Shown: in pieces, positions 1 to 53,367 of the stretch
How positions within the stretch are numbered: the stretch's first letter is position 1
Layout: each line of letters opens with the position of its first letter
Source: a virus
Taxonomy: Duplodnaviria > Caudoviricetes
Length of the DNA stretch: 53,367 nt
Virus record (IMG/VR): IMGVR_UViG_3300034158_000030
Coordinates: 1-53,367 of that record
Reading direction: 5' to 3' (one strand)
Notes under the pieces: generated by a model
What the model was told of the DNA's origin: nothing
Seen by the model: the letters and a program-made list of their open reading frames with translations, nothing else
The model's database searches: none
Made by a program: the position numbers and the translations under genes

Positions 1-182
1 GTCGCCTTGGCCGCCTTGGCGGCTCCTACGTCGCCCTCGTGGCAACTAACACATGCCGAATCGGCAACGGACGGAATGCTCGACTGATCGTAACCGTTAC
101 AGCCGGCCAGGTATCCGGCGTCGCAATCGCCGACGGTGGGTCAGGGTACAATCCAGAGACAATCATTCTCGAATTCGAGGAC
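1..182. repeat. Terminal direct repeat, copy 1 (circular-assembly overlap)
   Basis: Identical to 53186-53367 except C128 vs T53313 (synonymous ATC/ATT). Confidence 0.95.
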
Positions 183-1469
183 AGGTCGGCAGGCGGCAGC
201 GGGGCGACCGCTAAGTATACGGTTGACTCTACTGGCAAGATCACCAGCATTTACGACATCGTTGGCGGGTCTAACTACAGCGAAAACACCGAGGCAATGC
301 TTACTCAGCCGGAATCAACCTCGGCAGTTATCGCGTCCGAGCTCACGAACGTACACACCGGCAAAAACAACGGCGCCATGGCGACTGCCGGGTGCGAGGT
401 TTCTGGCTCCCAGTCTGCCGCAATTGCTTCCGACGCGAGCAAGGCTACAGCGGCCCGCGCATCGGTCATCAGCTCCATAGGGTCGACCGCAAGCGGACTG
501 GGGTCGGTTGTTCTGGGGGCTGTTAACTCCCAGTCAATCGCAGAAAGAGCGGTTGCTCTCGGTCGTAGAGTTATAGCAGATCTGCCTGGTTCATTCGTTA
601 TAGGTGAGGCCCTAGCGGGCGTCGCGGCGACTATCAACAAGGTTTTCCAGGTAACGTCTAACGGTAACGTGACGGCAAAGGGAACCTTTACCGGTAACAC
701 TATTTACGTCGACTACGCTGAGTTTTTTGAGAACCTTGTAAGCGGCGTTGCAATAGGTCTCGGCATTATCGTTACGCTTCGCGGCGGCAAGGTTTGCCCA
801 GCCCAGGAGAACGACTACATCCTTGGAGTGGTATCGGGAACAGCCCTGATCAGAGCTGGAGACAGCCCGCTGTACTGGGCTAAGCGCCACCTGACAGGTA
901 AGTTTGGTGAGCCGCTAATGGTTGATGTCCCCGTGGTCTCCTGGGATGGCGTCGCGCCATACGATGGGCCATTGAGCGCGGCCACCGCTGGCGGGGTGAA
1001 GATCCCTGGCGGCGCAAAGCGCTCACTGAAAAAAGTTCCAGTCGAGGCCGCGCTTTCTGGGAAGGTCTCAATGGCCCAGGTTGAATGGGTTAGCTGGAAG
1101 GGATACGAAGGGTTTGATGGTTCCGTGGCTTACTGCAAGAAGCTTGGGCTTAAGGTTCCGACTGGCGCCGTATACTCGACCGCCAAGGAGCACGTCGAGA
1201 ACCCAGACTTCGACCCGAGCATTCCGAATACACCTAGGTCTGACCGACCCGAGGACTGGAGCTGCGTCGGCGTTACCGGGCAGGTCCACGTTAGGGTATC
1301 GACTGATGACGTCGAGGCCTTCACGGGTCCAGGGGTAAGCGGTTATGTGAAGGTGATTGACGGGATAGGTTACCCGTCAGAAAAAGAAACCAGGCTCCGG
1401 TTCATGGTGGTGACGTCACCATTCAATGCCGATGACGGATTCGCGGTCGCTAAGTGCTTTATCCGGTAA
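1..1469 (+). CDS. Tailspike/receptor-binding protein, C-terminal part, with peptidase-G2-like autocleaving chaperone domain (continues from 52141)
   Basis: Same frame as the ORF starting at 52141 once the overlap is collapsed (about 837 aa). Shows SAVIAS/SAAIAS beta-helix-like repeats and the DYAEFFE...ILGVVS...NPDFDP...PRSDRPEDWSCVG motifs typical of phi29 gp12-type chaperones. Confidence 0.8.
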   Translation, partial: RLGRLGGSYVALVATNTCRIGNGRNARLIVTVTAGQVSGVAIADGGSGYNPETIILEFEDRSAGGSGATAKYTVDSTGKITSIYDIVGGSNYSENTEAMLTQPESTSAVIASELTNVHTGKNNGAMATAGCEVSGSQSAAIASDASKATAARASVISSIGSTASGLGSVVLGAVNSQSIAERAVALGRRVIADLPGSFVIGEALAGVAATINKVFQVTSNGNVTAKGTFTGNTIYVDYAEFFENLVSGVAIGLGIIVTLRGGKVCPAQENDYILGVVSGTALIRAGDSPLYWAKRHLTGKFGEPLMVDVPVVSWDGVAPYDGPLSAATAGGVKIPGGAKRSLKKVPVEAALSGKVSMAQVEWVSWKGYEGFDGSVAYCKKLGLKVPTGAVYSTAKEHVENPDFDPSIPNTPRSDRPEDWSCVGVTGQVHVRVSTDDVEAFTGPGVSGYVKVIDGIGYPSEKETRLRFMVVTSPFNADDGFAVAKCFIR

Positions 1470-1472
1470 AAC

Positions 1473-1499
1473 AAAACCCCTCACTTGAGGGGTTTTTTT
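1473..1499. terminator. Bidirectional intrinsic terminator
   Basis: aaaacccctca-ct-tgaggggttttttt hairpin between convergent genes. Confidence 0.85.
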
Positions 1500-1654
1500 A
1501 TGGCCTGATATTTCTTGCACTTTCCGCACCGAAGGAACCCGAGGGACTGGAAAAAGATAGCTCCAGACCCGTTTAGCTCGTGCTTGTGCTTGCAATGCCC
1601 CGTGTATGTCAAGTCGCTTGACTCGACAAGAGCCTTGAGCGATGGGATGCTCAT
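1481..1654 (-). CDS. Small Cys/His-rich hypothetical protein (57 aa)
   Basis: Hand-translated MSIPSLKALV...CKHKH...CGKCKKYQAIKKPLK; its ATG overlaps the stop of the upstream minus ORF. Confidence 0.5.
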   Translation of the reverse strand: MSIPSLKALVESSDLTYTGHCKHKHELNGSGAIFFQSLGFLRCGKCKKYQAIKKPLK

Positions 1655-1896
1655 TTTGCCGATTCTGCTACCGAGTGCTCGCGAATCTCAGCGTGGAGCT
1701 CAGCCCACTCCGCAACCTTGATGCCGCCACCAGCATATGCGCCCGTAGCAGTGCTGTAGGCGGTCGCATAGCAGCGCTCAGGCGTAGGGCCAGGATTCTC
1801 TCCAGCGGCGCCGGTGAAGTGCTTTGCGGCGTCTTTCAAGTGGTCCCGGACCATCTTCTGTACCAGTTGAAAGCCTGCAACTTGTTTTTGGGTCAT
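1651..1896 (-). CDS. Hypothetical protein
   Basis: ORF MTQKQVAGFQ... with a GGAG SD upstream of ATG 1896. Confidence 0.6.
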   Translation of the reverse strand: MTQKQVAGFQLVQKMVRDHLKDAAKHFTGAAGENPGPTPERCYATAYSTATGAYAGGGIKVAEWAELHAEIREHSVAESAK

Positions 1897-1981
1897 AATT
1901 GAAAATCTCCAGTGCGTTAGATTGCGCAATGGTATCAGCGGCAAGACCCAAGTAAAGATTTTTTTTAGGAGGCACAGCAAC

Positions 1982-2431
1982 ATGACGCCAAAGGAAGCGT
2001 TTCTAGGGACCATCGCATACAGCGAGGGTACGGATCACCCGAGGCAGAAGACGCGCAACAAGGGCTATGACGTCATCGTCGGGGGCGCGCTGTTTACCGA
2101 CTACAGCAAGCATCCTGGGGTTATGGTGAGCCTGCCTAGGCTCGGTATAAAGTCGACTGCGGCCGGTCGCTACCAGATCCTCAAGAAGTACGCAGACCAC
2201 TATATCGAGCAACTGCGCTTGTCTGACTTCGGTCCGGCCTCGCAAGACTTAATCGCCTGGCAGCTAATTGGCGAGTGCGGCGCGAAGGCTGACGTCCTGG
2301 CTGGGCGCTTCGAATCGGCTATCTACAAGTGCCGCAGTCGGTGGGCATCACTGCCTGGAGCAGGGTACGGCCAGCATGAGCACTCAATCACGAACTTGCG
2401 GAGGGTATACGATGAGCTCCTCAAAAAATAA
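1982..2431 (+). CDS. Endolysin, lambda R-type lytic transglycosylase
   Basis: AFLGTIAYSEG, GYDVIVGG, STAAGRYQIL and WASLPGAGYGQHE motifs; AGGAGG SD. Confidence 0.95.
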   Translation: MTPKEAFLGTIAYSEGTDHPRQKTRNKGYDVIVGGALFTDYSKHPGVMVSLPRLGIKSTAAGRYQILKKYADHYIEQLRLSDFGPASQDLIAWQLIGECGAKADVLAGRFESAIYKCRSRWASLPGAGYGQHEHSITNLRRVYDELLKK

Positions 2432-2525
2432 CTACAACGGGCAGAACGGAAACGGGTATCAGCCATTGCCCGGCAAATGTCCAGGCGATCCCGCACCGCC
2501 ACCAAGACAGAGGCGCAAGCGATGA
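2412..2525 (+). CDS. Small Pro-rich hypothetical peptide between endolysin and Rz
   Basis: MSSSKNNYNGQNGNGYQPLPG...PPPRQRRKR, overlapping both neighbours; GAGG SD. Confidence 0.4.
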   Translation: MSSSKNNYNGQNGNGYQPLPGKCPGDPAPPPRQRRKR

Positions 2526-2863
2526 ACCAAACAATCCTCGCCGCCATGCTCGTGGCGGCCTTCCTGGGCGGCTGGACGGCCTCTAACTGGCATACCGACT
2601 CGCTGGACCTTGTGGCCGAGAAAGCCGCCCAAAACGTAGCAGGCGCAGCCTCAGCCCATGAGCTGAAACAGGCCGAGATACTTCAAACCACTTTATCGAG
2701 GCTTAGAGCCAATGAAACGAAAATCATCCGCGAAAATGTCAAGCTGGTTGAAAGGCCTGTCTATCGCAATGTGTGCCTTGACGCTGACGGCCTGCGGCTC
2801 GCAAACGCCGCCAAGAACGGCACAGATCCAGGCGAGCCTGTTACTGGAGTGCCACAACCCTGA
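2522..2863 (+). CDS. Rz: i-spanin (Rz-like)
   Basis: N-terminal TM helix, coiled coil and VYRNVCLDADGLRLAN motif; lies after the endolysin. Confidence 0.85.
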   Translation: MNQTILAAMLVAAFLGGWTASNWHTDSLDLVAEKAAQNVAGAASAHELKQAEILQTTLSRLRANETKIIRENVKLVERPVYRNVCLDADGLRLANAAKNGTDPGEPVTGVPQP

Positions 2864-2996
2864 CGACATCACGGAGGTCGACGGCAAGGCCGCTCAGGAG
2901 TCCCTTACGGCCTGGGGCGCCGCGCTGCGCGAGTGCCGCGACCTCAATGCGGCGAAGGCTCGCTATATACGCAGTACCACCCCCTCGCAGCGCTAG
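2736..2996 (+). CDS. Rz1: o-spanin lipoprotein (Rz1-like)
   Basis: Overlaps Rz in another frame; lipobox LTAC; SLLLEC motif. Confidence 0.85.
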   Translation: MSSWLKGLSIAMCALTLTACGSQTPPRTAQIQASLLLECHNPDDITEVDGKAAQESLTAWGAALRECRDLNAAKARYIRSTTPSQR

Positions 2997-3195
2997 ACGA
3001 TCCGCGACGGTGCGGGGCGTTCTGGATCTGCCACGGGAACCCCGAGCAGCGGCAAGCGGCCTTTCGCCCTTCCCGTTTCGACTGGCGGTAAGTGTCGACC
3101 ACGTACAGGCCGCCGCACGGACAATGGGCGCCTAAAGGCTCTCGCTTGAACGTGCGGCGCGCACGACACCATCGGCACCTACTCTGCCAGATCAC
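2944..3195 (-). CDS. Cys-rich putative Zn-binding protein
   Basis: GTG start coupled to the upstream TGA; CRWC, CPCG, CRC and PHRRGS..C pattern. Confidence 0.6.
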   Translation of the reverse strand: MIWQSRCRWCRARRTFKREPLGAHCPCGGLYVVDTYRQSKREGRKAACRCSGFPWQIQNAPHRRGSSSAARGWYCVYSEPSPH

Positions 3196-3365
3196 GCCGC
3201 GAACCGCTCGACAAGATAGCCGACGAACGCGGAGTTGCCAGCCAGAATCACGAAAGAAGCCGCAGCGGCGCCGTAGTCTGTTTCCTGTAGCGCGGTCTGT
3301 ACGTTGCGCTCGTAAATGAAGACCGCCGACCACAGCGCCAGGCCGATAAAGAACCCGAGGATCAT
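3192..3365 (-). CDS. Small two-TM membrane protein (57 aa)
   Basis: Hand-translated MILGFFIGLALWSAVFIY...ASFVILAGNSAFVGYLVERFAA; ATGA coupling. Confidence 0.6.
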   Translation of the reverse strand: MILGFFIGLALWSAVFIYERNVQTALQETDYGAAAASFVILAGNSAFVGYLVERFAA

Positions 3366-3646
3366 AGGTCTATTCCCAGGCTTGATAGGTGATAGCGGAG
3401 CTTGCTGCGCTCATCAGGATTAAGAGATTTCAGGTACTCCGACCTGAGCTCGCCGGTCGTCTTCGAGCGGATGACGATGCGATCAGCCTTGCCGCCATCT
3501 ACAGTGGTGTGGCTTGAGGTGATCGCACCATGCTCGGTGACCATGTCATTGATGAGCTGAGCTAGGCCGCTTTTCCCTGTGCCGCTTTCGCCCTGGATCA
3601 GGACGGTTAGCGACTGGTCGGGCCGTGTAAGGTAAGTCGTGGGCAT
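3362..3646 (-). CDS. Small protein with a Walker-A motif
   Basis: TVLIQGESGTGKS; GGAG SD before ATG 3646. Confidence 0.65.
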   Translation of the reverse strand: MPTTYLTRPDQSLTVLIQGESGTGKSGLAQLINDMVTEHGAITSSHTTVDGGKADRIVIRSKTTGELRSEYLKSLNPDERSKLRYHLSSLGIDL

Positions 3647-3711
3647 TGCTTTAAACTCCATTGAGCGGTACGCAGAAAGCCCCTTTCGGGGCTTGGGGGT
3701 GAGCTATGAGC

Positions 3712-3975
3712 TTACATCCCGACCAGGGAGCCGAGGCGCTGGCGGTTCTCGGTATTGGCAACCGATGGCGGCGACTCAACTGCCACTACTGCGTGATCAG
3801 TCCACTCAGGGTTCCAGCCCTGGGTTACGCGCTTGTCGGCGCCCTCCTTGGATTTAAACATGCCCGAGATTACGCGCTTACCTTCAAACATACTGACGAC
3901 TACGTGAGTGATCCCAGTCTTTGCGGTTTTCTTGCTGATTGTTTCGCCGTTGAAGTTAACTGTCAGGGTGATCAT
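3712..3975 (-). CDS. Hypothetical early protein
   Basis: MITLTVNFNG...; directly downstream of the 39-bp repeated promoter; followed by a hairpin terminator at about 3676-3695. Confidence 0.65.
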   Translation of the reverse strand: MITLTVNFNGETISKKTAKTGITHVVVSMFEGKRVISGMFKSKEGADKRVTQGWNPEWTDHAVVAVESPPSVANTENRQRLGSLVGM

Positions 3976-4006
3976 GTCATTTACTCGTTGTTGGTTGGTG
4001 TGAGCC

Positions 4007-4045
4007 CATTCTGTCAATTCAGTTGACAGGCGTCAAGCGTTATTT
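4007..4045 (-). promoter_or_regulatory. Sigma70-like promoter with palindromic operator, copy 1
   Basis: TTGACG-N17-CAGAAT; 37/39 identical to 34280-34318; similar to 21574-21612. Confidence 0.75.
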
Positions 4046-4048
4046 TAA

Positions 4049-4333
4049 TTAAATCCAGCCTTCCCACTCAGGGTTAGGCGTGGTGCGGACGGGCTCGACC
4101 TGGACCTTGGGGCGCGGACCCAGCCGGCGCAGGCCGTGGACCCGGATAACCTCGGCTCGGACAAGGTTCCCGAGCTCCTCGGGCAATTCATCCATCATGG
4201 CAACCCGATGGCAGCGCAAGGACGCCAGAACCTCTACCGCCTTGTTGTAGATCCAAAAGTCGAGCTGAGACCGCACGCAATGCGATACGGGCTCAGCTCC
4301 GGCTATTACGGCCTCAAGCTGAGCCATGAACAT
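4049..4333 (-). CDS. Hypothetical protein
   Basis: ATG overlaps the VRR-NUC stop (TAATG); last gene of the replication operon. Confidence 0.65.
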   Translation of the reverse strand: MFMAQLEAVIAGAEPVSHCVRSQLDFWIYNKAVEVLASLRCHRVAMMDELPEELGNLVRAEVIRVHGLRRLGPRPKVQVEPVRTTPNPEWEGWI

Positions 4334-4749
4334 TAGGCGGCCTCCACCAGTACGCGCCATTCCTCGAAGGCCTCGAATGCAGCCTCCCACCCGAACGCGA
4401 TGCAGCAGAACGCCCCTTGTGCCTGCGCCTGGCGTAGGTACGGCTCCTGGCCTGGCTGGAGGTCGGAAAGGGTGCGGTCCTTGCGCTTGAGCTCACACAG
4501 GAACGCAGGATTGCCAGGGATTGCGATATCTGGCGCACCGGTCGCCATGCCCTCGGCCTTTTCCTTTTGCACCTGATTCGGGGTTTTCTTGCCCTCGTTT
4601 CGGGTGTGGACGGCTGTCAACCCGTAGGTATCAGGGTGAAGCTTGCGTATCTGGTTGAAAAAGGTCACTTGCTCGGCAGCCTCGCGGGGGCACTTCTTGT
4701 CGCGATATTCGAGGTTGCCATAGTGCCTTATGCCTTCTAGGGGTTTCAT
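4333..4749 (-). CDS. VRR-NUC domain nuclease
   Basis: EAAEQ...HTRNEG...GMATGAPDI...CELKR, a PD-(D/E)xK pattern. Confidence 0.85.
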   Translation of the reverse strand: MKPLEGIRHYGNLEYRDKKCPREAAEQVTFFNQIRKLHPDTYGLTAVHTRNEGKKTPNQVQKEKAEGMATGAPDIAIPGNPAFLCELKRKDRTLSDLQPGQEPYLRQAQAQGAFCCIAFGWEAAFEAFEEWRVLVEAA

Positions 4750-6587
4750 AGTCCGTCACTGTCCGCAGGTTGGTTGTAGTCAAACACTCGATACATTCCG
4801 CTGACCGAGTCCTTTTTGTAGGTTACCGTTTCCGGGTCCATTGTAAAGTTGTTTGTGGCTCGCTTATAGCGCTCCCACTCGGCAATCCTTGGCGTGCTAT
4901 TGCTCTCGTGCTGGTAGTAGATGGTAAACGTCCTGTAAGGCGTTACGAACGTTGTTACGCATTGCTTGTTACCCTTTTGGCTCTCGCCGTACCGGTTGGC
5001 AACCGAGAGGACCTCATCGCACTGGAGCTGTGTAGCGTCGCGCTTTTGTCGCTTGAAGTCGATTCGAAGCTTTTCGTTGGGGTCGATAATCTCGCCCTTG
5101 CAGGCCGTGCAGTACCTGGCCGCGATATCGTTGTCAGACTTGCAATTCTGGTCCGGGCACTCTTTCGACGACCAGCGGTATGAGCACTGGTATGAGAAGC
5201 CATCACGCGCCGGATGGAACGCTTGGCACCGTCGGCCGAAGTGGGCGGGCATTGGCAGCTTGATAGGCTTCTGCGTCGCCGGGTCAATCTCGGCTGTGTC
5301 GATCATGATCCTGTCGCCCTTCAAGTCGACAAAGTAGCCTTGAGCGTCAATGGCGTGGCCCTCATCGTTTTTCCGCGCCGAAAAGGTATTCTCGATTGAG
5401 CATTCTGGGCAGCACACGGTCATAGGCATGCCGGAGGTGCCACCCATACTCGCCTTGACGTCCGGCCGGAAAATGTCGCCGTCTGGACAGTGGCGCTCGA
5501 TGTTCTCCGCGTAGTCGAGAATCAAGACGTGATCCTTGCCCTCATACAGGCGCAAGCCACGGCCAATAATCTGCTGCATCAGGCCGATAGACTCGGTCGC
5601 CCTCAAGATCGCGATAACGTCGACGTGCGGCGCGTCAAACCCCGTCGTCAATACTGCGACGTTGACAAGGTACTTGATTTTTTGCGCCTTGAACTCGCGA
5701 ATGATCCGCTCGCGCTCTTTCTTGGGCGTGGCCCCGGTAACGATTGCCGACAGCTCAGGCGGCAGGGACCGCATGCACTCCTCAGCATGCTGGATCGTCG
5801 CAGCAAAGATCATCACGCCGCGCTTATTTCGCGACTGATACACAACGTCGGCGATGATCTGCGCGGTTACCCGGTTGTCACCCATAAAGGCCCGGTCGAT
5901 CTGGTCCTCAATGGCCTTTTTGGCTGCCGTGAAGTCAATCCCCGACGTGTCGTACCCGAGCGCGCCAAGGGCGCCCATTACCGGAGGCGTTAGGAATCCC
6001 AGCTCGATCAGCTCGGGAGCCGTGATGCTGTAGACCTTGCGCATAAAGTATGGGTCTTTGGCCTTGTTGTCGCCCATTACCTTGCCGTTTTCGTCCATGC
6101 GGTAGATGTAGCCGCTACCAAGGATGTACGGCGTACCCGTCAACCCGATGACGCGGACGTTAGGGTTTACCGAGCGGATGTCGTCGATGATCCCTCGAAC
6201 CGTAGCCGTCATACCCTGGGCCTCATCGACAACAACCACTGCGATCCTTGATCCGACCTGCTTTGCTACCGACTTGAACGAGCCGGGCGACGCAAAGATA
6301 ACCGGGTGACGCAGGTCCTTTCGGCCTGCGGATGCGCAATAGATCGACGCTGGCTCACCAGTCAGCAGAAACTTTTCATAGTTCTGCTCTACAAGCTCCT
6401 TGGAGGGCGCCAGGCACAGGACGTGCTTGCCGCTCATCTTGTTTACCTTGTTCGCGATATCGGCAACCAGGAGCGATTTGCCGGCCCCTGTAGCCGCCTC
6501 GATAAGGCACGGCTCCAGGGATTTGCGTATCTCGGCCAAAGCGGCGGTAACAGCATTGAGCTGATAGGGTCGCAGTGTGTAGTTCAT
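4746..6587 (-). CDS. SF2 DExx helicase (RadD/YejH-like) with Zn ribbons
   Basis: ATGAGKS, DEAQ, LTGTP, TTGFDAP and QIIGRGLR motifs; CxxC pairs. Confidence 0.93.
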   Translation of the reverse strand: MNYTLRPYQLNAVTAALAEIRKSLEPCLIEAATGAGKSLLVADIANKVNKMSGKHVLCLAPSKELVEQNYEKFLLTGEPASIYCASAGRKDLRHPVIFASPGSFKSVAKQVGSRIAVVVVDEAQGMTATVRGIIDDIRSVNPNVRVIGLTGTPYILGSGYIYRMDENGKVMGDNKAKDPYFMRKVYSITAPELIELGFLTPPVMGALGALGYDTSGIDFTAAKKAIEDQIDRAFMGDNRVTAQIIADVVYQSRNKRGVMIFAATIQHAEECMRSLPPELSAIVTGATPKKERERIIREFKAQKIKYLVNVAVLTTGFDAPHVDVIAILRATESIGLMQQIIGRGLRLYEGKDHVLILDYAENIERHCPDGDIFRPDVKASMGGTSGMPMTVCCPECSIENTFSARKNDEGHAIDAQGYFVDLKGDRIMIDTAEIDPATQKPIKLPMPAHFGRRCQAFHPARDGFSYQCSYRWSSKECPDQNCKSDNDIAARYCTACKGEIIDPNEKLRIDFKRQKRDATQLQCDEVLSVANRYGESQKGNKQCVTTFVTPYRTFTIYYQHESNSTPRIAEWERYKRATNNFTMDPETVTYKKDSVSGMYRVFDYNQPADSDGL

Positions 6588-7493
6588 TTAATCGAGGGTC
6601 CACTTAGTCGAGGGGCTACCACGATACGCCTCAAGGTCGGCGCCGGGAAGTAGTTTTTTGACTGCCGCAGAGTAAGAAATAGATCCGGCGGTTTCGATCC
6701 GCGTGAGGTTGCGACCGCAGATCGTCACCGACTTTTCGTCGGCCATTTTCTTGAGCTGTTCAAGGATTTCATCCTTTCGAGCCTTATGGTTCGTGATGTT
6801 CACCGACAGCTCATCGTATTCGGCGAGCAGCTTTTCTGCCAGGGTGTTTTTGATCTGCTTTCGCAACGGTTCTAGGTGCGCCTTGTCCTTGCATGCCTCT
6901 TTGTACTCGGCATAAAAGGCTTCGAGCTGCGGCATGCTGACCTCAATCCAGCGCAAGTCGAGCTCGACAATTTCAGCGCGCAGGGCCAGCACCGACCACT
7001 GCGCGAAAACGCCCCAGGTAAGGCCGGCATTCATCATTTCTATTTGCATCTGCGCAAAGTGGTGCGGCAGCTCGCTCATAGGCTTGAAGTCTTTCGGGCT
7101 GGAGGCGTCCCGCTGTCCGTATGGGAGGCGCAAGTACAGAAGCCCTGGCGTTGTCCTGTCCTTGCCGTTGATCGTCAGCGGGTGCGTGCTGAGGAGCTTG
7201 TGCGGCTTCTTGATGTCGGCGCGAGTAATGTTCCGCTTGAAGTGGTTTTCAAACTTGAGCTCAGCGGCTTCGCGGTACTGGTTGGCATACTCGGTCGCCA
7301 CGTTCTCGACGTATTCCGATTCTGCGCCATGGTACTCGCGGACCATCGACCGCAGCACCTGAGCGCGTTTCATGGTCTTGCTCACGCCCAGGATTGCCGC
7401 TACCTGGCCGCCAGTGATTCGGCCATGCTTCTTGCGCGGAGCTTTCGCCAGGGCCTCGGCCGTGGTTACCGGTCCAGTTGATTCGGTTGTCAT
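6588..7493 (-). CDS. YqaJ/lambda-exonuclease-like protein with an apparently degenerate active site
   Basis: GRITGGQVAAILG N-terminus, PHHFAQMQIEM and FAQW family motifs; the SPDG/EIKCP catalytic motif is not present. Confidence 0.75.
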   Translation of the reverse strand: MTTESTGPVTTAEALAKAPRKKHGRITGGQVAAILGVSKTMKRAQVLRSMVREYHGAESEYVENVATEYANQYREAAELKFENHFKRNITRADIKKPHKLLSTHPLTINGKDRTTPGLLYLRLPYGQRDASSPKDFKPMSELPHHFAQMQIEMMNAGLTWGVFAQWSVLALRAEIVELDLRWIEVSMPQLEAFYAEYKEACKDKAHLEPLRKQIKNTLAEKLLAEYDELSVNITNHKARKDEILEQLKKMADEKSVTICGRNLTRIETAGSISYSAAVKKLLPGADLEAYRGSPSTKWTLD

Positions 7494-7954
7494 TTTCCAG
7501 TGCTCCCCAGGCCATTAGCGCCGCGCTCCGTCTCCTTGAACCCTTCGGAGTCGGTCACGTCGACGAACTGGACCCGCTCGACCGGCACAAGCATTGCTTG
7601 CGCGATACGGTCACCACGGGAAACGCTTATCGGGTTGAAGTCATCCCGCGCCAGCTTTACAAGGACCTCGCCCGTGTAGTCAGAGTCGATCACGCCGACG
7701 CAATTCGCGAGCCGGACGTTGTCCTTGAAGGCCTGGCCGGATCGACTGAACACCAGCATTGCCCACCCCTCGGGAATGTCGAAGGCGAGGCCGGTATTGA
7801 TTCGCATGTTGTTGCTTCCTACGCCCTGAGTGACGTAGTCAGCAGGCTTGGCGGCGGCAGGGATATCGGCGTACAGGTCGAAACAGGCCGCGCCTGCGGT
7901 AGCGTAGGTTGGCTCTTGCGCGGTATCGGTCAAGCGCTTGTATTTGACTTGCAT
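7490..7954 (-). CDS. dut: Trimeric dUTPase
   Basis: AACFDL, SRSG, GVIDSDYTGE, RIAQ and RGANGLGSTG motifs. Confidence 0.95.
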   Translation of the reverse strand: MQVKYKRLTDTAQEPTYATAGAACFDLYADIPAAAKPADYVTQGVGSNNMRINTGLAFDIPEGWAMLVFSRSGQAFKDNVRLANCVGVIDSDYTGEVLVKLARDDFNPISVSRGDRIAQAMLVPVERVQFVDVTDSEGFKETERGANGLGSTGK

Positions 7955-8044
7955 TTTCTGTCTCTCCAGGCAAAAAGAAGGGCGCCAGGGGCGCCCGGTA
8001 GCAGGGTGAATCAAGGGTTAACCGGGTTAACCCTTGCGGGGGTC

Positions 8045-8779
8045 CTAGAACGGGATATCGTCGTCAAACGAATCGAAGTCGCTGGCGGCGGATTGCTGCT
8101 GCGGGCGCTGACCTTGCGGGGCTTGCTGTCGCGGAGCGGACTGCTGAGGCGCGGCGCGGTCGCCTGGAGCTGCGAGCATGTCCTTGTATTCTTTTTCGGT
8201 ACGCGCTACAGCGGCTTCCTGATCTTCTTTCGACATGTCGACGAAAGCAGTTTTCGGTGCGACCTTGCGGACCCAGTTGCCGCGCTTGTAGTCAGCCGGG
8301 TGCGGGATCTTCACGCCGTTATCGGTATCGAAGACGTAGACGCCCAGCTTGAGCATCATGGTTTTTCCGGTCAGGTTCTTTTGCAGGTCGGCGTCTGTCG
8401 GCGCCTGAGGCGATGACAGGAGCTTGCCGCCCGCGTTCGTGTCGATGACCGCGAACATACGCAGAGCCTTGGAGCGCTTCGCCTTGAACTTTTCATCGGT
8501 CAACTTGACGTTGTTGGCAGCGGTGCGGACCGGCTTGATATGCAGCTTCTGGAAAATGATGCGGTTCTTGTAGCAGGCCGGCGCCAGAGCTTGATACTTG
8601 ATGTTGATGTAGTCGCCTTCGGACTCGGCGCTTTCCCACTTGGCGTCCTGGATGCCCACACGGACCTCGGTGCCGTCCGGCATAGGCATGATGCCGCCAT
8701 TACCACCCTCGACCTCGATAGTGTCCTGCGCGCCAACAACTTCGCCGTCGTCCAATGCCCAAAAGTTTGCAGTAGTCAT
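8045..8779 (-). CDS. Phage single-stranded DNA-binding protein (DUF669-like)
   Basis: Q/P-rich linker, acidic DDDIPF tail; adjacent to the Sak4-like ATPase. Confidence 0.8.
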   Translation of the reverse strand: MTTANFWALDDGEVVGAQDTIEVEGGNGGIMPMPDGTEVRVGIQDAKWESAESEGDYINIKYQALAPACYKNRIIFQKLHIKPVRTAANNVKLTDEKFKAKRSKALRMFAVIDTNAGGKLLSSPQAPTDADLQKNLTGKTMMLKLGVYVFDTDNGVKIPHPADYKRGNWVRKVAPKTAFVDMSKEDQEAAVARTEKEYKDMLAAPGDRAAPQQSAPRQQAPQGQRPQQQSAASDFDSFDDDIPF

Positions 8780-8836
8780 GTAAGGTCAAATCCTCAAAAA
8801 ATTAATTTTAGTGCGTAAAGTGAATTGACAGCCCGA

Positions 8837-9754
8837 CTACAGCTCGGGCTCTTGGTATTCCATGTCGCCACCGGCCGCGATAGGATCGGCAGCGCTGTCG
8901 CCAACATCTTCAGGCGTTGGAGCGTCCGCCTCATCCTCCTCGACAGGCTCAGGGGTCTTGATGGACTCCTCGGCCAGCTTACCGGAATAATAAGGGATGA
9001 TCTTGAGCAACGGGTTTTCCCACTTGCTCAGCGGCGGCAGCTCGATAGGCTCGTCGATATGGTAACGGTTTTTCGACACGTTGCCCGCCACGCCATGCAC
9101 GACCAGTTGGCGAGTACCGTCCGAGAGAGCCTTGCCGGCCTTGCTGACGTTCTTGTCTTCACGGGCGCCACGAACGAACTTTTGCAGACAGATAAAGCCG
9201 ACCATGTCGACGTTGTCGACCCACGGGGCCTGGCTGTGCTTGCTCAATCGCAGGTTGTAGCGGCTGTAGTTCTCGCCATCGGGCGGCTCTACGGTGTCAG
9301 TGGTGGCGTGACCGATGACGATAACGGCAATCCCCGCGTCATTGATATGCCCGAGCATTTCCCGGATGTCGACGTGCATCTTGCCTAGGGCCTTCACGCC
9401 AGCGCCGAAGCCGCCGCACGCCTGGTTGATCGACAGAGGGTTGTTCGGGTCATTGGCGACGATATGCTTTTCGAACATCGTTTCGGCTTGGGTGATACTG
9501 TCAATGATCAGCGTCTTTTTGCCGTGCTCTTTACGCTTGGCGTACACCCAGCGCAATTGCTGCTTCAGGTCTTCAACGGTCTTGACCATCGGCATGATCG
9601 CCGGACGGCGGTCTACAGGAACGGACTCGATGCCGTCCTCAAGGCGGATAATGATCGACTTCGGGAACATGGAGGCCAGAATGGTTTTACCCATGCCAGG
9701 CTCGGAAAACAGGGTGATAAACGGCGGCCGTGGTGACGCGTTTTCGATAATCAT
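8837..9754 (-). CDS. Sak4-like/AAA_24 ATPase (single-strand annealing)
   Basis: EPGMGKT Walker A, LIIDSIT, VIGH and SKNRY motifs; acidic tail. Confidence 0.85.
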   Translation of the reverse strand: MIIENASPRPPFITLFSEPGMGKTILASMFPKSIIIRLEDGIESVPVDRRPAIMPMVKTVEDLKQQLRWVYAKRKEHGKKTLIIDSITQAETMFEKHIVANDPNNPLSINQACGGFGAGVKALGKMHVDIREMLGHINDAGIAVIVIGHATTDTVEPPDGENYSRYNLRLSKHSQAPWVDNVDMVGFICLQKFVRGAREDKNVSKAGKALSDGTRQLVVHGVAGNVSKNRYHIDEPIELPPLSKWENPLLKIIPYYSGKLAEESIKTPEPVEEDEADAPTPEDVGDSAADPIAAGGDMEYQEPEL

Positions 9755-9795
9755 TTTGCTTGCCCTCCAGGGCGCTTGTCGTGTTGACGGGGCGA

Positions 9796-9879
9796 ACTTT
9801 AAGCACGATTCGGAATAACGTCAACTCCTTTTTTGAATTCTTTTTTTGGGTTGGATATCTCGATATCTCGCTATATACT
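9796..9879. promoter_or_regulatory. Divergent promoters for the replication genes
   Basis: Minus strand TTGACG-N17-TAAAGT (9824-9796). Plus strand TTGGAT-N17-TATACT (9851-9879), whose spacer is filled with TATCTCG repeats. Confidence 0.65.
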
Positions 9880-9906
9880 CGCGGCACTTTGAACGGAGCT
9901 GTAAAG

Positions 9907-12270
9907 ATGCCTATTAGAGAAGCCTACGATTTTCTCGAAGCTGAACACCGTATTTTCGGCCTGCACGGTGGCAATGACGATGGGTCCTGCGGATGCGGAT
10001 ACCCGGAGTGCAAGGCGGCCTATAAGCACCCGATTGCCAGCAACTGGCAAGTGACGCCAGACTGGTCTGATGAGCAGTTAGAAGGCATGGAGGAAATGGG
10101 CCAGCTCGATACGGGCTACGGCGTGCTCGTTAAAGGCCTTCTAGTCGTGGACGTGGACGCCCGCAACGGCGGCGTAGACGCTTATCACAATCTGGTCAAC
10201 CGCTTGGGCGTTGACCTGGCCGCAACCTCGGGGCTGACCGTACAGACCGGTTCGGGGCAGGGAAGTATGCACGTCTACTATAAGGCGCCCGAAGGGGTCA
10301 GCCTCGTGCAGAACCATAAGGACTTCAAGGGGATTGACTTCAAGTCATCCGGGTTCGTTGTCGGGCCAGGCTCGATGCACTCCAGCGGCAACCGCTACCA
10401 GATCCTCTTTGGCAGCCCTCACGAGATTGGCGACGCGCCCCAAGAGCTGATCGACCTGCTTCGGCGTCCCGATGCGTTCCGCGCCGACTGTAACGGCGCG
10501 GTCATGGACGTGACCGGCGACGACCTCGCCCACATGCTCAAGCACTGCGACTTCGACTGCGACCGGCCGACCTGGATCAACATAGGCATGGCGCTTCACC
10601 ATGCGACCGGGGGCTCAGGCTTCGATCTGTGGAACGACTGGAGCTCGAAGGGCGAGAAGTACCCCGGAGCCCCGAACCTGCGCAACCAGTGGGATCGCTT
10701 CGGCAAGTCAGCCAACCCCGTGACGCTAGGCACCCTCATCTATCACGCCGAGGCGGGCGGCTGGGAGGAGTCGGTAGAGTTCGTGCCGTCGACGTGGTTT
10801 GAGGAGGAGCTTCCAACCGGCGAAGACGTCAAGCCAGTTGACAATGACGAACCTGAACCTGTCGCGCTAGACGGCAATGAGGCGCCAAAGGCCAAGAAAG
10901 GGGCGACCCGGCACCCGTTCCACGTCAACGGCATTGACCTGCTGCGTCCGCCTGGATTCGTTGGCGAGGTGTGTAAATGGATCAACGACCAATCGCGCTT
11001 CCCTCGGGAGAACCTGGCCGTGGCGGCGGCGCTGGTGTCCATGTCCAACGTGGTCGGCCTCGGATGGACAGACGACATCGACGGCGTGACAGCCAACCTC
11101 TTTGCAATGTGCGTGGCCGGGTCCGCGACGGGGAAGGAAGCGATCATGCAGTCAATTAACACTATTCACCAGGCGGCCGGCATTCAGCGGGCGACCGTGG
11201 GCTCCATCAAGTCCGAACAGGAAATCATTCGCAACCTGATCGACAATCAGGCGGCGTTCTACGTTATCGACGAATTCGGGATATTGCTCAAGACGATTAC
11301 GACCTCGAAAGAGGCGTACCACTCCGGCGTCATCGGCGCCCTCATGTCGGCCTACTCGAAGGCGAACAGCTTTATGCCGATGAACGGCGACACTAAGCGG
11401 GAGGTTCGCAAGGCCCTGCTTGGCGAGCTCAAGTCGTGCAAAAAGGCCGTGATGGAAAACGAGGACCCAACCGGGGGCATTCAGCGCCGAGTCCCGCACC
11501 TGGAGCGCGCCCTTGAGTCCATCGACAGCGGCCTCGAAAAGCCTTACCTGTCGCTGATCGGCTTCACCACTCCCGTGACCTTTGACAGCCTCGTGACACC
11601 CGAGCAGGCGACCAACGGGTTTATTGGTCGGTCAATCATCATCAGCGAAAAAGAAACGAACCCACGGGCCAAGAAGGGGTTCAAGGCTGGCCGCATGGGT
11701 GACCGCCTGGCTCTGACCTTGCGCGCCCTGTACGACCGGGGCACCTGTGACGTTGAGGCGCACCGTGTCGAATGGTACGGCGAGCGGTCGCAGATCCGCA
11801 CCGAGCACGAGGCTCGGGACATGCTGGACATGGTCGCGGACTGGGCCTACACGGAGGCCGAGCGGCACAAGGAGTTCTCGGGCCTGGAGGCGATCCCCCG
11901 TCGAGCGCGTGAAATGGTCTCGAAGATAAGCCTAATCCTGGCAGTGCCGTCGGGCCTGCGGACCGCAGAGCACGTCCGGTGGGCCTATGCGTTCGTTGAG
12001 CGGGACATCCGGGAAAAAACCATGCTTGCCTACGCCAACGAAAACGAGGAGTCGTCGCCGGCCGCAGCCGTCAAGGCTCGAATCGTCAACATGCTGGGCG
12101 ACGGGCACAGCGAGACGCTCGGGGTCGTTATCAACCGCTGCAAGAAGTGGAAGCGCGAAGACGTCGAGAAGGTCATCAAGGTGCTTGTCGAGAACGGCAC
12201 GCTGACCCAGGAGACGACCCGCAACCCGACGAACGGCAAGGAGACCATTCGCCTGTCAATTAAGGAATAG
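9907..12270 (+). CDS. Bifunctional primase-polymerase (Prim-Pol, PriCT-2) with a C-terminal helicase-like domain
   Basis: CGCG..C..KHP, VVDVD, TGSG..SMHVYY, WINIGMAL, GSATGKE and IDEFG motifs. Confidence 0.88.
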   Translation: MPIREAYDFLEAEHRIFGLHGGNDDGSCGCGYPECKAAYKHPIASNWQVTPDWSDEQLEGMEEMGQLDTGYGVLVKGLLVVDVDARNGGVDAYHNLVNRLGVDLAATSGLTVQTGSGQGSMHVYYKAPEGVSLVQNHKDFKGIDFKSSGFVVGPGSMHSSGNRYQILFGSPHEIGDAPQELIDLLRRPDAFRADCNGAVMDVTGDDLAHMLKHCDFDCDRPTWINIGMALHHATGGSGFDLWNDWSSKGEKYPGAPNLRNQWDRFGKSANPVTLGTLIYHAEAGGWEESVEFVPSTWFEEELPTGEDVKPVDNDEPEPVALDGNEAPKAKKGATRHPFHVNGIDLLRPPGFVGEVCKWINDQSRFPRENLAVAAALVSMSNVVGLGWTDDIDGVTANLFAMCVAGSATGKEAIMQSINTIHQAAGIQRATVGSIKSEQEIIRNLIDNQAAFYVIDEFGILLKTITTSKEAYHSGVIGALMSAYSKANSFMPMNGDTKREVRKALLGELKSCKKAVMENEDPTGGIQRRVPHLERALESIDSGLEKPYLSLIGFTTPVTFDSLVTPEQATNGFIGRSIIISEKETNPRAKKGFKAGRMGDRLALTLRALYDRGTCDVEAHRVEWYGERSQIRTEHEARDMLDMVADWAYTEAERHKEFSGLEAIPRRAREMVSKISLILAVPSGLRTAEHVRWAYAFVERDIREKTMLAYANENEESSPAAAVKARIVNMLGDGHSETLGVVINRCKKWKREDVEKVIKVLVENGTLTQETTRNPTNGKETIRLSIKE

Positions 12271-12330
12271 TTACTTGACAATGTAGACTCTTAGCGGAGA
12301 CACTAAGCCCTCACTTTTGAGGGCTTTTTT

Positions 12331-12843
12331 GTGGCTAGGATTTTTATTGATGTTCACCAGGACGGCACTTTTACCACTGGACCATTCCACGGATGCCCGA
12401 AGGCTCACGCGGCCAATCAAGACGGCGGCGTCATTACCTACATGAGCGACGACGTAGTTTTTCGCGATATAGAGCCGTTCGGGATTGTCTTTCGCCGCCA
12501 CACAATCGCGGCAAAGCTCGCATTCGGCCCTCTCGGTCGATGGTCGGGCGACTGGCGCAAGTGGGGCGCGTTCTGCATAAATAAGTGGGGCGCCTGGTTC
12601 GAGCGGGTTGAATGCGGCGCACGCCGCGCAAGGTTGCCATCGGCAGACGACAAGATCGACCAGCGAGCGCTCGGTATCATCACCAGGGCGCGCAAAATCC
12701 TGCTGAGCGTGCTGCGCAACCGGATGCGGGATGAGAGCCCCGAGTCGATCAGAAGGGCGATCACCAGGCTGTCAGAAAGCGGCGCAATATCCGTCATATC
12801 CGACTGCGAAGGCTCAGGAGTGACGGTTATTCTTGTCAATTAG
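12331..12843 (+). CDS. Hypothetical protein, possible C-terminal winged helix
   Basis: 170 aa ORF between the primase and the repeat region; IRRAITRLSESGAI resembles a wHTH end. Confidence 0.5.
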   Translation: MARIFIDVHQDGTFTTGPFHGCPKAHAANQDGGVITYMSDDVVFRDIEPFGIVFRRHTIAAKLAFGPLGRWSGDWRKWGAFCINKWGAWFERVECGARRARLPSADDKIDQRALGIITRARKILLSVLRNRMRDESPESIRRAITRLSESGAISVISDCEGSGVTVILVN

Positions 12844-12960
12844 CTGTCAAGTGGCTGGGCGCTTTTCAGGCCGAAACGGCAAAAGTTGACACCGTCCAGG
12901 CGGCGCGGTAGGTTCGAGGTAAGTCTCCTGCGGCGGCGTCGTCAGGCTGGTTAACCCCCT

Positions 12961-13305
12961 TATTGCTAGGGGTACATATCCCGAGATATCTAGTAGATAT
13001 CCAGTTGATAGACCAGGAAACAAAGGACATAGCGAGATAGCGAGATATCTACCGGCACCCCCACATAGCCGGATTCGCAAAACTCCTCGGATATTTCGAT
13101 ATCTCGATATGTACCTCGGAAAGCCTAGTGTTTGCGCTGGTTTGACGGAATAACACACACGGATAACTCCCGGATATCTCGGATATCTCGCCCAAGGGCG
13201 GGATGGATAAGCTTCCAATTGCGCGCGCGATTAAGAGATTTTCTAGTATTAATCTCTATAGGAGAATAATAGAGGTATCAATTTTCTATTCTTATAAGTA
13301 GAATA
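12961..13305. repeat. Putative replication origin: GATATC(TCG) iteron cluster plus AT-rich tract
   Basis: Six GATATC and several one-off variants in 12975-13190, followed by an AT-rich stretch at about 13230-13305; no credible ORF. Confidence 0.65.
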
Positions 13306-13331
13306 TGCGTACACAATCAGGAGGTCTAACG

Positions 13332-13631
13332 ATGTCTCTGCGGTCTGAGTTATTTGAAGCAGTAAGGGCGGCATTGTTCGCCGGGGGCGTATCGCAAAAA
13401 GCGCTCTCCAGGTCGATGGGCGTAAACCAGTCTGAGCTGAGCAAGATCAAGCGCGGGCATGACGCCCTGTCGATTGAGAAGCTGATCGTTATCGGAGGTG
13501 CGCTCGGGGTTGGCTTGAAGTGGCAGATAGGGAAGTGTGAGCCGGTCCCGGTAGCCTCGCCCTCGGATGGTATGGATGGTTTTTCGAGGTCGCTCCGTGT
13601 GGCCGATGGATTTTTTGGGGAGGTTGAGTGA
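13332..13631 (+). CDS. XRE-family HTH regulator
   Basis: VSQKALSRSMGVNQSELSKIKRG; AGGAGG SD. Confidence 0.8.
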   Translation: MSLRSELFEAVRAALFAGGVSQKALSRSMGVNQSELSKIKRGHDALSIEKLIVIGGALGVGLKWQIGKCEPVPVASPSDGMDGFSRSLRVADGFFGEVE

Positions 13632-14014
13632 TGGACAAAGAGAATCTGGTAAAGCTGGCGATGTATCACCGTGGTCGGGCCAACCGCATGACGGTGTGCG
13701 CTAATAGCCCTGCGCTCTCGTGTGGTCAGCGAAAGGCGTTCAAGGTGCTGGCTGACGCCGCATGGGGCTCGGTAGCGTCCCTGATGGCTCAGGCTCGTTA
13801 TGAGGCGGGCATGGTCAAGCGACAGAAGTACCTGATCAGTCGCGAGTTCATGGCGGTTGCAACGGTCCATGCGCTGACCCGTGATGAGGCCGGCCAGCTC
13901 TATGAGGATCAGTGCGCCCTTGAGGGCATTGAGTGCGACTCGTACCTTTTGGGTCAGCCCATGGGCCAAGTGCAAGGGCCTAGCCGTTTCGCAGCGTGGG
14001 GCGCCATCCTGTGA
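13631..14014 (+). CDS. Hypothetical protein
   Basis: ORF coupled to both neighbours. Confidence 0.6.
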   Translation: MDKENLVKLAMYHRGRANRMTVCANSPALSCGQRKAFKVLADAAWGSVASLMAQARYEAGMVKRQKYLISREFMAVATVHALTRDEAGQLYEDQCALEGIECDSYLLGQPMGQVQGPSRFAAWGAIL

Positions 14015-14238
14015 GCCCTACTGTAGCGGCGCTGAGGGCTACCCTAGGCGATGCCATAGGTTACATGCTTAAAACGTCTGGAATGAGCCAGCAGGAGGCC
14101 GCAACGGCATGCGGAGTGCATCAGACGAACGTGTCTGCGGCTATCCGGGCAAAAAGCTGCACAATTGAAAAGCAAATCGACCTGCTGTCGGGTCTTGGCT
14201 ATCGGGTTGAACTGAGGGTTATCAAGAATGAAAACTAA
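14011..14238 (+). CDS. XRE-family HTH protein
   Basis: MSQQEAATACGVHQTNVS...LLSGLGYRVELRV. Confidence 0.8.
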   Translation: MSPTVAALRATLGDAIGYMLKTSGMSQQEAATACGVHQTNVSAAIRAKSCTIEKQIDLLSGLGYRVELRVIKNEN

Positions 14239-14875
14239 TACCACTCCATACTGCGCGCTGATCGGCAAAGAGGTGACTATTTCCATCAAGCGGCCGGAGC
14301 CGGTGCGGGCGGACATGTTCGTGATTGATGAGCTGCCGTTTATCGAGCATGCGCCTGGCAATGAGCGGTCTATCAGTTTTGAGCGGCCGGAGGGTGTCAA
14401 GTGGTTTGACGCGGTCCCGAGTGCTGATGGTCTGTCGGTTGAGTTCTATGATCTGCCGGAGCCGGCAGGTGTATCCATCGGGTATATGGGTCCGTTCCCG
14501 GTGTGCCCGGAGGAGGAGGTAACCCGCCGTCTGGAGTGGGATTTGTTCTATCCGTCGGGGTCGGTGTCGGTTGTTCGGGATGAGCCGGAACCGAAGATGC
14601 GTGACGTGGTTGTTATTGGTCATGGTCGAGGGCAGCCAGTGCGGAATGGGGTTATGGCAGCCCTCCTTGCAGCGCTTGGGGCGACTGGGCAGCGGGTCCT
14701 TTACGTGAGCGATGGGCAGCATAGGGCGTTCCGCTCTATCGGGGTCGATCCCGACTACATGGAGATTGTCCGGCCATTCCAGTTCGCCGAAGGGGTTAAC
14801 CCGGTTAAGAGCAAGCATCGGGGCCTGGACGTATCGCATCGTAGTCGTGCCGGAAAAGCTAACCGCTGGCGTTAA
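14228..14875 (+). CDS. Hypothetical protein
   Basis: 215 aa coupled ORF. Confidence 0.65.
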   Translation: MKTNTTPYCALIGKEVTISIKRPEPVRADMFVIDELPFIEHAPGNERSISFERPEGVKWFDAVPSADGLSVEFYDLPEPAGVSIGYMGPFPVCPEEEVTRRLEWDLFYPSGSVSVVRDEPEPKMRDVVVIGHGRGQPVRNGVMAALLAALGATGQRVLYVSDGQHRAFRSIGVDPDYMEIVRPFQFAEGVNPVKSKHRGLDVSHRSRAGKANRWR

Positions 14876-14946
14876 AAAGTGCTTGAGCCTGGGGGATGGT
14901 TTATGCCATGATCCAGGCTCACTTTATTTGTTGATTTGGGGGATTC

Positions 14947-15120
14947 ATGCAGGGCACTGGCGCAGCTAACTTTGAGAAGAAAGGCAAGACAAAGGGCTAT
15001 CAGGAGAATGCTGAGCAGGCACGCAAGCGGAACATTCGTATGCGTCGCGAGCGGCTTCAAAAGCGGCGCATGTGTCATATCAACCCGGAGAACATCGTCG
15101 CAGCGGATGAGCTCAAGTGA
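14947..15120 (+). CDS. Small basic hypothetical protein (57 aa)
   Basis: Hand-translated MQGTGAANFEKK...ADELK; G-rich SD; stop overlaps the next start. Confidence 0.55.
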   Translation: MQGTGAANFEKKGKTKGYQENAEQARKRNIRMRRERLQKRRMCHINPENIVAADELK

Positions 15121-15554
15121 ACCGCCTGTCGTTGTCGTGGGAGGGCGAGCTCATCGACTCCGTCCATGGCGACCTAGTCGAGTGGCGCGACGTTGAGAAG
15201 CTTGTAGAGGAGCTTGAGGCGTATCGCGCTGCGGCTAAGCCGGCAACGACAGGCACTGTATGCAAAGGCCGGTTCGGCTATGTCAACGGCGCAGACGCTC
15301 AGAAGTTCCTGGCGGGCGAGCGGTCCACTGTGACGGTCTCGCGCATGTCAACCGTCAAGCGCTCAATGCCTCTCTACTTCCCTGATAGCCCAGTCAAGTT
15401 CGTTAAGCCTGGAGTGGGCGACGCCTGCTACCACAAGGGCGCCAGGGTGACCTGCAAGGAGTGGACTCGGAAAGGCATCATCGTCGTCTACCCGGACGGC
15501 AAATGCGTGAATACAAGCTCATGGGAGTTAAAGCGGGATGGGGATGCACGTTAA
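15117..15554 (+). CDS. Hypothetical protein
   Basis: Coupled ORF. Confidence 0.6.
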   Translation: MNRLSLSWEGELIDSVHGDLVEWRDVEKLVEELEAYRAAAKPATTGTVCKGRFGYVNGADAQKFLAGERSTVTVSRMSTVKRSMPLYFPDSPVKFVKPGVGDACYHKGARVTCKEWTRKGIIVVYPDGKCVNTSSWELKRDGDAR

Positions 15555-15723
15555 ATTGGCTCATAAAATTGGTGACACTGAGCTGCCTTATGAGCTACCT
15601 TGCGAAGTCGTCGTGATGAACGCCGACAATGCTGTAGTTCAAATTCAAATGGCTGCGGACGGGATGAGCAAGACTCGCACCGTTCAGGCTGATCAGGTTT
15701 ATTTCAAGCTGGAGGCTGCATGA
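15544..15723 (+). CDS. Hypothetical protein
   Basis: Coupled ORF. Confidence 0.55.
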   Translation: MHVKLAHKIGDTELPYELPCEVVVMNADNAVVQIQMAADGMSKTRTVQADQVYFKLEAA

Positions 15724-16013
15724 AAGAGGGTTGCATGGGCATAAGCGTCATCGTCCCGGTGACGCAGGTTATCCGCCTGGATCGGCTGCCGGCCAAGAAC
15801 CGCACAAAGAGCGTCAACGCGGCGATTGATCTGTACCTTGACGTTCAGGAGGGTCCGGTGGGCAGCAACTGCTATGGCGTTGATTGCGATTATTTCCGGG
15901 AAAAGCTGCGCACCCTGATACGCGACATCGGCTCATATGGCCCTGAGGGGCTTAGTCGTGCCTTCGCAAGGCTTAGCGTAACGGCTGGAGGGGTCATTGA
16001 TGAAAAAGTTTGA
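15720..16013 (+). CDS. Hypothetical protein
   Basis: ATGA coupling; GGAGG SD. Confidence 0.6.
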   Translation: MKEGCMGISVIVPVTQVIRLDRLPAKNRTKSVNAAIDLYLDVQEGPVGSNCYGVDCDYFREKLRTLIRDIGSYGPEGLSRAFARLSVTAGGVIDEKV

Positions 16014-16347
16014 AGTCGTTAAGGCTCGGCACGGGCGAGCTGTCTACTGGGTCGAGCGAGTGGCTGCGAACCCGATGGCTATGATCCACACCAAGGCCAA
16101 GGCCGAGAAGGTCGCCAAGGCTTTCAGTCGCCACGTTGAGCACTGGAGCGCCGTCACACGGTCCGGCATGACCATCGTTACCCTGGAGCTTCGCCCGATC
16201 CGTGACGGTGGCCCGTATTTCCGTGCGGTCGGCGGCATTGACTGGCGTGAGGATGGCGTGACAGCCGAGGACCTCAGCCTAGCCATGGATCACTTGCAGC
16301 GCGACGCCTATAGAGCCTTGGCACGCCATGCAATCGGCCCCCATTAA
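16000..16347 (+). CDS. Hypothetical protein
   Basis: GGAGG SD; overlaps the previous gene. Confidence 0.6.
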   Translation: MKKFEVVKARHGRAVYWVERVAANPMAMIHTKAKAEKVAKAFSRHVEHWSAVTRSGMTIVTLELRPIRDGGPYFRAVGGIDWREDGVTAEDLSLAMDHLQRDAYRALARHAIGPH

Positions 16348-16437
16348 AAAGTCGGTCTGGTGGGTTTACCTGCCAGGTCAAAAACCCTTCACCATGGGCG
16401 GATCGCCCATGACACACCAAGAGGCACAGGACATCGT

Positions 16438-16665
16438 ATGGACGATTTGGGCAACGACGGACAAGAGCAAGATCCAGGTCCAATAGATCACTGGGTCAAC
16501 TTCAAGACGCGCCGGGTCCGCATGGGTCGCGGGGAGGGGCAGCATGCGGCAGCACTGGCGGACGGGTTCAAGAAGGTCACGCAGAAGCATTTTGTCAGCT
16601 ACCTTGACAAGGCCCGCAACGGGTTCCGCCGCAAGCCGAAGGCCAAGGGGGCGCGGCATGTATAA
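16438..16665 (+). CDS. Hypothetical protein
   Basis: AGGA SD; MDDLGNDG... Confidence 0.55.
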   Translation: MDDLGNDGQEQDPGPIDHWVNFKTRRVRMGRGEGQHAAALADGFKKVTQKHFVSYLDKARNGFRRKPKAKGARHV

Positions 16666-16876
16666 CGGCAAGCGCGGGGCGCTATGGGTCGAAGGCGTCC
16701 AGCACGTCGAGCGCGAGATAGGGCTCGCACAGGGCGAGGAGGCGCGAGGTGTGGCCGACCGCATGCTAGCAGCCCTGGATCAGGCGGAAAGGCCTCGGGA
16801 GTACGCAGGGGGCGTTAGAGACGCATGCGAGGCTGTACTCAAGGCCCTGGAAGCGCAGGCCGTTGAAGTCGGCTGA
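16658..16876 (+). CDS. Hypothetical protein
   Basis: MYNGKRGALW..., overlapping the previous stop. Confidence 0.55.
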   Translation: MYNGKRGALWVEGVQHVEREIGLAQGEEARGVADRMLAALDQAERPREYAGGVRDACEAVLKALEAQAVEVG

Positions 16877-16997
16877 CAGACGGTATATCAACATTTATTG
16901 ATATAGCCCGGTTTAAGTAAAATAATACTTGACCGGGCTTTTTTGTGTGCGTACAGTTCGTGTCAAGCAACTAGACAAACAAAACGGAGTAAATGAC

Positions 16998-17180
16998 ATG
17001 ACCGCAACCATCAAGAAAGAAGCTCAGGACGTACAGGTTGGCGAAACCGTTTTCACCGCTGCGGGCAACTGGGCGGAAGTAACCGCGATCACCTGCACCG
17101 CTGGTGGGCTGGTAGTGATGTCCCTCAAGGACCACTGCCCTTGCCACTGGCACAAGACCGAGACCGTCCAGGCCCGCTAA
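16998..17180 (+). CDS. Hypothetical early protein
   Basis: Promoter TTGACC...TACAGT at about 16929-16957; GGAG SD; hairpin terminator after the gene. Confidence 0.65.
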   Translation: MTATIKKEAQDVQVGETVFTAAGNWAEVTAITCTAGGLVVMSLKDHCPCHWHKTETVQAR

Positions 17181-17246
17181 CCTACCCCGCCAACCTCAAG
17201 CCCCTTAAATGGGGCTTTGCCAGCACCAGACATTGAGGTTTTGACC

Positions 17247-17684
17247 ATGACCAGCAAGCAAGAGGCAATCGGGATCATTAAGTCGATGGGCGGGACGGAT
17301 GTCGGCGAGCGCGACGGCCGCAGCGGTACCACCCTGTCGGTTTCGGTTGGCGCAAATCGGTTTCACCTGCTTGAGTGCGAGTGGACGCGGCCTGAGGAGT
17401 CCTTGCGCGGGACGATAGGCGCGCTACTCTGCTGGGCTGAGCGCCACGAGGCAGCTCGCAAGGGTGAGGGGTCCGCCGTGACGGTATCAGTCTCCCGCCC
17501 AGCGCCCAACCCAAGCGCGAAGCGGCCACCAGTCGTGATGGACGTCAAGCGGCCTGACAACTGGACGCCGCTACGCTGCCCTCTGTGCGATATGCCGGAC
17601 TCAGGGCGCAAGGGTTGGGGATGGCTGCTGTCATACGTGGCGGTCATCGCTGTGACATTTTTTTACTGCAAGTTCTTTATGTGA
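17247..17684 (+). CDS. Hypothetical protein with CxxC and a C-terminal TM helix
   Basis: GAGG SD; CPLC; hydrophobic C-terminus. Confidence 0.6.
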   Translation: MTSKQEAIGIIKSMGGTDVGERDGRSGTTLSVSVGANRFHLLECEWTRPEESLRGTIGALLCWAERHEAARKGEGSAVTVSVSRPAPNPSAKRPPVVMDVKRPDNWTPLRCPLCDMPDSGRKGWGWLLSYVAVIAVTFFYCKFFM

Positions 17685-17699
17685 CCGGGGAGTCAGAAA

Positions 17700-18461
17700 A
17701 TGGAAAAAGCAACGATATTCGGTATTACCAAAGACCTTTTACGTCCAGACGATGCGCGCAGAGAGGTGACCTCGGACATCGCCCAGCGCGCATGGTTACT
17801 CGGCATGATCCGCCAGGAGTCGCTCCGGTATATGGGTGGCATTGCGTGGGCGCACTTGAGGGGCGCGATTCAAAGCCTGACCGGGATCACGCCGGAAAAG
17901 GTCCGCCTACTGCGTGAGCAGACCGGCGAGGGGCTCATGGCCTGCAAGAAGGCGCTAACGGCTGCGGGCGGTGATATGGAGGCTGCAAAGGAGCGGCTGC
18001 GCACGCAGGGGCAGGCGGTTGTTCGTCGTCCGGTTCAATCGCCAAGCCTGAGGGTTCAGCATGTCGACAGGGTCGGCTCTATCGAGTGGCCAGCCGACAA
18101 CCCCATGCCTGACATGCGCCAGGCCCACCGGCAGATCCGGGAGAATGAGGACGTTTATCAGAGCTACTTGATGACGGGCGATCCCGTTACGCGTGATCGG
18201 CCTAGCGATCCGTTTATGGTGATTGCGCCACGCGCGGCCATGGTCGCACAGGCCTCGCTTATGCAGTCGGCAATGCCGGCTCTTACCAGCATCGCCATGA
18301 CCGCAACTGATGTCATGTTGGCGCGCCAGGAGGCTGAGGCCCGGATTCGGCGGGCAATTCTAGAGGCTTATGACCGAGGCTACTCGGACGGCCAGAGCAA
18401 CCCGAACGGCCACAGCGATGAATCAGAGCGTGGGCGCGTAGTCGTCGAGTCTATGGCTTGA
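17700..18461 (+). CDS. Mosaic protein containing an EF-Ts N-terminal (UBA-like) domain
   Basis: ITPEKVRLLREQTGEGLMACKKALTAAGGDMEAAKERLR matches the EF-Ts signature LRxxTGxGxxxCKKAL...GD. Confidence 0.8.
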   Translation: MEKATIFGITKDLLRPDDARREVTSDIAQRAWLLGMIRQESLRYMGGIAWAHLRGAIQSLTGITPEKVRLLREQTGEGLMACKKALTAAGGDMEAAKERLRTQGQAVVRRPVQSPSLRVQHVDRVGSIEWPADNPMPDMRQAHRQIRENEDVYQSYLMTGDPVTRDRPSDPFMVIAPRAAMVAQASLMQSAMPALTSIAMTATDVMLARQEAEARIRRAILEAYDRGYSDGQSNPNGHSDESERGRVVVESMA

Positions 18462-18536
18462 GCGCGCCCTAAAAGCCTTGCAACCAACGCCAGGCCCGCC
18501 GTATGATGCGGCGGGTCAACCAATTGGAGATAGGAA

Positions 18537-18983
18537 ATGACGGCAAAATATCCAACAAGCGCGCCAGTGGGAGTGCCGCGGCCTAATGCGCCCAAAGCCC
18601 AGCCCGCCAACGGCGGCCCGATAACGATGGTCTGCACCGTCGACATGAGCCAGGAGCTGCGCGAGGCCCTTGCGACCATTCAGGCGCTAAAGCCTGGGGA
18701 GTTGGTGGTTCTGCCTGGGGGCGATAGCGAGGAGCTGGCTGCTTTGCGGGAAGAGCTGGCCGAATGCAAGACGCAGAAAGCATGGTGGGCCGATTCAGCG
18801 AAAACACTGGACGAGCGCCTGACAGCCGCCGAGCAGCGGAATGCGGAGTTGGTCGCGGCGCTGAAACGGATCTATGGCGCTTCTGAGTGGACCAGTAACG
18901 CCTACCACTATCAGGAGGAAGCTCAAAAACTGGCGTGCGCCGCCCTCAAGCCCACCGAATCGGGGAAAGCGAATGAGCAGTAA
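18537..18983 (+). CDS. Hypothetical coiled-coil protein
   Basis: Has its own promoter TTGCAA...TATGAT and a GGAG SD. Confidence 0.6.
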   Translation: MTAKYPTSAPVGVPRPNAPKAQPANGGPITMVCTVDMSQELREALATIQALKPGELVVLPGGDSEELAALREELAECKTQKAWWADSAKTLDERLTAAEQRNAELVAALKRIYGASEWTSNAYHYQEEAQKLACAALKPTESGKANEQ

Positions 18984-19671
18984 AATTGACGGTGTTCCGC
19001 GCGATCTACTTGAGCGCGCAGCGTGCAACTTGACCAGCGGATGCGATGCCTACCAGATCCAGCAAGAGCTGACAAACATCCTCGCCGCCCCAGTCGTCGA
19101 GCGACAGGTAGGGGAGCCGCATGTGGTCGGGTACATGCCTGATCATCCTGACGGAGAGCCTCTGATCACGCAGGAATCGCATCAGGATTATGTCGCCGAA
19201 CTGCAAGCCACGATAGATCGGATGGAGCGCGAGGCAAAGAACGACCTGATCGCGTATAAGGCGGCAATTGAAAAGCAGGCGGAGTTGCGCGCCGAAATCG
19301 ATCGGCTTTCAAAAGAAGCATTGCCAGACCGTCACGAAGCCTGGATGGCTGGAGCTGAGGCGGGAAGGTCAGAAATCGAGCGGCTGAAGGGTGGGCAGGG
19401 TGAGCCGGTGGCGAATGCCAAGCCAGTCGCCAAGCTGCACGCTGAGCGACTGACAGGCAGGGATGGTGAATACGGGGTCACAGTTGAGGACCCTCAGTGG
19501 TTCAATACTTGCCGTCTGACTGGTGGAATCTTCAACCTCTACGCCTCGCAGCCCGCGCCGGTATCGGTGGTGCTGCCTGAGCCGCACGGCAAGCAATCCA
19601 ACCTGAAAGACACCCAATATGCGATGGGCTGGAACGCCTGCATAGCTGAAGCGGAGGGCATGAATAAATGA
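18973..19671 (+). CDS. Hypothetical protein (Ead/Ea22-like mosaic)
   Basis: MSSKIDGVPRDLLE, GEPVA and GWNACI segments typical of Pseudomonas phage accessory proteins. Confidence 0.6.
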   Translation: MSSKIDGVPRDLLERAACNLTSGCDAYQIQQELTNILAAPVVERQVGEPHVVGYMPDHPDGEPLITQESHQDYVAELQATIDRMEREAKNDLIAYKAAIEKQAELRAEIDRLSKEALPDRHEAWMAGAEAGRSEIERLKGGQGEPVANAKPVAKLHAERLTGRDGEYGVTVEDPQWFNTCRLTGGIFNLYASQPAPVSVVLPEPHGKQSNLKDTQYAMGWNACIAEAEGMNK

Positions 19672-19759
19672 TCCATGTATTCTGGAATGAATGGCGCTAC
19701 GCGGTGGGCTGGCAGTCTGCCGGGGCGGCGGTTTGGGCGGTTGCGGAGGGTCGGGCGGA

Positions 19760-20203
19760 ATGATCATCGGACCGGACCATTATCGCTATCAGGACGTTCT
19801 CAACGAGGGAGGAATTCACCTAGTAGAGAAGACCTACCAAGTCATCCGGGAGACGCCATCGGGCTACTGGGTCAGGCTTATTGGCGGCGGCGGAAGGCTG
19901 ACAACGAAAGATCAAGCGGACAGCGTCTACGACAACAGGCGCACGGCATGGGGGGTCAGGTTCGTGCTAAAGCAGTCGAGTCGGCGCCACTGCTACCCAA
20001 CCAAGCTTGAGGCTATGGAGTCGTTCGCGTGCCGAAAGGCGGCTCAGATCAGGCACGCAGAGGCATCCCTAGTTAAGGCGCGCCACTCACTTGCCGCAGC
20101 AAATCGAATCGCGTCGACCGGGCTGGGTTACCCGCTTTGCCCATGGACGGGGTCAATCGAGGTAGGGATGCCGCCCGAGTACGCCGGAGTAACTTGGTAT
20201 TAG
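19760..20203 (+). CDS. Hypothetical protein
   Basis: VIRETPSGYWV...CYPTKLEAMESF pattern; GGAGG SD. Confidence 0.65.
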   Translation: MIIGPDHYRYQDVLNEGGIHLVEKTYQVIRETPSGYWVRLIGGGGRLTTKDQADSVYDNRRTAWGVRFVLKQSSRRHCYPTKLEAMESFACRKAAQIRHAEASLVKARHSLAAANRIASTGLGYPLCPWTGSIEVGMPPEYAGVTWY

Positions 20204-20358
20204 TGTCAAGCCCCTTTACAGGGGCTTTTTTGTGCCTGGGCGCCCATATACCCGCCAGGAATAGCCCTTGTGAGCAAAGGTTATTGGCAGGCCTGGGCTG
20301 CCGGGTCTACCTTGAGGGTGTGCCAGGGGATCACCTGGCCCCACCAGGGGTGCATGAT

Positions 20359-20913
20359 ATGAGCGTTAATCTGATTGAAGTGTTCACTAAGATTGAAAAA
20401 GCCGCAGGCCAGGTCGACGACGTGGCGGGCCAGTTGCTCCAGGCGATCCGCGAGGCGAAGGCGGCAGACCTCGAAGCGTTCAATGCCATGATCTACGCCG
20501 CCTACGACGCGAAGGGCTGGTCGTATCGCGTAGGCCGCCCTCAGCCTGGGGATGTCCCGGCGCCGCCGTCAGTGAAGGTCTATATCTCGAACGTGCGCAA
20601 GGGCTACAAGGCTGGCCTCGACATGCTGGGCATGATGTCGATCTTTGATCTACGCAAGGCCCTGGCCGCCAACAAGCCGGCCGCCTCGCCTCCTCCTCAG
20701 GGGCCTGATGAGCTGGTAGGGGTTCGGGTCAACAAGGCCAACCGACTGACCGGAAACCTATTCCATGACGTCATCGTTCTATGGGAGAACCTGCCGGATA
20801 CTCAGCAAGCGAAGCTGGAGGACGCGGTGCGCAAGCTGGTCGAGAAGTTCACCCACAAGGCCCCGCCCGCCATCCTCCCGACTCGGACCATCGGAGAGGC
20901 CGCCGCCGCTTAG
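20359..20913 (+). CDS. Hypothetical protein
   Basis: 184 aa ORF flanked by terminators at about 20208-20232 and 20932-20960. Confidence 0.7.
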   Translation: MSVNLIEVFTKIEKAAGQVDDVAGQLLQAIREAKAADLEAFNAMIYAAYDAKGWSYRVGRPQPGDVPAPPSVKVYISNVRKGYKAGLDMLGMMSIFDLRKALAANKPAASPPPQGPDELVGVRVNKANRLTGNLFHDVIVLWENLPDTQQAKLEDAVRKLVEKFTHKAPPAILPTRTIGEAAAA

Positions 20914-21036
20914 AGTTGACCGGTTAACCCTTCGCCCGCCAGTCATCGGCGGGCTTTTTTATGCCTTGACTTTTACCTTGGAGGCTTGCGAGGATGTCCG
21001 CGTTTTATGGATCATGGACATTCAAGGGGAAGGGTT

Positions 21037-21429
21037 TTGGCAAAAGTCAAGTTTGTTGAAAGCTACACGGCCGAGGTGCTGGCCGCACGCGAGGCGCTCA
21101 AGGAAACTAACGACTGCACAGTCGTGTCGCTGGCGGTCGTGACCGGCAAGGACTATCGCCACGCTCGGGCCATCATGGCGGCGGGCGGAAGGCTGCACAG
21201 GAAAGGCCGGTGGATGCACAAGGCCGCTGCAATCGTCGGGATGGACATGGTGCGCGGCCTGGATGGCGAAGCCACTCCGACCCTGGCCGAGTTCTCAGCG
21301 GCGCACCCTCGGGGCAGTTACTGGGTCGAGGTCAAAGGGCACGCCCTGGCCGTTGTGGACGGCGTTATCTATGACCACTCACACAAGCCGCGCCGGAGGG
21401 TCCTGAGGGCCTGGCGGGTGCCGTCATGA
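21037..21429 (+). CDS. Putative papain-like (Cys-His-Asp) phage protein
   Basis: NDCTVVSLA...Y...GHALAVVDGVIYD. Confidence 0.55.
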   Translation: MAKVKFVESYTAEVLAAREALKETNDCTVVSLAVVTGKDYRHARAIMAAGGRLHRKGRWMHKAAAIVGMDMVRGLDGEATPTLAEFSAAHPRGSYWVEVKGHALAVVDGVIYDHSHKPRRRVLRAWRVPS

Positions 21430-21605
21430 CTCTGGAGGAGCTTCACGCCTGGCACGTAGCGCAGCGGGATGCGCTGGCCGCCTACTTCAATACCGATGAC
21501 ACCGACGGCAAGACCGCCAAGAGCTATCGAAAGCTCCTGGCTGCCTCTCAGGCGCGGGTCGATCTTTTAGCTAAAATAATGGTTGACGGGCATCAAGTGA
21601 ATTGA
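21426..21605 (+). CDS. Hypothetical protein (59 aa)
   Basis: Hand-translated MTLEELHAWH...; ATGA coupling. Confidence 0.55.
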   Translation: MTLEELHAWHVAQRDALAAYFNTDDTDGKTAKSYRKLLAASQARVDLLAKIMVDGHQVN

Positions 21606-21612
21606 CAGAATG
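21574..21612 (+). promoter_or_regulatory. Sigma70-like promoter with palindromic operator, copy 2
   Basis: aaataa-tgg-TTGACGGGCATCAAGTGAATTGACAGAATG. Confidence 0.7.
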
Positions 21613-21639
21613 CGGGCACACCAACTGGAGAGTAAAACC

Positions 21640-22317
21640 ATGAGTTACAAGGATTTGAAGGCTGAGTTCAACGCTCGCGCAATCACCCTCGCGCTAACCT
21701 CTTGCCAGATTCAGACGGTACAGAACCTGGCCCGGATGCGCGACATCATCGTCGAGCTGGACAATGAGCGCGCTCAGGTCGCTGATGCTGCTCGCGTCCT
21801 GGCTATCGACTTCGGCTACGACGATGTGCAATTGCAGTGGGGTAGCCCTGAGTCGATTATCGACATGGCTAATCGCCGCACCGTCCTCGCGGCCGAAGCT
21901 TCCCGCTCGAACCTGCGCGAATACCAGATCGAAGCGGTTTTGATGACCTGCGCTGCCTGGCCTAAGCAAGCGCACTCGGTTGGCGGGTTCGTCAATGCCG
22001 GCCTGGCTTATAAGCTTGGACGCGCAGCCGGGGAGTTGGCCTCGGACTGGCTCAAGACCCGAGAGCGGACGGCGGACTCTGCGCGGTTCCTGTTTCTGCA
22101 TGGAATGAGCATGTCGAGGCAGCTCCTGCAACTGGACGCCCTAGATGCTGCGCTTATCGCCAAAAACGCAAGTCAACTCCAGGTCGCACGCGGGCAGGCT
22201 GCAAACGCCGCTCAATGGCTCTACCTGAACACTGAAGCGGACCCAAAGCTGATGCAGGCGATCTTTCGCCGCAGCACTCGCGCCGACATCATTCGCGACC
22301 GGGGGCTGTTCGAATGA
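21640..22317 (+). CDS. Hypothetical protein
   Basis: GGAG SD; 225 aa. Confidence 0.7.
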   Translation: MSYKDLKAEFNARAITLALTSCQIQTVQNLARMRDIIVELDNERAQVADAARVLAIDFGYDDVQLQWGSPESIIDMANRRTVLAAEASRSNLREYQIEAVLMTCAAWPKQAHSVGGFVNAGLAYKLGRAAGELASDWLKTRERTADSARFLFLHGMSMSRQLLQLDALDAALIAKNASQLQVARGQAANAAQWLYLNTEADPKLMQAIFRRSTRADIIRDRGLFE

Positions 22318-22493
22318 ACGCCCGCGAATGGCAGTACAAGTTCCGCGACCCGGCGACAGGCCAGGTCATGACAACGGACTGGCGCCCGTATGACGGCGTC
22401 ACGTCGATTCACGAGCTGCGGCGTGTTGCCGTAGACGAACAGCAAGGCCGCGACGTATTCGAAGTGCGTTCGCAGCCTGTAGGGGGTGCATAG
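22314..22493 (+). CDS. Hypothetical protein (59 aa)
   Basis: Hand-translated MNAREWQYKFRDP...; coupled on both sides. Confidence 0.55.
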   Translation: MNAREWQYKFRDPATGQVMTTDWRPYDGVTSIHELRRVAVDEQQGRDVFEVRSQPVGGA

Positions 22494-22762
22494 TGAGTAA
22501 GCGAAAGACCGGTATCAAGAACGAATTACGGGCCTTCTATGCGGACCAAGGGCTGACAGGCAAGCACCTGCGCAAGGCCTTGCGGCACGACATGAAGGCG
22601 GTGGCGCGGAATATCGCTGTACAGGGCTGCGGTTATCGCAGTGTGCGCAGCCTGCAAACCGCCTTCGGCTGGGGTTCCTCGCTGGAGGGCTCGGACTACT
22701 GGGGGTACAGAGCCTGCGCGATCAATCATCCGTCCCGCAGTCGGTCACGGTGGGCAGAATGA
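22493..22762 (+). CDS. Hypothetical protein
   Basis: Coupled ORF; AFGWGSSLEGSDYW. Confidence 0.6.
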   Translation: MSKRKTGIKNELRAFYADQGLTGKHLRKALRHDMKAVARNIAVQGCGYRSVRSLQTAFGWGSSLEGSDYWGYRACAINHPSRSRSRWAE

Positions 22763-23070
22763 GTCGGCGCAAGTTGACGGCCGGTGATGTAGAGAGGGCC
22801 TTGGACACTGAAAAGCCTGGCTACTACCAGGAAGTGGCCGACCGGCTGAACGCGATCATTAACCCGCCGAAGCTGGTTGGGCACCTGGAGCTTGTTGGGC
22901 GCGCCCAGGTAGAAAGGGGAGGTCAGGCAAGGATAACGGTAGACCAGATCCCGGTATTCTCGACGGACGCATACGGTGACCTTGGCGCCTTTGCGGAGTC
23001 GGTCAAGTCGACCTACGGGATTGTGCATATCGAGAGCGCGACATTCTCGACCGGCTTCCCGTCAATCTAA
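22759..23070 (+). CDS. Hypothetical protein
   Basis: ATGA coupling. Confidence 0.6.
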   Translation: MSRRKLTAGDVERALDTEKPGYYQEVADRLNAIINPPKLVGHLELVGRAQVERGGQARITVDQIPVFSTDAYGDLGAFAESVKSTYGIVHIESATFSTGFPSI

Positions 23071-23082
23071 AGGGCTTCAATC

Positions 23083-23451
23083 ATGCAAAGAAACAGACGC
23101 TATACCGTCGGCTTCAAGACTGACGACTTCGGCCGGACTTCAGCGGTCACCGTGGAGGACCTCTCCCTGCCGGCCGACGGGGGCAGGGTCGTGGCTGTCT
23201 GCCGGACTGAGGCTGTCGCGGCGCAAGTACGCGATGCGCTGGAGCTGGTGCGTGGCGACCGCGACGACTTTACGGAAATGCTTGAGGGCTGGCGCTGCAA
23301 GCCGGAGCCGGAGCAGCAAAACCTGATGCCGGAGCCGCCCAGCGGGGTGCGCTGTCCTGATGGGTCGCTTCACGACCATGACGGTGAGCTGACATTCGGG
23401 TTTGAGTGGACCTGTAGCAAGTGTGGCTATGTGCATGAGGTCCCGTTCTAG
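23083..23451 (+). CDS. Hypothetical protein with a C-terminal Zn ribbon
   Basis: CPDG..H...CSKCG; ends EVPF. Confidence 0.6.
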   Translation: MQRNRRYTVGFKTDDFGRTSAVTVEDLSLPADGGRVVAVCRTEAVAAQVRDALELVRGDRDDFTEMLEGWRCKPEPEQQNLMPEPPSGVRCPDGSLHDHDGELTFGFEWTCSKCGYVHEVPF

Positions 23452-23544
23452 ACCGTCAATTTAATTGACAAAAACCCTTGCAATAAAGCGAGCGCATATT
23501 TAAAGTGCGCTCCTCAACCAAGCAATACCACGGAGATTCACCGC

Positions 23545-24786
23545 ATGACCGACACCACTGTAGAGACCACTCCGAACAGCATCAATAAAATGATCAAGTC
23601 GAAGATGATCAAAAAGCTCGACTCGGGCCTGTGGATTCAGCTCAAGAACGTCCACGACAAAAAGCGCGAAGATGGCACCTGCTGGAACCGTCGCGACATG
23701 AGCGCCTCCGGCACCCTGGAGCATATCGCAGGCATTACCAAGCACCTAAGCCGAGACGGCATTCTGCCGGCTGTAGAGGTTCAGGCGCACCCGGAAAGCG
23801 GCGTGGTAAAGATCGACGGCTATTGCCGTACCGAGGCGTACCGCAATGTCGACGCATCCGGCGAGGGCGAAATCTGGCTGCCTATCATTCAATTCAAAGG
23901 TGATGAGCTGGACTGCCTTGCCCGTATCGAATCCTCGAACCGCGACCGCAAGCTCACTCCGCTCGAACAGCTCGACCTCTACAAGTCGACCCGCGATGAG
24001 CTGATAGCTACCGGCCTCAAGGGCACCCTCGCGGAAATCGCCCACGTCATGAACGTTTCGCGCCAGTACGTCGACCAGATCCTCAAGTTGGGCGCCCTGG
24101 ACGCCGAAGGCAAGGCGCTGGTGTCCGAGGGTAAGGTCACGGCAGCCCAAGCTGTTAAAGCTGTCCGTGAGGGCGCTGAGGCCGCTACAGCAGCACTCAA
24201 GACCAAGGCGGTCGAGAACAAAGAGAAGGCAGGACCGAAAGCGCCTCAGGTTGCGCCGTCCCTGCTGTCTGACCTGTTTCAAATGACCGGCAACATCCGT
24301 CGCAGCCTGTCGCCAGAAGTTCACGCGGTCGCCGCTGGGTTCCTCAAGGGCGAGCGCAAGGCAACCGACATGGTATCTATCGAGGTCGGCCACCTGGCCC
24401 GCCTGATGGCCCTCCAGGACGAAGGCGAGCGCCAGCTTGAGGCCAAGGCCAGCAAAGCAAAGGCCAAGGCGGAAGCGGCTAACCAGGAGCCTATTGAGCT
24501 GCCTGAGGTGCCGGTAGACTCAATCCCTGCGGACGTACAGGCTAAGCTAGACTCGGAGCTTGCGCATGTCGACCTGGGCGAACAGTTGAATGATGACGGC
24601 CAGGAGCCTTGCCGCGTGGCGAGCGATGGCGGTATAGGTGAACTGGCATTGGTCGACCTGGACCCCGCCGACCTGGGCGGCGACTGGACACCAACGGACG
24701 CCGACCTGCAACTCAAGGACGACCAGGAGCGCCACGAGTCGGACAAAGAGCAAGAAGACAACAACCAGTTCGCATTCCTAGGCTGA
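23545..24786 (+). CDS. ParB/Srx-like domain protein with HTH and acidic tail
   Basis: LPAVEV...IDGYCRTEAY, NRDRKLTPLEQ and EIAHVMNVSRQYVDQILKL motifs. Confidence 0.8.
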   Translation: MTDTTVETTPNSINKMIKSKMIKKLDSGLWIQLKNVHDKKREDGTCWNRRDMSASGTLEHIAGITKHLSRDGILPAVEVQAHPESGVVKIDGYCRTEAYRNVDASGEGEIWLPIIQFKGDELDCLARIESSNRDRKLTPLEQLDLYKSTRDELIATGLKGTLAEIAHVMNVSRQYVDQILKLGALDAEGKALVSEGKVTAAQAVKAVREGAEAATAALKTKAVENKEKAGPKAPQVAPSLLSDLFQMTGNIRRSLSPEVHAVAAGFLKGERKATDMVSIEVGHLARLMALQDEGERQLEAKASKAKAKAEAANQEPIELPEVPVDSIPADVQAKLDSELAHVDLGEQLNDDGQEPCRVASDGGIGELALVDLDPADLGGDWTPTDADLQLKDDQERHESDKEQEDNNQFAFLG

Positions 24787-24837
24787 CAATCAACTTTACG
24801 GGGCGCTTCGGCGCTCCGCTTTCTGGAGAGAAAGAGT

Positions 24838-25287
24838 ATGACCAACAACAAGCAATCGACCGGCCCTATCGACCTGATTCCTGGCGCTAACTGCCTTGAG
24901 TACGCCTTTGTGGGCTCCCGTGTGACGTGTGAGCCGCCAGTGCTGGACACTGACTGCGACATCATTGTGCTGTTCGAGCGGTATCCCGGGCTTGCCGCTA
25001 TGCAGAGCGCAATCTATCAGGCCGGCGGCGAGCAGTGCGGCGAAGACTACGGCGGCGAGGCCGAGCTGATCCCTATGCGCCTGGGCGATCACAATTATCT
25101 CTTGACCCTTTCGCCGACCTACTACCGAACCTTCTTGCATGTGACGGCGGTAGCAAAGCACCTAAACCTCCTCGACAAGGCCGACCGAAAGGCTGTGTTC
25201 GCCTGCCTGATGGATGGCGACACCTCTTACATGACCGAGGGTTCGCGCATCAAATCCCACGCCCAACCCCTGGAGGACTTCCTGTAA
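24838..25287 (+). CDS. Putative pol-beta-superfamily nucleotidyltransferase
   Basis: FVGSRVT...DTDCDIIV (GS..DxD motif). Confidence 0.6.
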   Translation: MTNNKQSTGPIDLIPGANCLEYAFVGSRVTCEPPVLDTDCDIIVLFERYPGLAAMQSAIYQAGGEQCGEDYGGEAELIPMRLGDHNYLLTLSPTYYRTFLHVTAVAKHLNLLDKADRKAVFACLMDGDTSYMTEGSRIKSHAQPLEDFL

Positions 25288-26021
25288 TGCTGCCTGAAAC
25301 CGCCTACATCATGGATACAGAGACGACCGGCAAAGATCCGGCCGTAGATCAGGTCATCGAGCTGGCGCGCCTGGAGCTTCCTGCCACGCCCGCTGAGTTC
25401 CTGAAAATGCCTCTCGACGGCGTCACGTTTCACCAGTTCTATGGGCATACCGCGCCAATGGCGCTCGGTGCAATCGCTACCCACCTGATCGACCCTGACA
25501 AGCTGGTTGGCCTACCACTGTTCGAGTCGGTCGACTACGCCGGCCGGTTCGCTATCGGGCATAACGTCGACTTCGACTGCCGCATGACGAACCTTGTCGG
25601 CTGCAAGCAGATTGACACCCTGCCGCTGTCCCGGATGCTGTGGCCTGAGCTGGACTCGCACACGCAGAGCGCGGTCCTGATCCACGTCGGGCGCCTCACT
25701 AAAAAGCCGTCGTCCTGGGCGATCAACCTGCTCAAGAACGCCCACCAGGCAGACGCCGACGTCCTAAACTGCGCTCGCGTGCTCAAGTACATCGTGTGGG
25801 TCATCATGAATAGTCATGAGCTCAGGGGCTTGCTGAGCTGGCACGACCTGTACCAGGTCACGCAGGATTCCCGCGTGCCGAAGGTGATGCCATTCAGCAA
25901 GCACAAGGGTGTCGCAATTGCCGACGTCGACCAGGGCTGGGTAGACTGGTACGCAAAGCAGGAAGTTACCGACCCGTGGCTAATCATCGCATTCAAGAAG
26001 GCGGGGAAATTGCCAGCCTAA
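25287..26021 (+). CDS. DEDDh 3'-5' exonuclease (Exonuclease X-like)
   Basis: DTETTG, HNVDFD and AHQADAD motifs; C-terminal MPFSKHKG. Confidence 0.9.
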   Translation: MLPETAYIMDTETTGKDPAVDQVIELARLELPATPAEFLKMPLDGVTFHQFYGHTAPMALGAIATHLIDPDKLVGLPLFESVDYAGRFAIGHNVDFDCRMTNLVGCKQIDTLPLSRMLWPELDSHTQSAVLIHVGRLTKKPSSWAINLLKNAHQADADVLNCARVLKYIVWVIMNSHELRGLLSWHDLYQVTQDSRVPKVMPFSKHKGVAIADVDQGWVDWYAKQEVTDPWLIIAFKKAGKLPA

Positions 26022-26093
26022 ATAACCGTAAATCTACTTGACACAAGCAAGGCCCGACCTATAAAGTCGGGCCTTCTTTATTGGAGTTACGAA

Positions 26094-26210
26094 ATGTACA
26101 TCTACCCTATCGCTGCAATGGCTCTGCTTATCTCTATCGTCGCTCTCAGCCTTGGCGTTGCCGCTCTCGGCATGGCCTGCCAGCGCGCAACCGAGACCGG
26201 GGAAATCTGA
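26094..26210 (+). CDS. Small single-TM peptide (38 aa)
   Basis: GGAG SD; MYIYPIAAMALLISIVALSLGVAALG; downstream of promoter TTGACA...TAAAGT (about 26038). Confidence 0.55.
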   Translation: MYIYPIAAMALLISIVALSLGVAALGMACQRATETGEI

Positions 26211-26560
26211 TGCAGGGGCGGGAGAAGCGCGACTACAGGTGGCGGCACGACGCAGAAAAGGAGGCCAAGAAGCAAGCTAAGTTTTGGCCTTACTCCTGGG
26301 TCATTCAGCACCCGCTAACCGGCCGTTACGTCGTGCTGACAGGTGAGACTATCGATGACGCACCTACGCGAGTCGCGCCACTTGCAGCGTTCGGCTCGGG
26401 GCCTCCACTGTCTCCATGCGAGCCTGACGACGGCGAGCTTTGGCGTATGCTTGTAAGCTTGATTGACGGCGGACACATTGTTATTTCCCTGAAAGATCAC
26501 GGCGTCATAAATTCTACTGACTTGGCGGACATCGTCCGCGATGAGGCTTCAAATGTCTGA
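26210..26560 (+). CDS. Hypothetical protein
   Basis: TGATG coupling. Confidence 0.55.
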   Translation: MQGREKRDYRWRHDAEKEAKKQAKFWPYSWVIQHPLTGRYVVLTGETIDDAPTRVAPLAAFGSGPPLSPCEPDDGELWRMLVSLIDGGHIVISLKDHGVINSTDLADIVRDEASNV

Positions 26561-27023
26561 TTCAACCACGCAGCACCTGGAATCCCTGCTGAAAGACGAC
26601 GGTCACCAGTTCGCAATGGTGCGCAAGGCTGACCTTGCGGCGCTCCTGGATACGATGTATTGCTTTAAGGCTGGTCGCGGGACCTTCGCAAACAAGGTTG
26701 GAGAGCTTCGCCGCACCATGGCAGAGCAGAGCCAGGTTATCGAGGAGGCTTTCGCAACCATCCGCAAGCTGTCCGGTCACGCCCGCAAGCATGGCGATGA
26801 ACGCCGCCGCTACATGGCGAACAACCGGGCGCTTCTGGCGCACCAGGAGAACCAGGAGGCGACCGTAGCGGAAATGGGCGCAACCATTGACGATAAGGCC
26901 GCAGAAATTTCCGAGCTGAACCAGGAGCTAAACGCATACAGCGACCTGTACCGGCGAAACCTTGGGCGCCTTATGCTCGCCGAGTCAAGCCTCGCGATCA
27001 TCCGAAAGGCCGCTCGGGCATGA
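26553..27023 (+). CDS. Hypothetical coiled-coil protein
   Basis: GAGG SD; heptad-rich. Confidence 0.6.
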   Translation: MSDSTTQHLESLLKDDGHQFAMVRKADLAALLDTMYCFKAGRGTFANKVGELRRTMAEQSQVIEEAFATIRKLSGHARKHGDERRRYMANNRALLAHQENQEATVAEMGATIDDKAAEISELNQELNAYSDLYRRNLGRLMLAESSLAIIRKAARA

Positions 27024-27220
27024 CTCCCGGCGTCAAGTACCTTGTCGAGTTTCCCGGCCAGCTCGGGCGACCAACCGTCGAGATTGAATGCTCGGTCGAC
27101 GTTTACGGGCGCTGGAGCATGGCTGACGGGCGATTCATCCCTGAACCGAAAGAGGTTGCGCGAGGCATCTACATCCGGCTAATCTGCGCGCCTAAATTCG
27201 TTGTGGATGCCATGAAATGA
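27020..27220 (+). CDS. Hypothetical protein
   Basis: ATGA coupling. Confidence 0.55.
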   Translation: MTPGVKYLVEFPGQLGRPTVEIECSVDVYGRWSMADGRFIPEPKEVARGIYIRLICAPKFVVDAMK

Positions 27221-27876
27221 ATCAGAAGCAAGTTAACGTTCGATGGGGCATGAGCTATGCCGACCTGCTGCCATGCTTTGCCGCTCAGGGGCTTTCAATC
27301 AGGGATACGGCTAGCGCCCTAGGTGTCTCTCACGCAGGGCTTAGGGAGGCCGTTAGAAAGCTTGGCATAGCAAGCCAGTTCGAGAACGTAGCGGCGCGCT
27401 CTTCGGCCTCCAGGCGCCTTCGCCAGCCGTTCTGGCTCTCGGTAGAGGACAATTGGGCGGCAGGAATGACCAGGACGCAGTCAGCGGCGATCCTTGGCTA
27501 CGACCCTCAGGCGTTTATGTTCGCGCTGAGGGAAAACCCCGAGCTTGACCCTTATTCGCCATGGCACGTCGCTGCCGACTACTTGCGGACGACTGGCGAG
27601 ACGGTGGTCGCAGGGGCTCGCAGGATGGCCGCCCAAGGCATGACCAAGACGGAGGCGGCAAGAGCTATAGGCTATGCCTCCTCGAATTCGCTAGATGATG
27701 CCCTAGCCTCTCGCGGCGCTTCCATTGAGTTCAAGAAAAGGATGCTCAAGCCTAAGAAGTATTTCGAGGGTTATATTGGCCGCCTATTCCCAAAAACCCC
27801 AGGCCCGCACCCGTGGAAGGTCGCAGCAAGAAAGGAGATTGCACAGCATGAACGCATGGGAACAAGCTCGCAATAA
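27217..27876 (+). CDS. Protein with three HTH-like repeats
   Basis: GLSIRDTASALGV, GMTRTQSAAILGY and GMTKTEAARAIGY. Confidence 0.7.
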   Translation: MNQKQVNVRWGMSYADLLPCFAAQGLSIRDTASALGVSHAGLREAVRKLGIASQFENVAARSSASRRLRQPFWLSVEDNWAAGMTRTQSAAILGYDPQAFMFALRENPELDPYSPWHVAADYLRTTGETVVAGARRMAAQGMTKTEAARAIGYASSNSLDDALASRGASIEFKKRMLKPKKYFEGYIGRLFPKTPGPHPWKVAARKEIAQHERMGTSSQ

Positions 27877-28042
27877 GAACGCCAGGCGCCGCACGGAGTC
27901 GCCAACCTACACGGGCATGCAGGCAGATCCTCGCCACTGCCACGACTACCCGCCAGAGCCGCCACGCCACACTCCTGAGCGGCGCGCTGCCATCGTCAAG
28001 GCGATTGACGCAATGGAGGGGAAATTGAATGGCATGGGTTAA
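27848..28042 (+). CDS. Hypothetical protein
   Basis: GGAG SD; MNAWEQAR... Confidence 0.55.
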   Translation: MNAWEQARNKNARRRTESPTYTGMQADPRHCHDYPPEPPRHTPERRAAIVKAIDAMEGKLNGMG

Positions 28043-28208
28043 GCAATGGGGCTCGAAACGCTGGCATAAGACCCGCCCGGATGGAATAATGGGGCTGTGC
28101 GGAAAGCGCACAATTGCCACAAAGACCGCCTCCGAGCCACCATGGCACGTCGCCTGCGTTGGCTGCCTGCAAGTAATCCAATCGAACAGGAAAAAACAAA
28201 CAGCATGA
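28029..28208 (+). CDS. Small His/Cys protein (59 aa)
   Basis: Hand-translated MAWVKQWGSKRWH...LCG...CVGC; GGAGG SD. Confidence 0.55.
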   Translation: MAWVKQWGSKRWHKTRPDGIMGLCGKRTIATKTASEPPWHVACVGCLQVIQSNRKKQTA

Positions 28209-28699
28209 GCATCTACCACAAAGACGTTTCGCACCTGAAAACCATTGACCCGTACCGGTTGCAGGAGCTGTACAAGATGCACCCGTGCGCTGAGCACGTA
28301 GTGAAAAAGCTCCTAGTCGCCGGTGACCGCACTGGCGGCAAGTCGCTCGACGAAGATATCGCGGACTCAATATGGACTTTACAGCGCTGGCAGGAAATGC
28401 GGGCAGAGGATGCGGCCATGCGGTTTGAGCTTGTTGAAGTCACGGCCGACAGCGATCCCGGCCAGCGCTTCGAGGTGGCTACGCCTGGGAAGGTCCCGCT
28501 GTACGATTGGAGAGGGGTTGCCGGCCACTTTAACTGGCTGGCAAGCAACCCTGACGGGGTTATAATGGGTTTCTCTGTCAGGCCTGTACGCGACTCCTTT
28601 GGGTGGGTGATGACCAGCGGCTCGTGCGCGCCAGTCGATACCAGCACTACCAGCGCCGTCATGGCCTGGGCTGATTCCCTGGAGGCCCGCCCGGAATGA
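28205..28699 (+). CDS. DUF3310-like N-terminal domain protein
   Basis: YHKDVSHLKTIDPYR...HVVKKLLVAGDR..K...DI. Confidence 0.55.
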   Translation: MSIYHKDVSHLKTIDPYRLQELYKMHPCAEHVVKKLLVAGDRTGGKSLDEDIADSIWTLQRWQEMRAEDAAMRFELVEVTADSDPGQRFEVATPGKVPLYDWRGVAGHFNWLASNPDGVIMGFSVRPVRDSFGWVMTSGSCAPVDTSTTSAVMAWADSLEARPE

Positions 28700-29202
28700 G
28701 CGCCCAGGACGAAAGCCGCCTGGAGTCGCTACAGCGCTCAGTCGACCGCGCCTACATGCAGCGCAACACCCTGGCGGTCGCTGCCGTCAAAATGGCCTTA
28801 CTGCTGGGCTGGCCTGCGGGCCAGGGCCTGGACGATAACGAGGATGGTGAACACGAGTGGCGACACGTTGTTTACATTCAGTTGCCGGACGGCTCGCAAG
28901 TGTCGTACCACATCGCGCCTGGCGACCTAGGCCTACTGGACGGAATCCCGTGGTTCTCGGGCGAGTGGGATGGCTCCTACCTCGGAACAACTAAGGAATG
29001 GATCGCGTCCATCCCCGAGCTCTACACGTCGCTTGTGCCTGCCGGGATGACCCTGGAGGGGTGGGCAGAGGATCAGCTCGAAGGGTTCGCCCTCAAGCGC
29101 TGGCGAGTCGAGCTGCGCAAGGTTGACGCCGACGACAGTATCAGTCCTGAGACCAAGGATCGTATCCTTTGCGGGTACATCAAGGCATGGGCGGCGGGCT
29201 AG
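28696..29202 (+). CDS. WDGH-domain-like protein
   Basis: Y.QRN.L...VYIQLPDGSQVSYH...EWDG. Confidence 0.5.
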   Translation: MSAQDESRLESLQRSVDRAYMQRNTLAVAAVKMALLLGWPAGQGLDDNEDGEHEWRHVVYIQLPDGSQVSYHIAPGDLGLLDGIPWFSGEWDGSYLGTTKEWIASIPELYTSLVPAGMTLEGWAEDQLEGFALKRWRVELRKVDADDSISPETKDRILCGYIKAWAAG

Positions 29203-29203
29203 T

Positions 29204-29231
29204 TTGACACCGTGGAAAAGGTCTGTATTAT
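29204..29231 (+). promoter_or_regulatory. Sigma70 promoter of the tRNA/ncRNA operon
   Basis: TTGACA-N16-TATTAT. Confidence 0.75.
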
Positions 29232-29232
29232 T

Positions 29233-29390
29233 CACCTGGCAACGGGCGAAAACGAAACAGACTCATTGTCTACCGGCCTTTACGCTAATCGCAGGCTAAA
29301 GCGATGAAAAATAATTTGGCTGACCTGGCGGACGAACAGTGACCGCCTGATGACCCTAAAGGGTCTGCGAATGAAAGCCCCTTGCCAGTG
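29233..29390 (+). ncRNA. Putative structured leader RNA (about 160 nt)
   Basis: Closing helix ctggcaa/ttgccag plus gggc/gccc; internal hairpins ggcgg/ccgcc and gaccc-taaa-gggtc. Confidence 0.5.
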
Positions 29391-29428
29391 AAGCGGGGCG
29401 CGACTGGGAGTCGGTCGCCTGGCATCAA

Positions 29429-29505
29429 GCCCTATTAGCTCAGTTGGATAGAGCAATCCCTTGTCGCGGGATAGGTCAGCGGTTCGAACCCGCTATAGGG
29501 CGCCA
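29429..29505 (+). tRNA. tRNA-Asp(GTC)
   Basis: Cloverleaf gccctat/atagggc, anticodon loop TTGTCGC, TTCGAAC T-loop, G73, encoded CCA. Confidence 0.85.
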
Positions 29506-29528
29506 ATCAAGTAGCTTGACAGTTTCGA

Positions 29529-29643
29529 CCGTGCGGGCCGGTAGGATCGGCACTTATGATGAACGGTCGCCTTAGACGGAGTAATTACCCTGAGAGGCGT
29601 CAACTAGCTTAAGTGAAAGAGAGTTCAATACTCTTCGCACGGA
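29529..29643 (+). ncRNA. tRNA-like RNA 1 with a 53-nt insert replacing the anticodon loop
   Basis: Acceptor ccgtgcg/cgcacgg, D-like arm gccg/cggc, stem actta/taagt, T arm gagag-TTCAATA-ctctt; no CCA. Confidence 0.55.
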
Positions 29644-29644
29644 G

Positions 29645-29752
29645 CACCGAAGAAGGCCGAAAGGCAGAACTAAAACGAGGCGACTCAGCGCGCCTACCTC
29701 AAGTACGACCGACCTGGCGCGCAGGGTAATCAGGCTTAAGGGAACTTCGGTG
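29645..29752 (+). ncRNA. Putative pseudoknotted RNA
   Basis: Closing helix caccgaag/cttcggtg, gcc-GAAA-ggc hairpin, gagg/cctc crossed by gcgcgcc/ggcgcgc. Confidence 0.5.
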
Positions 29753-29762
29753 GCACAGTTTC

Positions 29763-29833
29763 GCGGGTATGCACAGGGTGTTAGTCAGCCTTCCAAGCTG
29801 ACGACAAGGGTTCGATTCCCTTTATCCGCTCCA
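29763..29833 (+). tRNA. tRNA-Gly(TCC), short D arm
   Basis: gcgggta/tatccgc, loop CTTCCAA, TTCGATT T-loop, U73, CCA; 71 nt. Confidence 0.85.
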
Positions 29834-29837
29834 GTGT

Positions 29838-29940
29838 TTGACGTGGCTACCCCGACCTAGTGAGCGGGCAATTGCGGAAGGAAGTACGCGCAGGTCTACA
29901 AGTGGCGCGCAACTCTTGCGGGTGAGGCTCCCGCCGTCAA
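29838..29940 (+). ncRNA. tRNA-like RNA 2 with an expanded anticodon arm
   Basis: ttgacg/cgtcaa, cccg/cggg and ttgcg/cgcaa stems; T-like arm gcggg-TGAGGCT-cccgc. Confidence 0.5.
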
Positions 29941-29949
29941 CTGATTCAC

Positions 29950-30036
29950 GGACGATTGGCAGAGAGGTTTAACGCAACCGCTTGCTAAGCGGCAGCCCGA
30001 AAGGGTTCCCAGGTTCGAATCCTGGATCGTCCGCCA
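29950..30036 (+). tRNA. tRNA-Ser(GCT)
   Basis: ggacgat/atcgtcc, loop TTGCTAA, long variable arm, G73, CCA. Confidence 0.93.
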
Positions 30037-30041
30037 AACGC

Positions 30042-30117
30042 ACGCGCATAGCTCAGCGGATAGAGCAACCGCCTTCTAAGCGGTCGGCCACTGGTTCAAA
30101 TCCAGTTGTGCGTACCA
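30042..30117 (+). tRNA. tRNA-Arg(TCT)
   Basis: acgcgca/tgtgcgt, loop CTTCTAA, A20, CCA. Confidence 0.93.
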
Positions 30118-30182
30118 ACAACCGGCCGACATGCACTAGCGGCCCCGGACGTCGTAACCGGGCTATTCTCTCCAGTGGTACT

Positions 30183-30244
30183 AAACCCGCCTTAAAAAAG
30201 CGGGTTTTTTTATGGGCAAAGAAAAGCCCCGGTTAAGGGGCTTC
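30183..30244. terminator. Back-to-back terminators (tRNA operon on +, fibre gene on -)
   Basis: aaacccgc...gcgggttttttt and aaaagcccc...ggggctt. Confidence 0.8.
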
Positions 30245-30248
30245 GGCT

Positions 30249-31520
30249 CTAGCTCATTTCTCTCCATGCCAGGATGGTAGAGGCTGTCGTTCCGCCCTCG
30301 CCGCCAATCATGTACTGGTATCCAGGCGGAACGAAAAGCGTGATGGTCACCCGGCGCGGAGTGGTTCCGGTCTGCGCATCGCTGGCGAACTCAAGCCCGT
30401 TTGTGTCGCTGGCATCCTTTCGGATGACGCCACGGAAAAACCTCGAACTTGAGGTGTTTTCAGTCGAGCGCAAAAACACAATCATTTCATTGCCTGAGTT
30501 GTTTGATTTCCACACTCCAGGAACTTGCTGGTTCGTAGGTAGATCGCGCCAGATACGGATGGATCGCGGTAGGTGGGCGGGGAGGTTTACAATGGGCACT
30601 CTAGCTCCGGTATCGAGCGGAGCGACGCCGCTGGCGGCACCCTTTGCGGTCGACGGAATAAGCCCGCTCGTGTCAACTGGCGGCGGCAGGTTGGCTGCCG
30701 GGACCTTCTTGTCTTGCCCTAGCGGGGCGACCCCGCCCGCCTTGTCTCGATCCCCTTTTGGCATATAGGTATCGGCGGCGTGCTGCTTACTCTCAAACGG
30801 CAGGTCGTCGCCGGACAGTGCCAGGCTGATAGCCGAGGATATCTCGGCAGGCCCCGGCTTTGCATCCCACTCGGAAATCTGCGAGCTTGTAACGAACCGC
30901 TTTTCGGGAGTCTCGGAAATCATCGCAGCAATGTAGTCGCCCGACTGCGGCGCAATGTTCCCGGTTCTGCCGTTGAATGAGGCTACCCCGATAGCCATGG
31001 TGTTTCCGAGTGGGGACCAGCTCGCATCAATTGCTGGGTCCTGATTCGCGTCCAGGCCCCAAGCGTCGCCGGTATCACTCTCATAGGCAATAGTGAGGTC
31101 GCCGTACACGGACAGCGCCAGGCGCGCAGCCTTGTTCGCCACGTTGACCTTGCGGCCTACCGGGAACTCAGGCAACTGGCTGTATGGCACGCGCCCCGAG
31201 GATAGGTCGGCCTTCTGCGACAGCCCGAGCGACAGAGCGGAAAGCTCGCCCATTGCAGCGTCTGCCGCCATTCTCGCCTCTGACGCCTTTAGCGAGGCCT
31301 GCGCCGCCTTAATCTCGGCCTCTGAGACGCGGTAGATAATCTCCTCTGGCAGTTCCCCGCTCTGACCGCCGTCAATCCCCTTTACAACGGCCTGGACCTT
31401 TCTGCCTGACATTTCCATGGGGCTGCCGTAGAGAGTCATGCCCTCGACGTTGACAGCATGCAAAACCATGAGCTCCAGCGACTTGTTGGTGTCCGCCTGG
31501 AGTAGCCTGTATTCAGCCAT
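30249..31520 (-). CDS. Fibre-like virion protein with a DUF1737-like N-terminus
   Basis: MAEYRLL...EGMTLYGSP...QAVVK; VASFNGRTG; two GVAPL..VP..NLP repeats; adhesin-like C-terminus (VPPGYQY...WREMS). Confidence 0.65.
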   Translation of the reverse strand: MAEYRLLQADTNKSLELMVLHAVNVEGMTLYGSPMEMSGRKVQAVVKGIDGGQSGELPEEIIYRVSEAEIKAAQASLKASEARMAADAAMGELSALSLGLSQKADLSSGRVPYSQLPEFPVGRKVNVANKAARLALSVYGDLTIAYESDTGDAWGLDANQDPAIDASWSPLGNTMAIGVASFNGRTGNIAPQSGDYIAAMISETPEKRFVTSSQISEWDAKPGPAEISSAISLALSGDDLPFESKQHAADTYMPKGDRDKAGGVAPLGQDKKVPAANLPPPVDTSGLIPSTAKGAASGVAPLDTGARVPIVNLPAHLPRSIRIWRDLPTNQQVPGVWKSNNSGNEMIVFLRSTENTSSSRFFRGVIRKDASDTNGLEFASDAQTGTTPRRVTITLFVPPGYQYMIGGEGGTTASTILAWREMS

Positions 31521-31625
31521 TTCTCTTTCCTTGGATCAGTATGAAACTCACATTCTATCATGCAAGTCAACGGTTTTTTAATCCGTGTTATCATCCTGTC
31601 ATCACAGACAAGCGGACCAAATTCA

Positions 31626-31952
31626 ATGGCACTCGACAACAACCCCGAAACATTCGTAGCGCTCATTCAAGGCCTGAGCGAGCCAGTTAGGGCTGCCGCC
31701 GCTGCCGCCGTCCTGGGGCTTGTACTGGCGTTCCGAAAGAACGAGCGGGGGATCGTCAAGCGTCTGCTCGAAGTGCTCGCAGGCGCGATCACAGGCTTTA
31801 TCATCGGCTACATCCTGCACCTTGCTAGCTTCGAGCCGTGGGTTATCTGGTCGAGTAACGTAGCCATTGCATACCTGGGCGTCGACAAGGTCCGCGAGGT
31901 GATCGACTTCGCCGTCGACAAGTACATTTACAGAAAGGACCCTAAAGCATGA
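31626..31952 (+). CDS. Holin (lambda S-like, 3 TM)
   Basis: Three hydrophobic segments, RLLE, IAYLGVDKVR and a basic tail. Confidence 0.75.
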   Translation: MALDNNPETFVALIQGLSEPVRAAAAAAVLGLVLAFRKNERGIVKRLLEVLAGAITGFIIGYILHLASFEPWVIWSSNVAIAYLGVDKVREVIDFAVDKYIYRKDPKA

Positions 31953-32425
31953 GTAACGCAGGGCAGTTCACGTCAAGCCGGCAACCGGTAGACCGCCAGA
32001 AGCGCGGACCGAGTAAGCGCACGCTGCTGCTGAACGCAGTCCACAAGCAGTGCGTAGACGACTTCGGTCAGCCATTCAAGACGGCCGCAGAGGCCGAGGT
32101 CGCATTCATGGAGAAGCTGGTTAAGCGCGCCATGACCATTATTGACCCGGCGTCGGGCCAGCTCCTCAAGGAGGTGCTCGCTCGCCTGCACCCGGTCGAC
32201 AAGGCCACCATGCCTGCAATCTCGTTTGACTTTCGGGAGGACGGCAACGCCGCAGAGAAAATCGAGGACGTACAGAAGGCTGTCGCGGCCGGCATCCTGC
32301 CTGTGGACATGGGGAACACCATGGTGAACATGATTGTTGCGGGCATCAAGGTCTTCGAGGTCACCGAGCTTGCGGACCGCCTGGCTCGAATCGAGCAAAT
32401 GTTGGCAGAGGCCGACGGTGACTAA
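31949..32425 (+). CDS. terS: Terminase small subunit (putative)
   Basis: GQF...RGPSKRT N-terminus; directly upstream of TerL. Confidence 0.7.
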   Translation: MSNAGQFTSSRQPVDRQKRGPSKRTLLLNAVHKQCVDDFGQPFKTAAEAEVAFMEKLVKRAMTIIDPASGQLLKEVLARLHPVDKATMPAISFDFREDGNAAEKIEDVQKAVAAGILPVDMGNTMVNMIVAGIKVFEVTELADRLARIEQMLAEADGD

Positions 32426-33992
32426 GAGGCGGATCACGACAAAGCTACTCGATGACATTGAGAGGAGGGTAAAGGCAAAGGCCGGCACCGTAGAGTCGAT
32501 GGTTATCGCGCTGGTTGACCGGCACTGCCAGCCCGTTCGGGTCGTGCAAATGGTCGGCCGCACCGTCGTGGACGTCGACAAGACACCAGAGATTTACATT
32601 CCCGAGATTTTCGGCGACTACCTTTACCCGGCCATGATAAAGGTGGCGCGTGGCGGTCGCGGCTCTGCAAAGACCCATTCGTTTATCCGCATCATCCTAG
32701 CTCGGATGCAGGCCAGCCGCACGCACGTTGGCTGTTTCCGGGAAATCCAGAAGTCTATCGCGGACTCGATCAAGCAGACCATCGAGTCGATCATCGAGGA
32801 GCTAGGGCTACGGGATCAGTTCTACATTACCGACAAAGAAATTCGCCATATGGCGACCGGCTCGAAAATGGTTTTCGCGGGCCTGTATCGGAACGTGAAC
32901 AGCATCAAGGGCATGGACTGGATCGACATAGCCTTCTGTGAGGAGGCCGAGAACATATCGGCCGAGTCCTGGAACATCCTCACGCCTACGCTGAGAAAGC
33001 CAGGCGCCGAGCTCATGGTCTGCTACAACCCTAAAAACGTCCTGGACGCCACGCACCTTCGATATGGGCCTGGCGTGTGCAAGGCCTGGACGGATGAAAC
33101 CAAAACCGTTCGGTACGCGATCACCAAACAGATTAACTACGGTGACAACCCGTTTTTTACTGAGACATCCCGCATTCAAATGCTCGCCATGAAAGAGGAG
33201 GACCCGGACCTCTATGAGCATATTTGGGAGGGTCAGCCGAACGCAGACAGCGAGCAGGCCATTATCAAGCCGTCCTGGATACAGGCCGCAGTCGACGCGC
33301 ACCGCCTCCTAGGGTTCGAGCCGACCGGCAGCAAGCGGGTTGGGCAGGACGTCGCAGACGAAGGGAAAGACACCTCGGCGCTGTGCTTTAGCTGGGGTTC
33401 GGTCGTCCTGGACCTGGAGGAGTGGAAAGGCAAGGACACGCACTACACGGCGCGCAGGGCCTACGCCTATGCCAGCGACAACCGCGTCGACGCCCTGATC
33501 TACGACAACATCGGGGTGGGTGCTGGTGTCAAGGCTGAGCTAAACCAGCTCCGGTCGGACGCTGAGGAGGAGGGCCACTGCTTCGCCGATGAGGAGCTTT
33601 TCGAGATTCACGGGTTCAACGCTGGCGGGGCTATCGTCGACCCGACGCACGAGTACCTGCCGGGCAAGCTGAACCGCGACATGTTCGAGAACATCAAGGC
33701 GCAGGCATGGTGGGCGCTGCGTGACCGCTTTTATCGAACCTACCGCGCCGTGCGCGAGGGCGCCGTCTACGACCCGAGCGAACTGATAAGCCTGTCCAGG
33801 GACCTCCCGCAACTGGAGAAGCTCAAGGCAGAGCTGTCGCGCCCACGGGTCAGCTACGGCAAGACCAGCAAGGTGATGGTCGAGAGCAAAAAGGACATGG
33901 CAAAGCGCGGCATCCCATCCCCAAACCTTGCGGACGCCCTCGTTATGTGCTTCGCGCCAATCGGACCGGAAACTATGGGGGTTTTCCTGTAG
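32418..33992 (+). CDS. terL: Terminase large subunit (PBSX-type)
   Basis: GGRGSAKT, CFREIQKSI, EEAE, PTLRKPG, DVADEGKD and SPNLADAL motifs. Confidence 0.95.
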   Translation: MTKRRITTKLLDDIERRVKAKAGTVESMVIALVDRHCQPVRVVQMVGRTVVDVDKTPEIYIPEIFGDYLYPAMIKVARGGRGSAKTHSFIRIILARMQASRTHVGCFREIQKSIADSIKQTIESIIEELGLRDQFYITDKEIRHMATGSKMVFAGLYRNVNSIKGMDWIDIAFCEEAENISAESWNILTPTLRKPGAELMVCYNPKNVLDATHLRYGPGVCKAWTDETKTVRYAITKQINYGDNPFFTETSRIQMLAMKEEDPDLYEHIWEGQPNADSEQAIIKPSWIQAAVDAHRLLGFEPTGSKRVGQDVADEGKDTSALCFSWGSVVLDLEEWKGKDTHYTARRAYAYASDNRVDALIYDNIGVGAGVKAELNQLRSDAEEEGHCFADEELFEIHGFNAGGAIVDPTHEYLPGKLNRDMFENIKAQAWWALRDRFYRTYRAVREGAVYDPSELISLSRDLPQLEKLKAELSRPRVSYGKTSKVMVESKKDMAKRGIPSPNLADALVMCFAPIGPETMGVFL

Positions 33993-34032
33993 GCGTAAAA
34001 AAGCCCCATTCAAGGAGCTTGAGGTGGTCGGG

Positions 34033-34242
34033 TTAGCGGTCTGGGTGGTTACGGTAAATAGTGTCAAAGTGTCGACCGACGTTCCACGCTAGTAGCTTGG
34101 CATCTGGCTCAGGCACGCCCTCGTCGACCATCTTTTTTACTGCTGCTGCTTGAAGGTTTTTATTTCGGGTCCAATTCACAAAGCCAGCTTTTGATTTTGG
34201 GGCGGATTCAAGCGCTTGCTTCAAGGTGTTCAGTGCGTTCAT
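34033..34242 (-). CDS. Moron-like hypothetical protein
   Basis: Driven by promoter copy 3; terminator at about 33997-34020. Confidence 0.6.
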   Translation of the reverse strand: MNALNTLKQALESAPKSKAGFVNWTRNKNLQAAAVKKMVDEGVPEPDAKLLAWNVGRHFDTIYRNHPDR

Positions 34243-34279
34243 GTCCGTGCGTCCCGTGGTTGCTTGCTTTCGATGGGTT

Positions 34280-34318
34280 CATTCTGTCAATTCAGTTGAC
34301 ATTCGTCAAGCGTTATTT
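34280..34318 (-). promoter_or_regulatory. Sigma70-like promoter with palindromic operator, copy 3
   Basis: 37/39 identical to 4007-4045. Confidence 0.75.
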
Positions 34319-34383
34319 CGCTTGTTGACGCGACCGGTCAGCAACCAGCATAATCAGCACCCTAACAACTGGAGAGAACACCC

Positions 34384-34677
34384 GTGGAATACAGTAAGCA
34401 ATTCGACTCGCTACAGGCCGCCAATCAGTTCGTTTCCGAACTACCACCCATTGCGTGGGTTTCCCGCCGTCATCGGCCTGGGCGGATCACGGTGAGTTGG
34501 CGACCGCTTCGCCTGCGGATGATCCGAGCGGACGGCGGGACCAACGCAACGGCGCCCACCTTCGAGGTCAAGCGCGAAATCGAACACGCCTACCTGATCC
34601 GACCGCAGAGCGGGCAAATGATCAAGGTCAACCGTTACACGCTCATGTCGGCAGACCAGCGCTTCGAGCTGGTATAA
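34384..34677 (+). CDS. Moron-like hypothetical protein
   Basis: Promoter TTGACG...CATAAT and GGAG SD; terminator at 34721-34746. Confidence 0.6.
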   Translation: MEYSKQFDSLQAANQFVSELPPIAWVSRRHRPGRITVSWRPLRLRMIRADGGTNATAPTFEVKREIEHAYLIRPQSGQMIKVNRYTLMSADQRFELV

Positions 34678-34744
34678 GGGAGGACGTATGAAACGCGACG
34701 AACGACCCGACATCTGAAGCAAAGGGGCCATCTAGGCCCCTTTT

Positions 34745-35677
34745 TTATTCATCATCATTGCCCGCGTCGGGGTTCATGGCCTTGGCCTTGGCGATAATCT
34801 CGGGCGTCCACGGCTTGCCGTCCGCGTCGACTAGCACCTCGACGAACGTGCATTTGCAGTTGATCATATTCGGACTCGTGGACATCCAGACCCGAGCCTG
34901 TTCGAACGTGTACAGCTTCGCGTGCCTGCGGGCATGGCTCTGCCGCGTCGTGGCGCTTAGGGCGCTGAGCTGCATCATGCGCAGATTGAGCCCGAGGTCG
35001 ATAGTGGCCGACTCGGCCTCATCGATCCGGGAGCGCCTCAGGGCTGTAGTTATCTCGGTCCGAGCGATACGCCTGGCGCGTACTATGCTTGTGTCTGTCT
35101 GCGCGGCTATCTGCTGGGCGATCACGTTCGGGTTGATACCCTGCGCCATCCCGTCCATGAGGATGGTTCTGTACTGGCGCTTCATGTCCGAGGTGAGACC
35201 CTTCATTTCCTCGAACACTCGCGCCCGAACATACCCGAGCCGGGTGCGGTAGGCGTCCGTTTGCATGATGGCAATAAGCGTCGGCCGGGTCAGCTTGTAG
35301 GCCGCTGACTGCACCGCGATATTCGCTTGCGCCATGCCGGTTCCCTGCTGATACGCAGGCTCGACATAACCGCTCATGAACCAGCCCGTGCGCTCCTCGC
35401 TGCCGCCGAGCACGAGCCTGTCAATCAAGTTGTCAATCTCTACGCCGATGTTTTCCACGGTCAGTGTGTCGACGTTGAAGTAGTAGCGCACCACGTCGGC
35501 GTTCGTGACAAGTGGCGAGCTGAGCGTAACGGCTTTCACCGGCACGGCATCTAGTATCGCTTTGACGTCACGACCTACAGGCTTGATCCGTCGCTCAAAC
35601 TCGGCCATGGCGCGCCGCTCGCGAGAATCTTGCGCGGTTGGGTCGTTTATCTTGCGCGGTAGCAGTGGAAGTGGCAT
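34745..35677 (-). CDS. Head morphogenesis protein (MuF/SPP1 gp7 family)
   Basis: RARRIARTE, TTRQSHARRH and INCKC motifs. Confidence 0.9.
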   Translation of the reverse strand: MPLPLLPRKINDPTAQDSRERRAMAEFERRIKPVGRDVKAILDAVPVKAVTLSSPLVTNADVVRYYFNVDTLTVENIGVEIDNLIDRLVLGGSEERTGWFMSGYVEPAYQQGTGMAQANIAVQSAAYKLTRPTLIAIMQTDAYRTRLGYVRARVFEEMKGLTSDMKRQYRTILMDGMAQGINPNVIAQQIAAQTDTSIVRARRIARTEITTALRRSRIDEAESATIDLGLNLRMMQLSALSATTRQSHARRHAKLYTFEQARVWMSTSPNMINCKCTFVEVLVDADGKPWTPEIIAKAKAMNPDAGNDDE

Positions 35678-35728
35678 ATTCGGGCCTGTCCTTATTTAAA
35701 CGTCAATTGTACCCTGGAGTGGTCGAGA

Positions 35729-35923
35729 ATGATGGAGTTAGTTTTGAACATGGTGAGCGCGGCATATACGGCTCTGTCGGCCTTTGTCATCGCGCTTATG
35801 ACCTTTGCGCCCATAATGCCTCACTGGGCTAGCCTGGCGCTATCGTTCGCAGTGGGGGCCACGGCGGCGGTCATTGGCTGGACCTGGCGCCAGTGGGTAT
35901 GGCGGGTTTTGAGAGGGAAGTAA
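35729..35923 (+). CDS. Small two-TM membrane protein
   Basis: Hydrophobic 64 aa ORF; bidirectional terminator at 35923-35948. Confidence 0.55.
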   Translation: MMELVLNMVSAAYTALSAFVIALMTFAPIMPHWASLALSFAVGATAAVIGWTWRQWVWRVLRGK

Positions 35924-35948
35924 AAAGGGGCCTGCATGGCCCCTTTTG

Positions 35949-37382
35949 TTATTTGGCTGGGGGCTTGACACCCACCTCATCGCCGTTGTCGTCACCCTCA
36001 TCGAGGGGCTCAATCGTCAATGTTCCACCATTGACAAACCCTGCCATGTCGCGAGCCTCCTGCGCCTCGAATGGATATTCACCGGTCTGCGCAAACGAGG
36101 CGTTAACCTCGCCCATGAGCTTGGCGTTTTCGAGCTTCTCTTTCTGGCTGGCCTCGGACAGGTCCGACCAGATAACCGACGTTTCCGCCATGAACTGCAC
36201 AAGACCGATTCGCATCAAGTGCGCGAGTACCTGCTCAATGTCCGACGAAAGCGTCTGAACGCGGCGACCCTGCATTGTGCTGTTCCAATCCTTGTTGTCC
36301 TCGCCGGATGCGCGCTCGCCGGTTTGGCTGCCGATCCAGATCATGGTTGGCATCATGAACGACGCGGCGGCAGACATCAGCGAGATATTGAAATGCTGCT
36401 GAGGGTCCGGCACGTTCGAGACCAGCGTAGAGACGTTGGCGCCCTGCGTGATAACCGCCTGGTCAATACCCTGGTTGAGCCCCTCGGTCACCTGATTGAA
36501 GATCCCGCGCAACTCGCCCGGCTTGACCTTGTGAGCCGCCGCGATGTCGTTTAGGTTGACCTCCTTGTCGAAGTTGATCGCAATCTGCCGGGAAGCATTC
36601 TTGAGGAAAGACTCGCCGGAGCCACCGGAGATTTTTTCCATGTTGACGAAGTCGTTAAACGCCGCTCGCAGCATCGGAACGCCGTTGACGATGTCGCCCA
36701 GGATGATAACGCGGTCGGGGTGAATCTCCAGGTTGCGACCAGTGTAGCCGGACGTCGCCTGGCTGCCAGCATCGTTTCCTACCTCCCCCTCGCGGAACGA
36801 GTACATGGTTGGCAGGCCGTAGTTCTCGCTGTCCGTGATGTCATCACCCCAGGACGCCGGGAATAGCTGGCCTTCCCACGCAGGAATGATCCGCACGAGC
36901 CTGCGGGCGGCACGTCCGCGCACTGGCTTATCCCAGGTCTTGCCGTCTGCAATTTGCAGGATCAGCGCTGAGTATTTGCCGACGCAACGGCGGGTATCCG
37001 CCTCGCGCAGGCACTCCCATAGCTTGCTTTGCTTTGCTACGGCTTTAAACGACTTCTCCCATGCGGTTGGCGGGCGCTTCTTGTCGTGCTCCTCCCCCTC
37101 GATAACCTGGGGTTCGTCCTGCCAGCACTTGCCGACAACGCGGGATACAGCGCCGTGGGCGAGGCTGTTCCGTTCCCACATCCGATAGTAGTCGTCGAAT
37201 GCAATGTGCTCTTTCCAGCCGAAGGCGCGCCAGGCGTTCGGGCGCTTTGCATCCGATCCGAGGAGGCCGTCGGACGGAGCGAACCGCCGCCTAGCTCGAA
37301 ACATTTTCTCCTCGCCCAGCGCCTCATTGAGGGCCAGGTACAACGGGCTCCCCTCTGCTGGTAGCTTGATAGCTTGACTCAT
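35949..37382 (-). CDS. Portal protein (DUF1073/T1-like)
   Basis: DAKRPNAW..FG, IHPDRVIILG, GGSGESFLKNASRQ and QTGERAS motifs. Confidence 0.9.
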   Translation of the reverse strand: MSQAIKLPAEGSPLYLALNEALGEEKMFRARRRFAPSDGLLGSDAKRPNAWRAFGWKEHIAFDDYYRMWERNSLAHGAVSRVVGKCWQDEPQVIEGEEHDKKRPPTAWEKSFKAVAKQSKLWECLREADTRRCVGKYSALILQIADGKTWDKPVRGRAARRLVRIIPAWEGQLFPASWGDDITDSENYGLPTMYSFREGEVGNDAGSQATSGYTGRNLEIHPDRVIILGDIVNGVPMLRAAFNDFVNMEKISGGSGESFLKNASRQIAINFDKEVNLNDIAAAHKVKPGELRGIFNQVTEGLNQGIDQAVITQGANVSTLVSNVPDPQQHFNISLMSAAASFMMPTMIWIGSQTGERASGEDNKDWNSTMQGRRVQTLSSDIEQVLAHLMRIGLVQFMAETSVIWSDLSEASQKEKLENAKLMGEVNASFAQTGEYPFEAQEARDMAGFVNGGTLTIEPLDEGDDNGDEVGVKPPAK

Positions 37383-37477
37383 GTTCGAGCCTCCTGATTC
37401 AAAGTGGGTATTGTACAGCGGATCGCCTTAGGCTATTCTCGCCGCTTCAAACACAAACCCGCTGGAGCTTTGCAGAA

Positions 37478-37957
37478 ATGAAAAATACTATCGCCCGCTG
37501 TCTTATTGGACTAGCAACTGTCGGATTGATGCTCGTGAACCTGATCCCCGCAGTACCTGTCGATGTCCTGGCCTTCACTATGCCTGCTGCCAAGCTCATC
37601 GCTTACGGGGTTGGTCTTACGGGACTGCTGGTAATCATGGCTGGGGCGCACACCCGAGGGCGCGCTCTAGAGTCGCCAGCGTCAGCGACGGCGACCCTCT
37701 TGCTCGGGCTGGCAGCAAGGACTGTAAGCGAAAAAGCCTCGGGGCATTACGTCATGCTGGTTCTGTGCATGATCTATGTGATCATGCTGTCGGCAGCCGG
37801 GTTCCTGTGGCCCCTGGCCGCCGTAACATCTGGCATCGTCCTGTCGTACATCGACATTGGCATGCTCCAGCGCGATGCGCACAAGATCAAAAATATGCGC
37901 GCAGATATGAAGCCGAAAAGCCATGACGCGCAAATGGCGCGACGTCGCAACAAGTAA
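37478..37957 (+). CDS. Multi-TM membrane protein (moron)
   Basis: Four or more hydrophobic helices, basic tail, GGAG SD, terminator at 37972-37999. Confidence 0.65.
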   Translation: MKNTIARCLIGLATVGLMLVNLIPAVPVDVLAFTMPAAKLIAYGVGLTGLLVIMAGAHTRGRALESPASATATLLLGLAARTVSEKASGHYVMLVLCMIYVIMLSAAGFLWPLAAVTSGIVLSYIDIGMLQRDAHKIKNMRADMKPKSHDAQMARRRNK

Positions 37958-38044
37958 CGTCAAGTAGCTTGAAAAAGCCCGCCGAGTGCGGGCTTTTTTG
38001 TGCGTGTTAGAATTAACCCAGTTAACCCTTAGAGGCCTCAAGTA

Positions 38045-39307
38045 ATGGAAGAAATCCGCGTAAACGCGCTGGCGAAGGTCCGAAACAGTGACATCCGCCA
38101 TATCACCCACAACAACCGCGCACACATCGTTGTTCCGTCCTGGACCCTGCCAGATAACTGCGTGATGAATGGCGGCCTGTACCCGGCCGAGGAAATCGAG
38201 GCGGGTTTCAAAACCCTTGAGGGCACGCTCGCGCCTATCGGTCACCCGACGGTCAATGGGAAGCACGTCCTCGCGAACACGCCAGAGGCTATCAACGCGC
38301 ACTATCATGGCGTGTGGAACAAGAACGTAGCCCAAGAGGGCGGCCGGATCTATGTCGAGAAGTGGATCGACGTAGAGGTCGCGGCCCGCTCGGATGAGGG
38401 CAAGGCGCTACTCGACGCTATCGACAAGGGCGAGCCGATCCACACCTCGACCGGGCTCGTGTGCAATCGTGAGCTCGCAGTGAACCAAGCCGCCTATACC
38501 TGGGTCGCACGAGATATGCGCTTCGACCATGACGCGATCCTGTTCGGCGAGCCTGGCGCAGCCACTCCAGACGACGGCGTCGGGATGATGGTCAATAGCG
38601 CGGAGCTGGTCGTTAACGCTGTGTGCCCGGAGCTGGTCGTTAACGGCGTCTTGAGCAACTCCTACGGCCAGAAGCGGGACGCCCTGCAAGCCGCCATCCG
38701 CGAGCTGTTCGCCACCGCCGGCACGTATGCCTATGTCGAGGACTTCGACGACTCGAAGGTCGTCTACGGAATCCAGGGCAAGTATTACTCGGTCGGCTAT
38801 GAGTTCGACGGGAGCGCCCCGGTCATTGAGGGGTCGCCCGAGGAGCTGGTATCGCGGGTCGAATACATCGCCAAGGGCGCTGTCGTGGGCACTCAATTTG
38901 CGCTTAATAAAAACAGTGTACAATGCGTCCTTGACAAGCCAATTATCGAGCAGGAGCCCGAAACAATGGACGAAACTAAACTTGCCGCAGCGCTCGCGCT
39001 GGCGGTCAACGCAGCGGTAAAGCCGCTGGCCGATGACCTGGCAACCCTGCGCCAAGAAAACGCAGCCCTCGCCGGCAAGCTCGACGAATCGCTGACCGCG
39101 AACGCACGGCAGACCGACGAAGAAAACCGCGCCGTCATCCTGGCTAAGGCCCCCAACCTCAAGCTGGTGGTCAACACGCTGAAAGGCGAACCCCTGGCCG
39201 AGCTGGCCGCGCAGTACCAGGACGCCGCGCCGATTGTAAACGGTCGCACCCAACCAACCGGCAAAGACAACACCATGTCTGAGTTCGACGACTACAAAGG
39301 GGCCTAA
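38045..39307 (+). CDS. Prohead protease/scaffold (DUF2213-like)
   Basis: VMNGGLYP, APIGHP, IHTSTGL and DHDAIL..EPGAATP motifs. Confidence 0.85.
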   Translation: MEEIRVNALAKVRNSDIRHITHNNRAHIVVPSWTLPDNCVMNGGLYPAEEIEAGFKTLEGTLAPIGHPTVNGKHVLANTPEAINAHYHGVWNKNVAQEGGRIYVEKWIDVEVAARSDEGKALLDAIDKGEPIHTSTGLVCNRELAVNQAAYTWVARDMRFDHDAILFGEPGAATPDDGVGMMVNSAELVVNAVCPELVVNGVLSNSYGQKRDALQAAIRELFATAGTYAYVEDFDDSKVVYGIQGKYYSVGYEFDGSAPVIEGSPEELVSRVEYIAKGAVVGTQFALNKNSVQCVLDKPIIEQEPETMDETKLAAALALAVNAAVKPLADDLATLRQENAALAGKLDESLTANARQTDEENRAVILAKAPNLKLVVNTLKGEPLAELAAQYQDAAPIVNGRTQPTGKDNTMSEFDDYKGA

Positions 39308-39310
39308 GAA

Positions 39311-39745
39311 ATGGCAGTTATCGGAAAACGCCCACGCCGCGTTAACAACGACGGCAAGTCGATCACTCGACTCGGGATTGCGAAAGTCGCTCTGCTGCCT
39401 GGCTCCTTTGCGGTGCTGGACTCCGCAGGCGAATTCATCCAGGCAACCGCAGTCGTCAAGCCGCTTTACATCGTCAACGTAGACGACAAAATCGGCGAGG
39501 ACATCCTGACCCCGGTTGTCGCGACCGAGTCCGCAACCTGCGACTTTGTCGAGCAAGGCCGCCAGTTCGCTGCGCTGGTCAAGGGCGGAACCGCCTGCGT
39601 CCTCGACACCCCGTTCAAGCTGTCCGCAACCCTCGGCATCCTGGAAAAGGCAACCGCCCCGGAAGACGTCGTGGTCGCCTACAGCATGGAAATCTACACC
39701 ACCAAAGCCGGCGCAGCGACCCACGTCCGCGTCCGCATCGCCTAA
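39311..39745 (+). CDS. Capsid decoration protein
   Basis: 144 aa gene between the protease and MCP; ends VRVRIA. Confidence 0.7.
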   Translation: MAVIGKRPRRVNNDGKSITRLGIAKVALLPGSFAVLDSAGEFIQATAVVKPLYIVNVDDKIGEDILTPVVATESATCDFVEQGRQFAALVKGGTACVLDTPFKLSATLGILEKATAPEDVVVAYSMEIYTTKAGAATHVRVRIA

Positions 39746-39759
39746 GGAGGGCTGAGCAA

Positions 39760-40836
39760 ATGCCGTACATGATGGAGCAAGCCCACCGGGGCAACCCGGA
39801 GTTCGACGCGCAATTCACCGCAGTTGTAAACCAGCGCAAGCTCGGTTTTCACGCCCAAAAGCTGATTGTCGATCAGTACGGCGAAGCGATGGACAATCAC
39901 ACCATGGCCCTGAACGCCGCCGATATGTTCGCGCCGAAGTTCTGGGCTCAGATCGACCAGCGCGCAATCGCTGTCCGTGACAACGACAAGGGTCGCGAGC
40001 TGCTGACCGACCTGATGACCCTGGCGACCCCGGTCGACATCGGTTACACCTTCAAGACCTACGCCATGGGCGGCGAGATCGACGACGAAGTGCAAATCTC
40101 GATGGACGGCCAGGCCCCAGTGACCTACGACCACGTAGACACCACTTCGGCTGGCGATCCGATCCCGATCTTTCAATGCGGCTTCGGTATCAACTGGCGT
40201 AAATGGCTCGGCCACCAAAACGCCAACATGAACACCGTGGCCGACTCCCAGGCCGCGAAGCTGAAAGTCATGTTCGAGCGCATGGCCGATTACTGCCTGG
40301 ACGGTGACGCCAAGGTTAAGGAGGCCGGCTTCAAAGGCCAGGGCATCCGCAATCACCGCAACACCAAAAAAATCGACCTTAACCTGGCCGCCATCGACCT
40401 GACCTCGGGATCGACCAGTAACGACGACATCCTGAACTTCTGGAACCAGATTTTCGCGATCCACCTCGACGACAACTACGTCGCTGGCAAAATCGACGTC
40501 GTATGGGTTTCCCCGGAAATTGATCGCCGGATGAACGTCCCGTTCTCGAACGCTCAAGGCTTCAAGGGCGGCACCCTGCGTACCTACATCCTGGAGTTCG
40601 GCCGCGTCGGCGAGTTCAAGACCACGTACAAGCTGAAAGGCAACGAGTTCCTGGCTTACGACCGTAACCGTGACTCCATCAGCCCGCTGGTTGCTCAGGC
40701 GGTCGCCACCGTGCCAATCGAACGTCGCTCGCCTCGTGCGAACTTCAACTTCGAGATTTGGGGCGCGATGGGGCTGCAAATCCAGGCCGACGTCAACGGG
40801 CGCGGCTCCGTGTTCTACGCGGCCAAGCTGACCTAA
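39760..40836 (+). CDS. Major capsid protein
   Basis: 358 aa; strong AAGGAGG SD; highly biased codons; GDPIPIF..GFG.NWR and WGAMGLQI motifs. Confidence 0.9.
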   Translation: MPYMMEQAHRGNPEFDAQFTAVVNQRKLGFHAQKLIVDQYGEAMDNHTMALNAADMFAPKFWAQIDQRAIAVRDNDKGRELLTDLMTLATPVDIGYTFKTYAMGGEIDDEVQISMDGQAPVTYDHVDTTSAGDPIPIFQCGFGINWRKWLGHQNANMNTVADSQAAKLKVMFERMADYCLDGDAKVKEAGFKGQGIRNHRNTKKIDLNLAAIDLTSGSTSNDDILNFWNQIFAIHLDDNYVAGKIDVVWVSPEIDRRMNVPFSNAQGFKGGTLRTYILEFGRVGEFKTTYKLKGNEFLAYDRNRDSISPLVAQAVATVPIERRSPRANFNFEIWGAMGLQIQADVNGRGSVFYAAKLT

Positions 40837-40883
40837 CAATAACGGCGGGGGAGACCCCGCCTTTGCTTCTGGAGATTCGTACA

Positions 40884-41216
40884 ATGCCAACCTATGAGAT
40901 TGTAAAAAGCCCTGGCCTGCAATTCCCTGTCGGGCACCGCTTCGACTCGGATGACCTGCACGTCATCATGCGGCAGCACGTCATTCAGGTCAAAGATGGC
41001 AAACAGGCGGCCGCCGTCGGCGGTCCAGAGCTCAACACCCTGGACGACCAGGACGAAGCCAACGCAGAGCTGGCCGCCGCCTGGGATGAGGCAGCCGCAA
41101 TGCACGCCGTCATCCTGGAGGGTGAGCGCGAGGCGAAGAAAGTAGCCGAGGCGGTCGCCGCCAAGAAGGTTCCGGCCAAGTCCGCCAAAGACGGCCCGAG
41201 CGACGAAAACACCTAA
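40884..41216 (+). CDS. Hypothetical head-associated protein
   Basis: GGAG SD; follows MCP; terminator at 41218-41250. Confidence 0.65.
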   Translation: MPTYEIVKSPGLQFPVGHRFDSDDLHVIMRQHVIQVKDGKQAAAVGGPELNTLDDQDEANAELAAAWDEAAAMHAVILEGEREAKKVAEAVAAKKVPAKSAKDGPSDENT

Positions 41217-41287
41217 CAAAAAGCCCTGTCAATTGACGGGGCTTTTTTTTGGTACAATATTTTTTTATCAACTGGATTGACAGATAT

Positions 41288-41692
41288 ATGAGCGTTACGC
41301 TAGAGGAGGTTAAAGAATACCTCGCGACGCAGCAAATCGAGCTCCCAGACTCAATGCTTGCTCGCATGATTGCGCGGATCGCAAAGTACGAGCAATGCTT
41401 TGCCGACCACGGGTACGACTCGAACGATATCTACTTTATCTACTGCTACCTCCTGGCACTCCTGGCCCTGTTCGGGGCTGACGGGCGCGTTCGCTCTCAG
41501 GGCGCACCAAGCGGCGCTAGCCGGTCGTTCTTTTTCGGCTCTACCGCCGAGCGCTGGAAGCAGCTAAGCAGCCTCCTGGCAGCGCTGGACCCCGAGGGGT
41601 GCGTATCCTCGCTTGTGCCGCCAGATCCAGACAAGAAAGCGAACTGCGCCCTGTTTATCTCCCCTGGCGCTGCGGGGTGCTCCTTTGAGTAG
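41288..41692 (+). CDS. Head-tail adaptor
   Basis: SQGAPSGASRSF...LDPEGC motif; position. Confidence 0.75.
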   Translation: MSVTLEEVKEYLATQQIELPDSMLARMIARIAKYEQCFADHGYDSNDIYFIYCYLLALLALFGADGRVRSQGAPSGASRSFFFGSTAERWKQLSSLLAALDPEGCVSSLVPPDPDKKANCALFISPGAAGCSFE

Positions 41693-42035
41693 CATCAGCC
41701 GCTGGAGCTACACAAACACCGCGACCGTCTGGAAGCGCGGCAAGAAAAACCACCTAGAGGGCGGCAGTCCGTGGGGCGTCCCGTACACGATCAAATGCAC
41801 CTGGACCGCCGGGACCGAGGTGATGAAAGACAACAACGGCGCGGAGTTCGTGAGCTCCTGCCAATATTTCCACGAGGACGCCAGGCCAGGCCACGGCGAC
41901 CGCATCCGGCGAGGCGCTTTCACCGACGCAGATCCGATGGCGGTTGGCGGGACCGATGAAATCAAGTCGCACACCGAGTGGGATATGTCACCGTTCGGAG
42001 CAAACGAACTACCAGACTACAGGAGCTCAGTCTAA
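41685..42035 (+). CDS. Head closure protein
   Basis: SRWSYTNTATVW...GAEFVS; position. Confidence 0.7.
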   Translation: MSSISRWSYTNTATVWKRGKKNHLEGGSPWGVPYTIKCTWTAGTEVMKDNNGAEFVSSCQYFHEDARPGHGDRIRRGAFTDADPMAVGGTDEIKSHTEWDMSPFGANELPDYRSSV

Positions 42036-42397
42036 TGGCGATCAAAGGCCTCACAGCGGCGCGCAGCAAGACAAAGCGGCTATCCGATAGCATCGAGAAC
42101 ATCAAGGCTCAGCGCGCCGTCACGGCCGGCGTGATCGTCGGGCAGGGCTGGGCGCAGATCCTAACGCCCGTGGACACGTCATTCCTGATCAACGGCCAGT
42201 ATCGAAGGGTGAGCAAGTCCAGCGTCGGATATGCCGGACAAGTCGGCTATGTAGCGAACTACGCGGCAGCAGTTCACGCCGCCTCGAACAAGCAGAATTT
42301 CAAGAAGCCGGGAGCCGGAAAGGAGTTCTTGCGCAAGGGGTTCGAGGATCATCGAGCGCAGATCGACGCAGCGGTATTGAAGGCATTCAGCCTATGA
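42035..42397 (+). CDS. HK97 gp10-like neck protein
   Basis: TPVDTSFLIN...VGYVANYAAAVH...KEFLRKGFE. Confidence 0.8.
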   Translation: MAIKGLTAARSKTKRLSDSIENIKAQRAVTAGVIVGQGWAQILTPVDTSFLINGQYRRVSKSSVGYAGQVGYVANYAAAVHAASNKQNFKKPGAGKEFLRKGFEDHRAQIDAAVLKAFSL

Positions 42398-42774
42398 CCA
42401 CTCTCGACGCGCTGATCGAATACTTGACGCCTGCGGCAGGCAGCCTTGAGCTTTGCCTGGGGGAGTGGGACGAATCGACAGGAGAGGAGCGGACAGAGTA
42501 CCTGTCGATTAACTTTGATGCCGGGGCAAAGCCCGATGTCATCGCGACCTTCCCGATTGTAGACCTGTGGCTTGTGTCTGTTCGAGGTGTTAACGACATC
42601 GCTGGAGGAAAGATCGACTGGTATCGACGGTGCGCAGCCATCCACCAATACATACTCGACAACCCGTCGTCAAGCTGTTTTGCAAACGTAATTCCAATTG
42701 CTGGTATCATTGGCCCGAAGACGTCCGAGGAGAAGCGGGCCATCTACAAAATTACCCTTGAACTGACGCAATAG
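42394..42774 (+). CDS. Tail terminator
   Basis: Position before the tail tube gene; 126 aa. Confidence 0.65.
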   Translation: MTTLDALIEYLTPAAGSLELCLGEWDESTGEERTEYLSINFDAGAKPDVIATFPIVDLWLVSVRGVNDIAGGKIDWYRRCAAIHQYILDNPSSSCFANVIPIAGIIGPKTSEEKRAIYKITLELTQ

Positions 42775-42785
42775 GAGGCCTTTAA

Positions 42786-43274
42786 ATGGCTGATTGTGAA
42801 CTGGATAAATACATTGGCCGGGACGTCGGCCTTGAGGTTGCCTTTGCTTGCGGCGACATCGACCCGACGACCCTGAGCTACATGCCTATCGGCGCGCTGC
42901 GGGCGAAAGACTTTTCCCTGGAATGGGACACCGTCGACGGTACTGCCGACGACAACAAGGGGTCGACTAAATCGACCTATGCCACCTACAAAACTTTCTC
43001 GTGCTCGGGCAACGGCACCTGCAAGAAGAAAGACGGAACCCAGTCGAATCAGACGCGGCTGTTCATGCACGTCAACGACCCGCAGGGCACTTCGGGGCAG
43101 CCAGTGGTTTGGGTTCGCATCACTTGCCCGGACATCACCGTTTACGCTTTCTGCCTGATCACCAGCATCGGCCGAACCATGCCGTATGACGCCATGGCCG
43201 AGTTCAACTTCGAGGCCACCGCTACCGACTCGCCGTTTGGCGTGATGGTTGTTCCAACGCCGGAAGCTCCGTAA
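42786..43274 (+). CDS. Major tail tube protein
   Basis: GRDV.LEVAFACGD, LRAK...EWDTVD.TAD and QPVVWVR motifs. Confidence 0.85.
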   Translation: MADCELDKYIGRDVGLEVAFACGDIDPTTLSYMPIGALRAKDFSLEWDTVDGTADDNKGSTKSTYATYKTFSCSGNGTCKKKDGTQSNQTRLFMHVNDPQGTSGQPVVWVRITCPDITVYAFCLITSIGRTMPYDAMAEFNFEATATDSPFGVMVVPTPEAP

Positions 43275-43624
43275 TGGCAGTGGTCGCAAGCAATAAGCTT
43301 GCCTCCCCCGTCCCGGTTGTTCTGGTGAAAACCACGCTGACCGCAAACGACACGATGACCTATAACCCGGCCGCAAACGGCGTCCTGTTCCTGGACAACC
43401 CGACGGCCTCCCCGGTCACCGTGACCATTGACGGCGACAAGGCTGCAACGGCCTTCGCTCCCGGCGGCATCGGGTCGACCATCGACCTGAGCGCCGGCCT
43501 GCCGATCATCGTCCCGGCGAACAAGACGATTGCCGTTCGCCTGGCTGACATTCAGCGCTATCTGGCGGGCGCGATCGCCGTAAAGGGCGGCGTCGGCGTC
43601 ATCGCCTGGACTGCCGAGGCGTAA
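43274..43624 (+). CDS. Putative tail decoration (beta-rich) protein
   Basis: TAATG-coupled to the tail tube; same codon bias; terminator at 43639-43666. Confidence 0.6.
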   Translation: MAVVASNKLASPVPVVLVKTTLTANDTMTYNPAANGVLFLDNPTASPVTVTIDGDKAATAFAPGGIGSTIDLSAGLPIIVPANKTIAVRLADIQRYLAGAIAVKGGVGVIAWTAEA

Positions 43625-43710
43625 ACCAGCTTTACAGGAAAAGGGGCCTCCGGGCCTCTTTTTTTATGCGTGGTAGAATTGCGCATTGACACACACGGAG
43701 CGCTTGAGAT

Positions 43711-44394
43711 ATGCGCGTAATTACAGCAATTGGCGAGCAGGGTCTAGAGCATCCCGATGGACTGGCCGCGCTACTGCGGCCGAGCTTCTACGCCATGACC
43801 CAGCTCGGGGACCCCTCCCGCATCGTCGAGGTGTTCGCCGACCTTCACCGCAGGCCCGGCCTAATCGAGTCAATGCCATTCGATACCGAGGGGGCAAAGG
43901 CTCAAGCTGAGCGGGTAAACGCGCAGATACTGCGCCGCCATTGGCGCGACATGCTGTTTTTGTCCTGGGAGGTCATGAACGCATGTAGCGAAGACGACCT
44001 GGCACCGTTCATTGGTGAGCCTGGAAGCCGCTACGGGTCGTACAGGCTCGGACCGGTCAGCCCCGAGGTGATGCTCGCCCTGTCGCAGTCGCTCATGCAG
44101 CACGGCGTCATAGGTCCCATGCCAAAGGAAATGGCGGACCCCGAGGCGGTCAAGGAGGCAAAGCAGAAAGCGGGGAACTACACGCCGGAGTTCGACGCCA
44201 TGTCGTTCGTGTCCAAGGCCATTGCGCACTTGGGGCTTAGCGAGGCGGAAGCCTGGAACCTGACCCTGACAGGGTTTGCAGCGCACTGGGAGGCCAAATT
44301 TGGCGAACCGAAAGAGAAGCGCCATAGCTCCGAGCATGACGCGACAATGAACTGGCTTGAGAAGGTCAACGCCCTGAGGGACAAAAGAAAATGA
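43711..44394 (+). CDS. Tail assembly chaperone (DUF6246-like)
   Basis: IGE...LRPSFYAM..LG.P..IVE, LMQHGVIG and AHLGLSEAEAWNLT motifs. Confidence 0.75.
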   Translation: MRVITAIGEQGLEHPDGLAALLRPSFYAMTQLGDPSRIVEVFADLHRRPGLIESMPFDTEGAKAQAERVNAQILRRHWRDMLFLSWEVMNACSEDDLAPFIGEPGSRYGSYRLGPVSPEVMLALSQSLMQHGVIGPMPKEMADPEAVKEAKQKAGNYTPEFDAMSFVSKAIAHLGLSEAEAWNLTLTGFAAHWEAKFGEPKEKRHSSEHDATMNWLEKVNALRDKRK

Positions 44395-47300
44395 CAGCGC
44401 AAGTGGCAGGGCAAATCGTCTACAACCTGGACGTCAACACAACTAAATTCGTCGCAGGGATGCGGACCGCAGACAGCGGACTCGCGAACCTCGGCCAGAA
44501 CATGGACAAGGCAGACAGCTCGGCACAGAAGCTCGGCGGCGGACTCAACAAGGTCACCGTGGCGCTTGGCGGTCTGGCATCAATCAAGGCCTTGCAGACC
44601 ATGCAGGCCATGTCCGAGGAGTTCACCGTCCTGCGCGCCAGAATCGACAGATTCTCGGGCGGCGTAGAGCAGGGCGCTGAAAACTATCAGCGCCTGCTAA
44701 ATATCTCCAGCAAGACCGGCTCGGATATGGCTACGGCCGTTAAGACCTGGGAGAGCCTGACGGGCGCCCTCCAGGAAATGGGCAAGTCTAACGACGACAT
44801 CGTAGGGCTGACTGATACGCTCTTGAAAATGGGCATCGTCGGCGGATCATCGGCCGAGGAAATGAAAAACGGCCTGCGCCAGTTGGGCCAATCGTTCTCG
44901 GGCGGGATCATCCGTGGCGAGGAGTTCAACAGCGTTCTGGAGAACACGCCGGAAATCGCTCGCCAGCTTGCAAAAGGCCTTGGCGTTCCGTTCTCCGAGC
45001 TTCGCAAAATGATGCTCGATAGCCAGCTCACTACCGAGGTAGTTTTCGATGCTCTGAAAAAGCGCACCGAGGCAATCGACGCTGACTTCGCCAAGATGCC
45101 GCGCACCGTTGCTCAGGCAACCAACGCCATCAAAAACGAGTTCGGCTCTGCGCTGTCGAAACTCGACCAGGAGTCGGGATTCTCGGTCAGCCTAGCCAAG
45201 GGCATCGACCTCGTTGCGTCCAAGATCGCAGGATTCGCTGGCGACGCCGCAGCAATGTCCGACGCCCTGGACATGATCGCCGGGGCCGCATCTTCTGTCG
45301 CGGCCGTCATTGCCGGTCGAGTCCTTACGTCGCTCGGCTCCTACATATACGCCCAAGGAACGGCCATTAAGGCGACCATGGCGGCAATCGAGGCCGGCAA
45401 GGCTCAGGCCGTCGGAGAGGTCAACAGAGCGCAGGCAATCCATGCGGGCAACCTGGCGGACCTGGAGCGGGCTAAAACCGCCGTATCGGCCGCAGCGGCC
45501 GGCGTATCGGCATCGAGGCAGGTTCAGGCGGCAGAGATTGCCCGCATGGAAACCGCTATCGCGTCGATCCAGGCCGAGAAGGCCCTTGAGGCGGTACGCC
45601 TGTCCGCGCAGATCACCGACAAAGGGCGCGCGGCCTCGATTGCTCGCATGGCTGAGCTGCAACGCGCACAGCTCGTGCTGACAGGTCAATTGACAGCGGC
45701 GCAAGCGACGCTCGCAGCCACCACGGTGTCCACGTCAACCGCAATGACCGTGGCGACCGAGGGCCGCGCCGTAGCAAGTGAAGCGGCGGCGGCATCAGCT
45801 CTGCGACTGGGAGCGGCAACGTCCGCTATGGCGGCGATCACGTCCGGCGCAACCGTCGTCATGAACGGGCTCAAAACCGCTATGGCGTTCCTCGGCGGGC
45901 CTATCGGCGTCGCAATGCTGGCGGCCCTGGCTATCTATCAGTTCGGGATCAAATCCGAGGAGGCCGCACCCAAGGCCGACCTACTGACCCAGTCCATCGA
46001 TGAGATGGGCAACGCCATGCTAAAGCTGAACCGGATCAAGGTCGCAGAACGCATCGACGAAATGAACAAGTCGCTTGATGCGGAGTCGATCAAGGCCTAC
46101 AACGCCCAAGCGGAGAGCCTGCGGAAAAACCTTGAGCAGTTCCCAGGATCTCCAAACGTCGCAAAATGGACAAAGGACCTTGCAGAGGCGGAAGGCAAGT
46201 CTGAGGAGGCTGAGAAGGGTCTAAAGGCACTCCAGGACAGGCTGAAAGCCATTGACGATGAGACCAAGAAGCGCGCAGGCGAGAAGCCGGCCGAGAAGGT
46301 CCACAAGACCAGCAGCGAAGACCAGCGGGTAATCGACAACCTCAAGGATCAGCGCGCCCTGGCGGCACTTGCTGGAGAGGCTCGCGCTCGACTGGCAGCG
46401 GAGCAGAAGCTTTCCGCGACCGCGACCGCCGAGGAAAAGAAAGCTGTAGGCGACTTGGCCGTAGAAATCTACAAGCTTGAGCAGGTCAAGAAGGACGGAA
46501 AGGAAGCCGAGAAGGACGCAAACAAACAGGCAGCCAAGGACGCTAAGGAGCTGGAGAAGGCGGCCAAGGAAGCAGTCAAGACCGCCGAGGAAAACTCGAA
46601 GGCGATCACCGACTACGCCGTATCCATCGGCATGGCCGCCATGAAAGGCGAGGACCTTGTACGCGCCCAAGCGGCAGCGAAACTAAACAAGTTCGCAACG
46701 CCAGAGGACGTAGCGACCATGGATGCGCTGGCCCGCGCCATGTACAAGGTGCAGCAGGCAGAGGAGAGCAGGAAGCTACTCGGCAGCGTCGACCCCATTG
46801 AAGGCGAGAACCAGGCGCACGCAAAAGAGCTGGCGGACCTTGAGCTACTCAACCAGCAAAAGCAATTGAGCAACGACCGATATCTTGAGCTCAAGAGCCT
46901 GGCAGAAGACGCGCACAGCCAGAAGCTCGCGGCAATTCGCGAGCAAGAATTCCGGGATATGTCGGCAAGCAACGAACTCATGATGGCGTCGCTTGACGCG
47001 CTGGGCTCCTCGGGTGCGCAGGCTATCAGCGGAATCCTGTCTGGAACTGGAGACCTCAAGAGCGCGCTAGCCGGGATCGCAAACACCGTGTTCAACACTG
47101 TGATTGGCTCGTTTACTCAAATGGGCGTCGAGTGGGTCAAGCAGGAAATTATCAAGCGTGCCGCCACCAAGGCGACCGAGGCCGCGCAGGTAGCCAGCAC
47201 GGCGGCGGTAACCACGGCACAGGTAGCCGCAACCGGGACCATCGCCTCGACCACTGTAGGCGCTGCGGCAGCTACCGGTCCAGCCGTAGCAACTGCAATG

Positions 47301-47747
47301 GCGCCTGCTGCGGGCCTGTCGTCTATCGCATCGTTCGGCGGCGCGGCGGTCATCGGGGGCGCTGCGCTTTTGGGTACAATGGCGCTGGCGAAGTCGTTCG
47401 GCGGCGGTCGTCGTTATGGCGGCGGCGTGAGTGCCGACAGCATGTACCAAGTAAACGAAGGTGGCGCGCCGGAGATTTTCAATTCCAGCGACGGCAAGCA
47501 GTACATGATGCCGAACACGCGAGGCGAGGTAGTAAGCAACGCAGACGCAACTAAGGGAGGCGGAAGCGGACAGGCCAGGCCTATCGAGATTCGGATCACG
47601 AACAACGGGAGCCAGGAGGTGACCGCAACCCAAACCAACCTGACAGAAAAGGACGTAATCGACATCGTTGTCGGCAACATGGCAAACGGCGGGGAAATCG
47701 CCCGCACAACGAATGCCATCACCGGCACAAACAGACAGGGAACATAA
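44391..47747 (+). CDS. Tape measure protein
   Basis: 1118 aa, Ala-rich; QLGQ...RGEEFNSVLE tape-measure domain. Confidence 0.95.
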   Translation: MTAQVAGQIVYNLDVNTTKFVAGMRTADSGLANLGQNMDKADSSAQKLGGGLNKVTVALGGLASIKALQTMQAMSEEFTVLRARIDRFSGGVEQGAENYQRLLNISSKTGSDMATAVKTWESLTGALQEMGKSNDDIVGLTDTLLKMGIVGGSSAEEMKNGLRQLGQSFSGGIIRGEEFNSVLENTPEIARQLAKGLGVPFSELRKMMLDSQLTTEVVFDALKKRTEAIDADFAKMPRTVAQATNAIKNEFGSALSKLDQESGFSVSLAKGIDLVASKIAGFAGDAAAMSDALDMIAGAASSVAAVIAGRVLTSLGSYIYAQGTAIKATMAAIEAGKAQAVGEVNRAQAIHAGNLADLERAKTAVSAAAAGVSASRQVQAAEIARMETAIASIQAEKALEAVRLSAQITDKGRAASIARMAELQRAQLVLTGQLTAAQATLAATTVSTSTAMTVATEGRAVASEAAAASALRLGAATSAMAAITSGATVVMNGLKTAMAFLGGPIGVAMLAALAIYQFGIKSEEAAPKADLLTQSIDEMGNAMLKLNRIKVAERIDEMNKSLDAESIKAYNAQAESLRKNLEQFPGSPNVAKWTKDLAEAEGKSEEAEKGLKALQDRLKAIDDETKKRAGEKPAEKVHKTSSEDQRVIDNLKDQRALAALAGEARARLAAEQKLSATATAEEKKAVGDLAVEIYKLEQVKKDGKEAEKDANKQAAKDAKELEKAAKEAVKTAEENSKAITDYAVSIGMAAMKGEDLVRAQAAAKLNKFATPEDVATMDALARAMYKVQQAEESRKLLGSVDPIEGENQAHAKELADLELLNQQKQLSNDRYLELKSLAEDAHSQKLAAIREQEFRDMSASNELMMASLDALGSSGAQAISGILSGTGDLKSALAGIANTVFNTVIGSFTQMGVEWVKQEIIKRAATKATEAAQVASTAAVTTAQVAATGTIASTTVGAAAATGPAVATAMAPAAGLSSIASFGGAAVIGGAALLGTMALAKSFGGGRRYGGGVSADSMYQVNEGGAPEIFNSSDGKQYMMPNTRGEVVSNADATKGGGSGQARPIEIRITNNGSQEVTATQTNLTEKDVIDIVVGNMANGGEIARTTNAITGTNRQGT

Positions 47748-47753
47748 AGCACA

Positions 47754-48239
47754 ATGTCACTACTCGAACAGATATGCGCAAGCGGCGGGGATCAAGCCGT
47801 CATCGACAGTCTTGAGCTGTCTTGCCCTATCTGGACGGGGCCTCAGCGCCTTGTCCAGGGGTTTGAAGACCTATCACTAGGGTTCGGCAATGGCTCCTAC
47901 GCGCTATTCCGAGCCGTTCCGCTAGGGATCGTCCTGCCGGCTCGAAGTAACAGCCCGAACCAGAAACTGACGTTCGCAATCGACAACGTCCTTGGCGAGG
48001 CTCAGCGACTGGTTGACCAGGCGCTAGCCGAGAATGCGCCTATCAAGATGACGTTCCGCCGCTATGTCGAGGGCAACCTTTATGGGCCTGCCGAGGTTCC
48101 GTTTGTTGCGACGGTGCTAGGCGGCGGCATCAAGGGAACAACTATCCAACTGAACGCGGGGTTCCATAACTTGCTCGACTACCGATACCCTCGCGACACC
48201 TACGACCTCGACTACGTCCCGGACCTTGCTTACGTATGA
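47754..48239 (+). CDS. DUF1833-like minor tail protein
   Basis: LELSCP.W, LTFAIDNV.GE and FRRY motifs. Confidence 0.8.
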   Translation: MSLLEQICASGGDQAVIDSLELSCPIWTGPQRLVQGFEDLSLGFGNGSYALFRAVPLGIVLPARSNSPNQKLTFAIDNVLGEAQRLVDQALAENAPIKMTFRRYVEGNLYGPAEVPFVATVLGGGIKGTTIQLNAGFHNLLDYRYPRDTYDLDYVPDLAYV

Positions 48240-48634
48240 ATTGGATCAATGATTACATGCTCAGCGTCAAGTACGTTGACGGCGGACGCGGGCCAACCGA
48301 GTTTGATTGCTGGGGCCTGGCTCGCGAGGTCCGACACAAGCACTGCGGAAAGCGCCTGCTACCGAGCTGGGGCCACCTGCGAAACAACAACCCGAAAGAG
48401 TTCACCCGAGCCTATCGAGCCGAATCCGCCGCCATGGAGGCATGCCAGCCCGAGCACGGGGCGATTGCAGCGGTTTTCATCAACTCGCTGTGCGTCCATG
48501 TCGGGGTTGTCATTGAAGTGCCAGGGATAGGCCTGTGGGCGCTTGAGATAAACCCCGGTAAAGGCGCCTCATTTAAGCGCGTGTTAGAATTCCAGGCTCA
48601 ATACCTCAAGGTGATCTATTACCGTGACAATTAA
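48236..48634 (+). CDS. NlpC/P60-like tail tip protein
   Basis: YVDGGRG..FDCWGL...HVGVV. Confidence 0.85.
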   Translation: MNWINDYMLSVKYVDGGRGPTEFDCWGLAREVRHKHCGKRLLPSWGHLRNNNPKEFTRAYRAESAAMEACQPEHGAIAAVFINSLCVHVGVVIEVPGIGLWALEINPGKGASFKRVLEFQAQYLKVIYYRDN

Positions 48635-51600
48635 AGTGTTCTCCTCGAAGTTCTGCGATGAACCGACAGAGATTTATCAGTCGGACGCACCGACGGTGGG
48701 CGCCTGGCTGTCCGATAATATCAAGTCGTACCAGCGGCACCTGACCCAACAATTCAGCGTTTGCGTTAACGGAAAGCGAATCTGTCAAGCCGCTTGGCAT
48801 GACCACCTTGTGTCGACGCTGGATGACATTTGTATCACTGTAGAGCCGAAGGGTACAGAGTTATTTTTTGGTGGCCTGCTTCTTGTGGCAACCAGGATGA
48901 TGACGCCCAAGATTCCAAAGCTCAACAGCGCCGCGACCAAGACCGGCAAGGACCTCGATCAAGCGTCGATCAAGGGCAACAAAATCAAGCTCAATGATGT
49001 TCGGCCGGACATCGCCGGCCTGAACAAGGTGTACCCGAACGTCATAAAGCCGCCTCACCGATACTTCGCGGGCAAGCGCAACCAGCGCGTAAAGCTTTGC
49101 CTCGACATCGGCAAGGGCTATCACAGCATTCAGCCGAGCGACATCATGATCGGCGACACGCCGCTTCTGAGTCTTGGCGACGACGCTAACTGGAAGATCT
49201 ATCAGCCTGGGCAGTCCCTGGCTGCCGATGACCGCGCCGAGTGGTGGCACGATGTCGTCGAGGTTGGTGCCGGCTCTAACGGCTCATCAGGTCTTGAGCT
49301 GGCCTTGTCCGACCCTCTTACCGAGAGCTACGTCGCTAGCGTCCATCAGCTCAGCAATTTCATTGTTTCTATCCCGGCCGGCGCCGGCTCGTTCCCGGCT
49401 GACTGGGCATCCGGCCTGATTGTCAGAATCGAGGCCCCATATCAATACGAGGTGCTCGATGGCCCTCGCGACATTATCAAGGGTATGGCGCTGCAAATGC
49501 TCGCCCCTGTAGTCGGCCAACAGATTGAGATTTACGGACCAATAAATAGCGGTTTTTTCACCGTCGATAGCTACGTGCCGCACTCGCCAGAAGTGCCAGG
49601 TGCTCCAGGTCGCGTTTCCAAGCTGACCGGATCTGCGCCACCATCGCGCTACGACTTCGACGCGACCCCTATCAGCTTCACGCTGTCGCTCGGAACAACT
49701 AGCTACCCGCTGACGATCAACACGGCAGTCACAAACCTCGCGGGGCTTGCTGCGGCAATCAACACGGCAAAAGGGTCGGCACCGATCAACGCCACCGGAG
49801 AAGGCGGCGTTATCGTCATCCGCCAAACCGGAACGCCTGACGGCAGGTCGCTTAACCTGATCGGCGGGGCCGATGTTTTCGGCGGATCACCTGGAGTTGT
49901 TTCCGGCGTAGCTGCGAGCGCGCCGACTCCAGAGGTCATTCCGCAAATGACCCTAAACCTTTCTGATGGGTCGCCAGCGGCAAGCCTTGCTCTAGGCCCT
50001 ATGGCGGCGGCAATTGGCCCGGCAGGCCTTAGGTATAGACTTTCTGCGGCGAGCTCTACAAGCCTGACCGTTGGGCGCCTAACCTCTACCGGATCGCCTG
50101 ATACATCATTCCCGGGCTTTCAGTTCCTTGAAACTCAGGCCGCAGTGATAAGGCTTGACCCGTCGAATATGGTTGGCGGCTATCGAGGTCCGTTCGTGGC
50201 GTGCCCCGAGGGCGAGAAGACGACTCGCCTTGAGTGGGATACATTCCACCCGCAAGGCCTGTGCGGTATCGGTCGAGAGGGGCAAATCTATGAGGTCAAC
50301 GCCTATCACACGCTCGAATATCGAGACGTTGAGACGGCTGGGGCCTGGACGGCGATAGACCGGCAGCACCGAAGCGGATCGCTAGACTCGTGCGGCTTCA
50401 CTGACTTTGTCGACCTACCATACCCGATGAGACCAGAGGTTCGGATCATCAAGCGATTCGTGAGCCAGCCAGGGCGCACAGACAACGAGAAGAAAGACGC
50501 CACTGTATGGTACGGCATGAGGGCTCGCCTGAGCGGCGCAACGTCCTACCCCGACAGCACGACCATAGTTCTGTCCGTTCGCGGCGGTGACAGGCTTTCA
50601 GCTCAGGCTGAACAGCTTGTATGGCTCAAGACAACCAGAATGCTGCCAGTGCGTCGCGGCGGGGTTTGGCAGCCACGCGAAGCGACACGCGATATCGTGC
50701 CGTTCTGCCTGTACGTGCTGAAAGCCGTTGGTTACACGGACGCGGATCTTGACCTTGCCGAGTGGGATAGGCTCGATGAGTTCTGGCGCGCACGCGGAGA
50801 CACATACGACAAGATCCACAACTCAGCTAGCACCGTCCTGCAAATTATCGAGGATTGCCTAGCGGTCGGGTTCGCTGAAATCACGGTTAAAAACGGCCTG
50901 ATCAGTTTGGTGCGTGATGAGCCTCAGCTGTTCTACAAGTCGCTCTACACGGTCGACGCGATGGCCTTGGGCAACGAGCTTGATATCCGCTTTGACGCGG
51001 TACGCCTGGACGATTACGACGGCGTCGACGTCGAGTACATGGACGGCGTCAAGTGGCAGGTCGCTACTGTCAAGTGCAGGTTCGTCGGGGAGCCCGCGGC
51101 AAAGCGCGTGCTCAAGGTAAAGGTCGACGGGATCACCGACAAGACCAAGGCGTATCAGTTTGGCATGCGCCGGCTGCGAGACCTGAGATACCGCAGGAAA
51201 ACGTTCTCGTGGGGAACCCACATGGACGCCCTGAACAGCAACTTTGGCGACTATGTCCAGGTAGCAGGGGATACGCCAGGCTACTCGCAATCCACCGTAA
51301 TGGAGGCATACGACGCGGCGTCAAGGACTGTAACGGCTACCGAGGCGCTCAACTGGGCGGACTTCACGCCACCATATTTCATGTCGATCAGGACGCACGA
51401 CGGGAAGTGTTTTGGTCCGCTTCGGGTAACCCCAGTCGGAGAGTACGGCGCACAGCTTGAGCTGCCGCTGAACTTCACGCCGATACTGGACAACCCGAAC
51501 AGCATAATGCGCCCCCTGATCCTGCTGGGGGTTGGCTACTCAGTACAGATCACCGACATCAAGCCGAACGGTACGGACGCCGCCACGGTAGAGGCAAAAA

Positions 51601-51650
51601 TCTACGCGCCAGAGGTCTACCTAGACGACGACTCGCCAGTTCCCGCGTAG
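48624..51650 (+). CDS. Central tail tip/host-specificity protein (TipJ-like)
   Basis: 1008 aa; GPFVACP, DGVDVEYMD..W, G.TD..AYQFGMRR and MDALNS motifs. Confidence 0.85.
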   Translation: MTIKVFSSKFCDEPTEIYQSDAPTVGAWLSDNIKSYQRHLTQQFSVCVNGKRICQAAWHDHLVSTLDDICITVEPKGTELFFGGLLLVATRMMTPKIPKLNSAATKTGKDLDQASIKGNKIKLNDVRPDIAGLNKVYPNVIKPPHRYFAGKRNQRVKLCLDIGKGYHSIQPSDIMIGDTPLLSLGDDANWKIYQPGQSLAADDRAEWWHDVVEVGAGSNGSSGLELALSDPLTESYVASVHQLSNFIVSIPAGAGSFPADWASGLIVRIEAPYQYEVLDGPRDIIKGMALQMLAPVVGQQIEIYGPINSGFFTVDSYVPHSPEVPGAPGRVSKLTGSAPPSRYDFDATPISFTLSLGTTSYPLTINTAVTNLAGLAAAINTAKGSAPINATGEGGVIVIRQTGTPDGRSLNLIGGADVFGGSPGVVSGVAASAPTPEVIPQMTLNLSDGSPAASLALGPMAAAIGPAGLRYRLSAASSTSLTVGRLTSTGSPDTSFPGFQFLETQAAVIRLDPSNMVGGYRGPFVACPEGEKTTRLEWDTFHPQGLCGIGREGQIYEVNAYHTLEYRDVETAGAWTAIDRQHRSGSLDSCGFTDFVDLPYPMRPEVRIIKRFVSQPGRTDNEKKDATVWYGMRARLSGATSYPDSTTIVLSVRGGDRLSAQAEQLVWLKTTRMLPVRRGGVWQPREATRDIVPFCLYVLKAVGYTDADLDLAEWDRLDEFWRARGDTYDKIHNSASTVLQIIEDCLAVGFAEITVKNGLISLVRDEPQLFYKSLYTVDAMALGNELDIRFDAVRLDDYDGVDVEYMDGVKWQVATVKCRFVGEPAAKRVLKVKVDGITDKTKAYQFGMRRLRDLRYRRKTFSWGTHMDALNSNFGDYVQVAGDTPGYSQSTVMEAYDAASRTVTATEALNWADFTPPYFMSIRTHDGKCFGPLRVTPVGEYGAQLELPLNFTPILDNPNSIMRPLILLGVGYSVQITDIKPNGTDAATVEAKIYAPEVYLDDDSPVPA

Positions 51651-51686
51651 TGGTACAATGCAAAACCGATGAATGGAGGTTGACAA

Positions 51687-52154
51687 GTGGCTTTACCCGT
51701 ATACCCAGTCGGCCTACCGCTCGGCCTGCAAAGCGGGCGCTCATACCGGACCGCGTCCAATGTGAAGCGCTCGCTACTCGCTACCGGCCGCGCAAAGCAG
51801 CGTCGACTTTATACCGACGTGCCGACCTACGCCAAAATATCCTGGCTCCTCACTGATGAGCAGACACAGCTATTCGAGGGGTTCTGCCGTGACGCGCTAA
51901 AGGATTGCGTGAACTGGTTCGTGGTCCCGCTTCGCACCCCGCTAGGCCTCGGAGGCCACACCGTTCGATTCACTGACGGTTACGACGGGCCGGCAGACGC
52001 TGGGCCTGGCCTTTGGCGGATATCGGGAGAGCTCGAATTCCTAAAGCGGCCGCTTATCCCGGTTGGCGAGTGGGAATTCCCAGGCGACATACTTTTCAGC
52101 AAGTTGCTTGACAAGACAATTAACGTGGAGTGGCCGAAACATGACGACATTTAA
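51687..52154 (+). CDS. Distal-tail-like minor tail protein
   Basis: YP.GLP, GRAKQRR.Y..VPT, WF.VPLRTPLG and WRISGELE motifs; GGAGG SD. Confidence 0.7.
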   Translation: MALPVYPVGLPLGLQSGRSYRTASNVKRSLLATGRAKQRRLYTDVPTYAKISWLLTDEQTQLFEGFCRDALKDCVNWFVVPLRTPLGLGGHTVRFTDGYDGPADAGPGLWRISGELEFLKRPLIPVGEWEFPGDILFSKLLDKTINVEWPKHDDI

Positions 52155-53367
52155 CACCGGAAACGCCGTGCCCTCAGGGGATGCGCGGGACCGCTTTGAC
52201 AACTCTCAAACGCTTGATGAGGTCGTATCCGGCAATCAGACGCACTACAGAAACAGGATTGGCGTTTACGTCATGTCGCTGTTCGGGATGAAAGCCACAT
52301 TTGAGAGCGATCAAGCGAACAGAAAGCTTGAATTCGATACGCTCATGCTGTCCATGGGTTACATGGATATCGGCGACTATGATTCCGGCCCGCTGAGCAT
52401 CACGAGCAGGAATCAGGTGTTCAAGAAAGACGGCGAGCTGTGGAAGGCGGGTCCAAGCGTGACGCTTCCGTTTTCTACGTCCGGTAACTGGGCGGTCGAC
52501 AAGGTCGGGATGCTGGCGGTTGGCGATAACTCCCTGAGACAGCAGATCGCGTCCGGTTCCGGAAGCGGGATCATTGGTTATCTGCGCGCAAAAGTTGGCG
52601 CAGTCTTCAGGACCGCTCAAAGCAAGTTCGAGGAGGATGTAACTCCTACCGACTTCGGGGCATCCCCGTCAGGAATTGCCGACGCTACGACAGCGTTTGA
52701 CGCATTGCAGGCCGCATACTCGGGCAGGATCATCGACCTCAAGGGTGGCACTTTCGCGGTGTCGGCAATTCCATCAGGGAATACCTATGTAAACGGGTTT
52801 TTCAACCTTGGCGGAACGATCTATAATGCTGCGCAGGACTCTACCGCAATCGGCAGCGCAACCGACACAGGAGGATTGATCCCTGCCTATAACGGCGGGA
52901 CGCAAGGAACTCCAACGCTCCCAGGTCGGGACACGGTATTCAACCGCGTAATCATCGCGTGCAGCAATTGCCGGGTGCTTTTTGTTCGGGGCGCCGCAAT
53001 CGCCTCGATTTACACCTGGGTCAAGGCAAACGTAGGCTTTGCGGCCGCAGCTCGACAGTGCGTCGTTAACGGCCCTCAAGCTTCCGCAATATCGTCCGAG
53101 GAATGCCAGTCCTATGGATTCCGAGCTGTTCATTACGGGTCGGTATTCTGCAAGGCCATGGTCTCATCCGGAGGAAGCTTTGTAAGTCGCCTTGGCCGCC
53201 TTGGCGGCTCCTACGTCGCCCTCGTGGCAACTAACACATGCCGAATCGGCAACGGACGGAATGCTCGACTGATCGTAACCGTTACAGCCGGCCAGGTATC
53301 CGGCGTCGCAATTGCCGACGGTGGGTCAGGGTACAATCCAGAGACAATCATTCTCGAATTCGAGGAC
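52141..53367 (+). CDS. Tailspike, N-terminal part (wraps to 1-1469)
   Basis: Hand-translated MTTFNTGNAVPSGDARDRFDNSQTLDE virion-anchor domain, then TPTDFGA...DATTAF; in frame with 39-1469 after the wrap; absent from the ORF track, consistent with running off the edge. Confidence 0.88.
   Translation, partial: MTTFNTGNAVPSGDARDRFDNSQTLDEVVSGNQTHYRNRIGVYVMSLFGMKATFESDQANRKLEFDTLMLSMGYMDIGDYDSGPLSITSRNQVFKKDGELWKAGPSVTLPFSTSGNWAVDKVGMLAVGDNSLRQQIASGSGSGIIGYLRAKVGAVFRTAQSKFEEDVTPTDFGASPSGIADATTAFDALQAAYSGRIIDLKGGTFAVSAIPSGNTYVNGFFNLGGTIYNAAQDSTAIGSATDTGGLIPAYNGGTQGTPTLPGRDTVFNRVIIACSNCRVLFVRGAAIASIYTWVKANVGFAAAARQCVVNGPQASAISSEECQSYGFRAVHYGSVFCKAMVSSGGSFVSRLGRLGGSYVALVATNTCRIGNGRNARLIVTVTAGQVSGVAIADGGSGYNPETIILEFED
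53186..53367. repeat. Terminal direct repeat, copy 2
   Basis: Matches 1-182 with one mismatch. Confidence 0.95.

What the first reader, a model, noticed from the sequence alone, without database searches (positions are those of the whole stretch)
29204..30210. A 1 kb non-coding operon alternating real tRNAs with tRNA mimics and other structured RNAs (candidate decoy system)
Seen: one sigma70 promoter and one terminator enclose, in order, a leader RNA, tRNA-Asp, tRNA-like RNA 1, a pseudoknotted RNA, tRNA-Gly, tRNA-like RNA 2, tRNA-Ser, tRNA-Arg and two hairpins. The 110-260 nt spacers have no credible ORF and each element is closed by an end-to-end helix. Known: RNase P and 3' trimming of flanking tRNAs release intervening RNAs (as for the T4 species I/II RNAs), and phage tRNAs can counter host anticodon nucleases such as PrrC, RloC, PARIS AriB and VapC. 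Inference: the tRNAs act as processing punctuation for a set of stable RNAs that may decoy tRNA-targeting defences or bind translation factors.
Basis: partly seen in the sequence, partly recalled or inferred. Interest (0 to 1): 0.78.

Follow-up and report, generated by a model that had tools for sequence, protein, structure and literature searches.

The report
Phage tRNA operon carrying an uncatalogued RNA
A phage tRNA operon also encodes a tRNA-like domain fused to a 113-base four-helix RNA that recurs, with strongly co-varying helices, in dozens of unrelated phages and matches no catalogued RNA family; the other supposed "tRNA mimic" in the operon is not supported.

Summary
Partly confirmed. 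The locus is a real non-coding operon. It has a conserved sigma70-like promoter (29204-29231), four good tRNAs (Asp, Gly, Ser, Arg) and an intrinsic terminator (30183-30211).

One spacer holds something remarkable. The Asp-Gly spacer encodes a CCA-less tRNA-like domain (29529-29643). One base later comes a 113-nt RNA of five helices around a four-way junction (29644-29756). A covariance model of this module finds 41 distinct copies in phage and metagenome contigs:
- 96.3% of cells are paired, and 24 of 30 pairs change on both sides.
- The covariation score is 0.69 against 0.17 in shuffles.
- It usually sits inside same-strand tRNA arrays.
- In 33 of the 41 copies it directly follows a tRNA-like domain.

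No Rfam 15 family matches it, and no model match in the T4 tRNA region holding rnaC/rnaD.

The Gly-Ser spacer ("tRNA-like RNA 2") is absent from both close relatives, has no homologue, and folds worse than shuffled sequence. No pseudoknot signal was found. The leader and tail hairpins are conserved only in two close relatives.

Best reading: a stable RNA co-transcribed with tRNAs and probably excised by tRNA-processing enzymes, whose invariant junction binds an unknown partner. The anticodon-nuclease decoy idea has no specific support. Function is unknown and there are no expression data.

The parts
29204..29231 (+). sigma70-like promoter, TTGACA-16 nt-TATTAT
   Evidence: It matches 11 of 12 consensus positions and is the only site in 28800-30600; shuffles give a mean of 0.6. 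Both hexamers are identical in L013 and in phage Torfinnsbu. Promoter activity was not tested.
29238..29428 (+). leader RNA (5' end inferred from the -10 position)
   Evidence: MFE is -73.5 kcal/mol with z = -3.23; 0 of 200 shuffles fold as well (computed on 29232-29428). The first ~55-70 nt are conserved in L013 and Torfinnsbu, including one hairpin changed on both sides (AGAC/GTCT versus GCTA/TAGC); the rest diverges. Only 3 sequences are available, so there is no statistical covariation test.
29429..29505 (+). tRNA-Asp (GTC), CCA encoded
   Evidence: ARAGORN. Rfam tRNA model scores 63.7 bits.
29529..29643 (+). tRNA-like domain: acceptor CCGTGCG/CGCACGG, D arm, long ~60-nt arm in place of the anticodon arm, T arm GAGAG-TTCAATA-CTCTT, discriminator A, no CCA
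   Evidence: The MFE fold gives acceptor, D and T arms with z = -2.95. RNAalifold on 6 relatives shows 6 of 7 acceptor pairs kept through changes on both sides. Neither ARAGORN nor the Rfam tRNA model at E<=10 calls it.
29644..29756 (+). 113-nt conserved RNA module: P1 closes a four-way junction with hairpins P2 and P3 and the P4 arm, which carries an 8x8 internal loop and P5. Invariant segments are TAAAACGA-GGCG...CGCC-TA and GGTAATCAG.
   Evidence: Model R1 scores 117.4 bits, the only hit in the window. On 29 sequences aligned without the model, 94% of cells are paired, 23 of 31 pairs change on both sides and the covariation score is 0.621 versus 0.170 in shuffles (0 of 500), with slid controls at 0.04-0.13. 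RNAalifold gives the same helices independently. On 41 distinct sequences, 96.3% of cells are paired and 24 of 30 pairs change on both sides. No Rfam match.
29763..29833 (+). tRNA-Gly (TCC), short D arm, CCA encoded
   Evidence: ARAGORN. Rfam tRNA model scores 45.6 bits.
   Evidence: It is absent from L013 and Torfinnsbu, where Gly and Ser lie 3-5 nt apart. It has no blastn match, and an exact 21-mer from it is absent from viral contigs. Folding z = +2.15. No tRNA-model hit.
29950..30036 (+). tRNA-Ser (GCT), long variable arm, CCA encoded
   Evidence: ARAGORN. Rfam tRNA model scores 48.7 bits.
30042..30117 (+). tRNA-Arg (TCT), CCA encoded
   Evidence: ARAGORN. Rfam tRNA model scores 69.6 bits. 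Torfinnsbu lacks it, and L013 has a different element in its place.
30118..30182 (+). 3' trailer with hairpins and a conserved CT-rich stretch
   Evidence: The fold is (z = -1.20, not exceptional). The sequence from ~30141 onward is conserved in L013 (98% over 50 nt) and in Torfinnsbu. Weak sub-threshold Rfam hits to terminator-type sRNAs only.
30183..30211 (+). intrinsic terminator of the operon
   Evidence: An 8-bp stem, a 9-nt loop and then 7 T. Conserved in Torfinnsbu. The scan tool missed it because its loop limit is 8.
30214..30241 (-). probable terminator of the convergent minus-strand gene (30249-31520)
   Evidence: A GCCCC/GGGGC hairpin followed on the minus strand by a T-rich run. 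The gene is a tail-like protein by PHROGs. Conserved in Torfinnsbu.

Best explanation
The region is the tRNA operon of a complete ~53-kb phage genome. It has one sigma70-type promoter, four decoding tRNAs and one terminator. Besides the tRNAs it carries one genuine extra RNA gene: a ~230-nt bipartite RNA at 29529-29756. This RNA is a CCA-less tRNA-like domain joined through a single discriminator base to a 113-nt module of five helices around a four-way junction. The module belongs to a phage-restricted RNA family that is absent from Rfam.

Proposed mechanism (inferred). The RNA is made as part of the tRNA precursor. RNase P cuts at the 5' end of the tRNA-like domain and at the 5' end of the downstream tRNA-Gly, and 3' trimming stops at helix P1. 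This releases a stable RNA whose two ends are locked in helices. The tRNA-like domain serves mainly as a built-in processing and stability handle. The invariant junction nucleotides and the never-varying GGCG/CGCC helix of the module form the functional site, which binds a conserved partner (a host protein, an RNA or a small molecule) in trans.

The leader and 3' trailer are lineage-specific flanks of the operon. The Gly-Ser spacer is a recent insertion without a supported RNA.

Shown: the anatomy, the conservation, the covariation, and the association with tRNA arrays and with a tRNA-like domain.
Inferred: transcription, processing, stability, action in trans, and the partner.

The confidence of 0.55 is for the whole statement. 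That the module is a real, conserved structured RNA of a family not in Rfam I put at about 0.9. The handle-plus-trans-acting mechanism I put at about 0.4.
For: - tRNAs, promoter and terminator. The promoter and the start of the leader are conserved in two relatives.
- Module structure: five helices supported on an alignment made without the model (94% of cells paired; 23 of 31 pairs changed on both sides; covariation 0.621 versus 0.170; 0 of 500 shuffles reach it; slid controls at most 0.13). RNAalifold supports them independently, as do 41 distinct sequences.
- G-U pairs occur in one strand orientation only, for example 24 G-U at the P1 closing pair. This points to RNA read from the + strand.
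- Distribution: Pseudomonas jumbo phages D6 and Psa21, Vibrio and Erwinia phages and phage TPWB-08. Also 26 of 50 pattern hits in IMG/VR and 19 metagenome contigs.
- Context: most copies lie in same-strand tRNA arrays.
- Handle: 33 of 41 distinct copies are preceded by a T arm plus acceptor stem ending 0-3 nt upstream, mostly 1 nt. ARAGORN of these upstream domains odd tRNAs, with varying or unassignable anticodons.
- The module is the conserved part. The long arm of the tRNA-like domain differs between clades.
- The module also stands alone in Vibrio phage 1.106.O, with a terminator 19 nt downstream and no tRNA nearby.
- No neighbouring protein family is shared by more than 5 of 32 loci. This points to a host or self-contained partner.
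- The module was not found in 151 sampled genomes of one Pseudomonas-containing genus.
Against: - No expression, end-mapping or stability data exist for any member.
- If only a processing handle were needed, the neighbouring true tRNAs could serve. Two variants (L027, L044) do follow a true tRNA with CCA. The constant 1-nt junction and the missing CCA in most copies could instead mean that the two halves work as one fused RNA.
- P1 begins 2-3 nt after the discriminator. That may hinder cleavage by 3' tRNA-processing enzymes, so separation of the halves is uncertain.
- The partner is unknown.
- The P3 loop is variable and P2 carries generic stable tetraloops, so no recognisable binding motif was identified.
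- The genus scan scored only 24 candidates per genome with strict filters. 'Phage-restricted' therefore means 'not found in those searched'.
Confidence: 0.55

Rival explanations
1. One fused bipartite effector, in the manner of tmRNA or Y-RNA-like RNAs. The tRNA-like domain is a targeting part that docks the RNA on a tRNA-handling machine (ribosome, elongation factor, CCA-adding enzyme, synthetase or RNase P). The module, placed where the CCA end would be, is the active or blocking part.
For: The junction is constant: 1 nt between the acceptor 3' strand and P1 in most of the 33 copies. CCA is absent even though all four true tRNAs of the operon encode it. The acceptor, D and T arms keep a canonical shape while the anticodon arm is free to vary.
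Against: The module occurs without any tRNA-like domain in at least 3 of 41 copies (L004, L015, L291). No acceptor identity element common to the clades was seen in the sequences. There is no biochemical evidence.
Confidence: 0.25
2. Decoy or inhibitor of tRNA-targeting defence nucleases. The tRNA-like domain soaks up or blocks anticodon nucleases or other tRNA-directed toxins.
For: A tRNA-shaped domain in an accessory phage locus. Distribution among related phages is patchy, as for counter-defence genes: present in the window, L013 and TPWB-08, absent from Torfinnsbu.
Against: The anticodon arm is the least conserved part. It is replaced by long, clade-specific arms that do not mimic any one anticodon loop. 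The conserved part is the non-tRNA module. The module also exists without the tRNA-like domain. The second supposed mimic is unsupported.
Confidence: 0.12
3. Self-cleaving ribozyme, or another cis-acting processing or anti-termination element, that acts on the polycistronic transcript itself.
For: The compact multi-helix core has about 55 invariant positions. It sits exactly at a junction between two RNAs. Core-sharing variants in lambdoid prophages lie in the late leader between the Q antiterminator gene and the holin gene. In the window, holin and terminase genes follow within 1.5 kb.
Against: No Rfam ribozyme or cis-regulatory family matches. In the window the operon ends at its own terminator and the next gene is convergent, so nothing lies downstream to anti-terminate. 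tRNA-processing enzymes already explain excision.
Confidence: 0.1
4. Decayed tRNA genes or chance structure without function.
For: This is plausible for the 29834-29949 spacer only. It has a 5-bp hairpin with a 7-nt loop next to a 6-bp closing helix, and it is an insertion relative to both relatives.
Against: For the module and the tRNA-like domain this is excluded by conservation across unrelated phages and by compensatory changes.
Confidence: 0.03

Closest known systems
Phage T4 RNAC and RNAD (species 1 and 2 RNAs)
   Same: They are small stable RNAs encoded inside a phage tRNA cluster, on the tRNA strand and directly beside tRNA-Arg. T4 rnaC ends in a T-arm-like hairpin (sequence). Their roles are still unknown (passages read in PMC3014915 and PMC9697503).
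   Different: Model R1 finds nothing at E<=1 in the 8-kb T4 region that holds both. No T4-like phage appears among the 14 blastn records for the spacer. There is no evidence of common descent; the likeness is one of organisation only.
tmRNA
   Same: A tRNA-like domain without a decoding anticodon is joined to a second functional domain, and some phages carry it (the phage point is recalled).
   Different: ARAGORN finds no tmRNA in the window, and no Rfam tmRNA family matches the window. Here the tRNA-like domain is contiguous rather than formed by the two ends of the RNA. It lacks CCA, and there is no tag reading frame.
Y RNA-like RNAs (YrlA, RF02553)
   Same: A modular non-coding RNA with a tRNA-like domain, reported in bacteria and phages (recalled).
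   Different: The Rfam YrlA model does not hit 29506-29762. Its only match in the window spans tRNA-Ser/Arg at 20.6 bits against a cut-off of 69. The order of parts differs: here the second module is appended 3' of the tRNA-like domain.
GOLLD and ROOL large RNAs
   Same: Structured RNAs of unknown function found in phages, often next to tRNA genes (recalled).
   Different: No Rfam match. The module is 113 nt, whereas those RNAs are several hundred nt (recalled).
tRNA-punctuated release of non-tRNA RNAs (MALAT1-mascRNA; E. coli 3'ETS-leuZ)
   Same: RNase P acting on a tRNA or tRNA-like fold defines the end of a neighbouring functional RNA, and tRNA-operon spacers or trailers can be functional RNAs (recalled). 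This is the model proposed here for the module, and possibly for the 3' trailer.
   Different: Those cases are host RNAs with no sequence or structural relation to this one. Processing was not tested here.

Membership tests
tRNA (RF00005): the four annotated genes | Cloverleaf scoring above the curated cut-off, a 7-nt anticodon loop and a 3' CCA | tested here: met
   Scores are 69.6, 63.7, 48.7 and 45.6 bits against a cut-off of 29. ARAGORN assigns the anticodons. CCA is encoded in all four.
tRNA: the domain at 29529-29643 | Acceptor stem, D arm and T arm | tested here: met
   Seen in the MFE fold and in the consensus of 6 relatives, with 6 of 7 acceptor pairs changed on both sides.
tRNA: the domain at 29529-29643 | 5-bp anticodon stem with 7-nt loop, 3' CCA, and detection by tRNA models | tested here: not met
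   A ~60-nt branched arm replaces the anticodon arm. The sequence after the discriminator is GCACC, not CCA. ARAGORN makes no call, and there is no RF00005 hit at E<=10.
tmRNA | tRNA-like domain formed by the 5' and 3' ends, a tag reading frame and a CCA end | tested here: not met
   ARAGORN finds none. No tmRNA-clan match in the window.
YrlA / Y RNA-like (RF02553) | Match to the family model over the element | tested here: not met
   The only match, 20.6 bits against a cut-off of 69, lies over tRNA-Ser/Arg and not over the spacer.
T4 rnaC / rnaD | Sequence and structure homology | tested here: not met
   R1 has no match at E<=1 in T4 66000-74000. No blastn match to T4-like phages.
T4 rnaC / rnaD | A non-tRNA stable RNA gene inside a phage tRNA cluster, on the same strand | tested here: met
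   establish the position only. Stability was not tested.
Known ribozymes, riboswitches and sRNAs of Rfam 15 | Any family match near its curated cut-off over 29232-29428, 29506-29762, 29834-29949 or 30118-30213 | tested here: not met
   The best non-tRNA hits are 15-27 bits against cut-offs of 41-90. Homologous loci gave tRNAs plus two far-sub-threshold hits lying outside the module, and 17 variant loci gave tRNAs only.
The new module family (model R1) | Five helices (P1-P5) with compensatory changes, the invariant junctions TAAAACGA/TA/GGTAATCAG and an invariant GGCG/CGCC stem | tested here: met
   The window scores 117.4 bits over the full model length.
Intrinsic terminator | GC-rich hairpin followed by a U run at the end of the unit | tested here: met
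   30183-30211: an 8-bp stem and then 7 T. Termination itself is not testable here.
   No crossing column pair stands out in the mutual-information scan. The candidate strands are invariant, so covariation cannot decide.

The most novel reading that the evidence does not exclude
The 113-nt module is a new class of functional phage RNA. It would be either a catalytic RNA or a high-affinity aptamer-like RNA that captures a conserved host factor or a small signalling molecule. Diverse phages of Gammaproteobacteria would express it at tRNA-like levels by embedding it in tRNA arrays and giving it a tRNA-like handle. The shared core (TAAAACGA-GGCG...CGCC-TA) defines a wider superfamily that reaches into lambdoid prophages of E. 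coli, where it sits in the late-gene leader.
Probability: 0.3. Interest if true: 0.85.

Novelty: new variant of a known kind. Interest (0 to 1): 0.7.

Why it matters
Phage tRNA clusters have been known for fifty years to carry extra stable RNAs (T4 RNAC and RNAD) whose roles remain unknown. This work defines a second, much more widespread and far better supported example. It is a compact RNA with about 55 invariant positions and 24 co-varying pairs. It is shared by jumbo phages, ~50-kb phages of Pseudomonas, Erwinia and Vibrio, and uncultured phages from soil, peat and sea.

Cultured carriers exist (phages D6, Psa21 and Vibrio phage 1.106.O), so the question of what non-tRNA RNAs in phage tRNA arrays do becomes directly testable. 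The degree of conservation is typical of ribozymes, riboswitch aptamers or RNAs that bind core cellular machines. The tRNA-like handle suggests a natural tRNA-scaffold strategy for making stable RNAs.

Tried and rejected
- Rfam at gathering and at E<=10 on the window gave nothing but tRNAs. Rfam at E<=0.1 on 5 homologous loci gave tRNAs plus two far-sub-threshold hits, YrlA 32.1 bits and alpha_tmRNA 18.5 bits, both outside the module. Rfam at gathering on 17 variant loci gave nothing but tRNAs.
- tmRNA, permuted tmRNA, Y RNA-like and known ribozyme readings were rejected for lack of any model match.
- Sequencing runs: no RNA holder is listed. The only full holder is a DNA run that may be the source sample. 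Read laying was therefore not used, so nothing can be said about expression.
None of them has the P3 signature, so the scan is uninformative about prophages.
- R1 found nothing in 3 bacterial genomes reached through those loci or in 151 sampled genomes of one genus. Few candidates were scored, so this counts only as 'not found in those searched'.
- Exact-word scans for more relatives of the leader found L013 only. Scans for the 29834-29949 spacer found none. The leader and trailer therefore cannot be tested for covariation.
- The search for a linked protein gene gave no family shared by more than 5 of 32 loci, all within one jumbo-phage clade.
- Literature:
  - Searches for the motif strings returned only unrelated primer matches.
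  - Searches on phage tRNA-like or structured RNAs returned no title or abstract describing this RNA (listings).
  - One search was used only to find the T4 RNAC/RNAD papers.
  - PMC10690425 (10,006 candidate structured RNAs in viruses; passages read) may contain this motif in supplementary tables that I could not open.
- A small ORF in the leader (31 aa, GTG at 29212; a 30-aa CDS is annotated at the matching place in Torfinnsbu) was rejected. It starts between the -35 and -10 hexamers, and the conserved hairpin changes on both sides.
- A by-eye resemblance of one junction to an rRNA loop was dropped, because the shared letters are not conserved across the family.
Full report
WHAT THE WINDOW IS

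The window is a whole virus record of 53,367 bases, rated 100% complete by CheckV. Its closest cultured relative in the operon region is Pseudomonas phage Torfinnsbu. The region under study lies at the end of a + strand block of genes for unknown and HTH-type proteins. A convergent tail-like gene follows, and then holin and large-terminase genes.

THE OBSERVATION

Four tRNA genes are present exactly as described: Asp-GTC, Gly-TCC, Ser-GCT and Arg-TCT (ARAGORN; 45.6-69.6 bits on the Rfam tRNA model). All four encode their CCA.

One promoter-like site (TTGACA, 16 nt, TATTAT) lies at 29204-29231. It is the only one in 1.8 kb, where shuffles give a mean of 0.6. Both hexamers are unchanged in the two relatives that share the operon: IMG/VR contig L013 and Torfinnsbu. 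A hairpin followed by seven T at 30183-30211 ends the unit.

The spacers hold only short GTG/TTG ORFs that overlap tRNAs or the promoter. So the operon, its tRNAs and its non-coding nature are confirmed.

THE ASP-GLY SPACER IS THE REAL FINDING

blastn of 29506-29762 against phage records gave 14 records.
- Phage TPWB-08 matched over 98% of the length at 76.6% identity. There the homologue lies between tRNA-Asp and tRNA-Gln.
- The 3' half matched unannotated DNA of Pseudomonas jumbo phages D6 and Psa21, three Vibrio phages and several Erwinia phages.

Reading these side by side showed two parts.

Part 1 is a tRNA-like domain at 29529-29643. It has:
- a 7-bp acceptor stem, a D arm and a T arm with a TTCAATA loop;
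- a long branched arm where the anticodon arm should be;
- a discriminator A and no CCA.

Its fold is better than 198 of 200 shuffles (z = -2.95). Among six relatives, 6 of 7 acceptor pairs are kept through changes on both sides. ARAGORN and the tRNA model do not call it in the window.

Part 2 begins one base later and is a 113-nt module at 29644-29756. Helix P1 (9 pairs with a bulged G) closes a four-way junction. The junction carries hairpin P2 (capped by stable tetraloops), hairpin P3 (an invariant GGCG/CGCC stem with a variable loop) and arm P4. P4 continues through an 8x8 internal loop into hairpin P5.

The junction strands are invariant: AAG, AGAAC-TAAAACGA, TA, ACG..CGA, GGTAATCAG and G.AC.

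HOW WELL THE MODULE IS SUPPORTED

A gapped 18-base pattern scan of IMG/VR returned 50 loci. By inspection, 26 are true copies and 24 are chance matches inside coding-looking sequence.

On a MAFFT alignment of 29 sequences made without any structural model, my five-helix structure gives:
- 94.0% of cells paired, against 70.0% in shuffles;
- 23 of 31 pairs changed on both sides;
- a covariation score of 0.621 against 0.170, with 0 of 500 shuffles as high;
- scores of 0.04-0.13 when the 3' partners are slid by 1-3 columns.

RNAalifold predicts the same five helices on its own.

I built covariance model R1 from 26 sequences. A more specific 27-base pattern found 19 metagenome contigs. R1 then found 51 matches in 50 sources, of which 41 are distinct. 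On these, 96.3% of cells are paired, 24 of 30 pairs change on both sides, and covariation is 0.690 against 0.173. That alignment is fitted to the model, so the model-free result is the fairer test.

A mutual-information scan ranks the helix pairs first and shows no crossing pair. It also cannot be excluded, because the unpaired strands never vary.

CONTEXT OF THE FAMILY

Most copies lie inside same-strand tRNA arrays.

A script checked each of the 41 distinct copies for a T arm (at least 4 of 5 pairs) followed by a 7-nt strand that pairs (at least 6 of 7) with an upstream 7-mer. It found one ending 0-3 nt, mostly 1 nt, before the module in 33 of 41. The 8 exceptions are:
- three that show at least a T-arm-like hairpin by eye (L050, L305, L295);
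- two divergent copies that follow a normal tRNA with CCA (L027, L044);
- three without any tRNA-like domain (L004, L015, L291).

ARAGORN labels 7 of the upstream domains as odd tRNAs, with unrelated or unassignable anticodons. The long arm differs between clades.

In Vibrio phage 1.106.O the module stands in a 900-bp gap without tRNAs. A terminator lies 19 nt downstream, and a weak promoter-like site lies about 120 nt upstream; that promoter match is no better than chance.

One jumbo-phage contig has two copies. No protein family is shared by the neighbourhoods of more than 5 of 32 loci.

R1 found nothing in the 8-kb T4 tRNA region or in Torfinnsbu. It found nothing in 3 bacterial genomes or in 151 sampled genomes of one genus (few candidates scored).

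A WIDER SUPERFAMILY

In 100 of the 109 new loci, R1 gave 50 matches at E<=0.01. Only two exceeded 100 bits; the rest scored 20-43 bits and have other architectures downstream of P3.

One such variant is in E. coli phages Huey and IME10. It covers at least 80% of the query in 119 of 5,426 complete E. coli genomes, always unannotated. There it lies between the Q antiterminator gene and the holin gene.

Rfam at gathering thresholds finds only tRNAs in 17 variant loci. I did not analyse these variants further, and their homology to the module rests on the shared core only.

THE OTHER ELEMENTS

The Gly-Ser spacer (29834-29949, "tRNA-like RNA 2") is absent from both relatives, where Gly and Ser lie 3-5 nt apart. 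In addition:
- it has no blastn match in phage records, in the other loci fetched by then or elsewhere in the window;
- an exact 21-mer from it is absent from IMG/VR;
- the tRNA model does not hit it;
- it folds worse than all 200 shuffles (z = +2.15).

It does have a 6-bp closing helix next to a 5-bp hairpin with a 7-nt loop. It may be a decayed tRNA or a small insertion.

The leader (to 29428) folds well (z = -3.23, 0 of 200 shuffles). Its first 55-70 nt are conserved in the two relatives, with one hairpin changed on both sides. Three sequences do not allow a test.

The 3' trailer is conserved in the same two relatives, but its fold is unexceptional (z = -1.20). Whether either is more than an operon flank is open.

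HOW IT MOST LIKELY WORKS

Shown: a conserved, co-varying RNA lies on the tRNA strand. It begins 23 nt after tRNA-Asp and ends 6 nt before tRNA-Gly. Its 5' part is tRNA-shaped and both of its ends are locked in helices.

Inferred:
- It is transcribed with the tRNAs from the 29204 promoter.
- RNase P cuts at the 5' end of the tRNA-like domain and of tRNA-Gly.
- Exonucleases trim back to P1.
- The product is a stable RNA whose invariant junction is the working surface.

Because the module is the conserved part and can occur alone, I take the tRNA-like domain to be mainly a processing and stability handle. The constant 1-nt junction and the missing CCA keep open the rival that both halves act as one tRNA-mimicking effector.

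A ribozyme or cis-acting role cannot be excluded, but nothing speaks for it beyond the degree of conservation and the late-leader position of the lambdoid variants.

COMPARISON WITH WHAT IS KNOWN

The closest precedent is organisational: T4 RNAC and RNAD. These are stable RNAs beside tRNA-Arg in the T4 tRNA cluster, with roles still unknown (passages in PMC3014915 and PMC9697503). There is no homology. tmRNA, Y RNA-like RNAs and GOLLD/ROOL share single features only, and all fail the model tests.

The family is not in Rfam 15. My literature searches found no description. It may be listed among the 10,006 unnamed candidates of PMC10690425, whose supplements I could not open.

VERDICT

The locus yields a well-supported, widespread and uncatalogued phage RNA of unknown function.

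Noticed in passing
L286:2559-2633 (E. coli ATCC 11775 prophage); L187:4498-4572: A 75-nt variant shares the core TAAAACGA-GGCG...CGCC-TA. It sits between the Q antiterminator gene and the holin gene of lambdoid prophages. It is found at 80% coverage or more in 119 of 5,426 complete E. coli genomes and in phages Huey and IME10, and it is never annotated.
   Followed up: partly
Some are followed by a T-arm-like hairpin, some by a GCCGG-AGATCAGCA-CCGGC hairpin and an intrinsic terminator. This may be a superfamily of phage RNAs.
   Followed up: partly
L013:~1690-1870 (minus strand): In the closest IMG/VR relative, the place of tRNA-Arg is taken by a ~200-nt element that ends in a T arm, a 7-nt strand and CCA. 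It looks like another tRNA-like RNA with a large insertion, and ARAGORN does not call it.
   Followed up: no
L014:2656-2770 and L014:3247-3361: A 310-kb jumbo-phage contig carries two copies of the module about 480 nt apart (127.2 and 101.2 bits).
   Followed up: no
window 30141-30182: The 3' trailer after tRNA-Arg is nearly identical in L013 and Torfinnsbu. It contains an unpaired CT-rich stretch (TTCTCTCC) just upstream of the terminator. It could be a trailer-derived small RNA in the manner of the E. coli 3'ETS-leuZ (recalled), or it may simply be part of the terminator region.
   Followed up: partly
window 29763-29833; L013 (aligned region): tRNA-Gly(TCC) has a shortened D arm (71 nt; 45.6 bits). 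ARAGORN does not call its homologue in L013 even though it aligns well.
   Followed up: no
L012, L018, L042, L045, L288, L296 (downstream of the module): In one clade the 20-25 nt after the module are also conserved (…ATGTCTTCTCTC…). In the jumbo-phage clade another downstream stretch (AGA[AT]TTC…) recurs. Further conserved elements may follow the module.
   Followed up: no
window, whole: At gathering thresholds, with Rfam's fast filters, tRNA-Asp was missed on the whole window (3 tRNAs). It scored 63.7 bits when the region was searched alone. This is a filter effect, not a property of the gene.
   Followed up: yes
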